DNA of 64,000 bases. Source: Sphaerodactylus townsendi (taxonomy: Eukaryota). Positions 1 through 64,000 of the stretch are shown in pieces. The translations under genes were made by a program, and so were the position numbers. Under the pieces are notes generated by a model. The model had not been told where the DNA came from. It made no database searches and saw nothing but the letters and a program-made list of their open reading frames with translations. The stretch is taken from the NCBI RefSeq assembly GCF_021028975.2, contig NC_059441.1, forward strand, positions 18,476,001 through 18,540,000, in the 5' to 3' direction. Position 1 is the stretch's first letter. Every line of letters begins with the position of its first letter.

Positions 1-1012
1 AAAAGCGTCTTGCCAAGTCTGAGTGTATACTGTAGTGTACCAAGTCTGAGTGTATACTTGCAGAGTTTCCATAGGATTGCTGTCAAAGCTGGAGTAAGAA
101 CAGGGTTTTTCAAAGTTCAAAAACAACTTTCTTGAAGGAATAGTGACTTTTCCTATCTCTTTTAAGCACCATGCCATAGTCTTAGCCCCAGTAGTTACAA
201 GATAATTTTTACTTGCCACTGATGCTTTTGACTACTACTCTGGAGCTCATGTTCTTCAGATGGAAATGTCAGAAAATTAACTTTAAAAAAATCTGGACTA
301 GGCAAAGTGTCCAGATGAGACACTGTACCCATTAACCCCATCCAACCTGGAGCACTGATTAGATTATATTAGATGTGAGTCACCTTCACACTGCATCCTG
401 GGATCATAGCCGGCTCTACAGTTAGGAAGGTGAGGCAGCGGATTTTGTATGGGAACAGTCTTCACACACACACACCCATGCCACCTACCACTCCTTCCTG
501 CTGCATTTCCACAGCACTGTTGAAGGCAGGTGGTGGTGTTTTTTGTTTTTTTTGCTGTCAAGTCACAGCTGACTTATGGCAACCCCAAAGGGGCTTCAAG
601 GCAAACAAGGTTTGAAGGTGGTTTGCCACTGACTGCATCTGCATCACGACCCTAGTATTCCTTGGTGATCTCTCATACAAATATTAGCTGGGGTCAAGGC
701 TGAGAATGTGCGAGTGGCCCAGGGTCACCCAGCAAACTTCCATGGTTTGAGAAGGGATTTGAACTTGAGTTTCCCAGGTCCTAGTCTGACACCTTAACCA
801 CTACACCACACTGGCTCTCTGGGCCTAAACGGGAGTTTCCAAACTCAAGGCGTTAAAGAATCCCTAGCAGACATGCACGGCTTGCCATGCTGTCTTTAAC
901 GACCCCTGAGGAATGAGGATGGGAGGAAACATAAGCTGCTCTTGGGCAGTGGGGAAGGGGTGGGGGTGGCAAGACGCATCCCTTTGAAGCAGCAAAGATG
1001 GCATCCCTTTGA

Positions 1013-1421
1013 GAACCATCCTGGTGTAATGGTTAAGAGCAGGTGGATTCTAATCTAGAGAACCAGGTTTGATTCCCCACTCCTCCACCTGAGTGGCAGA
1101 GGCTTATCTGATGAACCAGATGTGTTTTCGCACTCCTACGTTCCTGCTGGGTGACCTTGGGCTAGTAGTCACAGTGAACTCTCTCAGCCCCACCTGCCTC
1201 ACAATGTTGTGGGGAGAGGAAGGGAAAAGAGCTTGTAAGAGAAGAAGAAGAGTTTGGATTTATATCCCCCCTTTCTCTCCTGCAGCCTCAAAGGGGCTGA
1301 CAATCTCCTTGCCCTTCCCCCCTCACAACAAACACCCTGTGAGGTGGGTGTAAGCCACCTTGAGTCTCCTTACAGGAGAGAAAGGTGGGGTATAAATCCA
1401 AACTCTTCTCTTCTCTTCTTC
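1013..1421 (+). mobile_element. tRNA-derived CORE-SINE (Squam3/MIR-related) with nested antisense SINE fragment at 1240-1348
   Basis: A box TGGTGTAATGG, B-box-like GGTTTGATTCC, CORE GGGTGACCTTGGGC, (CTT)n tail; TGTAAG duplicated around the nested piece. Confidence 0.85.
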
Positions 1422-3156
1422 TTATGGGAGGCTGCATGTGGTGAATAAGCTTCTCTGCTCTTATTGATCCTTATTGAAGAAACCCTTTAAAAAGCTTTCC
1501 AAGAGCTCCCTTGAATGCAGTTTGAAAACCCACAGTGAATTTGGTTAACAGATTTACCACACGCATATCCTGACTCATTCTTGTTGCAGTAGCCTGGTTA
1601 GATTGTGCTCACATTTTGATTCAAGTAGATTGAGAAGAGGTGTTTTTTTTTTTAAAAAAAAAACATGTTTGCTCTTTTGCGGTCTGGCACAAAACAACTG
1701 TATCGAAAAGCTGCTGCTTAATGGAACCACATGCAAAACCATATAGACTTGCCGTGTAGTATATATTTGTTTTTAATCCCAAATCGATTTTTCAAAGATA
1801 TAACAAATATTGTTCTCTGCGGCAACCTCTGATTCACAGGGAAAACAATATAACACTGCCCTTCTATGATTATGTCATTTTTTCCATTGTGTTGCTCATA
1901 AATGAAACAATGTCATAATTGTAATCAAGATTATTCATTAAAATTTGCTGCAAAAATGTATTGATTTCTCCCACAGTGGGAGACTAATCTTCACCCAAGT
2001 ATTTGAATATGATCATGTCCATCTGCTATACTGGCTCATCCTTCCTGTTGCTTCGTCCATCTGCTTAAAAGCTACTTCCAAAATGCCAAATAACCCCCAC
2101 CCCTCTCTCTCACACACACACAATCTACAAGGAGGAGGTTACACAGATCTTTATGGAGTTCTTCAAATTGTGCCAGCAGCTACAACACATAATATAATCT
2201 AATTTAAGCAAAGAGGAGGCTGGGCTTTCTTGAGTTAGTTAGTCATCCTTTTCGTGTCTGTGACTGTTTTGGTCTGTGTAAACATTTCTGATTTTCAAGT
2301 TATCAGTTTTGAGGAACTTGCTGTTCATATTGTGTCAAAATTATAAAAAACTTAAAATGTCTGTGTGTGCGTCTAGTAAATGCAAATGCTTTCCACCCAT
2401 AAATTATATCCATGATTGCGAATCCTGTCCTCTGCTGCCAACAAGGACAACTCCCTGCCCTCCTCCCAAATATTTACGCCCCACCTCAACCTCCTTTTCT
2501 CCAGACTGAACATTCCCAAATCCCTCAATCTTTCCTCTTAGGGCTCAGTCTACATGCTGATCGTCCTCATTGCCCTCCTAATCTCCTATCTAAAGGTCAT
2601 GTTTTTCTAAATAAATCCTTGTATGTGTCAAAAATACTTAACATTGCTATTCGTGTTGTAAACAAACCCCAGTTTTGCAAAGGAAAAAAAGGAAAGATTG
2701 GGGCAAAGAGCAGCTATGTTTCCCAGGCATGCTCCATTTGCCTTCAGTGACATTTATGGAACTTTATAGCTCAGGAGTAAATTTGATGGATTTTAGTAGA
2801 TCCTCAGTATGTCTAAAATCACACCCATGCAGTCCAGTCCTATGTATGTTTACTCAAAAGTAAGTCCTCCCAAATTAAGTAGGGCTTACACTTGAATACT
2901 GTTCTATCAGTAGAGCTACCTCCCTCTGTAGTTAATTACAATTTTCTATTTCCTTGTTTACCTTAAGATGTGCCCTGAATTCTAGTGCTGAGAGATCAAA
3001 TTCACTTCTAAGTGTTTACTAAGGAAGTTTGTAATAGTCCCATAGAAACATTTAATATAAAGAGATAAGCATTATTTTTAGATACAGTCAATACAGCAGA
3101 ATCGAAAGAACAAATCACATTCAGAGCTGCATCCAAACTGAGTACACAGATGTTGA

Positions 3157-3450
3157 TGAAGAAAAAGAGTTTGGATTTATATCCCCCCTTTCTCTTCTGA
3201 AGGAGACTCAAAGGGGCTTACAAGCCCCTTTTCCTTTCCCTCCCCACAACAAACACTCTGAGAGGCAGGTGGGGCTGAGAGAGCTCCGAAGAACTATGAC
3301 TAACCCAAGGTCACCCAGGTGGCATGTGTTGGAGTGCACAAGCTAATCTGGTTCACCAGATAAGCCTCCACAGGTCAAGCGGCAGAGCGGGGAATCAAAC
3401 CCAGTTCTCCAGATTAGAGCGCACCTGCTCTGAACCACTACACCACGCTG
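3157..3450 (-). mobile_element. CORE-SINE (Squam3-like)
   Basis: Full-length reverse-complement match to the other copies in the window. Confidence 0.85.
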
Positions 3451-3772
3451 ATCTTACCCCTCCTGTCTTTTCTGAAAGCTAGGACTATTTGTACTTGTAG
3501 AAAGTTGATCTACTGGTCCCGCCACAACAAGCAACTGCTTTGCCAGAGCTTGGTCAGCATAACACAATTGCTATCCTATAAATTCCCAGCAGCAAAGTTA
3601 GCAAAACAACAAGATCATGAGAAAGGGAAAGCTAATGCAACCACACAAAGAGCCACCCTCGCACAATTTTGCCATTGTTCACCAATCACAGTGTCGCTTA
3701 GCGATGGAAGCTCCTACAATGCTCATGTGTGTATTTCGTTATACATATTTTTTATCCAACACTTTCTTCAAG

Positions 3773-4412
3773 TGGAGTCCTGTGTTCAGTTCTGGTCGCC
3801 ACATCTCAAAAAGGATATCGAAGAGATAGAAAAAGTGCAGAGAAGGGCAACGAGGATGATTGAGGGATTGGAGCACCTTCCTTATGAGGAGAGGCTGCAG
3901 CGTTTGGGACTCTTTAGTTTGGAGACGAGACGTCTGAGGGGGGATATGATTGAAGTTTATAAAATTATGCATGGGGTAGAAAATGTTGACAGGGAGAAAA
4001 TTTTCTCTCTTTCTCACAATACTAGAACCAGGGGGCATTCATTGAAAATGCTGGGGGGAAGAATTAGGACTAATAAAAGGAAACACTTCTTCACGCAACG
4101 TGTGATTGGTGTTTGGAATATGCTGCCACAGGAGGTGGTGATGGCCACTAACCTGGATAGCTTTAAAAAGGGGTTGGACAGATTTATGGAGGAGAAGTCA
4201 ATCTATGGCTACCAATCTTGATCCTCCTTGATCTCAGATTGCAAATGCCTTAGCAGACCAGGGGCTCAGGAGCAGCAGCAGCAGGCGGCCATTGCTTTCA
4301 CCTCCTGCATGTGAGCTCCCAAAGGCACCTGGTGGGCCATTACAAGTAGCAGAGTGCTGGACTAGATGGACTTTGGTCTGATCCAGCAGGCTAGTTCTTA
4401 TGTTCTTATGTT
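3773..4412 (+). mobile_element. CR1 LINE, 5'-truncated (ORF2 C-terminus and 3'UTR)
   Basis: CVQFWSPHLKKDI..LEKVQRRATRMI..YEERL..LGLFSLE.RRLRGDMI..RTRGH..FFTQRV..WN.LP; (TTCTTATG)n tail. Confidence 0.93.
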
Positions 4413-6137
4413 CAAAGAGTTCAAATGAACCTGCCCATGTACTGAGGGCGAGTGGGGGAGCTCTCCTGGTGGTCCCTTCCCCCATTGAGGTGCAGAGGGC
4501 TTTCTCCGTGGCTGGCCCCAGGCTGTGGAACAGCCTCCACGTGGAAATCTGCCAGGTGCTAACCCTTTATGGGTTATGGCATCTGGAAAAGATCTTCCTA
4601 TTCACCCAGGCCTTGGGCTTTTTACGTCACTTGATGACCCCTCTGGAAGCTGCTAGTCTGGGGTGACAGAAGGCATATGGGTGGGAAGTACTATGGGTTT
4701 TATGATTCTTTTATGTGATGATGTTTCCTTGTTGTTTTTAATTTTATAAGCCACCCTGAGACTTCCATATAGGGTTATAAATGCCAATCAATCAGTCAAT
4801 AAAATCAATTCTCCATCTTGGTTCCATTTTACATTATAAAAACCCTGTGAGAAAGTGACTGACCCAGGTTATAGAAGCAACATGCAGTATCAGTATTAGT
4901 CTACCATGATACCATTGCCCTTGCCAACATATTCCAAAGGCACAAGCGCACCTCTACAGACAGACGACATCAGCTCCTTCTCACACCTGAGCCTTCCATG
5001 GCCCAGATCTCAGAAACTTATACAAAGGAATTCAGAGACTTCCAAGGAACATGTGAGTTTTGCTGGGATTACAGTGGGACAACACACACAACACTGCACA
5101 CAATATACTTATTTGGATGCCTGAGTAAAGAACCGCACACATGCTTAGCACCACACTACCTTGATGTATGGCTGTTCACTTGTTTTAAGAGATAACAATA
5201 TTGATACTTACATGTTCTAGAGGGAATTGGTAAGACTCTCTTTTCATTTCCTGTTTGTTCTGCCATCACTGCCCTTTAAAAGGAGAATCAAAACCTGAGT
5301 ATCTGACAGTGGGAGAGACAAGGGGAGCAAATGCCCCAGTTTGCCAGCAGAGGCAGTTATGTTTCCTTATTGCTTTGACCTGAGAAAGAAGGGGAGATTC
5401 TTGCAACGGAGAGTTTATCAACAAGAGGACCATCTTGATTCGATGACAGCTTCCAGGAGCACTGCAGAAAACAAAACTCACAGTATTTGCTCATAAATAT
5501 TGGATGCTGATTAAAAATATTATATGCAAAGTCTCAGAAATGAATGGAATAAGAAGCTGGAGTACCCTGTTTTGTCAAAGCATTGGGATACAGCCTTAAA
5601 TTTATACTTGCTCTTTCCATGGATCTTAAGCTGAGAGTTATTTAGGTTCAAGATATACTAAACACCACAGTGACTCTTGAGCAAAGGAATGAGTAAAGTT
5701 TCTGACTGTTGCTGTTGCAACTCACTGGACACATCTCTTAAACATATGCTATAGGACATGTTCAGTCATTTTGTTTTTCTGGGAAGAAGTTATGATACAT
5801 ATCAATTTTTGCCAGAATGCCCCGGTCGGTTTCGCAAGGCCATAATCCCGAAACCGTATTTGCCTGTCTTTTGAAAGTTTACTGATGGTCAACAAAAATG
5901 GACCCTCTATGACCTTACTACAGCTAAAAGATTCATATTATAACACTGGAAAGATAAAAGTCACCTCTGGTAAATCAATGGTTTCAGGAGCTTAGAACTT
6001 TAGAACCACACAGCACCCCAGTGATTCTGGCCATGAAAGCCTTCGACAATACAACTTTATAAACAGTTAAACGTATGGCATGGGCTGGTTTTTTGATACT
6101 TGAGAACCATTTATAGAAACTTAAAATCCACCATCAC

Positions 6138-6315
6138 CAGAGGTGGGATCCAACCAGTTCTCACCACTTATCTAGAAAGGGTTACTATTTTTTTCTGAGT
6201 GCCGAGAAGGGGTTACTAAAGCAACCTCCCTGCCCAATAGGGACTGGAAGTGCGCCACTGTTTGAATCCCACCACCATCGGAACCTGTTATTAAAATTTT
6301 TGGATCCCACCACTG
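6138..6315. mobile_element. Non-autonomous hAT element (MITE)
   Basis: TIRs CAG(A/T)GGTGGGATCCAA; 8-bp TSD ACCATCAC (6130-6137 / 6316-6323). Confidence 0.88.
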
Positions 6316-7820
6316 ACCATCACTATTATATTTTGTCTTTATGTCTATTCTTTTTCATTGTTTTTTTTTTGGGGGGGGGAAGGGGAAGAAAACAAAAAGG
6401 GATGAAAAACTCAAGATATCTCCTGCAAACTGCATACTCACCTTGCATCCTTTTGGGGGAATGCAAAACTTTGTCCCATTGAATAGGGAAGGTTCTTTAC
6501 CCATATAGTCACCATTGTTTGATCCATAGGCACCAGAGTACCCTGCATATCTTCTTTAAGTGTTTTGGTGGAAAGGACAGAGGAGGGGCAAGAGTTTTTA
6601 TCAGAGATTAGGTCTCCCATTTTGTTGCTTACCTGTACAAAGTATCTTGTCTGTGTAACTCTAGTTGCAGCTGTGACATTGTGGCTTGTGGTGTTTGTGC
6701 AGGGAGTTTACTATTCTGTAAGGGTTTAGAGAAGTCAGGTGTTTTCATTCCCACCCACCCTCCACTCTCCATCTATTGACAGCTTGAGCAAAGTTCTTGC
6801 ATTTGCTCTTGGGTCTGCACATGTAGGAGCACAGTGATATGGGCTTTAGGCCACATACATCTTGATCTGTGTGAGTTATGTTCCTAAATCAGATGTATAT
6901 ACTCCTGGCTGCACTCACATCTCTTAAGACTGACCTTTAAATCTGAACTGTTTGTAAAAACTTGCCTTTATGTTATATGGAGGAAATAATAATCTTGTTT
7001 CCAGGAAATGTCATGGGGGAGCTGGTGGGCGGTTTTTCCGGAATTCAGATTTGCTAAATTGGCATTTTGAATGCTGCGCACAGTGTATCTATTACCTCTA
7101 ATTTGACTGAATTTCAGAACAAGAACCATGAAATGCACAGAAATACTTCAGAGTTTTGTGAATTATCTCGAATCTTTTGAGGTCTGATTGAACCTATGCT
7201 GTTTTTATGACAGAAATTCCCAAGATGTGTGCTGGGGGGGCGGGTGGGGGGAGGGCATGACTCTGCTATCATGTTGTCACAAAGAAATTAATTAAACCAT
7301 TTAGAGGGCCCTGAGAGTCCAAGACACCCATCCACTGTATGAGGTTGCCTGTTGTGGCTCAGTATGATTTACTTCTCTGGCCTTCCAAGCAGTCATTTCT
7401 TCCTGCAGTTAACTCTGCTGTGTCTCTGAACTAGATAATTCAACCTTTTCAAATCCAGTTGTGAAGTATAACTATTTTTCCTTCAATGGGGATTTCTGTT
7501 GCATCTGTGCATTATCAGTGCCTTTTTTTCAATCTGGGACCATGCCCAGAACCAAAATTGATGCATAAACACAAATGATCCATTTCTGTGAGGACGGAAA
7601 ATCCTTTTGCAAACTTTGAAAGTCAATCTTTTCAGCTGGAAGAATGGCACATGCCTGACGAAGTGATGAACAGAAGTACAAAAAAAATGCCAGCTGTGAA
7701 TGCCAGTTCAACCAATACCAGGAAAACTGGTCAGAGCATTGGAAATTAGTTGGAATCCTAGGTCTAGCTCAGAAACTGGTCCTGATAACACTGAGGCCTC
7801 TTCTGCACATGCAGAATAAT

Positions 7821-8400
7821 CAGTGGTGGGATCCAAAAATTTTAGTAACAGGTTCCCATGGTGGTGGGATTCAAACAGTGGCGTAGCGCCAATGGGGCTG
7901 GGCGTGGCATGATGGGGGTGTGGACGGGCATTCCAAGGCCGGGGCATTAATAATTTCTCTGTTACGGTAAAAAACTCTTACTGTAAAAAAAAAGTTCCTA
8001 ATTTCCAGTTGGTATCCCATAATTTAAACTCATTATGGCAAGTCCTATCGTCTACTGCCAACAGAAACAACTACTTCTCCTCTAATTGACTGCCTGTCAA
8101 ATACTTAATACTTTCAAATACTTAATTTTGTTTCTAGAAATCAAAAGAAGGATACTTTCCTTAAACAAGGAACTTTACCATATTTCTAAAACATGTTTTT
8201 TAAACAGCCCAACAGGGAGAATTATCCCATTTTCTACCTTCACTAACCACATAGGAAACAACAGGACTTTTTTATGATTTTTTTGACCTAATGGAATTTT
8301 AACGGAAAACCAGACCCAATTAGTAACCCCCTCTCGGCACACACAAATAATTAGTAACCTACTCTCGGGAACTGGTGAGAACCTGCTGGATCCCACCTTG
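7821..8400. mobile_element. Longer copy of the same hAT MITE family, nested in a palindromic MITE (7795-8510)
   Basis: Same TIRs in opposite orientation; host GCACATGCAGAATAAT...ATAATGCA...TGCATGTGCAGAAAGGGGCC is split. Confidence 0.82.
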
Positions 8401-9179
8401 ATAATGCAATTTTAATCCACTTTTACAACTGTTTGCGAGTGAATTTTGCTATTCTGCGCAGCTGCAAAGCACGTTGATAGTGCATTATTCTGCATGTGCA
8501 GAAAGGGGCCCGAGACACTAAGAGCCTGAAAACAGACTTTTAAAATATCTTCAGTACAAAAGCATATTTTTAAAAGCCAAGCAACTAATAAAGGTCACTG
8601 TTGAGTGGAACTTTTCAAAGGCATTGTATGGAAACTGAAACCTCCCTTTAGTTTACTGTGCTTGTTTGTTTCAGAAACAGACAAACCTAGCAACCCTGTC
8701 TTTCCACACAATACCCAAGGTGGTTTTCAAGATATAAACACGTAATTACAACACATCAGCCAGGTTAAAGCCACAACTTCCACAAGTCATATGGCTGAGG
8801 TAGCTGCTTTTCCCCCATCCCCGTCGCTTCCCCTTTCTCCATATTTCCATTCTCCCCATGGCACTGGATATGCAATTATGGGGATTTTTACAGCCATCAT
8901 TTTAGACTCGGTTCTGAACGGTCACTTTTGTTTTGCTCTGATTTTATTGCATTGCACCCATTTATGGATAGGCTGGAAGCCCCTCAAGGGAAGGGTGGCA
9001 TTTTAATAATCATAAATAAATTTTTTTAAAAAGATGCGTCCTCCTGTCCCTCCTCGTGACTTCCAACTTGGCCATATTATCAAGCATCAGAATAAAGGAG
9101 TGAGGTGGTTATTTGCGAGGTAAAAACACTCCGGGGATGCAAAGAGCCGTCCAGTCACAGGCAAGAAACTTTGGGGCGG

Positions 9180-9560
9180 TTTGCAAAGGCACTCTGCGCA
9201 TGCTCAAGAGACCACACGCCTAGTAATGTGTCTAAATGGCAGAGAGTGCGGTAAGAGGTGACTTTTTTGCGTGGTGAGGAACGGCGGCGAGCGTTTACTC
9301 GCCCGCACGGAGCGTCCCTTTATTGCCCTCAGGCAGCGCCATTTCCGCCGCCTCAGGCCGAGCCAACGGTCTCCGAGCCCGCCCTTTTGGACGGCAAGGC
9401 CCCGCCCACCGCCTTCAAGGCCCCGCCCTCAGGGGCGGAGCTGGAAGGAGGCGGAAGTCAGGAGCTGCGGCGGAAAGGGACGCGTGGAGGAGGTCCGGTC
9501 GCATGGGAGGCGAGTCGTCTTCTTTCCTCTCCCCGGGCATTGTGTGGGCAGCGGAGCATC
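9180..9560 (+). promoter_or_regulatory. RAMAC: CpG-island promoter and probable non-coding exon 1 of RAMAC
   Basis: CpG-rich. NRF1-like TGCGCATGCTC ~9195, YY1-like CGCCATTT ~9337, GC boxes (CCCCGCCC, GGGGCGGAG) 9400-9440, ETS GGCGGAAGT ~9450. Lies 1 kb upstream of the coding exons; the exon-1 donor is not resolved. Confidence 0.75.
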
Positions 9561-9596
9561 TGTCTGCTCCTCTCTTGCAGCCGGGAGACTGGGGCT

Positions 9597-10215
9597 GAAG
9601 CCCATACTCAGAAATGGGGCTGGAATATTGATTCATATTGATTTATTTGACCCCCAAACCTTAGGTTGCCTCATAGCACCTTATAGCCATGTATTTTTCC
9701 TGCTAGTTGTCCCCTCCTCTGCACAATTTGTATATTTCCTCTTGAATGTAAGTTTTGCAACTCCCATGCTTTACATGTGAATGCAGAACCACGCATTCCA
9801 TTTTTATTGGTGCGTATGCGTCCAATATGGAATCTGTGCCTCATTCATAACATGTGAAGGCTTGTAAATGTGTGTATAGGGGTTTAAGCCCATATTCAGA
9901 CCTGGGACTGGGTTGTTGAGTAATTTGCCCCCCATGCATTAGGCTGTGAAATTGCTTCATAGCACCTTAAAGAGAAGCCTGGTATTTTCCTGCTAATTGT
10001 CCCCTCTGCACAATGTTTATATTTCCTTTTGGAATGTGAAGTTTGTAATTCCTTGTTTTACATGTGAGTGTAATTGGTGCAGAGGTTGGCAATATGGAAT
10101 CTGCCTTATTTGTGAAGGTTTGTGAATGTATACTTAGGGGATGCTATCTGGGGCTGGGATATTGATTAATTTGGCCCTTGGAACATGGGGCTGTGAAATT
10201 GTCTTATATTGCCCA
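9597..10215 (+). repeat. Degenerate ~270-290-bp tandem repeat (~2.3 units) in RAMAC intron 1
   Basis: AAGCCCATA(C/T)TCAGA...CATAGCACCTTA...TTTTCCTGCTA..TGTCCCCT..CAATATGGAATCTG..TGTGAAGG recurs at ~9598 and ~9886, with a partial third unit at ~10145. Confidence 0.8.
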
Positions 10216-10569
10216 GTATTCCAGTTTGATTGAGGCTGATAAATAAGTTTGATTGGCATGCATGCTTGCAATGTTGAATCTCTCATTCATAATCTGTGTA
10301 TATGCCACTATCTTGGCATTCATTTACAGGGTTGCTAACCTCCAGGTGCCAATTCATATGCAGCTATTTCTGTTGTAGGAAAAAAACTTCCCAACTCATT
10401 GTCATTGACCTTGGCCCCTGGAAAAGTCTTTTTGGTTGTGTTCACTGTTCCCTCTCAAAATTCCAGCAATTCCTGATGGCTTAGCCAAACTGGGAAAAGC
10501 TGATTTACACAGATTGTTGATGTTTTAAAAGATTGTGAAGTAACTTTTTGAATCTGCAGAGATTTCAGA

Positions 10570-10706
10570 ATGGATTCTACTCCTGATATCCTTCAGCGTT
10601 ATGAGGAGATGTTTATTCATCGGTTTACATCAGATGACGCTGAATATCAGGAATACGTCAACAGCCCTGCAGCTCCACCTCCCGTAGTAGAAGATTGGTT
10701 AAACAG
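10570..10706 (+). CDS. RAMAC: RAMAC (RNMT-activating mini protein, FAM103A1) coding exon A: RNMT-activation domain copy 1
   Basis: MDSTPDILQRYEEMFIHRFTSDDAEYQEYVNSPAAPPPVVEDWLNR is colinear with human RAM 1-46 (FEEMFASRFT...EYQEY...PPIVEEW, recalled). Upstream acceptor cag at 10557-59; donor AG|GTCTGT, phase 2. Confidence 0.9.
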
Positions 10707-11294
10707 GTCTGTAACATTCCCCCTTGGGCTGTGATTTTTTTCCTTTTGGTGGGGAGTCACAGGGCTGTATTGTGGGGAATGGAGGCTGCAGATCCATAAA
10801 TCAGTGCAAAACAATGTGTTGCCCCTGTAATTACTAGTGTCTTCCTTCTTTAATTGTAGTGTATTAGTTGAGCAGGTGGACACACAACAGGCAAACCAGA
10901 TCTTTTCATGATCGCTACAAAGCTTGGAAAAAACCTTATGCCTGTATAATTGCATTGCAGAGTAGATTGGGAACGGATGCTGCTTGTCTAAAACACTCTC
11001 TTCGTTGTTAAGAGGTGTCTCCAGAAACAGGGTTGCATCCAGCCAACTTTTCTGCTAGTGAAAAAGGCAGGAAAAAGTCTGTTGTCTATTGTGATACTGG
11101 GACCTGTGTGTACGAAAACAATAAGGGACAGAGTAAACAGATGGAGTAAAAAATGTGGCTGGATCCAACCTATTCTGAGGTCATTAATCCTTCAGAAGGC
11201 CACTGATGGAATGTTTTAACTTGAATGGGCAGCAGTGGTACAGACCACGGGTGACTGCATAAGGGAGCTGTCCACAATCGCTGAAATCCGGATG

Positions 11295-11505
11295 GCCAAG
11301 GCTAATCTTGATCGATCTCAGAAGCTAAGCAGGGTTGGTCCTGGTTCATATTTAGATGGAAGACCATCAAGGAATCCCAAGGTTGCTATTGCAGAGTTTG
11401 GCAAACCACCTCTGTGACAATCTCTTGCCTTGAAAATCCTACTGGGTTGCCAGAAGTCGGAGTCGACTTGACGGCACTTTGCATACTTTACTGAAGGTTG
11501 CACAC
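11295..11505 (+). mobile_element. 5S rRNA-derived SINE (5S-Sauria-like) between RAMAC exons A and B
   Basis: GATCTCAGAAGCTAAGCAGGGT...TTAGATGGAAGACCA 5S head, then GGCAAACCACCTCTG..TCTTGCCTTGAAAA..GACTTGACGGCAC tail. Related - strand copies at ~555-690, 23490-24110 (split), 28580-29115, 33040-33160. Confidence 0.75.
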
Positions 11506-11719
11506 GGCAAAGACCTAAGAAAGCAACAACTGCCAAGATCCGAGAAAAGCTGCTCTTGCTACAGGCTTGGGAGAATGAAGCTCAAATGTTGCTTGTGCAG
11601 TCTTGTCTAACCCATCCTGTCAATCCAGTTGGTCAACAGTTGTAGCCCTGAAACTGACATCAATAAGAAACTTTTCATCAAACTCAGGTGGTGCTTTTTT
11701 GTTTTTGTCTTTTCATCAG

Positions 11720-11884
11720 AGAACGCAGAGTGCCTTCCACACTCGAGATCCTTCAGAATTTCGAAAAGATGTTTGTCCATCGATTTTCATCGGAAGATGA
11801 GGAATATCAAAAATACGTCCAACGTCCTGAAGGCCAACCTCCCCTACTAGGAGACTGGAGAAGCAGATCGGGTGGTCGAGATCG
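11720..11884 (+). CDS. RAMAC: RAMAC coding exon B: duplicated RNMT-activation domain copy 2
   Basis: Polypyrimidine tract plus cag| acceptor; (R)ERRVPSTLEILQNFEKMFVHRFSSEDEEYQKYVQRPEGQPPLLGDWRSRSGGRD(R); donor CG|GTACTG. 165 nt, phase 2-2, in frame with exons A and C. Confidence 0.85.
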
Positions 11885-12487
11885 GTACTGTTTCTGTTTT
11901 GTCAAAATAGGTTTCTTAGTCTCACAGAAAGAAAATAAAAACATTTTGGGCATCATAGCAAAATGATGAGAGTTTGAGCATAACTATTCAAAGCAAAACA
12001 CTCAGTTGGGCAGGGAGGTTATCCTCTAGAAGAATAAACTAAGAGGTTTTCCTTGTCTACCTGGTGGGTGGGGTAGGACAGGGTCAGTTTCAGCTCCTGG
12101 AGTGTTTCCCTTTGGTGGGCTGCACCTTCGAAGGGTACAACTTGTAGAATCCTGCATCAGCTCTGAACTGGAGAGCTATTCTGCAGAGAATGTGGGTACT
12201 GGTGCCTTGGAAATGTCTGAAGAAGACATCTGTTTCAGAAGGCTGCTGCTCTTCCCCCAACATTCCTTGAGGGAGTGATCTTACTCGTGGCTGTGTCAGG
12301 ACAAGGTTTTCCAGAAACAGCCTAGAAATTAGTGTCCTTTGGATGCTTCGTTGGGCCTTGGGTGGGCTGGTTTGGTGCATAGGTTATCTGCGCAATATAT
12401 GTGATGTGCTTTGAAAAGTCTGAATTGTTTGGAAGGTGCTGCGTGAATTTTGTAATGTTTGTGCTGTTTTGTGTTCCGCTTCTTTAG

Positions 12488-12686
12488 GTTCAGAGATAAC
12501 AGACAGTTCAGAGGCAGAGGGGACAGATATGACCAGCAAGGCGGGTATCGATCTAGTCAGTGGCAAGAAAGAGGCTGGGGCAACAGTTACCAGCAACAGA
12601 GACAGTCGTCTTATTCCCAGCACGGCCGGGCGCCCCGGTACGGTTACAGTTCTTACTCTCCGGGACCCCAGTATGGTCATTACTGA
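12488..12686 (+). CDS. RAMAC: RAMAC last coding exon (NR-rich RNA-binding region and QYP-like tail)
   Basis: tttag| acceptor; FRDNRQFRGRGDRY...QWQERGWGNSYQQ...PQYGHY* resembles human LQDNRQFRGRD...QWHGRSWGNNY; ends at TGA 12686. Confidence 0.92.
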
Positions 12687-13136
12687 TAGGGCCCATTGAT
12701 GCGATGACTTGCAGTTGTATTTCCAGTATTATGATCTTTCTGTTTGGTTCTGTCAGGCATGAATCTCAATTTTATTCAGGTTTAGATTCTGAGTTTGTGT
12801 ATAATGGGTTTGTTGCGAGGGTTAATGCAAACCCGCTGATGTATTTCTGCAATGCATGTTTAGCAAAGGGTAGCTGATGTTTTGAAACTGACATGCAAAA
12901 GATAACACTGATTTCACTACCCTTCTGTTAATTTCTGCTTCCTGTTTTTGTGTCACTAGTATTTAATGGATCTGGGGAAAAAGAAATAGCGTTTGTGTCA
13001 GGCAAATCTGACAAGGGCCGAACTGCTCTTTCTGAAATCCTGATTCATATCTGGTTGTTACTAGTGGGTAGACGTACTGCTGATTTTAATCTTTAGTCGT
13101 GGGAGAGAAACATTCAGGTTGTATTTAGCTACTGCT

Positions 13137-13142
13137 AATAAA
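13137..13142 (+). terminator. Candidate polyadenylation signal of RAMAC
   Basis: AATAAA ~450 nt after the stop codon, followed by GU/U-rich sequence. Confidence 0.5.
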
Positions 13143-13432
13143 TAAGCTTATGTTTTCCAGTTTCGTTATTCCACATGTGGGTGTTTTTTATACATCTGGG
13201 CAGCATTGTTGAGATTCAGCGTGGCAAACCCAACAACTTACTGAAACAGGGCCACAATCCTTCATTTCTGCATGTGGATATGGAGGGAATCTCCATAGTT
13301 TTTCTGTGAGGTCTTGCCAGCATCTTTCATGTCCACATGCTGGAAGTTCAATTGTTGTCAATAATATAAGGCTGTTCTATTCAACTAGCATTCATTTTTA
13401 CTGTGTCAAAACCATTATTTTGTGAATTATTG

Positions 13433-13745
13433 AAGAGGAAGAGGAAAAGGGGGAGGAGGAGTTTGGATTTATATCCCCCTTTTTCTCCTGTAAGGAGACT
13501 CAAAGGGGCTTACAATCTCCTTTCCCTTCCCCCCTTACAACAAACACCCTGTGAGGTAGGTGGGGCTCAGAGAGCTCCAAAGAACTGTGACTAGGCTAAG
13601 GTCACCCAGCTGGCATGTGTTGGAGTGCACAAGCTAATCTAGTTCACCAGATAAGCCTCCACAGCTCAAGTGGCAGAGCGGGGAATCAATCCTGGTTCTC
13701 CAGGTAAGACTGCACCTGCTCTTAATCACTCCACCACGCTGGCTG
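13433..13745 (-). mobile_element. CORE-SINE (Squam3-like)
   Basis: Full-length copy. Confidence 0.85.
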
Positions 13746-14397
13746 TCATGGTAGTTTGATGCAAGAACATTTATAGTTCATTGAATGACTATCATTACAC
13801 TTTCAAACGGATGGGGAGAGCAGGGATGTGTAGGCACTAGGACTCTGGGGAGTATTCCACAACAAAGAAGTTCCAGCATGTTGAGTTCTGTGATGGAGGA
13901 ATATACAATCTACTAACATCTCTTGTGAGATAGGGTATAGGAAGGGATTTGATCCTGCAGCCACTTGGATGGAACCTAACTTCTGCCTGAGCTTAAAGTT
14001 CCCTGACAAAACCATTCCTCAGTGGCACGACATATGCTATCTCTACATTCTTTGTATGCTTTTTTGGAAAAGGAACAAGATCTAGATTAATTTCTATGTC
14101 TTTTCAAAATGTGTGGGAGGGTAAAGTTGAGGACAGAGCAAGTCCCACGCCTTTCCATCCTAGGTTTTGAATTATGGTGGCTATTTTAATTGGTCCAGGT
14201 TTTTTCCCTTCTCAAAAATAATTTTGTGGTTGTCTTGGCAACCTTTGTTTGGATTCTGGTAGTTTTTCCTTTCACAGTCCAAAGCATTTGCATGTGTAAA
14301 GAGCATGTAGGATAGAGAATACTTAACCTGTTACCTCCTTGAATGTTTTGGGGATGGGCAGCTGGGCTCTATTATTTGCTGAACGGAAGCAGATGAT

Positions 14398-14600
14398 GAA
14401 GGGGAGGAGGAATTTGGATTTATTCCCCACTTTTCTCACCTGCTTACAAGCTCCTTGCCCTTCCTCTCCCTACAACAGACACCTTGTGAGGTAGGTGGGG
14501 CTGAGAGAGTTCTGAGAGAACTGTCACTGGCCCAAAGTCACCCAGCAGGCTTCATGTGGAGGAGAGGGGAAACTACTCAGGTTCACTAGATAAGAGTCTG
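14398..14600 (-). mobile_element. CORE-SINE, partial
   Basis: 3' two-thirds of the SINE consensus. Confidence 0.75.
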
Positions 14601-16954
14601 CAGCTGCACCACAGATTTAGACAAGGGCTGAAAGTCTGAACTGGCAATAGTTATTTGTGGAATATTACTGTTAGTAGCATAGTACACTCTGCCCAAGTGA
14701 AGTAGTTTGATTGACACGAGACAGATTACTTAAATCTGGCATTCTAATCCTTACCCAATGGCACACTGTTACATGGGACTGCAACCCTTCTGTTCGGCAG
14801 TTTTAGCTAATCAGCTCATCTGCGGCGGCAGAAGGCCTTTTTATGCCATTTTCTCAACCTCCTCTGCACAGTGCAGGAAAAAAGTTCAGCTGGCCCTCTA
14901 ATAAATATTGGGACATCTGAAGGAGCGGCATGTGCAAACTCCATATTATCATTGCACACAGAAGACTTCGACTGGCTGGCCATGTCCTTCGCTTGGAGAA
15001 CGGTCAGATCCCAAAGATGGAAATGAGGTAGATACCTCCAGATGCCAAACGACAGTGAGGACGCCCCCAAAACACCTGGAGGTGAACAGGAACATTATTC
15101 TGCACATGCCGAATAATGCACTTTCAATCCACTTCCACAATTGCTTGAAAAGTGGATTTTGGCATTCCGCACAGTAAAATCTAGCTGCAGAGTGGATTGG
15201 AAGTGCTTTATTCTGGATGTGCGGAAGGTGCGTTCCCCTCAAATAACACTGGAAGGAGCAGGTGGCCAGATGCCGGCATGGGGTATTGAGTGATAAGTGA
15301 GATGGCCCAGAGTCACCCAAGGATAAGGACCAACTCTTTTGGTTAAGAGCAATGCAGCTTGTTACAGGGAAGAGCAAAGAAGATAAAATTAGAGAAGGAT
15401 GGGGGAGGAGAGATGCGGTGAGTGTTTTGGACTGAAAATCATGGAATGCCTCTTGCTAGCAGTGCCAGGCAGCAGTGGCCTTTAATGAGCTTGTTTCCCA
15501 GCCAAGGCAATGGTGTGAACAATAAAGCGGACGAAATCCAAAAACGAAGGCAAAATAGAACTTCCATTTCCGGGCCAAAATGGTTGATGCGAGTTAGAAT
15601 TGCCGTCACCTTTTTCCTTGGCACAAAAACCCCAGGCCAGATTGCTTGTGTTTGTCACGAATGTTCCGGGGGAAGATCAGCGCCTTCCACATCCCATTTA
15701 TGACGATCATGAAGGCAAAGTAGTTTGTCACCGGTAACGGGGACACTTTTTTCATATGGGACGTACAAATGTTATTTTCCCCAGGTGTGTCTGAAAAGGT
15801 GCAACCACCTTGCCAAAGCTTAACAAGTCTGGCTCTAATCAACACCTAGTGGACAACCAAACCTGGCAAAGGGTTTATTTATTTGTTTTATTTATATTTC
15901 AGTTTATATCCCCCTCTCCCCCACAGGGCTCAGGGTGGCGAACAATAAAAACAGCCAATGCGATAATACAACAAAAATCCACAAGCAGCAACAGGTGTCA
16001 AAAACCACCTCCTTCAGTACCCACAGTTCAGAGTATCGGACTAAAATCCGGAAGACCCCCACACTAGGTGCTTGCTGGCTGACTTTTAATTGGTCACTTC
16101 CCTTAAGCCTCACGTACCTCTCAGAATTGTCATACAGATAAAACAGAAGGAAAACCCTTGTAGACCATCCTGCATTCCTTGGGTAGGAAAGGCTAGGCTG
16201 GAACTGCCAGAGAGGATGAACCTAATGTACGCTATCTAGAGTCTCATGAGGATGAAATATCAATGTAACGATACAGCCAAATATTTTTTTATGCCAAATA
16301 AAGGCTAAAGAAAAAAAGATACAGCCAAATTTTGTACGCTGGCGTACAATAAGCAAAGATTATTATTAAGATAGAGAACCGGATTGTATGATAAAACTTG
16401 TAATAATGGCTTAAGTGAATGATATCTAATGTGTTGACCTCACACCTTGGATCTCTGCACAATTGGAATATTACGTATCTTTATGTATTCTGATTCTGGT
16501 TTTAACGGCTGGCCGAAAGGCTGTAATAATAAATTCTATTCTAATGTAACGATACATGCAATTTCCCCTACATTTTCTCAGTATGAGAGGAAGCCGTTGC
16601 ATCAGTGCAATCAAATGCGGAGTTGCTGCAGTCTAATTTCATTGATTTCAAGACGTTTTGACAGGAGTAACTTTGTGTAGGTTTGCCTGTGAGTTTATGG
16701 TATGTCAGAGTTTGATTCTATTTGTTCTGCCACATGTTCCCCTCACACATTAACTTGGCAATCCTAAGCTTTATTACCCATGTGAAAGGTCTCTGCACTA
16801 CTTGAGCCTGGCATACAGAGGTCACAGGCTGGGCTTCTTGCGTTTCATCACCTTTTTATCCCCACCAATCCTTTTTTCTCTGCAACCTACTAGAGGGTAC
16901 CCTCCATGCAGCCAATGAAGTCAGCTTATGATGCCATTATAAATCTGTTAAGAC

Positions 16955-17480
16955 TCTGCAAGGTGCAGGAAAAGAGATTCCACCTAAACATCAGGAAAAA
17001 CTTTTTGACTGTCAGGGCTGTTAGACAGTGGAATTCACTGCCTGGGAGAGTGGTGGAGTCTTCTTCTTTAGAGGTTTTTCAACAGGCTGGATGAATGTAT
17101 GTTGGGAATGAGCCAGCATGGTATAGCGGTAAAGAGCAAGTGCACCCTAATCTGGAGAACCAGGTTTGATTCCCCGCTCTGCCACTTGAGCTGTGGAGGC
17201 TTATCTGGTGAACCAGATTAGCTTGTGCATTCCAACACATGCCAGCTGAATGACCTTGGACTAGTTACAGATCTTCGGAGCTGTCTCAGTCCCACCCACC
17301 TCACAGAGTGTTTGTTGGGGGGTGGGGAAGGGAAAGGAGACTGTAAACCCCTTTGAGTCTCCTTGCAGAAGAGAAAGGGGGATATAAATCCAAACTCCTC
17401 CTCTTCTTTGTGTGTTCCTGCATGGCAGGGGAGTGGACTTGATGGCTCTTGAGGTCTCCCAACTTTATGATTCTACGATT
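16955..17480 (+). mobile_element. CR1 3' end interrupted by a CORE-SINE (17110-17407)
   Basis: RFHLNIRKNFLTVRAVRQWNSLP before the SINE; the CR1 3'UTR and TATGATTCT tail resume after it. Confidence 0.85.
17110..17407 (+). mobile_element. CORE-SINE (Squam3-like)
   Basis: Full-length copy inserted into CR1. Confidence 0.85.
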
Positions 17481-17995
17481 CTGCAGAACACTGGCTCTTT
17501 TATTTTTAGCTATAACCTTATACATTCACCCTAAGTTTAGTATATTTAATATCAGCCTCATAATGCAAGCCGACGTTGTCATATTGCACAGGCTGTGGGC
17601 TGGGTATGTGGCGTTTTGCCAACCACTGAATTCATGGCCAAGGTGAGATTTCAGCCAGAGCATCTCCTGCTCACGGCTTGCCGTCATAGGCTTCTCTCAT
17701 CCTCATCCCCACCCTAGTTCTGCATTAACCACTTACCTCATCCATACCACTCTCTCTGGGGACCCCATTTCATGATGTATCTGCCTTTGTTGCTAGGAAG
17801 GAGACTCTGCGCAGGAGGATAGAACGCTGGGGACAAATTCTTCCCCAAAGGAATGTTTCTTGTAAACATCCTGATGTAACGGGCTGCCTCTGAATATGCC
17901 AGCCACAGATGTGGGCAAAATGTTAAGAGCTAAAACTACCAGGTCATACCCACACCGCCCAAAAAACCCAAAACAGTTCATTCCAGCTGGGAATC

Positions 17996-18122
17996 GGCCC
18001 CTTCTGCACATGCAGAATAATGCACTTTCACAATTGTTTGCAAGTGGATTCTATTCTGTACAGTAAAATCCAGCTGCGAAGTGTATTGAAAGTGCATCAT
18101 TCTGCATGTGCGGAAGGGGCCC
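17996..18122. mobile_element. Short palindromic MITE (PIF/Harbinger-like)
   Basis: TIRs GGCCCCTTC(C/T)GCACATGCAGAATAATGCACTTTCA. Other copies at ~15100-15230, ~58790-58930, ~59275-59403 and 7795-8510 (split). Confidence 0.75.
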
Positions 18123-18801
18123 TAGACAGTACATTCTGATGTAACATAAACCTTCAGAGACTGCCGGCACTCTGCTAATGCGCTTAAGGGGGAAGGAAAG
18201 TGTAGAGCTGATCCAAGTCACAAACTGCCTACAATTAAAGCAAGTATTTCCATGCACCCAACTGCATTTCTAGTAGAATGCCTTTTGGCAGCTTTACAAT
18301 AGCTTTGCAGCACTTTGATTTAGCAAGACTGCCTTTCACTCGGTAGCCAGTTGATGTCTCATCAAAAGGACACAGGAGGAGCTACACTCAGAAAGGTCAT
18401 GATGGGAATGAAGAATACATTCTATAATTTCTTTGGCACAGGTTATTTTCCCCCTGGGCTTTCTGGACAGTTAAAAAAAATAGAAATACTTTATTACAGG
18501 GATGCTTAGTCTGGGTCTGCATGGGGAGAGGAAGGTCTTAGAGGGAATCTTTACACCTGGAACAACCTTGTGTGGTAGATTACAGGAAGTGACTGGCCCA
18601 AGGTCACCCCAAAGGCTTCATAGCTGTGGGGAGAAGTGAACATGGGCCTCCCAGCTCCTAGTCTGACAGTCAAACCATTGCACCGAGGAATGAAACATGC
18701 TTTCCTTTCAAACAAACAGAAGCTGTGTTCACAGGCTACAGTGAATGCATATACACCAGCACAGATGTCAAACTTGCGACCCTCCAGATGTTTTGGACTA
18801 C

Positions 18802-19090
18802 AGAGCAGCAGTGGCATAGAGCAGGTGCATTCTGATCTGGAGGAACCGGGTTTGATTCCCAGCTCTGCCGCTTGAATTGTGGAGGCTTATCTGGGGAATT
18901 CAGATTAGCCTGTACACTCCCACACACGCCAGCTGGGTGATCTTGGGCTAGTCACAGCTTTCCGGAGCGCTCTCAGCCTCACCCACCTCACAGGGTGTTT
19001 GTTGTGAGGGGGGAAGGGCAAGGAGATTGTAAGCCCCTTTGAGTCTCCTCCAGGAGAAAAAGAGGGGACATACATCCAAACTCCTCCTCC

Positions 19091-19125
<35 letters not shown>

Positions 19126-19130
19126 TTCTT
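18802..19130 (+). mobile_element. CORE-SINE with long (CCT/CTT)n tail
   Basis: Full-length; microsatellite tail 19081-19130. Confidence 0.85.
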
Positions 19131-19412
19131 CCCATCATGGGAACTGTAGTCCATAGCATCTGGAGGGGTGTGAGTTTGACACCTATGGACAGTGCATGCT
19201 TGATTTTTACACACATGTTGAGAAATTCCCATGTTGCGTTCAGTGCATGCACAACTGAACTTGAGATTGAAACCACACATTTATCCAGGTACGGTACCCG
19301 GTTTCATTCAGAAAGTGAACATATGTTGGTGCTTTCTTACTAACAGGTATATGCATGTACATACAGAATGTTATGTGTATTCAGTGTAACTTGTGAACAG
19401 GGCTAGAGAGAG

Positions 19413-19694
19413 AGAAGAAGAGTTTGGATTTATACCCCGCCTTTCTCTCCTGTAAGGAGACTCAAGGGGGCTTACAAGCTCCTTTCCCTTCCTCTCCCCA
19501 CAACAGACACCTTGGGAGGTAGGTGGGGCTGTGAGAGTTCTGTGACTAGCCCAAGGTCACCCAGCAGAAGTGTAGGCGTGCAGAAACACATCTGGTTCAC
19601 CAGATAAGCCTCCGCCACTCAGGTGGAGGAGTGAGGAATCAAACCCGGTTCTCCAGATTAGAATCCACCTGCTCTTAACCACTATACCACGCTG
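19413..19694 (-). mobile_element. CORE-SINE (second subtype)
   Basis: Full-length; CCTGAGTGGCGGAGG/GATGTGTTTC variant. Confidence 0.85.
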
Positions 19695-20662
19695 AGAGAC
19701 CGAGAAAGACAGGGAAAGCTGGCAAATTCCAGATTTGAAGAAGCGTCTCCCCCTAAGCCAAACGTCTCGGAGAGCGGCTTCCTACGCAGCCTGGATCTGA
19801 GCATTAAGATATGGCTTTCTATTATGAATTCTGAAAGGCTCTCCCTGAGAACAGTGCCAGAGTCAGAGAGGGCAAGAGAGCTTACGCTGCAGTCGCTGGA
19901 TGGAATCAGTGCTTGTGGAGGCTGCCTGGATTCTCTGAGAGCAAATGACTGGAGGCATCTCTGACGGAGTCACCAATTTAGCACAATGGGGGATTTGCAA
20001 GAGCTTTCACAACACTTTTGCATTCCCATTTGCTGAAGAGCCTCTCCCCCGCCCCGACACGCTTGCTTGGCTGCCATGGCAGAGGGGATCTGCCAGCCTC
20101 TCACAGTAATTACAGGGTATTAGTTTTGCCTCACTGCAAAAGATAACAGTCTCTCTCCCCCCCCAGCCCCCGCAACGTTGCGGAAAATGATTACAACTTG
20201 GCAAATACTGGGAGCTTTTGACGAACCAAATGTATTTAATTGGAAGGGGAAATTAAAATTCTTTTAGTAGCTTCCTTTAATTTAATAAAGATGTGTTGAT
20301 CTGGCTCGTTCACCGATCGGTTAAAAACTTTCACTCCATTGGAAAAGGTGTTTCCAGTTGTATTCATATTGAACAGAAGCAGTTATAAAAATTGCAAGAT
20401 GGTCGGTGCCTTCTTCAAGGAGGCATTCTCCCCTTCACTCTCCCAGTTCACTCACTGGCTGCTGTGGGTTTTCTAGGCTTGGTCAGTGCGTTCCGCCCCC
20501 CACGTCCTTCCTCCAAGGCTCTCCCTCCCTCTGTTTTCACTATAACCCTGCAAGGTAGGTTAGGCGAAGAGTGGCTGACTAGCCCAAAGCACATTGCATG
20601 GCAACAGCGAATCTCAATCACTGTGTCCTAGTCGAACACTCTGACCACTATACCACACTTCT

Positions 20663-20959
20663 AAGAGGAAGAGGAGTTTGGATTTATACCCCACCTTTCT
20701 CTCCTGTAAGGAGACTCAAGGTGGCTTACAAGCTCCTTTTACCTTCCCCTCCCCACAACAGACACCTTGGGAGGTAGGTGGGGCTGAGAGAGTTCTGAGA
20801 GAACTGTGACTAGCCCAAGGTCAACCAGCAGAATGTAGGAGTGCGGAAACACATCTAGTTCACCAGGTAAGCCTCTGCCACTCATGTGGAGGAGTGAGGA
20901 ATCAAACCCAGTTTTCCAGATTAGAATCCACTTGCTCTTAACCACTACCCCATGCTGGC
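20663..20959 (-). mobile_element. CORE-SINE (second subtype)
   Basis: Full-length copy. Confidence 0.85.
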
Positions 20960-21457
20960 TAAGCTATCGCCTCACCCGTCACAGCCTTGTGTGAGCTACA
21001 GACCACTTTCAGAATTCCTGTAATATATTTACACAAATGAATGCAGATTTAGTAACACAACGATTAAAAGTCTGTGTTGACTCAGAAATAGCCCCATAGA
21101 GTTCAACGGTAGGGCTTTTGCTGAAGTCTAGTGCGGCTGAGGCTGCATCCTAGAATTCCTCTAATTTGATGATAGCCTTGCTGTAAGCCCTGAAAGACGA
21201 AAAGATCATAAGACTATTTTAGCTCAGAAAGAAGCCACGAGGCTTGGTCAGCCAGCGTTGCAAGTTGTCTCGGCTCTGGCAGCGCCTTTGGGGGGTGCTG
21301 GAAAGCATCAGTTCTGATTCAGCTGGACAGCGGATGACGTTTAGTAGATTCTGCTTAGATCAAGGGCGCTGCTCCAAACCACCCAGGCATTCCGTTCCCA
21401 AATAAGCCCACAGACTAGTTCTTCTGCTCACCACGCACAAGTTTCAAACAAACCAAC

Positions 21458-22407
21458 CAGGGGCGTAACGAGGCAGCCCTGGGCAAACTGTAGCCCTGGG
21501 CAAAAACTGAGTTGGATGCCCCCCCCCCCCCCATGGGAGGCCACTCCACCACGACCAAATTTTTTTTTGCACCAGGACATTGGTGCCTGCAGGGGGTGCC
21601 TTTTTAGACATATCAGCACCATAATTTCAGCATATCATCAGGAGACTGTCCTTATGCTACTCCCCAAGTTTTGTGCAGTTTGGTTTAGGGGGTCCAAAGT
21701 TATGGACCCTCAAAGGGGGTGCCCCATCCCTTGTTATTCTTTACCCCTTCCTAAGGAGATGGGGAGGCTGCAGCTTTGAGGGTCCATAACTTTAGACCCC
21801 CTGAATTAAACTGCACCAAACAGAGTGCCATCATCTCCAGATGATACCCTGAAGTGCAGGTACCAACCATCCAAAATTGCGCCCCCTGCAGGAACATCCA
21901 CAGAATTTTGCCCAAGAATCTTTCCATTTGCTTCATTGGGGTTTCTGCATTGCTGTCAATGGGGTTTGCAGACTGTGGGGGCAGCACATTTCTGAAGGCA
22001 CAGTCTCAAAACTTTCAGGGTCTCATCAGGAGACTGCCCTAATGATACCCCCCAGGGTTGGTGCAGTTTGGTTCAGGGGGGGCCAAAGTTATGGACCCTC
22101 AGCACTCCAGCCCCCCATCTCCTATTAGCTCCCATTGGAAACAATGGGGGATAGAGGCACCCCTTTGCTGGGAGTCCATAACTTTGAACTCCATGAACCA
22201 AACCTCACCAAACTTGGGGGGTAGCATAAGGACAGTCTCCTGATGATACGCTCAAGGATTTGGTGCTGCTAACTTACTAGGCACCCCCTGCAGGCCAAAA
22301 ATGGAAAACCATTAAAATACCCAAAAACGAACCCAGCATTTTGATGCCCCCCACAAGGTGATGCCCTGGGCAGCTGCCCACCTTGCCCAATGGGCATTAC
22401 GCCAGTG
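21458..22407. mobile_element. Non-autonomous hAT-type DNA transposon, 950 bp
   Basis: TIRs CAGGGGCGTAA / TTACGCCAGTG; perfect 8-bp TSD AAACCAAC. A related element starts at ~63459. Confidence 0.87.
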
Positions 22408-24173
22408 AAACCAACCAAACCCTGGGTGACTGCTGGTTATTTTAAAAGTTACAATTTGGGGGCAGCGTTGTGAACAAATTAGATGCCTGTTTGCTGAGCA
22501 TTCGAGGGTTTACTGATAACCCACCTCTTGCAATGCCCAAGGAGTCTGCAGATGGGATCGCTGTGCATTGCCAAACAATGTAGAAGAAGAGGAGTTTGGA
22601 ATTATACCTCACTTCTCTCAACTGTGACCTTGGGCTAGTCACGGTTCTCTCAGAACACTTTCAGCCCCACCTACCTCTGTTGTGGGGAGAAGGGAAGGAG
22701 TTTGTAAGCCACTTTGAGACCCCTTATGGTTGAGAAAAGCGGGGTATAGGTCCAAACTCTTCTTCTCTGTCACCTTGTTTCTACATAACCTATTTGTGAT
22801 CACGAAGATAACTCAAAGGCGTTTGCAAAGGCACAGACGTTTCATGTGTCAGGACCATGCCTGTCAGTATCTTGATGTCTTGCTGTGTGTGATTTGCAAT
22901 TGTTTTCCTGTTTCCCTCTTCCCTTCCTAGCAATCTCCTGTTAGCAATCTCCTGGCGCCAGCCCATCCTCAAAGAGGTGTGAAAGGTTCCCAGGTCCTTT
23001 GTAGCTTTGTAGTAGAAACTGCAATGGACATTTGGTGTGGGGCGAAACGGGGGAATTAAAAGATATAAGTCCTGGATCACAGGCTCTCTGGCTCAGATCA
23101 CCACTTCTATACAATGAAATTACTCTTCGCATCACCTGGAATAAACTGCTTTTGGACTTTCCTACGGTCTCTGTTATTTCCACGTTCGAGAAATTAAGCA
23201 TCTTGTGCCTAGAATGGATTCAAATAACCAGTTCCACGCGCCAGTCTAATAGGGTCTTCCACCCCACAAATTCTGCCCATTTTTTTTATAAAGTTGTAAC
23301 GGAAATCCTTTTTAAAAAGTCAGAATATGAGACCTTGATATAACTGGTCTGCCCATTAAGGAATGAAAACAAAACTCACGCTCCATGGATATGTGCTAAC
23401 TGGCTAGACCTGGGACTACCCACAAAACTTTCCCGATGTACGGAACAAAAAAGAAAAAGCAGCTATTAGGGGCAGTTTGTTTTGTTTTTTGGCACCATCA
23501 AGGCACAGCCAAGTCATGGTGACCCCGTAGGGTTTTCAAGGCAAGAGAAATTGAGAGGTGGTTTGCCATTGTAGTAATAGTAATAGTAATAAATGTTTAT
23601 TAGCCAAGGGCCATATTCGCATACATGATCTTCCAACAGTAACCCAAAGAAACATTTAGCCTAAAAAGTTTAAAATACTAAATACATGAACTGGTAATAA
23701 AATCTAAATCTGATTGCACTTTGATGTAAGATAAATGGTTCAGTTAACTATTACTAATTTAACAACATGTAACACATGAAAAACATTCACCAAGAAAACT
23801 GAAGAAAAAATAATACATAAACATGACATAACATCTGGTTATTCATAACAAAATGGGTCTGTAGGAACCAGACTTATCACACTTAGCTTTTATAACAAAA
23901 GATACAATTTTCATTTAATTAATAACTGAAATTAATAACTTTTAACCCCTTAAAAGCATTTAGGCTCAATTTTTTTTTAATTACCGGAACCTAGAAACCG
24001 TGGAGTGCCTCAGTTGTTCAAATACCCTGTTCAAATACTAACTTGGGCCAAGCCTGCTTAGCTTACTAGATCAGATGAGACAGGGCTAGCCTGGACCATT
24101 CAGATCAGGGTGTCGCTGTTTAAAAAAGAAAATGGGGAAAAAAGAAACATACAAAAGCAATCTGGTGGCTGTT

Positions 24174-24660
24174 AAGAACATAAGAAAGAGCCTGCTGGAT
24201 CAGACCAGAATCCATCTAGTCCAGCACTCTGCTACTCGCAGTGGCCCACCAGATGCCTTTGGTGCTAGCTCACATGCAGGATGTGAAAGCAACGGCCTTC
24301 TGCTGCTGCTGCCGCCGAGCACCTGGTCTGCTAAGGCCTTTGCAATCTCAGATCAAGGAGGATCAAGATTGGTAGCCAAAGATCGACTTCTCCATAAATC
24401 TGTCCAAGCCCCCTTTAAAGCTATCCAGGTTAGTGGCCATCACCACCTCCTGTGGCATTACATGAAGAAATGTTTCCCTTTATTAGTCCTAATTCCGTGC
24501 CCCCCCCCCCCCCCGCACCATTTTCAATGTATGCCCCTTGGTTCTAGTATTGTGAGAGAGATAAATTTCTCTCTGTCAACATTTTCTATCCCATACACTT
24601 CAATCATATCCCCCTCAAATGTCTCCTCTCCAAACTGAAGAGTCCTAAACGCTGCAGCCT
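24174..24660 (-). mobile_element. CR1 LINE 3' fragment, same family as the 3773 copy, with internal deletions
   Basis: Reverse complement closely matches 3890-4410. Confidence 0.88.
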
Positions 24661-26824
24661 ATTCTGCTGTGTATGTGGATTTACACAGTCACTAGAAACC
24701 CGAGGATAACATTATTCCCATCAAGCCCCGTCCTTCCCTTTACTGACACAAGAACTGAGCTGAAAGCATGCTGCCAGGAGACATTTCGAGGCTCTCATGG
24801 ACATCCTCTTGGTGCAGAATGGGTGCGGCGACACACAACCGACGCTATAAAATTACCTCCAACGAGCCAACCAGAACTGCTGAGAGCTCAGCGAACTGAG
24901 AGGTACAGAAAAGCCAGCGGAGCTTAATTTAAACTCCGCAGGATTTTCATTAAAAAAAGGTAAAGATAAAGCCACATATCTTGCGGCTCCAGATATCTGT
25001 CACCGTAGGGGACCCAAGAAAGCATCTTGCCAATGGCCCGTTTCATCAGGCTTTGGAAATTTACATCACGAAGGATATATGTTGCCTCCGCCAAAAGATA
25101 TTTTAGGCATTAATCGGAAGGGGAGGGGTGGGGGAGATTTTTTTCAAACATTACGTGGTAGGTGGTAATTCCCAAATTTTGCGCTGCAAGGAATTTATTC
25201 ATAAAAAAAAAAATCAACACAAGCCCGGGAGCTCAAATTAACTATCCAAAAGGTAATTTAATCCATGCTAAAGCAGAAGATAATGAGGACTGCTTTGCTG
25301 ACCTTCCTGGTAATTCATAGAATCATAGAATTGGAAGCGTGCAGGCAGCCTCAGGAGAGGCCGGCGGACGACAGGCGGCTCCGCATGGAGCCACCTCTGC
25401 CCCCTTCCCTTCCCCACTCCCCTTCCCTTTCCTCCAGGGGTCGGAGGACAGTGAGGGAGGGGCTTCGGAGGCCAGCAGGCCGACGATGGGGACAAGGTGA
25501 GTGGGAAAGGGAAGGGAAACAGCGTGTTCCCAGCGGTGCCGTTCGCACCGCGCCGCCGGGAACACGCTGTTGGGGCAAACACAACCCTTTAAAGGGTTGT
25601 TTTTTAGGGCGGCCTGACGCCGCCCTGGGGGAGGGGGAGCGAAGCCAGGTCGGCGCCGCTGTGTTGCAGCAGGCGCCGCCCAGCCTCGTGTGGAAAATGG
25701 CTCCCTGGGAACGGTGTTTTTGCTGTCTTCAGGGCGCCATAAAAGGGCTGTGTGGAAACGGCCTTAGAGTCTTGATTGTTCAGGAGATAATTCAGTTTGG
25801 AGAAAACGGGAGTGCCAGAATTGGGGTCTTCAGAAAAAAGCTAGGTCTAACTTCTGTTAAACTAGAGCAGGCAAATAAAATATGCTCTAAAGTCTCTTCA
25901 GAGGATGCAGCATTCATACATAGGCTCGCACCGTCTCGCACAGCTTGACAACATTTTGTCCCTCACAGCATTTGGCCGGATAAAGTTGTTCAGGGGGTTG
26001 AAATTCAGCCAGCCGCCTGCCCCGTGAGTCATCCCTGATTTAGAAGAATACTTTGCAAGAGCGCAACGCAGGCTTTCAGGTGCCCTTGGGCTTTGAAAGA
26101 GCTTTGGAGTAGCAGCAACCTGGATTTTAGAAGCAAGGTGACTGGGCAAAAATAGAAATCCTTATTATTAGGCAGAAATTAGCTGCATCAGATCTACTGA
26201 AGATGCCTCCTGCGACCCCAGCAGAGAGCAGCAGGGTCTCTAATGGAGTTGCAGAGGAAAATTGAAAGACTATCAAGTTATTAACAGGCTGCCTTAGACT
26301 TTCTCTGTTAAAAAGACTGCCAAGGGCTACCTTTAGATGCTACTGTACTGCTCTCCACTAAGGAAGAAAGGCCTTCTGGTAGCTTTCTTGCAATTTCCCT
26401 TCCAGCGGGATATAGCTGGCCTAGACTTGAAACGTACTCCGGACTCTAAACTGTCAGAAGCATTAGAAGCAGTGAAAGGTGCACTTAGCTAAAGGGGAAA
26501 TGCCTGGCAGGGAATTGCTGGTTCTAAAAGACAGGACGAACCAGTCTTCGGTTGATGATGCACAGGAGGCAGCTTGCTAAATCTGCATGTTGGCTGAAAG
26601 ACCCCTCCATAAATGGGCAGACATTTAACAAGCAAATTTACATGAGGCACACAAACCAAGGAGGGAGAGAAGTTGCTATGGGGAACAGGGCGGGCTTCTG
26701 TCTATGCCAAAATTCTTAAGGCAGTCTAGTTATGTGCTGCTGCATGCCGAGGTCAGAGATCCTTATGTATCTCAATTTCTCTCTGTCTTCTTCAAACCAA
26801 GTTCTTAGCCCTTAAGGCTCTCAA

Positions 26825-27312
26825 CATAGAATCATAGAGTTGGAAGAGGCCCCAAGGGTCATCTAGTCCAACCCCCTACCATGCAGGAACACACAATCAA
26901 AGCACTCCTGACAAATGGCCATCCAGCCTCTCTTTAAAAACCTCCAAAGAAGGAGACTCCACCACACTCCGAGGCAGAGAATTCCACTGTTGAACAGCCC
27001 TGACAGTCAGGAAGTTCTTCCTGATGTTTAGGTGGAATCGCTTTTCCTTCACCTTGAACCCATGACTCCTGGTCCTAGTCTCTGGGGCAGCAGAAAACAA
27101 GCTTGCTCCCTCACCAACATGAGATCCCTCCAAATATCTAAACATGGCTTTAATGTCACCTCTTCACCTTCTCTTCACCAAACCAAACATCCCCAACCGC
27201 AAACGAAACATCTCTCATTGTAAGGCATGGATTCCAGACTTTTTATCATTTTGGTTGCCCTCCTCTGGACCAACTTGTCAATATCCTTCTTGAATTGCGG
27301 TGCCCAGAACTG
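26825..27312 (-). mobile_element. CR1 LINE 3' fragment (second CR1 family)
   Basis: QFWAPQFKKDIDKL..RTRSHGFK..RFHLNIRKNFLTVRAVQQWNSLP; (CTATGATT) tail. Confidence 0.9.
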
Positions 27313-28728
27313 TTTAAGTATACAGGAAGTCACCCAAGGGCTTAAATAAGGTCTCCAGTACTCAAAGACAGAGTGTCTAGCAAAATCCCAGCAAACATAC
27401 CACTGGAAAAAATTATCACACACAGGAGGTATTTCAGGTTTGCTGAAACAAAGAGAAATTGCGCACATCTGCTCAATGTATACGACTTTTTTTGGGGGGG
27501 GGAGTTGTGTCACAGAGTTTTAAAATATGCATCACCCTGCAAGAGGGGCAGGGACAAGCCAGGAGGTTCAGATGGTGGCTCAGGGAAGGCTTTGCTGGGA
27601 GGACAGGACAAGGGGTTTATTTAGCAAGAAAAGAAAGGCAGCACCAGCTAGCCTCTCAGGATGGTTGTTGTGAAAATAACATGAAGGAGGAAAGACTAAT
27701 ATTGTGAACCACTTTGAGTTCTCACTGGGGAGAAAAGCAGGGGATAAATTTGTAAATAAATATGGGGACTGTCTGACTTATAGGACTGTTGTAAAAATTA
27801 CCAAGACCAAACGTTGAAAACCTAGCCACAGAAACGTTAGTGATTTGCTACAGCATTCAAGGACCCTGAATGTGATCCCGTGTCTTTCATACAATCCCCA
27901 CAGCAATGGAGGGCACTCCTGCAGTAAGGGTGGTAACTTTAGCAGACCAGGCAAGAAAGAGGGATACCTACCAAACCACCTGGCCTGGGAATTGAATTGG
28001 CTATTACTGCTCACTGCTGCAGTCTTTGGGTATGTAAACAACTGTGTCCCTATGCAAAGGGGGTGAAAATCCAGGTTAAAAAATGTGCCGACTGAGCAAA
28101 ACATCTCCCTTTACAGGGAGAGAGGGATTAAGATGTTCAGACGAAGAACAGAGAAAGCTGAAGCAAAGCAGAGTTCAGCTGGCTCAGGATATTTAAGATG
28201 CACACAAGGAGGAAATAATGAGGATAAAGCAAAGTAATGAAGACAAAGCTTTCGCCTTTTTCACGGCCGGAAGAAGATATTAGAAGGCGCACTTCCCCGC
28301 TGCAAGTTATTGAAAAAGCTGTCAATTTCAAGGGCTTATTGAGATAGATGAAGCAGAGGATGGAGACCTAAAGGACTTCAGAGAAGGGCCTGTGGGTATG
28401 TTGTGAACAGAGCAGGGAGAGATACGGAGGCAAGAGATAATAAAAGGTGGGCTGAATCAGAGAGGAAGAGAGCCAAGAATAATTGAATGTCCTTAATTAG
28501 TCAGCAAGAGCGACTAAATGCGTACAGTCATTTGGGGTGAATCTTGGGGGAGGAGGAAGGGAGCGAGTATCTATTAGTGGTGGTAGAAAATGCCATCAAG
28601 TCACAGCTGTCTCATCACAATCCTGTAGGATTTTCAAGGCAAGAGACATTCAGCGGTGGTTTGTTACTGCCTGCTTCTGTGTAGCAACTGGATAGGACTT
28701 CTGTGGTGGTCTCCCATACAAGTAATGT

Positions 28729-29045
28729 GGAGAGCCAGCGTGGTGTGGTGGTTATGAGAAGGTGGATTCTAATCTGGAGAACCAGGTTTGATTCCCCACT
28801 CCTCCACCTGAGTGGCAGAGGCTTATCTGGTGAACCAGATGTGTTTCCATACTCCTACATTCCTGCTGGAAGACCTGGGGCTAGTCACAGTTCTTTGGAA
28901 CTCTCTCAGCCCCACCTGCCTCACAAGGTGTCTGTTGTGGGGAGAGGAAGGGAAAGGAGCTTGGAAGCCACCATGAGTCTCCTTACAGAAGAGAAAGGTG
29001 GGGTATAAATCCATCCATCTTCTCCATCATCTCCTCCTCTTCTTC
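28729..29045 (+). mobile_element. CORE-SINE inserted into a 5S-derived SINE (28580-29115, - strand)
   Basis: Host sequence GGTGGTCTCCCATACAAGTA...AAGGTCTGACCTAGCTTATCTTCTGAGA (5S-like, - strand) is split by this SINE. Confidence 0.82.
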
Positions 29046-29462
29046 TAACAAGGTCTGACCTAGCTTATCTTCTGAGACCTGACCAAATCAGGCTTGCCTG
29101 GGACATCCAGGTTAGGTTAAGTGCCTATTAATAGGTTAGAGTGAGTGCCTATTAATCAGAGAATTTCTTTCCTTCTGCCCCTTATGATTTCAAAGGTGTG
29201 TTTAAAAGTGCAAGGAACAGCTAGTGGATCTCAGAAGCCAAGTCCTTCTTGTGTGTCCTGAGCAGCTTATTATCCCTCCCCATCAATACCAGAGTACTGG
29301 GAAAGACCCTGTGCACATGGCAGAATTATATAAAATAAACTATGCAAATAGATTTCAGACTGTGACGCCACCTGTGCTTACACAGCCCCACTGAGCTCCA
29401 GTGGACTTCACACGGGATGCTGCTTTATACCAGTCCAGACCACTGGGCCACTCAGCCTAGAT

Positions 29463-29610
29463 CAGGGGTAGGGAACCTGCGGCTCTCCAGATGTTCAGGA
29501 ACTACAATTCCCATCAGCCCCTACCAGCACGGCCAATTGGCCATGCTGACAGAGGCTGATGGGAATTGTAGTTCCTGAACATCTGGAGAGCCGCAGGTTC
29601 CCTACCCCTG
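29463..29610. mobile_element. Palindromic hAT MITE
   Basis: ~60-bp perfect inverted arms CAGGGGTAGGGAACC...; TSD GCCTAGAT. Relatives at 32161-32279 (GCCTACTG/GCCTACAG), 38635-38736 (CTCTAAGG), ~38980-39113, ~51461-51598. Confidence 0.9.
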
Positions 29611-29657
29611 GCCTAGATGATCCATTGAGATCAGCAGCAGTTCTCCAAAGTCTCAGG

Positions 29658-29955
29658 ATCCAGCGGAGTGCAGTGGTTAAGAGCAGGTTCACTCTATTCT
29701 GGAGAATCGGGTTTGATTCCCTGCACTGCCACTTGAGCTGTGGATACTTATCCAGTGAACCAGATTAGCTTTTGCACTCCAACACATGCCAGTTGGTTAC
29801 CTTGGGCTAGTCACAGATCTTTGGAGCTCTCTCAGCCCCACCCACTTTCACAGGGTGTTCGTTGTGGTGGTGGGGGGGAGGAGATTGTCAGCCCCTTTGA
29901 GTCCCCTTACAGGAGAGAAGGGGGGGGATATAAATCCAAACACTTTTCCTTCTTC
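29658..29955 (+). mobile_element. CORE-SINE
   Basis: Full-length copy. Confidence 0.82.
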
Positions 29956-30090
29956 TAGCCTGTATTCCTTTTGAAAATACGGAATGGAGCTGGGAGTTCT
30001 TGCGTGCAAAGCGTCTCTCCACCACTCTGCAGGGAAAGTGGAACGCAGCAGCATGAATTTTGTTTCCTTCAGCTTCTCCACTCTTTCCCG

Positions 30091-30564
30091 CCTTTTTGAG
30101 ACCGAGTGCCCAAATTGCAACCCAAACCCCAATTATTTATCGCAAAGTGCCAACCCGGCAATTTAACCTGAATGCTGAGTTTTAGTTTAGAAAAAATTAG
30201 TTGGCTCCCTCTTCCTCTGCCCCACCTGCTCAGGCAGGGGCCAACCTGCTCTAGCCTCCAGCAAGTCCCACGCACACCACTCTGTGCCTCTCTAGCATCT
30301 CTGCCTCCTCTGCCTCCTCTGCGTCCCCCCCCCCCGCTCTCGGGCAGCAGCCACCCGGAGCACAGGCACCAGGCCCGCCAGCCGAGTCCTCCCTGCTCAC
30401 TGTGGTGAACACACGTCGTGCTCAGTGGCGCAGGCCAGTCTAGATGTGTGTTGGGGGGGGGGGTGATTTTCTGTCCCCCACATGACGAACTCTGTGTGCG
30501 TGTCCCCACAGAGAGGGCTTCGAGTGCCACCTCTAGCACCCGTGCCATAGGTTCGCCATCACTG
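30091..30564 (+). mobile_element. hAT element, 5'-truncated copy of 33677-34190
   Basis: Colinear similarity, ending in GGTTCGCCATCACTG. Confidence 0.82.
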
Positions 30565-31821
30565 ATCTATCCCATGAGCACAGATGGAAGGCACGGCCAT
30601 TTTACAAAATAATTAATTAAGATACAGGCAGCAAACTATCACCCAAACCTGAAGCAGGAGAAGCAGGGAGCAGGAAAACGGCAGCTAAACTTGATGGGAA
30701 GCAGTGAGGCACCTTCTCATGTATAAACCAGGAAATGTGGGGAGACCCCACTGAGAAGCACAAAGCTGCAGAGAAAACAGTAAGTGCTCAAAGGGCCAGT
30801 GAACACTTGGATTTGGTTCAATGACCCCTTAAGTAGCCATACTGAAGAAACCATAGAACAGTCATATTATCAGTAGAACAAACGGAAGGCTCCGACAGGC
30901 ACAAACAATCAATCTGATGGCGTGACAGACTCCATTTATTTTAAAGTTAACCAGTACTTGTGGCAGCATGGTGTGAAAAAAAAAGAAAGAAATCCAGAAC
31001 ACTCAGCTGTGGAGTAGTCAGAAAACACTAATGCCAATGGCAAGTCAGGAAGCTCTTTGGTAGAATGAGCAAAAGCAAAATTTAAGCAGTCGAAAAAATA
31101 TCCCTTGACCTCAGGAAGGACACAGGCCCTTAATGGTTGTTTCCCTAAACCAAACCAAACAGGAACAGAACTCAGACTATCTGCACTCTGTGATTTATTC
31201 ATGCATACCAAGGAACCATGAGCTGGAATATGAGTATAACTTTCAGTCTCTGTGGAGGGAAAAAACTGTTACAAACAGGAAAATTGTCTAGATACCAAGT
31301 GTGACGACACTCAGTTGATTCTGTTGACAGTGGTATCAAAGAGGAATCATTGCTGCTTGGGGGATAAGTTGCTCTTTGTGTTTTGCCGTTGCAGTCAAAC
31401 AAGTATTGGGTAGGTTATTGAAACAGTGCAAAAATGGGCCAAGAGGCCAAGGGGTAATAATGCCTCTCATGACACCTGCCACCAAAAATATTTTCAGGCT
31501 AGATTTGCTATTTTGACAGGATCCCAATCACTGATACAAGTAACATCACAACATGAAGGCTGGTGAAGAGTTTTCAGGTCACAGCACCTTTCTGAGATTA
31601 TTCTAAATGAACCTACAGTATGCATACATTACCCGCGCTTGCCATATGCCTTACAGTCAATTCAATTCAACCTTTAATGGCATATAATGCCTTACAGCCT
31701 CTGAAAGGAGTTAAATGTTCTCCTGCTGCCCATTGTTGTGTGCGCTGACTTCCTCTTTTTGCCACATCCAGTGAAAGGACTCACTAAAACACGACATGTT
31801 CATCAGCGTTCCTGGATGGTC

Positions 31822-31914
31822 TCAGCTCCCCGCTTCTTTTCTCAGCTGCTCCAAGACTGCCTCGGGAGTCACGGGTGCCAGAATCTTCACTACTTTTTCT
31901 CGTGATTTAGCACC
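31822..31914 (-). CDS. C15orf40: C15orf40 exon 4 (last coding)
   Basis: cag|[30 protein letters not shown]; GxKSREK is the DUF167 C-terminal motif. Confidence 0.93.
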
Positions 31915-32579
31915 CTGTCTCAACACATTTTTAAAGAAAGGGTCTTAGACAGTTTCCCAGGTTAAGATTCACAGAACACCGGGGTATTTTGAAAACAATT
32001 GATTGACCGTGTGATTCCAAGGGAGGGAGGGACAGTGTTCAATTGTGTAAAGAAATACAGCCACGGTCAATCAATTGGTCACATTTAAGTCAAGTATTTA
32101 AAACAACAAATCAACAGAATGTAACAACAGAATTATGCTAATACCTAAAACTGCCTACTGTAGGGGTCTGCAACCTGCGGCTCTCCAGATGTTCATGGAC
32201 TAAAATTCCCATCAGCCCCTGCCACCATGGCCAATTGTGGTCCATGAACATCTGGAGAGCCGCAGCTTGCAGACCCCTGGCCTACAGCCTTCTACAAAAT
32301 GGTGGAGGGGATAGACCACAGTCCAACAGTAGTCCCACTATGTTCTTGATGGTTGATGGGATTGTTGCACAGTAGACGATGTGGACTTGGTGTAATTCAA
32401 TGTGCCATTTTTAGGCCTTTAAACAAGAGTGCAGAGTCTGCATTGTCTAATGTTGATCTGCTATATCTTCAGAAATCCTGAGGATGCCCCTTTGCTTTTA
32501 AATTTAGCACATACAAGTGGATCACAGGGATGCTAGTTAAGAAACAACATTGTAAAACAACAATGTTTTAACTGTGCGT

Positions 32580-32850
32580 AAGAAGAGCCCTTGAGGACAG
32601 TGGTAAGCTGCAGTACTGTTGTCCGAGCTCTGCTCATGACCTGAGTTCGATCCCGACAGAAGTCGGTTTCAGATAGCCAGCTCAAGACTGACTCAGCCTT
32701 CCAAAGTTGGTAAAATGAGTACCCAGCTTTCTGGGGGTAATGTGTAGACGACTGGGGAAGGCAATGGCAAACCAATAACATAAACATAGTCTGCCTAGTA
32801 AACTCTGTGATGTGATTCACCCCATGGGTCAGTAATGACCTGGTGCTTGT
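32580..32850 (+). mobile_element. Sauria SINE (tRNA head, BovB-related tail)
   Basis: GAGTTCGATCCC B box, GACTCAGCCTTCC..GGTAAAATGAGTACCCAGC, GGAAGGCAATGGCAAACCA. Confidence 0.8.
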
Positions 32851-33199
32851 CATGAGGAAAGAAAGGCGAGATGAAAATATTTTAATAAACACCCTAAATC
32901 ACATGAAGGCTCTTCCTCGCTTCAGCAGGTTAAATGAACTCATACTGGTGAAACAAATGCTGTCACAGTGGCCCCTCTCTACTAAATGTGGCATAAGTTT
33001 CAACAGCCCAGGATAATTAAATGATCTAAGGACCATGCAACTTTCAAGGCAAGAGATGAGCCATTCCCACATAGCAATGCTGCACTTCCCATCCAAATAC
33101 TAACCATGGCCAACCCTGCTTACAGCTATGCTTGGACAAGACTGGGCAAGTCCAGGCTGCTACAGAAGCCATGCTATAACAGAACTCAGCACGCCGTAC

Positions 33200-33327
33200 C
33201 TTTTCCAACACCACCTCGCTTTTCTTAACTTCAAGGACCTTTGCAAGATAGCGACACAGCTCTGCATTGGCCTCCCCTTCGGATGGAGGTGCGGCAATTG
33301 CTACGGCCACTGCTTCTGTTGTCACAT
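33200..33327 (-). CDS. C15orf40: C15orf40 exon 3
   Basis: cag|[43 protein letters not shown]|gtacgg; [12 protein letters not shown] is the DUF167 motif. Confidence 0.95.
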
Positions 33328-33676
33328 CTGTATTTAAAGAATTCCACCCCCCACAAACATAATTTTTTTAAATGAGTGCAATACCCCCAGAGGATGATTT
33401 GGTCAAGATGATTTTAAGCCACATTACTCCCAACAGAAATGTATTACATGATGTATTAAATGATGTATTAAATAGTAATAGTAATGTATTACATAGTAAT
33501 GTATTAGTAGTATTGTATTAATAGTAATGTATTACATTAGTAGTGCTCCTGCTAAACAAATCTTGTACATTGAACAACTGTGACCTTTATGGCAATGAAT
33601 GACATCCTGTATCAATTCAATAAAAAGCAAACAGAAAGTTTGACTGTTCTATATAGTTAGTTGCATTGGCATAAGC

Positions 33677-34190
33677 CAGTGATGGCAAACCTTTTTGAGA
33701 CCGAGTGCCCAAATTGCAACCCAAACCCCAGTTATTTATCGCAAAGTGCCAACCCGGCAATTTAACCTGAATGCTGAGTTTTAGTTTAGAAAAAATGGGT
33801 GGTTTGGCTCCCTCCTTCCTCTGCTGCCCCACCTGCTCAAGGCAGAGGCCAGCTCTGCTTCTAGCCTCCCAGCAAGTCCCCGGCGCTTTTGACACCGCTC
33901 TGTGCCTCTCTTGAAGCATCTCTACCTCCTCTGCAGGTTCCCCCCCCCTCTCTCGGGCAGCAGCGCCACCCAGGAGCACAGGCACCCAGGCCCGCCAACC
34001 GAAGTCCTCCCCTGCTCACTGTAGTTGCACACACACACTCCATGCTCAAGTGGCTGAGGCCAGTGCCTAGATGTGTGTGTTGGGGGGGGTGATTTTCCGT
34101 CCCCCACATGACGAACTCTGTGTGCGTGTGCCCACAGAGAGGGCTTCGAGTGCCCCCTCTGGCACCCGTGCCATAGGTTCGCCATCACTG
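33677..34190 (+). mobile_element. hAT non-autonomous element in C15orf40 intron 2
   Basis: TIRs CAGTGATGGC(A/G)AACCT; TSD GCATAAGC/GTATAAGC. Second, 5'-clipped copy at ~30091-30564. Confidence 0.87.
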
Positions 34191-34483
34191 GTATAAGCCT
34201 TTCTGGGATAGACCCAACCCGGATCTACATGATGTCTCTGGCAGAGACCATGTTTCTAGATGTCAGGCATTTTATAAAATCACTGGGTATGAGCAGATCA
34301 CCTCTTCTGTTCTCCCACAGTAAAGTCCCACCTTGCAATAATTGTTATGAAAGCCTTAAAAATTAAGAGGGTTTATGTCTTGCAGATATCAACGTCCTTC
34401 AAACAAATTTATCTTAAGAAATTATATTTGGCAGCTGCAGAAACAGGATCTATAAAAATGAGGGCTTCAGATTTATCATATAC

Positions 34484-34610
34484 CTGTTACAGCATTTTGT
34501 TTAGATCCAGGTTTGGCATGAACAGCAATGGTAATACAGCCAGTTTTATCAGTTGCCACAGGGCTTGAAGGAACATGAGACGTTGCTGCATCCTTACTCT
34601 CAGCTTTCCC
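34484..34610 (-). CDS. C15orf40: C15orf40 exon 2
   Basis: ttttcag|GKAESK...PVATDKTGCITIAVHAKPGSKQNAVT|gtatat; HAKPGSKQNAVT is the UPF0235 motif. Confidence 0.93.
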
Positions 34611-35479
34611 CTGAAAAAGAGAGCAAAGAAAACAGTGCTACCTACCTGAAATTTTAGCCAGTTGTACTAGAAGCTGACCACCTAATCAAAACAATTCCAA
34701 GAGTTTTTGAAACAAGTCACACTTTTTCTTAGATTTTTCTGCAATGGCTGACAAACGCAAATCGAGAAAGAGAAAACAAGGACAACCTGCCTCACACTAT
34801 GCCCAACTTCTAGAAGATAAATAACATTCACATGATGCTGTAGAGTATTCAAAGTTTTTGCAATTCTGCAGCCAGTATTATTATCCCATGATGCAGATCT
34901 CTCTGTTGCCAAAGCTCAGGGTAAAAAGAGTGTGTTGAATAAGAACATAAGAAGAGAAATGCTGGATTTGGGGCCATTCGTCCATCCAGTCAAGCACCCT
35001 GTTTTCTTCAGTGGTCAATCAGTTGCACTGGAGGGCTAGCAAACCCTGATGCTGCTTCCTGGCGTGGAGATCCAGAAGTTTACTGCCTCTTTATGTGGTG
35101 ATTCGAATGGTATCATCTGCAAATTGCTCCCCTTAATTCCAAATAATTTATGAATAAATTACCTAACACCAAATGGCTGCTTTGGAGGATGGCCTCTACT
35201 TATTATACCCCACTGATGTCCCTCTATTCTCGAAACTCTTCCCTTTTCAGGCTGCACCCGCTGAAATCTCCAGGCATTTCCAACCTAGCATTGAGAACTC
35301 CAGTTGTAGGGGTTTTATGTGCAATTTCTATGGCATACAGAGGAATAAGGTAGGTGAAATGCTCTATTTTTAAAAAGAGGTTAACACTTTCTCAAGGAGC
35401 AGCACAGCAAGAAAAAGAGGTGTGTGGAAGCTTTCCACGTGCACAGCAAGTTTTCCTGTTTATAGGGATATTCCTTTTT

Positions 35480-35960
35480 AATGGAAAGCAATATCCTAAG
35501 CGGGAATCCATTACTGGCGCTCCATTCAATGCAGACTCCGACATTGCCACTACAGGCAATTCTCTCTGGCGCCGCTCTTTCCCTGCCGCCTCTATGCTTT
35601 CCCCAGAGCATCCACTTCCGTTTAAAACCGGAAGTGTCCCTTGGTTTATTTCACTTTCCTAATCTGGTCGTTATTCTCCCCCCTCTGAGCGCCAGTCCGA
35701 CTCGAGGCTCAAAGTCATCTTGCAAAAGCTCACGCCCCGTCTTTACTACCGACCTTCCGGGGCATGGTGTCCCCAAATCGTTCCCTCGCAGAACCCCGAA
35801 GAAGCTGACACAAACAGGGACTCCGACGGGAAGCAAAACGGGTCAAACCTAGCATCGCCCCTTTCGCAAATGCAGCGCAATTTGTTCCGCGCATGCGTAG
35901 AATAGTGCCGGATTGTACTGCGCTTGCGCAAAGCTTCTCAGCGGGATGTCGCAGAGGCAG
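35480..35960 (-). promoter_or_regulatory. CpG-rich promoter of C15orf40
   Basis: NRF1-like GCGCATGCGT ~35889 and TGCGCTTGCGCA ~35920, ETS CCGGAAGTG ~35628, CpG enrichment around exon 1. Confidence 0.7.
35754..35855 (-). CDS. C15orf40: C15orf40 homolog (UPF0235/DUF167) exon 1
   Basis: MLGLTRFASRRSPCLCQLLRGSARERFGDTMPRK; shares RGSAR and MPxK with the recalled human N-terminus. Second ATG at 35765. In-frame donor AAG|GTCGGT is inferred. Confidence 0.65.
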
Positions 35961-36957
35961 GAAAAGAAGGATTTTAAATTGACTCGGGTGAAACTTTGAA
36001 GAAACTTTGGCAAATTGCCTGTTCGCTAAGTCTTCCCCCCACCGCAATCCATTTGAACTGAAAAGCGTTGTCCTTGCATATTAGCATATCTGCACATTCA
36101 CGATGTATGCATTCCTTAACATCCATGATTGTAATCCTGTTGAGTATTTCTGTGCTTTTATAGAATATTATTGGTATCGTCATGTTGGCTTTTAAGTTTC
36201 CAGAACTGTAATTAATTTAGATCTGTTCTGTTTATATTATTTTTATTCTTGTAACGCATTATTTCATATAGATGTTTCTCTTTGTTATTAGTGAAAATTA
36301 AAAAACATATACCTTATAAGTATCAGTGCTCAAACCTACTAGTTCAAGGAAAGCCCCCGCTCCATCATGACAGGGTTCAACTCCAGACCAAATATTTGAA
36401 TGGAATTTTAACCACAGCCCATCCATTCATATTTACCAGGAAGATTCTTAGGTTTAAGTACAGTCCCTCCCCTTCCTCAAGGAATTAGGTGCGTCTATTT
36501 CACTACTGCAACCTTTTAGGAGCCTGCCACTGAGTTTGTCAGGGCAAAAATTACTAATCAGAACCAGGGGAAAATCTCAGCATTATCTCTTCCCAAACCC
36601 AGAATTGTGCAACTAGTTCCATAAAGCCAAGGAGAATGTATACTTTTCACACAGCAGTCCTGCCTGACAAACGTACAGGACTGGGGCAGTTTGAAACACA
36701 GAATGAGAAGAGTTTGTTTGTTGAAAGCTTTACGACATTGTAATATCATGCCCCTACACTAAGATCTAATTCTGTTCCACAGAAAGATGATTTTGGCCAG
36801 CTGAGGTGCAGCGGTTGAGAAATCTGTATACTTCTGCATTAGAATATAATTCTGAATGAATATAATTCATTTTTGCGTGAAGCCTATATTAAAGCCATTA
36901 TTTTACGCGCTATTCAACATGGTGCTTTGATACAAGAGTATTTATGCCATAACACAT

Positions 36958-36963
36958 TTTTAT
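36958..36963 (-). terminator. Candidate BTBD1 polyadenylation signal
   Basis: TTTATT on + (AATAAA on -) ~1.3 kb past the BTBD1 stop codon. Confidence 0.4.
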
Positions 36964-38259
36964 TTTCAAACAGATGGGGGGAGCAAGGCTAGGTAGATAC
37001 TAGGCTCAGGCAGAGGATTCTACAACAAGTTTTGTTGTGCAGTGGAGGAATATACCACCCCACTATCATCTTTCTGTGGAACAGAGTATAGCACTCACTA
37101 AGGCTTGTGCATGGACTATTCAAATAGACACCACTTGGGGGCTCCCATGACCACATTTTCTCCGTTGAGAATGTTAGGAAGAAAGCTAGCCTTCTCCCTG
37201 ACATTTATGCAGAGGGATTTTCAGAAAATGTACAAACAGCATTTCATTATATGAGCCCCCACACCAGCAACAGCGGCATATAGCCCAACCACAAAGGTAT
37301 AGTTCCGGTAACATTCGGGTCTTCAGGATTTAGAGGAATAATAACAAGCTGGACACAAGATTGCACATTTAATAAAGCTGAGTAGAGGACAGAAAAACCC
37401 TGCAAAGCCAAACACCCCCCCCTCCCCACCATATCTCTTTCCCCAGATATATTGCGAGAGGCAACAGAGGTTTGGCTATTAACTTTAAAGCAACAGGCAG
37501 AGTTACATTATCTGCAACAGAAGCCGGCTGGGGGACCTTGGGCCGGTTACATTCTCTCAGCCTATCTCACAGGGCTGTTGTGAGGAGGAAATGGGGAGGG
37601 GAATGATGTAAGTTGCCTTGAGTCCTGACTGGGGAGAAAGGTGGGATACAAATGAAGTTGATTTAAAAATGTGCTTCTCTGTGAACTTGTAAATTTGAAG
37701 TGTTTACATGCTAAGTAAGGCATTCAGACCTGGAAAAACCACCTTCTGATCTTCACTTTATATTTTAAGAATAAATTCATACAACTGCCTTGTGTGATAC
37801 CAATTTTTTCCAAATACACAGCAATACCCCCCTATTTATGTACAATGTAATTATTAAATTCACAAATGCAATTTGTATGTGATAATTCTGCTTTCCTTTA
37901 TGACTCAAACTTAAAGAATGCCAGGTTAGTTGTACTGGGCAGAAATACAGTCATACCATCCACAGAGGTCACAACAAGTATAATACAGAAAAAAAATTAC
38001 AAATACTCTGCTTCAGCTTCCAGGTTATGGGTAGTAACATGTTCAAGAGATTAAGTTAAATACTTATATACACGTAAGAGTACTTTGAGAAGAATTCAAC
38101 TGCATATACTGCTGCCGGAAGTAGTAAATACTAGTTTAGTGCTTGTCACAAACAATGCTTCAATTTTGTACACATTTGAGATATTATTTACACAGCTGCA
38201 CAGTATCTTCCAACTGTCCTTTTATAATTTGATCTCTGCTTCATCTTGGTTATCCAAAA

Positions 38260-38418
38260 TTACGTATAAAAAATGATTTCTGGTATTTGTCCATCTTCTA
38301 TTGAGGTACCATTGTTATTACCTGGTGAACTAAAAAAGAAAAAGCAAGTCTTGCTTGAAGTAGGAGACTCGTGGATTACTTTCTTCAATCCCTTTGTGCC
38401 ATAGTGAGAATCAGGGCC
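38260..38418 (-). CDS. BTBD1: BTBD1 exon 8 (last coding)
   Basis: tag|[52 protein letters not shown]. Confidence 0.97.
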
Positions 38419-39941
38419 CTAAATACAATAAATAAATAATTAAAATTACTTTGTCACCTACTAATGTTAGTAATTACTATACAAATCATTAAAGGCTCCA
38501 TAGCCTGAGGTTAATTCACATCAAAGTATTACAGTAGTAGAAGAAAATCAACACTCTGCAGCGGTGGAGGATCTATTAAGATGATCCACCCCCAGAGCCA
38601 GATGGATCCACATAGCTTTCTGATGGCTCTAAGGCAGGGGTAGGGAACCTGCGGCTCTCCAATTGGCCATGCTGGTAGGGGCTGATGGGAATTGTAGTTC
38701 CTGAACATCTGGAGAGCCGCAGGTTCCCTACCCCTGCTCTAAGGGATTTTCCTGTTAATATGATTGGTCCTCCTGTTGATGTCCTATGGAATCCGGAAAT
38801 AACCTAGAAAACTGACACATTCATTCCCACGTGCCTTCTCTCAGGTGTTACAACACAGACAGCCCCTCGGTTTACTGAGGGGCTTTGGGTGATGAAAAGA
38901 CAAGGGAGATGGCTAGAGCAACAGCGGAGGGAGTGGCTCAGGCTAAATTGAATAGGCTCAGGCTAAATTGAATAGGCCCGCTGTGGTGGCGAACCTTTGG
39001 CACTCCAGATGTTATGGACTACGATTCCCATCAGCCCCTGCCAGCATGGCCAATTGGGGCTGATGGGAATTGTAGTCCATAACATCTGGAGTGCCAAAGG
39101 TTCGCCACCACTGGATGGGGGAAAGCTCATTTTAAAGCATGGCAGTGAGGGAGGCAAGGAAACACCTTCCCAGCGCTATTATGTTTGCACAGTGTGGGTC
39201 AGTGAAGCTGTTCGGCATGGTCACAGGAGGAGGTGGCCTGCTCAGTGGCCTGCTGTAACTATTTTCTTCAGCACTTGGCAGATAACATTTCTTGGATCTA
39301 TTCCAACTTGGACTCTATTAGCATTGACAGGGTCAGATGGTGCCAGCTTGTCTAATTTTGTGGAATACTTTGCAAAGTATTCACTGAGGATGTAGACAAG
39401 TTCCTTGGAGGTTTGAGGCCTTCTACCTGCTTATATGACCCTTGCCCTTTCTGGTGACTTAATTCCTTCAGGGGAGGGCTTCTGGGTTCGAAAGGTAGCT
39501 AATGGTCATCCCAGCTTTGAAACAGTAGTGGTGTGCCCACTTCTGAAGAAGCCTGCTCTTGACCTAGAAGATCCCAACAATTCTCGACCAGTCTCAAAGG
39601 TTTCACTCTTGAGCGAAGCAATCTTTTGTTTTGTTTGCCATTCGCACAACAATCCCTCCTTCCAAACCAAGGGTTTGTATGTATTTTAACTCTGTTTCAA
39701 ACTCTCTTCAAAGTTGTTTTAATAAGGTATTCTGGAGAAGAGGGGTTATTTTTAAATGTTTTATAATATACGTTTTATTTAAATTGCTGGCCGCCTTCAC
39801 AGGCCATGCAATGGCAGAAAGGAAGGCATAAATTGTTAGTAAATAAATAAAAAGGTATAATCTGTATAACACACAAATATTTTAAATGTAGTTGCCCATG
39901 TGCAGATTCATACAAGGAAAAAAACACCCTAAACATCTTAC

Positions 39942-40088
39942 TTTCAGGGTCGCGCAAGCAGTGTAGCACACTGTCGGCAGAATCTCTATAGGTTCTTTGA
40001 ACATGACTCTGAAGGTACTGGCAGTTCCATCGCAGCTAAATCCAGTGTCGTTCTGCCCAAGTGTTTGGTTTTTCTCATATTCAATTAT
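39942..40088 (-). CDS. BTBD1: BTBD1 exon 7 (PHR domain)
   Basis: cag|[49 protein letters not shown]|gtaaga. Confidence 0.96.
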
Positions 40089-40188
40089 CTGCATTAAGGC
40101 AAAATAAGATGTTTGTGAATGGCATGTTTCTAAAAGCCCTTTTCACGTATTTTCAGGATTTGTAACTGGCAAATTAGAATTTTAAACT

Positions 40189-40274
40189 TGTTACCACTAA
40201 GGAATCTGTTGCTCATCTAAACACATGTTCTGTTACCACTAACAGAATCTGTTGCTCATCTAAACACATGTTCT
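40189..40274 (+). repeat. ~43-bp tandem duplication
   Basis: TGTTACCACTAA..GAATCTGTTGCTCATCTAAACACATGTTC x2. Confidence 0.9.
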
Positions 40275-40419
40275 GACAAGATATGGCTAAGTGATTGGGT
40301 CCTAAACAGAACTCCCTGGATAATTTCATTAAATTACTGAAACCTTGGAATATCTATATATCTTTTATGATGGTCAGCTGCAAATGTCAATTCATTAATG
40401 AGTTACAGACACAGGTAAC

Positions 40420-41060
40420 CTTTAATGGTATAACTTACAAGATTTAAAATAAAGTACAAAAATTAAAAGATAAAGTGCAAAGCAAAATTAAGATCATTTG
40501 TTTATGACTGTGCATAAAAACCTGGCCGTTTGCTCTAGAGCATCTCTGGATTCGTTGTTTAGCAAATAAACAGTCTTCAGCAGTCTGTCCAGCACTCTAA
40601 GCCCATCAATAAGGTTGAGAGAAACTTTGTTCTGGCCCTGTTATGGGGGCAATAATGCAGAACATGATGTACAGTTTCTGCAGTTTTCAATGAGCAGATG
40701 CAAAAATGTTCACTATGAGGTGTTTTGGAGCCTTTTTCATTCCTTAAAACAGAAGGAAGCACATTGCATCTGGCCAAAGTGAAACATATTAGCGAACAAC
40801 CTTCCGAGGTCCTCCCATTCCCTATCAAGCTTAATGATAAGCCCATCCACCTATCATCAAAGGAACGGGGGAATGCACTGGGCTTGAAGGAAAACTTCTC
40901 ACCTTACCCAACATTTATCCCCTTCCTCCTCGTATTTTATGCTGAACTTCCAGCCTATTGAAGAACCTTTTCTCGCTGATCTACACTTTTTGGGTCAACT
41001 GGTAATAAAGCATATGATCCTACTGGTAGTTTTCTGATTTGCTGTCATTAATATGACTGC
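40420..41060 (-). mobile_element. Decayed non-LTR retrotransposon 3' end with CCHC knuckle (RTE-X-like)
   Basis: FTLARCNVLPS...CICSLKTAETVHHVLHYC motif, followed by an AT-rich 3'UTR. Confidence 0.6.
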
Positions 41061-41113
41061 CAGCAATTTTTGCCTGTTGAGAGTTCTCAGAAAACATTGT
41101 AAAACTGTAATAC

Positions 41114-41201
41114 CTGAATATTAACTTGATAGTCTGTGGGTCCATGAATAGATCCGTATAATCCAAATCCCACTATGGAAATTCTTCTGTTGACAGTGAA
41201 C
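41114..41201 (-). CDS. BTBD1: BTBD1 exon 6 (PHR domain)
   Basis: aag|[29 protein letters not shown]|gtatta. Confidence 0.95.
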
Positions 41202-42285
41202 CTTTTTAAAAAGAGATGGAGGTCAATGCATTTCAAACCCAAACAGACAAGATTAGAGATTTACCTGCTTCATCAAAACAGGGGAGGATCTGATTAGATC
41301 TCTCATTTCTTAAAACATTAGAAAGCAGCCCTCCTCTGGGAGGTGCGGGGTTTGAGAGACAGATTTGGCTTGGGAACACAGCACTCAGTTGGAATGGTGG
41401 GAGGGGGAATAACCTCCCCAACACCATTTCTCCACAATGTAAATCACACCTCTGGAGATACTATTTGGTCTGGCAAGAAAAATGTATATTTAGTTCACGT
41501 TTTCCCTGTTGGGACAGAAAGCTAGTTGACGAGCAGGAAAATGCTGCAGGAGAGTGCAAGAAGCACTCAAAACCACCCCAGCATTGTATCCCTGATGCAA
41601 ATTGCACCCCCTACTCTGGCTGCTATTTGTGCAAGTTTAAAGAGATGGACAACCCAAGTACAGATTTCTATGTCTTAGCTACTCTGCTCTAAAGATTCAT
41701 GAAGGACTGAAATCTATAAATTCCTATAAGTGCTTTCCAGAGGTTTTCCGGTATACAAATAGCAGCATCTCAACAGATGTGAACAGATACTTCTTGCTAT
41801 TTTAAAAGGAGGCCCAGTTTAATAAAGTGACCACTTTCACACTTAGAAGCTTAGCCACGCAGAAGGGTGTTCTAAGAAACTGCTCCAAATTCACTTTGTG
41901 TCTGACTTCAGACGACTGGGAGAAGGAGCATGGCCTTCTCAGTAGTGGCCCCCTCTCCCTGGAATCCCCCTCCTTGCATAGGAAGCATTCCAGCTGTTTG
42001 CCCTTACCTTCCAAAAATAAATTAAAACTTCCATCAGGCACTGATTTGGGGGGGGGGGGGGGGGGGAGTTATTTAAAAGAAAGCCCAAAGTAAAAAAAAG
42101 TTAGGCTCTGCACTCCAATTCATCCTAGATGTCAGCCCCCATGCTTAGCCAGGGCACTGACAGTACAGCTGCTGCTGCCATTCACCAAATGATCCAGCAA
42201 ATCATCAGCCTGAAGGGATTTACTTCCAAGCACAACTGTGATAAATGGACGACACAATTTTCCTTGTAAAAGGGTAACCAAATAC

Positions 42286-42478
42286 CTGATGCGATCACTT
42301 GTCCCGCTGTATCCCCAGCGACTCTCCACTTGCTGGAATCTATTGATGCTGCATTCCTTTCCTCTAAGGCAGCATCTTGGCCGGTCAATATAGTCAACTC
42401 TAGGTTTAGGGTTGACTGTAAAATGCAGAAAGAGATTTACTACTTCCCGATCTGACAAAATTCCAGATTGAGCAGGAC
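42286..42478 (-). CDS. BTBD1: BTBD1 exon 5
   Basis: tag|[25 protein letters not shown]...[21 protein letters not shown]|gtattt. Confidence 0.97.
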
Positions 42479-44166
42479 CTAGAAAAAGAGGCAGAGCCAC
42501 TAAGCTGATGTCATACTTTTAAATGTTTTTTCTCCTACAAGGCAAACTGTAAAAGGTGCTTGAGAAGAGATTACTAGTTTACAAACCTACTTGCATATCA
42601 CTTATTTACTCCACTGGATTAACTAACTTGGATTAACTAACACGGGGCATAGAAGAAAGAATGCCTATAAGGTAAAAACCAAACTCTCGCATGTGTGCAT
42701 TCACTCATACGTATACATGTTAGTGGGATATGAAGTGAATTGAGGACGACTGCTGCTCTGGCATAAAACAGACTGAGTTGCCCTCCTCAGCTAAACTGAA
42801 ACTAGCCGAATTAACCACAAAACCTTTGCTAAATGGGCTTGCATACATAGACCACATGGGTTATATACGAGAACTCTTTGTGCTGGTTAGCTTTAATTTG
42901 GCAACTAGGGTTCTCTCAAATGTGCCTGTATTTATTTTGTGAATTGATCAGCTGTCTCTTGAGAAACTTTCTTAAAGTAAACAACACAACATTAGAAAAA
43001 CAATTTTAAATCCAGCAGTAAGGCAAGCAAACTGTAATGACAAAGCAGCATTAAAAATGATATTCAGCTAAGTAATAAGTTTTATATATAGATGATAAAT
43101 TCACTAACTATTAGCTGTATGTTGCAATATTAATACATTTCTTTTTAACTAAAGAAAAATGACATTCAGCAACATAACAGTGTAATGCTTAAAACATTCA
43201 GCAACATAAAATCATAATCCTTCAGCTACACACCTGGGTAAAGAGAAATGTTTTGGCCTGGATTCTAAAAGACAACACAGATGTCTTTTACTAGATGAAT
43301 AATTTCCCTCAGTAAGTGCTCTATAATAGGTGTGCCAGCTGCAACAGGATTAAATGGGCTCTAATTGCATTATTCTGGTTTCTCTGGTTTTTCTCACACA
43401 CAAAACAATTTCCTGTGGTGGAGTAGCACTTTTACTTAGCTCAACCTATTAACTAGCTTACACTCTCTCAGATTTGAATTTTAATTTGAAGTATGGTTTT
43501 CAGAATGTGCCATTCATGAAAGATACACTTCAGCGCACTTGAATAACTCAACATTCTTTGTTTGTTTCCAAAACAAACATGCCAAACCAAAACTGCTGAT
43601 TTATTTTCATTTCTTATCCGTTACTTAACCCAGGACATTAGAAGGTTATTTAACCCTGCTAAGAACCAACTCTACAGACAGCCTTCATTGGAAAGTCTTT
43701 GACAAGATCTCAAGTTGCTGGTTCAGTATGTATTACATACTTTTTCTCAGCAATTCATCCAGCAAAAAAAATTACCTTTTAAAAAAAAAGCAGAATAGAA
43801 TAGAATGCAATTTATTAGAGAAAAGTGTGTGCAGGAATGGGTTCAAAGCACAGCCAAACAGTATATATTCTGCTGAACTAACAGCTGACAGTAAAGCGGC
43901 AATTTTATGCATGCTTAGTTGGAAGCATTTTCTAGGGAAGTTAATCAGATTTATGATTACACACGCTGAGGCCCAAGAGTCCCACCAGACTGCCACAAAG
44001 CCAAGCTCTTTTAGAAGTCGTTATGACTCACATTCTGTCATTCTTCCTTGCTTCTTAGGCTCCCCATGCAAACATGCTGCCAAACAGAAAAATGCCTCTC
44101 CAGCACATGCACGCAGGAGTGGAGCTTTAAAATATACTGGTGGCTTTTGTACATTAAGATGCATCA

Positions 44167-44424
<258 letters not shown>

Positions 44425-45025
44425 TCATCAAGTTACCAGCAGATATGGAGCTTTCTTTCCAAAGTTAACAATTCCTTGAATGTTTTTTTCAAGAAATGGT
44501 TAAATAAAACTATTTCAGCAATGTATTAACCTGCATATTATTTGGGTAAGGGAGCAACAGCCATGTGGGGCGGCTTCAAGCCTTAAAGAACAAAAACCAG
44601 ATTGCTATTGGGGGTGGGTAGGGTATCTGTGTAAAAAGAGTGAATGGTGAGGCTTGAGGCTAGCCTGGCCCAGTCACACCTGATTGGCAATAGCTCCTGC
44701 CATACAACCCAGGAGGGTTGGGCAATCTTCAGGGAGGCAGGAAGAGGAAAGGGCGGGCATGCCCCAGGGAGAACAGAGTAGCCATCCGGCTAGCTGACCC
44801 ACCACAGAAGAGGGCAGTAGAAAGAGAGGAGAAAGACCAAGGATGCTCTCCAGACTGGGGTTGTTGAGGCCTTCAGGAGGGACACTGGCGGGTGTGTGGG
44901 CCCAACTTAACCCTGGTGGTGCAGCAGGCACTCACAAACATGTGTAATGTGGAGGCCAGAAAGGCAACCAAAACAACCAGCATCAGAGAAGTGGCCAGTG
45001 GAGGTTCTCTCAGAGTTCACATTCA

Positions 45026-45151
<126 letters not shown>

Positions 45152-45540
45152 CTACGCAAAGATATGCTTAGAGTCACTGTGCAAATTCCATATTGCATGA
45201 AGCAAAATAATGGAGACAGAGGTTCTAAACTGAAAGCCCAGCTCAAGTTCACTTACTTTACTTTAGACATTTTTGAAATATTATCAAAGAATAAAACATG
45301 GCAAAAAAACAGAATGAAATAATGAAGATATGGACAAGTTATGAGAATTGGATGGAGACGGGAGTCAAAGAAGACATATGGATAAGAAGACAACAACGAA
45401 TGAACTTACTGCTGTTTGGTTAAAGAAAAGTGAAACATAATATTAGGGGAGGGTGGGAGGAAAAAAAGGGAAAATGTATTGTTTGGAAATTATGTCAGAA
45501 AGATGTAAATAGAACTATTATTTCAAACTATACAATAAAA

Positions 45541-46160
45541 AGGCTAGCATCTGTGGCTAGCATCTTCAGAGGATCTCTGAAAGAGGATCCTCTGAAGATG
45601 CCAGCCACAGATGCAGGCGAAACGTCAGGAGAGAATGCTGCTAGAACACGGCCATACAGCCCGGAAACCACACAGCACCCAAGTGATTCCGACTGTGAAA
45701 GCCTTTGACAATACATTATACAATAAAAATATATTTCTTAAAGTTTACTTACTTTAGAGCTTTTTTAAAATATTGAGATATTAGTCATATTAGTGCAACA
45801 GAAAGGGACTTTCCTACCAAGCAGGCTGAAATGCACAACCCTTTGGCCAGCCCCCAGTCCCTTTACTACACTTTGTTCACCTGCAATAGCCATGAGACTT
45901 AAAACATGAATAAGTGTATAAGTGTATTGCTGAAAGCTTTCATGGCCGGAATCACTAGGATGTTGTGGGTTTTCCAGGTTGTATGGCCATGTTCCAGTAG
46001 TATTTTCTCCTGATGTTTTGCCTGCATCTGTAGCTGGCATATTTAGAGGATCCTCTTTCAGAGATCGTCTGAAGATGCTAGCCACAGATGCTAGCCACAA
46101 AACATCAGGAGAAAATAGTACTGTAACACGGTCATACAACCCGGAAAACCCACAACACCC
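45541..46160. mobile_element. Penelope-like element fragments in inverted arrangement
   Basis: CTGAAGATGCCAGCCACAGATGCAGGCGAAACGTCAGGAG...GAAAGCCTTTGACAATACA, recalled as the lizard PLE terminus. Two inverted structures, 45545-45716 and 45922-46160; other fragments at ~6005-6052, 17888-17990, 50910-51070, 63180-63305. Confidence 0.75.
45588..45630 (+). ncRNA. Minimal type I hammerhead ribozyme motif (PLE-associated)
   Basis: UCCU-CUGAAGA-U-GCCaGC(loop)GCaGGC-GAAA-C-GUC-AGGA: intact catalytic core, stem I UCCU/AGGA, stem II, minimal stem III. Confidence 0.65.
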
Positions 46161-46833
46161 TAATTCTAAGTGTGCTTACTCAGAAGTCAGTTCCATTGAG
46201 TCTACTGGAACTCATTCCATGTGAGTGAGCAACTACTTTCAAACAGGAAATGTGGGTCTGAAAGAACTCATAGTAAGGCAGAACGTTGTGCTAAAGACAC
46301 ATAAATTACAGGTAAGAAATTTGGTTTCTCAATATTAGAGGCAGTTAATCCCAAAGCTTATTGTCTACAACTGACCTGATATTTTCCTGCAAGGTCAATT
46401 TTAGTGTCACATTTCCCCAATTACAACAACAAACTAAAATATGGCAATGAAAAACTCATGACTGGCTCATGATGCATTTTTCCCCTTAGTGATGAACAAA
46501 GATCTCATGTATTGTCAACTGTGAAGAGCCACTGCATTGAGATAAACAAATACCCCATGATTATGTAGTGGACTGACATGCACCTCAAAGTATCCTTAAA
46601 GTAACTATGCAATACGGAGCTTGGACAAAAAGCCAGCAGAAAAGTAGACAAATGTTTTAATAGTGCATTTTTCCTAAGATGGTGTCATAGATTGAAATCT
46701 TCTGTAGAAGCCAAACAGGAAGTTGTGTTCAGCTTTCTATTTTCCACTAGCATTCACACGGCACAAAAGCCCCTGCAGCTAGGCAATTAATATAACACTC
46801 CTAATTAGTTCATTAACTTCACAGCAGCATCTA

Positions 46834-47058
<225 letters not shown>

Positions 47059-47659
47059 CTAAACTGTCAGTAATTAAAAGGAACACACAATAAAAACGAA
47101 AGCAGTCAGTTCACTACTTCTCAATTTGCATATAATTTAAAAACCCCAAGGAGCAGAGGGGGTTTCCCTGCCTGGCACCGCTGCCTCCTGCAGCACAAGA
47201 GGCAGTGGCACTGGGGAGGCCGCGGCCGCCATCCCCCCTCTGCCCCATCCCCATCCCTGCCTGGCGTCTCCGCCTTCCAGTGCTGGAAGGAAAGATGAGT
47301 GGAGGGGCCGAACTGGAGCCTCTCTGGCTCTATAGATCTTCGGGGCCGTGGAAAACAGGTGCAAATGGCTCTTTGGGTGGTAAAGGTTGCCGACCCCTGG
47401 ACTAGATGAAACAGGTAGAAGCTAGAAGTGAGCTCTGCTGTTTTTAAACATGCTCTATAGTCTCTAATCTGAAACAGAAGTTGCCAATTCAAAGGTCAGT
47501 ACTAATTTCCTGTATAGTTCTAAGAACATGCACATCTTCCAGTCATAAATAAGAGAACTTCGTGTATATGCATGAGTACACTCACTAAACATGTAATTAC
47601 CTCAAAAGGGTGTTTTTGTTTTTATGATTTTATAACAATATATTTGGGGATGATAATGA

Positions 47660-47830
47660 ACTCCTTCCAATCTGGCTTCAGGATGGGGTTTGGAACAGAA
47701 ACTGCTTTGGTGTCCTTGATCGATGACCTCTACTGAGAACTAAACAGAGGGAACATGACCCTGCTAGTTTTGCTGGAACTCTCAATGGCTGTCAATATTA
47801 TCAGCCATCATATCTTACTAAAGGCACCCC
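47660..47830 (+). mobile_element. L2 LINE reverse-transcriptase fragment
   Basis: QSGFRMGFGTETALVSLIDDL*...LLVLLELSMA..IISHHILL. Other L2 pieces at ~39510-39620 (LKKPALDLEDPNNSRPVS) and ~4440-4800 (3' end). Confidence 0.7.
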
Positions 47831-48329
47831 TTGTCACTGGGACTGGGGTGGGGGCATCATGTTATACTTGTTTGTGTCCTATCTGGGTGGGGGAGGACAG
47901 TAAATACCACCATCAACACCTGCCAGCAATTAAAGCTAAAACCTTTCTGCATGTGTACTTCCACTGACCTTGTCGGGGCTTTCCTCCAAATAAATCCACA
48001 AAGAATTGGACTGCAAGTCTCTCAAAAAAGTGAAATCTTTTGATTTGCTGACCAACCGCAAGTTCAAAGACTATATAGCAGATTGAAAACGTGCAAAATG
48101 TTCAGCAGCTTCCCCCTACTTGAAAGGTCAGGCACTGTCTTTGGGAATGTAATCTGTCCAGTTCCTTTACTACTCAGATCAGAGGGAATACAGTCCTTAT
48201 TGTCACTAGAGAGAACACAGGGACTCCAGACTGACGGGAGTGATGAATGGGGTACTGTTGGAGAAACCCTGAATTCACTGCAGTGCTCATACCAGAATGC
48301 AATAATTACTGCCTTCTTGCCAGACTGAC

Positions 48330-48423
48330 AAACCCCCTGAACACCCCCCCCAATAATGCTATAGCCATGGGACTCAACCCCCTGAACACTCCCCCCCCAT
48401 AATGCTATAGCCATGGGACTCAA
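48330..48423 (+). repeat. ~45-bp tandem duplication
   Basis: AACCCCCTGAACAC(C)nATAATGCTATAGCCATGGGACTCAA x2. Confidence 0.9.
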
Positions 48424-49835
48424 CTACTATAACATGTTTTACATGAGGCAGCTACTTAAGGCACACCATATGATGCACAGACCTACTGAAGGCAAGAAGT
48501 GGAAAAATGGACAGCACACGGTTGCAAGGCTTCTAAAAGGAAGCATAGCCTATTTAAAGCAAAAATATATGGGTTCCAGTTGTTGCAGATGCGCCAAGTG
48601 AAAAGCATAAACCAACACCAAAGCTTGACTTCTCTGATATGCACCTTAAGCCTTTGTTATCAACATTTAATTGGGATTCCATATTGAAGCTTATTGTACT
48701 GCTCATGGGCCACTTGCAACAGGACTGCATGCCACTCCTCCAGTATAAAAAGCAAGAATACCATACCCGTTAATGCTGAACAAGTTTATGTTCTATTTTT
48801 CATGCTCGATGTTCATTAATACATAGCATTTCTGAGCAACAGCTGTACTTTCTGGCTACTTCTCACCTTATGCGGACGCATCCTAAAATTTGCCACTGAG
48901 CCTTTCAAAACTGATTCTCCCAGCTAGCTCTGTTTCCACCCCCAACCTGTGAGTGAGCTGCAACCTACTTTTGGGTCCTGACTCACAGCCTAAGAACTAC
49001 TGCCTTGAGGTCTAAGATTACATTCCTCCACGCAAAAGTCAATAGCCCTATTCAAAATCTGTACCAAACCACTCTGTTAACAAGTGAACTGGTGATGCTG
49101 CATCTAGACAACTCTCTCTCAAAAAGAGACTACCACAGCCAGCTCTGCACATAGCGTTTATCTTTCTGAGGAGTCGGTGGAGCCCAGCTGCTCAATTCAC
49201 AAGTCAGGAAATCCCTTGTTCCATTCTCCACTCAGCCATGAAGATTATGAATCAGGTGGCCTCAGGAAAGCCAGCCCCATTTAGATATCACTGTCCTCAC
49301 AATCGGGATGACAATACTAATACCATGAACCAAGCAGATCATTGCTTTTATTAAATAACTCTGATGCTACAATCTGCAAAATGGCTGCAAATTTTCTATT
49401 GGAAGTGTCCCATAAGCAATAGTATGTATGAATCAAGTCTATTTGCTATATGTTACAAGTTTGTATTTTGATGTGATTTTATATCGGTTATGCCAAATAA
49501 AAAGCTGAATGAATGAAATACTAATACTGGGCTAGCCTATAAGATTGTCTTATGGAATACCAGAATAATATACGTGTACTATTTGGTCACTGGAAGCCTG
49601 CATCCCTCCCTTCCCAGGAAGAGCAGCCCAGCCATGGAAAGTAGCCAGAAAAGAAATAGTTAAAAAGAGCAGGGTCTATCCAACATCACCAGAAAATGTT
49701 GCTCTGCTGTCACTGCCTGGTAAGGATATTCTGGTTTCTGCCATCAGTCAGATTTCTGAGGAGCACCAAGAGATTGCATCTCCTCCCTCTCAGGAACACC
49801 AATGAGGGCCAATCTACTAAGCACCGGCTGGGTAT

Positions 49836-50118
49836 AGAAGAAGAGTTTGGATTTACACCCTGCCTTTTTCTGAAGAAGACTCAAGGTGCATTATAACCTC
49901 CTTTCCCTTCCTCTCCCCACAACAAATAGCTTGCGAAGAAGGTGGGGCTGAAACAGTTCTGAAGAACTGTGACTAGTGAGTCCAAGGTCACCCAGCAGGC
50001 TCCATGTGGAGGAGCAGGGAAACAGATAAAGAGTCCACCACTCATGTGAAGGAGTGGGGAATCAAACCCGGTTCTTCAGATTAGAGTCCAGATTAGTGCT
50101 CTTAACTGCTACACCTTG
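49836..50118 (-). mobile_element. CORE-SINE
   Basis: Near full-length copy in BTBD1 intron 1. Confidence 0.8.
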
Positions 50119-51876
50119 GTAGTTTGCTATACGCTGGGTCTAGGATTATGTTTAACTGTTTTTTAATGTTTTATATTGTAAGCTGCCCTGAGCCTGGAAG
50201 GGGAGGGTAATTAAATTGAATCAATCAATAAACAAAAATATATGAAAAGCATAATATAAACAAGAACATCCGCCAACTGCTACCATTTTACTTTGCACCT
50301 TGCCCTCCTACAACTCTCTCCAAAACCAGAAACCAAATCCATGTGATACATTTATTTTATTAGTGAGGTTAGCCCTAATAAAAGGTACCGAACACATGAA
50401 ACTGCTTATACTGAATCAGATGCTCATGGTCATTACTGTCGACTCGGACTGGCAGCAACTCCCCAGGGTTTCAAACTGGAGGTCACGGTAACCAGAAACG
50501 CCAGGAATTGAACCTGGGACTGTCTGCATGCCAAGGCGATGCTCTACTACAGAGCCCTGTTTGGTTTCTGGTTCTGGAATAAAAACAGCACCAGTCTTTA
50601 AGGAACTACAAGAAGACTCCTGTTTTCCCCACACCCTAGTTGGCCATTCCAGCACTCAACCACTACCCAACACTAGTCCTGTTCACAATTTATAACAACG
50701 GCACATACAGTCTGAATACAGAATAACCTTGATTTTTCTTCATATTCACATAAAGCAATTCTCGCATTGTGTTCAAAGCTTCTGCAGACCAACATATCAT
50801 TCGAACTGCACTTTTTACCCAGGCATGGCTCCCTGGTTTCCTTTGCAATGTGGTCTCCTCTGTGAGGTGAACATGCATTCGCTCTGTATCACAAACAGGT
50901 TTTCACACTAGGGTGTTGTGGGTTTTCAGAGGCCACAGATGCCAGCTGGAAGATGCCAGCCACAGATGCAGGCAAAACATCAGGAGAAAATGCTACTGGA
51001 ACATGGCCATACAACCCAGAAAACCTGCAACACCCTAGTGATTCTGGCCACAAAAGCCTTCAACAATACAGGTTTCACTCTACTGTTTTTACTACTGCTG
51101 CCTCCCTGCTTCTCTCACCCTGCTGGTCCCCATCAATTATTTATCATGCCCCTCCAACCAGCACTAGAGTTGGAGTGAAACCTATCACAAGTCTTTCAAG
51201 TGTAAATTCTCCATGGTAAAAAAAGAGGAAGGAGCTGAGGTAAAAAGGTGTGAATCCTCTCATAAAACTTCCAGATGTGAATATGCAACTAGATAGAATT
51301 AACAGTTAATAGGAGAGAAGGGTCCTAATTTAAAAAGCCTGGGGGGACGACATAGAATGTCTGAAACTGTTTTGCACTTTTCTAACTTTTGTAATCCTAG
51401 ATCTATCGCAGAGTTAACAAGATCCATCATGATATTCAATTACCGTACATACCCTTATGCCAGGGGCCTCCAACTTATGGCTGTCCTGATGTTCACAGAC
51501 TACCATTGCCATCAGACCCTACAAGCCCAGTCAATTGGCAGAACTGATGGGAATCACAGTCCATGAACATCTGGAGGGCCATAGGTTGGAGACCCTTGCT
51601 TTATACCATGTATCCATTTTGAGTCTCAAGTACAAAATGGGTCAATAAAGAATAATAATAATAATGGAAATAAACAATAATGGGTTGATCATCACTGTAC
51701 TCACTTACCCTCCTATTGAAAATTTCCTGGCTATAGGCATGGTCCTAGCTGACCCCTCCAACACTGAACCACTACCCAACACTACTCCTGTTCGTAATGA
51801 CAGCACATACAACCCAAATAGTTCCTATGAATGTTCCTACGTGGGTTTTCTGCCATCTTGTTGGTAATTGGTTTTA

Positions 51877-52844
51877 ACTGTAAGAAATAATGCACCGCAC
51901 TCAGGCTGATAAGTGGACTGTATTTCTGATAAATCTCAGAACCATGTCACATTCAAATGCTATGTATAATCAATTGTCTTATTGCCCTTATTTTTCTATT
52001 ATCTAAGTACATCTTATTCTTCTGTAATCTAAATCAAATTATTAAATTCAGTATATACACACTAATATCTAAGCATACATATCATCATATAACATTATAC
52101 ATTAAGATTGCCAACTGTTCTCAATATCATAGTCAAACACTATGCAAAGGAATGACCCACGTGCACTCAGTTGGATCAAAGTCAGTTCAATAGTTGCCGT
52201 GACTGGGGAAATTTAAAGGTATAGTGCCATCTATAGTCCGTGTCCATTCATAATTCTGTGCTCTCTCTTATCAAATAATACATCATGACCTGTATGCTGC
52301 TAATACAAATATTATTTGTGATCCTGGGAGTTCCCTTCCACGTTCGTCCTCAGAACTGTTGGGAAACTCCCCGGTTGAATTTCTGTCTGACGATCAATAC
52401 AAGGGATGTATAGAACGCATCACTCCGTTTTCGGAAAACCTTCAATAGTATCTCTTTTCAATAATTATTTTGCCATCTAATGGGCAAAATAATTGTTTAT
52501 AGACTTAATTGGTTGCACCTGAGGTATTTAACTTACCTGCTCCATGCTTCTCTTATTCTCTTGAAGTCTTAAAGTGAATTAATAAATGATATTAAGAACA
52601 GTTGGCAATCTTAATGTATAATGTTATATGATGATATGTATGCTTAGATATTAGTGTGTATATACTGAATTTAATAATTTGATTTAGATTCCAGAAGAAT
52701 AAGAATGTATGTACTTAGATAATAGAAAAATAAGGGCAATAAGACAATTGTATATACATAGCACTTGAGTGTGACATGGTTCTGGGATTTATCAGAAATA
52801 CAGTCCACTTATCAGCCTGAGTGCGGTACGTTGTTTCTTACAGT
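51877..52844. repeat. Long inverted repeat (arms 51877-52130 and 52586-52844)
   Basis: The arms are near-perfect reverse complements over ~255 bp with a ~455-bp spacer. Confidence 0.9.
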
Positions 52845-52991
52845 ATGTTTTGCATTGCACTCCCATTTGGTAATTGGTTGTAATCCTTATACCTTTTCTC
52901 CTGTTTTTATATTATTGTATTGTTTTACCATATGTTCGTATGTAAGCCGCCTTGAGTCCCTCTGGGAGACTGGCGTAGTGGAAATGTAAAA

Positions 52992-53447
52992 CTATGGACC
53001 TATATGGATTTAGATCTGTTGACTGGGACTTCGCAAATTAACGACACACAAGAAGATTGGTCACTTCTGAAAGAGTATTCTGAGACAACATTTTCTGTAT
53101 CCTAAAACAAATTATTATGAAAGTTATTTGTTCACTCACCTGTTTTTGGTTTTCTTATACGGTATTCTAATTGAGCATAGTAAACTAAGTTAAGTTTAAA
53201 AATATATGAGTTAAGAAGCTAGCAATGGAAATCTAAGTTAAAGTTGGAGTAAAATAACAACGATTGGTTGAAGTCTAAACAGTTTTGAATATAAGTTTGA
53301 ATAACAGTTTTGAATATAATATATACATTAAGACAAACCCCGGTATGGGGTATGTAAATTGAAACGGATTATTGCTTATTTTAAATGATATTAGATGGCT
53401 ATTTGTATGTATTAAAATATTTGAAACTCAATAAAAAATTAAAAAAA
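52992..53447 (+). mobile_element. 5'-truncated L1/Tx1-like LINE end
   Basis: Short ORF end LWTYMDLDLLT...EDWSLLKEY, AT-rich 3'UTR, AATAAA plus A-tail, 11-bp TSD GAAATGTAAAA (52981-52991 / 53448-53458). Confidence 0.7.
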
Positions 53448-53689
53448 GAAATGTAAAATATTCATATATAAAAACACAGAATACCCTTCTTTAATTCACA
53501 CCAAGCCATTTCCGCGTTGCACTGAACGCTTCTGCAGCTCAAGATGAGATCCCAACCCTGCTTTTTAAGCCCGATTTCCTGCGCGCGAAGTGAATGCGCG
53601 TTGGCTCTTTCTCACGAACGGCGTCCACGCGTCCGCCGTCACGTGCAGCCGGGGCTGCGGCCTGCCCGCTCCCCTCGCCACAGACGGAC

Positions 53690-54102
53690 CTGAGCAAGGC
53701 CAAGAAGGCGGCGGGCTCCACGTCGGGCAGCTCGATCTCGGCCGAAGTGGTGGCCATGCCGCCGTTGAACATGGCGTCGAAGACGGCGCTGCCGGCAGCC
53801 AGGACGAAGCGGTGGGCGGGGATGCGCTGCTGGCCGGGCCCGGGGCCTCCTCCGCCGGTCCTCGACCCGCCTTTGCCCACCACGAAGCGCACGTCGCTGA
53901 GCAGCTCGTTGGCGAAGAGGAAGGCGAAGCGCTCCCGCAGCGACCGCTTCGTGGCTTGCCAGTTGTACACCGGCTCTCGCTGCACCACCACCGGAGCCGG
54001 GGGGGAGGCGGCGGCGGCAGCGGCAACGGCCGCCATCCCCTCAGACTCCGCCGCAGCCGCGGCCGCGGCCGCCGTCGCCTCAGGGCCGCCCGCGGCCGCC
54101 AT
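53690..54102 (-). CDS. BTBD1: BTBD1 exon 1 (Ala-rich N-terminus and start of BTB domain)
   Basis: [12 protein letters not shown]...[46 protein letters not shown]; donor AG|GTCCGT, phase 2. The 8 exons sum to 1461 nt = 486 aa + stop. Confidence 0.97.
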
Positions 54103-54530
54103 TGCTCAGATCGCCTCAGCGGGACGCGGCGATCTGCGCATGCGCTCCCTGAACCGATTATTACCCGTTCATGCGCCCCTCCGTTTCTTCTGCGCAGGCG
54201 CAGCGGCCGGTGAACGACCTGCATTTCTTCTGCGCAGGCGCAGCCGAAGAAAAAACAAGAAAGGGTCATAGAGAGTAGCAAAAAGAGTTCTTTAGCACCA
54301 CAGGTCTGGTTGGACGCTTCCTGTCCGGCGCTGAGCTTATGTATTCAATGACAGCCAATGGAAGACTCCACTCTAATGGAGGTGGCCGCGAGACAGCCAT
54401 ACGGCTCTCCCCTTCCGCTGATGAGGTTGCCTTTTCCATGTTTACCAGGCTTTAAGGCAGTGCGAAATTGTATTTCTGTTTTGTATTTCTAGGGGGCGGC
54501 CTGTTGTGACGCAGGCGCAGTAGATGTTTG
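54103..54530 (-). promoter_or_regulatory. BTBD1 CpG-island promoter / 5'UTR
   Basis: NRF1 TGCGCATGCGC ~54136; GCGCAGGCGCA-type motifs ~54191, ~54231, ~54510; GC box GGGGGCGG ~54492; CCAAT ~54356. Confidence 0.75.
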
Positions 54531-54630
54531 GTGGGTATGAATGAAGACAATTGCATTACGGCAGCCTGGATTGTCAATTCATGTTGAAAATAATTTAAAA
54601 AAAATTAAATTCATGTGAATTTTTAAATTC

Positions 54631-54919
54631 AGGAGCAGCAGTGGCGTAGTGGTTAAGAGAAGGTGCATTCTAATCTGGAGGAACCGGGTTTGATTCCCCG
54701 CTCTGCCGCTTGAGTTACGGATGCTTATCTGAGGAATTCAGATTATCTGGGGAGTTCAGCTGGGTGACCTTGGGCTAGTCACAGTTCTTCGGAGCACTCT
54801 CAGCTCCACCTACCTCACAGGGTGTTTGTTGTGAGGGGGGAAAGGAAAGGAGATTGTAAACCCCTTTTCCTACAGGAGAGAAAGGGGGGATATAAATCCA
54901 AACTCCTCTTCTTCGTCTT
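54631..54919 (+). mobile_element. CORE-SINE
   Basis: Full-length copy just upstream of the BTBD1 promoter. Confidence 0.85.
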
Positions 54920-56867
54920 AAAAGTAAAATGCATGATGCTGATTCGTGTGACTTTAATTTAAAAAAAATAATTTTTTATTTAATAAATTATTTTTAATAA
55001 ATTATGTTTTAAAGGGGTAAACATGACAGTTTTTGAGAGGAAGTAATTCCAAAGGGATAGTCTTATAGGCAGACTAATTCCAGACTAAGCTCACCTATTG
55101 ATTTCATGGTGCGTTTCAGAAGTCTTGCTGTGCCTTAAGAACTAACATTTTAGTTCTTTATTTAGCACTTACATTTAATTTAGCAAGGTTTATTTTAGCA
55201 TAAACCTTCGGAGAGTCAGGCACCGCTTCCTCAAGTGATTTTGCAATCACCTAGATCCACACTGTTTGCTTTGCTTCTCTTAAAAGCGCTCCTCTCGTTT
55301 ACTTCTGAGTGCCAAGATAGGCCTTGGTCTTGCCATGTCTCCAGGTGAGGATGGGAGAATGTGGCATCCTGGCTGTTGCTGCCAGTAATAGTGTTATTTA
55401 GAGCTATGTTATGCTATGTAGAAATGTGCGGGCTAATTGTACTTGCAATTTAAGGGAGTTTGAACCTGGGTCCTTACAGCATGGTCTTGGCCGCTGGTGG
55501 GAAGATGAATATGTGCTATTCTGCTCTCCGTACATTATCTTCTACTGTTTTACTACTGTTTTTCTGAATAGTATAACATAAAATGTCTCATATGTTATGC
55601 TTTGTTTCCAATTTCTATAATCCTGGTTCTACATGGTTTATTAGTTGTCTCATCCTATTGACTACATCGTTTTATGCTGTGTTATCCGTCCTGGGTCTTG
55701 GTGAGAAAGGTGGACTATAAAGTAAACAAGTGCTACTGTTGCTGTTTGGAAGAACAAGAGATATGACATCCACCAGAACCTAATGATACCTCATTTTGTA
55801 TCAGACAAGATTTTGGGAGAGGTGGGATAAAAAATGTCCTCAGCAAACAAATAATTGTGCTGCAGAGATACTAATTAACCAAATCTGCGTTATGGTAAGC
55901 AATTGATCTGCATCAGCAGGAAACCAACTCAAGCCTTATTACTTGAGATGTGCTTGAGTGGGAAGTCTGCTTTTTCCAACACAGAGATCTCTTTTGCCAT
56001 CTGCTGGATAGTTTTGGAGTACTTTTAAAATGTTCCTGGACCCTGATAGTATTTGCTGTCTTGACTTGGCCAGGTCTGTGGTAGACTTTGCTTAACTGTG
56101 AAAAGCACTGAGGTTCTATCTAGGCAAAATTCAGACTCTCTTTGAGAAAGCAAAAATTACTTTAAGAATACCTTCCATGCAGTGCAAGAAATTGCTTTGT
56201 ATTGAGCTGGGCTTAGGGGAAAATAAGGAAAGATTGCTGCAACTCCTTTCCCCCACTAGTGGTAGGAAAATCCATGTGGGCGATTCAGAGCATTCAAGAA
56301 TAACAGCAGGAATCTTTTTAATCTTTGGCTGGAAACGAATGCCAGAATATTGTTGCCAGTACGCTGAACATTTGGGGAACCACTTGACATTCTTTCCTGC
56401 TTAGAGCTCTACCTCATTAGAGCGCATTAATACATATGTTTCCTCTTTCCGACACAGGATGTTTGGTTAGCGGGTTGTTTCCTTCACCATGCGCAAAATA
56501 CTTCTTGAAGTTTGCAACGCGGCCAGTTTCTTGGCTCAGAAGAACAGCCTGATTATCGTTCTCTCCATCCTCCCCAGTGTACGCATCTCCTCCTGGGGAT
56601 GCTGCTTTTCAGATCGCTATAAGCAACAGTCGACTTGAAGGTTTAATGCTCCAAGATTATGAAACAGTTCTATGGAATGGCTCTGGCACAAAGGTTCACT
56701 TGCAAAGGATCAGCTGTGGTCAAACAGAGCTCCCCAACATGTACAGTAGAGTTATTCTAAGATCACAGCCCTTGGGAACAAATTCCACTGAATTCACTGG
56801 GACTGACTTCTGCCTAAATATGCTTAGGGGAGGGGTTCCAGTAGACAACTCTGTTTAAAACTGGAAA

Positions 56868-57179
56868 GCAGCAGTGGCGTAGGAGGTTAAGAGCTCATGT
56901 ATCTAATCTGGAGGAACCGGGTTTGATTCCCAGCTCTGCCACCTGAGTTGTGGAGGCTTATCTGGGGAATTCAGATTAGCCTGTACACTCCCACACACGC
57001 CAGCTGGGTGACCTTGGGCTAGTCACAGCTTCTCGGAGCTCTCAGCCCCACCTACCTCACAGGGTGTTTGTTGTGAGGGGGAAGGGCAAGGAGATTGTAA
57101 GCCCCTTTGAGTCTCCTACAGGAGAGAAAGGGGGGATATAAATCCAAACTCCTCCTTCTCCTCCTCCTCCTCCTTCTTC
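56868..57179 (+). mobile_element. CORE-SINE flanked by a 126-bp direct duplication
   Basis: Full-length copy; flanks 56742-56867 and 57180-57305 differ at 6 of 126 positions. Confidence 0.88.
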
Positions 57180-59759
57180 TACAGTAGAGCTATTCTAAGA
57201 CCACAGCCCTTGGGAACAAATTCCACTGAATTCACTGGGACTGACTTCTGCCTAAACATGCTTAGGGGCGGGGTTCCAGTAGACAGCTCTGTATAAAACT
57301 GGAAAATGGTACTTCTGCTCATGTACAGAGTTGCCTATTAACCTGGCTCCTTAGCAGCAGCCTGAATAATCATCTTCCAGTGGCTGCAGATTGGTGGTGC
57401 AAAAAGTCGTCATATCGCAGCTGGCTTATAGAGGGACCCCACGGGGTTTTGTAGGCAAGAAATGTTTGGAGGTGGTCCGCCATGACCTGCCTCTGAAGAT
57501 TTCTAGAAGACAGATGGGAGCAGGCAGAAGGGTGCGTGTGAAGAAACAGCAGTCAGTGTTTGGCACGGACAAAAATATTTAAAGAGGAAGTACCTTTAGA
57601 TCAAGGGTCTCCCTATCCGGATCGGATATGGGGTGGCAGATCAGCTGGTTTGTAGGCGTGCTTTTCTGCAGAGCAGGATTCACACACAAACTGAATAAGC
57701 CACCTTGCAGCCTCTGTTTACGAAGGCCTTTTTATAGGGCTTCTTAATCTTGACATAGCTTAGGATCTCAGTATGTCTTAATCAGAGACGTACTGGGCAA
57801 AAATGGCACCTGGGGCATGACCGGCTCCCAGCGCGCCCCCCCTTGCCCAGCTCCCCATGCCCCCCTCCCAGCGCCCCACTTACAGCAGCCAGCGGGAAGG
57901 CCGGGGGGAGGGGCTCGGTGGTGGGCTGGGGTGGCTGGGGGAGGGGCTCGGCTTCAAGCCACCAAGCCCCACCCCCGGTCTTCCTGCCCCCCCAGATATG
58001 GAGGGCAGGAGCTGGTCATGTGGGGAGGTGCACCGCATTATTGTAGGCATACTCCGCGTAAGGTAACAGATCCGCCCAATTATCTTGATGATAATTAGTA
58101 TAGCTTATCTTCTCCATATCTGGGGAGGGCAGGAGCTGGCCTGCAGGGAGGCAGGGGGGTTAACCCGGCCAGTGAGCAGCGCCCCGCCATGTGGGCAGCA
58201 CCAGCTGGGGTGCCACAGTGCGGGAGAGGCAAGGCGCAGGGACCCGCCCAGCGTGCGCCTGGTGACATGGAACACCCTGGCTTAATTTGGTCCTGCTTCT
58301 ATTCTTCCATTTCAGCTCCATCTGTGTATCTGTCAATCAAGCAACTATAACAAGGCACCGCAATGCTCCAGTCATGTCTCTCCTCCAAAGGAAGCCAAAC
58401 CCAGGTAGCCCTTCCTCCGGAAATTCTTACTGCTTAAGGACACAAACCTCCCGTGCAGTTTTGACCCAGTCTGGACTCTGGCTTACCTAAGCAAAGCATA
58501 TTCCCAGGGGATAGACGTGCCAATCTGTTAAACCAAAACCGCAATAGCGAAGTATCTTGCGGCACACTCAAGACTTACTGGGAGAAACGTTTGTCAGATG
58601 CATAGAAGTGTTATCTGCAGGTGATTTTATACACATGCAGGACTAGAGAAAAAAGACCCGACACCCCCCCACCCTTTGTGATTTTTGTATTGCATCTATC
58701 TGCCAAATAGAAAACGTGGCTCCTGCTCCACAAACATGGAAGTCACAGTAAAGCTGTTCGTCTTTACAAGAGGCTTGGTTGCAGGCAGGGGCTCCTTCCG
58801 CACATGCAGAATAATGCACTTTCCAACTGCTTTCAATGCTCTTTGAAGCTGTGCGGAATGGCAAAATCCACTTGCAAACAGTTGTGAAAGTGGTTTGAAA
58901 ACGCATTATTCTGCGTGTGCGGAAGGGCCCAGGGTTTCAAGTCAGTTAGCAAGTCCATTATCACCATTAACCCTTAGGGGGTTGTTAGCCAATAACTGGT
59001 CCTGAAATCTCCCTCCAATTACAGACCCAGCTTGGTAAAAAGAAAAAAAACACACCTTTTTTGCCGGCAAGAGGGAGAACACAAGCAACTAGCCTTACCC
59101 ATTCATTCACTCCTTTGGAAATGCATCAGCCGGAGCTTTGGAGGAGGGTTTTTTGGTAAGAAGCAGGATAATGTTTTAGCTTTGGACGCTTCCCTCCCCT
59201 CCCTTGCATGCCACCCCTCACTCTCCCCTCCCCCACCCTCCGCCAGGTTCCGATGCCAGGCCCCCTCCCTCCCTTGCATGCAGAATAATGCACTTTCAAA
59301 GCACTTTGCAGCTGGATTTTACTGTGCCGAATAGCAAAATCCACTTTCGAACAATTGTGAAAGTGGATTGAAAGTGCATTATTCTGCATGTGCGGAAAGG
59401 GCCTTTGAGAGCCACCAGTTTCATTTATGTATTTGTTCCATTTGCTATGCTTCCGCCCCCCCCCCCCCAAAGGGCTCTGGGTGTCATACAACAGAATACT
59501 GAACATCAAATATAACACTCCATAAAAATAGCATAAAGCCATTAAGTTTAAAACAGTAGAACGGCGCAAAGTCTTCAGATAGCGATCAACATTTCGTCCC
59601 TCGAGGGCAGTCCAGATGTTACAGTCCCCAGAGTAAAATAAAGGTAGAATAGAACAAAATTACAGAATGACAGGAATGGCACATAATCAATGGCTACCCC
59701 CCCCCCTCCAAAAAACCCGGTGGGACAGTTCTGTTTTACAAGCCCTGCGGAATTGTTTT

Positions 59760-60207
59760 CCCTGTTGGTGGGACATTTTTGTAATCCGCCGGGGGCCATG
59801 GCCAGAAAGGCGGCTTATAAAGAAAACAAAACCGCCCCAGAGTGCCCGGGCGCAGCCCCGCTGGCCGCCCGTTCCTCTGGCAAAACCGGCCTCACCGCGG
59901 GGAGCCCCCTGCTGCCCTCCTCCGCAGCCTCGTTTTCCCAGCCCGGGGCGCGGCGCCAGGAGGGTCCCGGGCCTGTGGGCACCCCCGAGCTAGGCCCCGC
60001 CTCGTCCCCGCCCGCTGGGAGGAGGCGAGAGGAGCGCGGGGGCGCCGGCTGAGTCGGGGGGCGGCCAGTCCCGGCCGGGCGGCGGCAGGATGCGGCTGGG
60101 AGGCGCGGCGCTGCTCGGGAGGCGGCGCGCCCTCGGAGGGACCTCGCCTCTCCAAGCGCGCCCGGGCCAGGGAGGCGGCTCGGGCTGACCCGGCTGAGCA
60201 GGGCAGG
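59760..60207 (+). promoter_or_regulatory. TM6SF1 CpG-island promoter / 5'UTR
   Basis: Very GC/CpG-rich with several GC boxes (CCCCGCC, GGGGCGG) directly upstream of the ATG. Confidence 0.75.
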
Positions 60208-60299
60208 ATGAGCGCCTCGGCCGCCACCGGCGTCTTCGTCTTGTCCCTCTCGGCCATCCCGGTCACCTACCTGGTCAACGCCTGGCCGGCCGCGGGCAG
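60208..60299 (+). CDS. TM6SF1: TM6SF1 coding exon 1 (rest of gene not seen in window)
   Basis: MSASAATGVFVLSLSAIPVTY matches the recalled human TM6SF1 N-terminus; donor AG|GTAAGC, phase 2; synteny with BTBD1. Confidence 0.92.
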
Positions 60300-62725
60300 G
60301 TAAGCCACCGGACCGGGGAGAGAGAGGGAGTGAAGGGCGCTTTGCGCGTCTGGAAAGCGGGCTCGGGTCAGGGCAAGGAGGCTTTTGCGCGCGTCTGTGC
60401 CTCGGGCTGCGCAGCGCTCCCGGGTCTGGGTGGCAGGGAAGCTCTCCAAGGGGCGCGTATTTGCGCTTCTCGCAACTTGGTGGATGACCTGTGCAGGTCG
60501 CGGTTTATCTGCCCCGTGCTTCATCGCCTTGCTTCCGAGTAAGCGCAGAAGACGCGTGGATCTTGCCTGGAATCGGGATCTTGGTTGGATCTTGGCTGGG
60601 TGCGGCGCGCACGTTTGCTCTTTTATGTTTTCACGTAGGTTTTGTGCCATCTTGTTTGTAATGGGTTTCAATGTTTATATCTTTTATCGTGCCTTATGTT
60701 GTTGTATTGTTTTATTATATGTCCATATGTAAGCTGCCTCGAGTCCTCTTGGGAGATTGGCGGGGTAGAAATGTAAAATAGAAACAAACAAACAAACAAA
60801 CAGTTTTTTGGCTTCCAGGGGTCAGTGCTTCTGCTTGGGTTCAGTTTCTACAGCGCCACTTATTCCTCCTGACTGGCACTGTTCAGACGTGGCGAAACCA
60901 CCCACAAGAGGCTTAAGGAGCTTATTTTAGGCATGAAGGGGGGCAAACCCATGTCTGTTGTTGGATTCCCCCAGTCTTAGCGTCCCTGGCACAATACGTA
61001 GAAATATAGCATTGGACGTGACCTCTGAGGTCATCTAGTCCAACCCCCTTCACAACATAGGATATTCACAATGACTCTCCCCATCCCCGCAGTGACCCCT
61101 GATATATATGGCAAAAGACTACCCTCTGTATCCAGGCATATGGATCGAAGATCGCAGCGCTTCTACAGTTCCCTGTGAAAATGCTCTAGCGCATAGGTGT
61201 CAAACTCGCAGCCCTCCAGATGTTATGGACTACAGTTCCCATCATCCCCTGCCAGTGCCATCCTAAGCAGAGTTATGCATTTTAAAATTATGATCAGTGT
61301 GCTTAGATAGGCTGGTAACTCGGCTTGGGAGTACAGTGTAGAAATGCTTTCCCGCTTTCGTGGCATCGCTATAAACCTGGGGACATCACTAGAATATATA
61401 TTCCATTAAAAAAAAAAGTATTTTCTGTTTTTCCTTCCCCATAAGTGTACAAATGCTGAAAAATACAATATTATTTTAATAATGACATTTGAAGACATAT
61501 CCTTTCTCAAGGGATGTGCGTGACCTTTCAGAATAGTTGCTTTTGCTCCTTTGTAACCTGTGATAGCCAGAGAACTTTCTCAGTAGGTGTGCTTTAAGTC
61601 CAAGATAGCAGGCCTGTTCAACCCACTTTAAAAAACAACTAAAACCTGGGAAGTATATTATAACACAGTGGGAGTAATGGATGTTTTTGTGTGGATTGGT
61701 TTTCATTTCCCCCTGCACACTGTTTCTGTCCACCATGTTTTTATCTTGCCCTTCCCACAAAGAGCCCTCCTTTTTTTATCTTGACAACAACCTGGCGAGG
61801 AAGGCAATGCTGAGGGAGACTGCTGGGCCCAAGATCACCCAATAAACTTCTTGATGTGAGCATTTGAACCTGCGGCTCCTGAGTTCTAGTCTGACGCTCT
61901 ACCACACCACACCTATCTCTTGACAGCTGTTTGTTTCTTATTGCTTCCTTCACATCTGTAGATCTTTGACTGCAAAGGCCAAAATGTGCAAATTACCTCC
62001 TTGGAATTCTAAATGCATTAAATGCAAAACCCAGTTTAAATGGTGTGCTTGGAAACTACCTCAAACTACCTGCAAAGTAGCCAAAGGATGGCAAAAGTAG
62101 ATACTGTTCGTTTGTTAGGTTGCTTACATAAGCACTGGTGGTATTTTTAGAAGCAGTGTTGTGTAGCCTGCAAGGGACATTGTGTGAAGAGAGGAACAAT
62201 AGCTAGTGGCTGGCTTCATAGCCGGAAGTGGCAGGATAGTCACTGATCCAGAACAGGGCTCGGCGTCTGGACCTGTCTGGAAGCCCTAACTCAATATTTA
62301 AGGTTTCACACTTATTGGTAAGCAGTGAGAAGAAAGTATGTGTTCCAGAGACTCTCCACTGCTTCTTTGCCTTTTAAAGCTCAGCAGTGGCATAAAAGGA
62401 TCCTAGCTGCCATAAAAAAAACACAGCTAGACTACTGCAATCCTATCTGTATGGGTCAGTCCTTGTAGAGTGTTCAGAATCTGCAACTGATCCAGAATGA
62501 TTCACTTTGAATGTTAGTGGTGACTTTCCTTGAGGAGCATATTTCATCTCTGCTTCAAAACTGTCATTGATTACCAGTTTCTAGGCCTAACGATACCACA
62601 AATGCTCTGGCACCAGTATGGATCAAGCCATAAATGGCCTGGCGCCTAACCCTATGTGAATCATTCCAGACCCATAGCTCCTAAGATGATGGTTGTTAGA
62701 GACCTTCTGGTTGCAGGATCTCTCA

Positions 62726-63080
62726 TTGCATGATGTAGTGGGTTAAGAGCAGGTGTACTCTCATTTGGAGAACCGGGTTTGATTTCCTGCTTTGCCACTT
62801 GGGATGTGGAGGCTTATCTGGTGAACCAGATTTGCTTGTGCACTCCAAAACATGCCTGGTGGGTGACCTTGGGCTAGTCACAGTTCTTTGGAGCTTTCTC
62901 AGCCCCACCTACTTCACAGGGTGTTTGTTGGGGGTGGGGGGGAAGGGAAAGGAGATTGTAAGCCCCTTTGAGTCTCCTTCCAGGAGAAAAAGCGGGAATA
63001 TAAATCCAAAGTCATCGTCCTCCTTCTTCTCCTTCTCCTTCTTCTTCTCCTTCTGCTTCTCTCCTCCTCCTCCTTTTCTT
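62726..63080 (+). mobile_element. CORE-SINE with (CTT/CCT)n tail
   Basis: Full-length copy in TM6SF1 intron 1. Confidence 0.82.
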
Positions 63081-64000
63081 TCTGTGGGATTTTAATGCGA
63101 GGTGGTAGATCTGCAGCCCTTTAGAAGCATGTAGTGGTGAGAAATGTTTCTCTCCATGGCACACATCTTACCTTGACCTGCCTCTGGAGATGCCAGCCAT
63201 AGATGTGACTAAAATGTTAGGAGCGAAAACTACCAGACCATGGCCACGTAGCCCAGAAACCCCACAACAGCCATGTGATTCCGGTTGTGAAAGTCTTTGA
63301 CAGTACATAGCCCTTGTCATTTACATTGTTGTGCACTTGCTATGGTCAGCCCATGTCTGGCCCAGGACATGGGATGCTTCCTCTCCTCTTTTCCCCCTCC
63401 CTTTCCATTGCTGTGGTTGGGTGTATTTTCTCACTCTTTATACGTTGGCTTTGCAAACCAGGGGCGTACCTAGGCGAACTTGAGCCCTGGGCAAAACCTG
63501 AGTTTGATGCCCCCCCCCATGGGTGGCCACCCTCCCCCACCATGACCAAACAATGATTTTTTCCACCAGGTCGTTTCAAAGTCACCATCACATTATAGAA
63601 CATCCCCCAACTCACAAATCTGAACATAGCAATGGGCCATGCCACACAGCTGAAATAATATTTGGAAAACATTTTCAAAATGCTTTCAAAATGTTTTATT
63701 ACTGCTATGAAAACATTTTATGGTGTTGTATCCAGTCCCCCCAGTTGGGGGAAACAGCATCACTTTCAAGCTCATTGAAACCGGGGGGGCCCAGATTCTC
63801 CCTTTAAGGTGGATTTAAAAGGAGAATCTGGGCTCCCTAGTTTAAACAAGTGATGCTGGAATCCACCCCCAAACAGCATCATTTAAAATGGTGCTTAAAC
63901 TGGGGACCTCAGATTCTCCCTTTAAATCCATGCCGAAGGGGGTAGATTTAATAACAACAACAACAACAACAACAACCTTTATTAGGCACTGAGAGAATAA

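Follow-up and report, generated by a model that had tools for sequence, protein, structure and literature searches.

The mRNA cap methyltransferase activator RAM has been described as a one-headed "rheostat" of mRNA cap methylation, working in a 1:1 ratio with RNMT. In vaccinia virus, the cap guanine-N7 methyltransferase is allosterically activated by D12, which is the non-catalytic stimulatory subunit of D1. The two activators, whose comparison has been discussed along with the structure of the RNMT-RAM complex (PMC5137418), work alike but do not have any sequence relationship, D12 being a folded protein and a single binding unit, whereas RAM is a short disordered peptide. Human RAM, or RAMAC (FAM103A1), has a length of 118 amino acids, and its complex with RNMT is available as PDB entry 5E8J (Varshney et al. 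2016, PMC5137418). It binds one groove of RNMT, keeps lobe and hinge steady, and increases the binding of AdoMet, with its basic region being located near the RNA exit (PMC5137418). The contacts of RAM with RNMT include salt bridges of E25, R32, and E42, hydrophobic contacts of A7, V8, F11, F15, F19, Y26, Y29, P37, P38, I39, V40, and W43, and polar contacts in the range from R18 to W43 (Varshney et al., PMC5137418). Furthermore, RNMT and RAM each stabilise the other (PMC12599247).

The gecko gene described here is RAMAC (RAM, FAM103A1) with a doubled RNMT-activation-domain exon. It lies in the window, that is, the 64,000-nucleotide stretch of Sphaerodactylus townsendi DNA that was analyzed (contig NC_059441.1, positions 18,476,001 to 18,540,000 of the forward strand). 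Like human RAM, the predicted protein belongs to the Pfam family PF15320, it contains the motif (F/Y)E.MF.HRF..D.EYQ.Y...P...PP..(E/D)W, and its second domain copy, head B, is followed by a basic N/R-rich region and a Q/Y/P-rich tail in the same order. In contrast to human RAM and to the RAM of all sampled non-squamate tetrapods, which have one activation domain, the gecko protein has two of them in tandem. This it has in common with the squamate RAMAC entries in RefSeq and UniProt (Eublepharis macularius, 170 aa; Euleptes europaea, 168 aa; Podarcis; Sceloporus; Pseudonaja); at the fetched loci, these relatives share the exon structure of A, B, and last exon, and their A and B clades are orthologous. 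The features of the locus are compiled in Table 1.

Table 1. Features of the RAMAC gene in the window (positions of the window; position 1 is its first letter).
Feature	Positions	Strand	Basis or remark
Putative promoter with CpG-rich 5' region and non-coding first exon	9280..9560	+	boundaries approximate, inferred
Exon A: 10 nt of 5'UTR, start codon at 10570, domain copy A (45 codons + 2 nt), donor AG/GTCTGT (exon start probable)	10560..10706	+	translation, Pfam RAM, joint in run X4
Intron between the domain exons, 1013 nt, with high-copy SINE-like repeat at about 11290-11460	10707..11719	+	run X4 skips exactly 1013 nt, GT..AG
Exon B: linker R-ERRV, domain copy B, start of basic region SRSGGRDR, ancestral donor CG/GTACTG	11720..11884	+	translation, Pfam RAM, 5E8J, joints in run X4 on both sides
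Second intron, 603 nt	11885..12487	+	joint 11884^12488 in run X4, GT..AG
Last coding exon C: R/N/Q-rich putative RNA-binding region, Q/Y/P/G-rich tail, TGA at 12684-12686	12488..12686	+	translation, tblastn
3'UTR, continuing past 13200	12687..13200	+	contig of run X4

Exon A is free of stops over 45 codons from its ATG (10570-10704) and exon B over 54 codons from 11721; the frame from 11720 does have stops, which is expected, because base 11720 completes the codon that is split at the end of exon A. From the letters only, the initial annotation had read the gene as RAMAC, with two exons each encoding a RAM module without stop or frameshift. Both statements are borne out by Pfam RAM (PF15320), with exon A (55.6 bits, E 8e-15) and exon B (53.9 bits, E 2.7e-14) well above the curated cut-off of 25 bits, while exon C alone has no match; exon B is additionally similar to the human RAM chain of PDB 5E8J (chain C, E 1.3e-09). 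The likeness between the two heads is confirmed as well, albeit not the exact count, since 24 identical residues out of 46 had been obtained by hand, as against 23 out of 41 (56%; 32/41 positive) in a gapless BLASTP alignment of the two peptides with an E value of 3e-19. The AG/GT sites in matching phase that had been proposed to give a 166-aa open reading frame are also found: exon A ends with AG/gt, exon B, with a length of 165 nt that is divisible by three, ends with CG/gt, and exon C follows from 12488. The length of 166 amino acids is derived from the codon tally (45 + 1 + 54 + 1 + 65 = 166), the exons having been searched one by one and not as the joined protein. The true start of exon A would probably be position 10560, directly after a CAG acceptor and 10 nt before the start given initially. 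The translation of exon C is rich in R, Q, G, Y, and S, has the C-terminal end PQYGHY, and shares 55-82% identity with its counterparts in nine other squamates (tblastn). Compared with other geckos, exon B of the window carries a 15-nt in-frame deletion (11860-11884; SGGRDR versus SGGSQRYRDR), by which the start of the basic region is shortened. A second RAMAC copy was not found by tblastn in the 64-kb window, which thus contains one RAMAC locus only and is free of N runs. Within its first 20 kb, the G+C peak is at 9001-9500 (0.56), where GC boxes and many CpG are present.

A search for runs did not return any that are on record as RNA. Run X4, which is not labelled as RNA in its record, was taken as such because its depth is confined to the exons and because it contains GT..AG joints; depth is 480-1160 over the three exons and 0-18 in both introns between them. 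Both junctions predicted initially are present in this RNA-like run: a 257-nt contig with a depth of 958 joins 10706^11720 across a 1013-nt GT..AG gap, and the joint 11884^12488, likewise GT..AG, has a depth of 1172. Exons A and B are both in the main mRNA; minor isoforms that skip A or B can be hidden by contigs. Downstream, a 991-nt contig (depth 562) spans 12487-13200 and extends beyond 13200, and at the 5' region of RAMAC the contig begins at 9480, with no joint from exon 1 to exon A among the joints listed for X4. A retrocopy origin of the joined A-B-C form was considered and is ruled out, because in the DNA runs X1 (same species) and X5 and X6 (sister species, diverged by a few per cent) both exons are contiguous and splice joints are absent.

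Alignment of the DNA shows that the copied unit begins at the acceptor, with CAG/AGATTTCAGA ATG in copy A and CAG/AGAACGCAGA GTG in copy B. Besides the acceptor, this unit includes 10 nt that once were 5'UTR, and the ATG of A is aligned to the GTG of B. In copy B, therefore, what used to be 5'UTR (10 nt) and start codon is translated today as the linker R-E-R-R-V. Where copy B of the window has GTG, Sceloporus and, by protein, Salvator still have ATG (Met). At its 3' end, copy B resembles the single exon of turtles (TGG ... AGA TCN GGT GGT ... AGA GAT CG/GTAC), including an aligned donor; the turtle acceptor appears to leave 9, not 10, nt before the ATG, which bears on the possibility that the frame of the ancestral exon may have fitted already when it was duplicated. 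Copy A stops earlier (AAC AG/GTCTG), its donor being located within the former R-S codons (AGA TCN to AGG TCN), and in Eublepharis and Sceloporus, relics of S-G-G-N are readable in the intron that follows exon A. Because the turtle exon ends like B and the S-G-G-N relics follow A, copy B represents the ancestral type of exon in its ancestral place, adjoining the basic region, while copy A has kept the start codon and uses a new donor of the same phase.

The proposed course of events would start with a tandem duplication of the first coding exon together with its acceptor on the squamate stem, once tuatara had branched off. Along with the ATG and the RNMT-activation domain, the duplicated exon would have included a few nucleotides of 5'UTR in front and the first basic residues behind. 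In living squamates, two nucleotides from the upstream donor plus the 10 nt of former UTR amount to four codons, so that, with an exon B of 165 nt, the second copy is in frame. In copy B, the old UTR and the start codon would have turned into a linker (with ATG changed to GTG in the window) and the ancestral donor would have been kept, while in copy A, an AGA-to-AGG change in the R-S codons would have given rise to a new donor that cuts right after W-x-N-R. By the codon tally, the 166-aa protein begins with head A, from which a linker of about 12 residues leads to head B, and it continues with the basic RNA-binding region and a QYP-type tail. The locus is a clear instance of exon duplication, with a former 5'UTR and its start codon having become a linker and a point change having produced a new splice donor.

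When exon B was used as a phmmer query against 1.84 billion representatives, 69 proteins were retrieved, among them seven with two matched stretches, of which three are from squamates (Phrynosoma, Lerista, and Salvator). The Salvator protein as query led to two-domain models in 14 more genera, namely, Crotalus, Pseudonaja, Podarcis, Lacerta, Sceloporus, Phrynocephalus, Anolis (A. sagrei), Eublepharis, Heteronotia, Paroedura, Euleptes, Gekko, Elgaria, and Varanus. Two-domain squamate RAMAC models are thus found in 17 genera, comprising geckos, lacertids, a teiid, a skink, iguanians, anguimorphs, and snakes, with lengths of 156-236 aa (RefSeq, GenBank, or UniProt). With the tuatara protein as query, one-domain proteins of 115-124 aa were obtained from tuatara, turtles, birds, gharial, caecilians, a frog, and mammals. 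An ortholog of exon A is present in eight squamate loci, the fetched loci lacking Elgaria and Varanus. In a tree of 46 domain sequences, from which the two-domain models of skates, mormyrids, and Protopterus were omitted, the squamate A and B copies together form one clade (99/95*) apart from the single-domain proteins. The B copies are a clade of their own (96/86*), and the A copies are found on one side of a branch (78/84); head A of the window groups with that of Euleptes (97/92*) and head B is part of the set of gecko B heads (97/83*) within the B clade, finer branching not being resolvable on the 44 columns of the alignment. The window heads are nearest to those of Euleptes, with identities of 84% (A) and 82% (B). 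Since A and B clades extend across squamates and the outgroups have a single domain, the data point to a single duplication on the squamate stem, after the tuatara split and before the divergence of geckos. In line with an old event and with no recent gene conversion, dS between the paralogues within a species ranges from 0.7 to saturated.

Departures from this pattern, as well as parallels to it, are known from several lineages. In Anolis sagrei (L007:1031-1258), the YEEMFxHRF core of head A is deleted, Y26, Y29, and W43 are replaced, and head A abuts an intact head B with no intron between them; in this lineage, the A-B intron has thus been lost and head A has decayed. Three RAM-domain exons, A, B1, and B2, are found in Crotalus tigris (L009:1956-4726), the flanks of B1 and B2 being near-identical on both sides, and RefSeq isoform X1 of this species (236 aa) has three heads; the sequence suggests that the third exon either arose by a recent additional duplication or is an assembly artefact. 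Skates (Amblyraja, Leucoraja), mormyrid fishes, the lungfish Protopterus, and the trematode Calicophoron likewise have two-domain models; judged by taxon and sequence, these duplications are separate events. Like squamates, the skates, mormyrids, and Protopterus have tandem activation domains before the basic region. Unlike in squamates, however, the first copy is far more diverged in skates and mormyrids, with W43 lost in skates, whereas the repeats of Protopterus are near-identical and the duplication is therefore recent. The repeats of Calicophoron are identical and may be an artefact.

Selection on the two heads was estimated from codon alignments of the window with eight or nine squamate loci. 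The Nei-Gojobori dN/dS (ratio of means) is 0.21 for head A and 0.13 for head B, and the corresponding omega values (GY+F1X4, on a fixed tree that puts the window with Eublepharis by assumption) are 0.27 and 0.23. An omega of 1 is rejected for head A (2dlnL 40.5, p 2e-10) as well as for head B (2dlnL 57.7, p 3e-14). By these estimates, both heads are under purifying selection; the old duplication with selection in both copies that the initial annotation had supposed is thereby supported, given also the squamate-wide A and B clades and the single domain of tuatara, turtles, birds, and a crocodilian.

The comparison of the residues contacting RNMT included 16 A and 18 B heads. In all of them, R18, E25, P37, P38, and W43 are invariant, and F15, Y26, and Y29 are nearly invariant in both heads. 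Position 42 is D, not E, in most copies of A and B, and position 19 is mostly Y in A. While R32 is invariant in B, it is found in 10 of the 16 A heads. The only fixed difference between A and B is at position 44, which is L, A, M, or S in A and R, K, or Q in B. In the window, all contact residues of head B are kept or conservatively changed (E42D), and those of head A are kept except for R32S; S32 and E28 set this head A apart from its squamate relatives. S36, the ERK site of mammalian RAM, is replaced by P in both heads, as is the case in other sauropsids.

The best explanation, and a highly probable one, is a tandem duplication in RAMAC on the squamate stem, with both heads spliced and selected, head B serving as the main activator and head A as a second RNMT-binding module. 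Head B, placed beside the RNA-binding region as in human RAM, would be the main allosteric activator of RNMT, because its geometry is the ancestral one, its R32 is invariant, and its Nei-Gojobori dN/dS is the lower of the two, and because it has remained intact in Anolis sagrei. Head A would probably act as the second RNMT-binding head, either raising occupancy by rebinding or avidity or holding a second RNMT. Most likely, it still binds the same RNMT groove, because its contact set is kept and under constraint; a counterpoint is the S of the window head A at the position of R32, which forms a salt bridge to E397 of RNMT. Simultaneous binding of both heads to one RNMT in the known mode is impossible, since there is a single RAM groove; with one groove per RNMT, the heads would therefore alternate on one RNMT or hold two. 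That the protein would be a two-headed activator with one RNMT per head, forming a 2:1 complex on a single RNA-binding tail, is considered unlikely. If true, RNMT stability and dosage at the transcription start would change, and the recurrent duplications in skates, mormyrids, and lungfish together with the third copy of the rattlesnake would speak for a recurrent advantage of extra heads.

Likewise unlikely is the view that only head B works as RAM and that head A is no longer an activator of RNMT, serving instead as a decoy or competitor for the occupancy of RNMT, as a degron or an element of stability, or as a site for another partner. Such a role would fit with the somewhat faster evolution of A (0.21 versus 0.13 by NG86), its variable R32 and mostly Y at position 19, the fixed difference at position 44, the lack of an adjacent basic region, and the decay in Anolis sagrei, which shows that head A is dispensable, that is, not essential everywhere; yet 15 of 16 contact positions show the same residue or a conservative change across the squamate crown, as would fit use of the same groove, and omega is, with 0.27, far under 1. 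It is very improbable that A and B are alternative exons, either mutually exclusive or cassette, with a usual protein of one domain. Skipping of the 165-nt exon B would keep the frame, with the joining of A to C also giving AGG for R, RefSeq isoforms exist in Crotalus and Elgaria, and rare variants are dropped from contigs. However, the depth of the A-B contig (958) is comparable to that of the B-C joint (1172) and of exon C (562), an A-C joint is not among the joints listed for X4, the first possible start codon within exon B is that of M14, and A and B are joined in the RefSeq models of 14 genera. Least probable of all is that one of the copies is a dead pseudo-exon, the two-domain frame then being a product of chance or annotation. 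It could be entertained only as long as the first reading of the locus had no expression data, and it is refuted by both exons being spliced, under purifying selection, and orthologous across squamates.

Squamata comprise over 11,000 species, and a whole vertebrate order has kept a second intact head under selection since its stem. The initial annotation had presented the two-domain architecture as new unless databases already annotated it broadly across sauropsids. As stated, this novelty does not stand, because RefSeq, GenBank, or UniProt already hold two-domain squamate models from 17 genera; beyond Squamata the expectation of a broad annotation is not borne out, other sauropsids being single-domain. 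With the architecture present in public automatic annotations across Squamata, novelty is therefore reduced in part. These entries are automatic models that carry the family name only, and a domain note was not seen in them. A literature search did not find a paper describing two-domain squamate RAMAC, and a 2025 review on RNMT-RAM does not mention duplication, reptiles, or stoichiometry (PMC12599247). Two-domain squamate RAMAC is, thus, an undescribed variant and not a new system, its models being public and its architecture unremarked in the literature found. The value of the finding is moderate, given that the protein models are already public; it would lie in the constructs that nature provides (A, B, A+B, and that of anoles), with which the effect of the number of RAM heads on RNMT stability, activity, and stoichiometry can be probed.

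Several repeats are found in and near the gene. Imperfect direct repeats of about 250-300 nt with the recurring motifs 'attgtcccctc...tgcacaat' and 'tttacatgtga' are located in intron 1 (9640-10250). The SINE-like element in the A-B intron (11290-11460) is of high copy number and has many loose contig ends in the DNA runs, where the summed contig depth reaches 1e4-1e5 over 11210-11477. Part of it resembles 5S rRNA by eye; Rfam and tRNA scans of the window, including this repeat, did not give any match. Two copies of another interspersed repeat (GGAGGAGGAGTTTGGATTTATATCCCC...CTGTGAGGTAGGTGGGGCT...) are found just downstream of the RAMAC 3'UTR, at 13440-13760 and 14400-14600.
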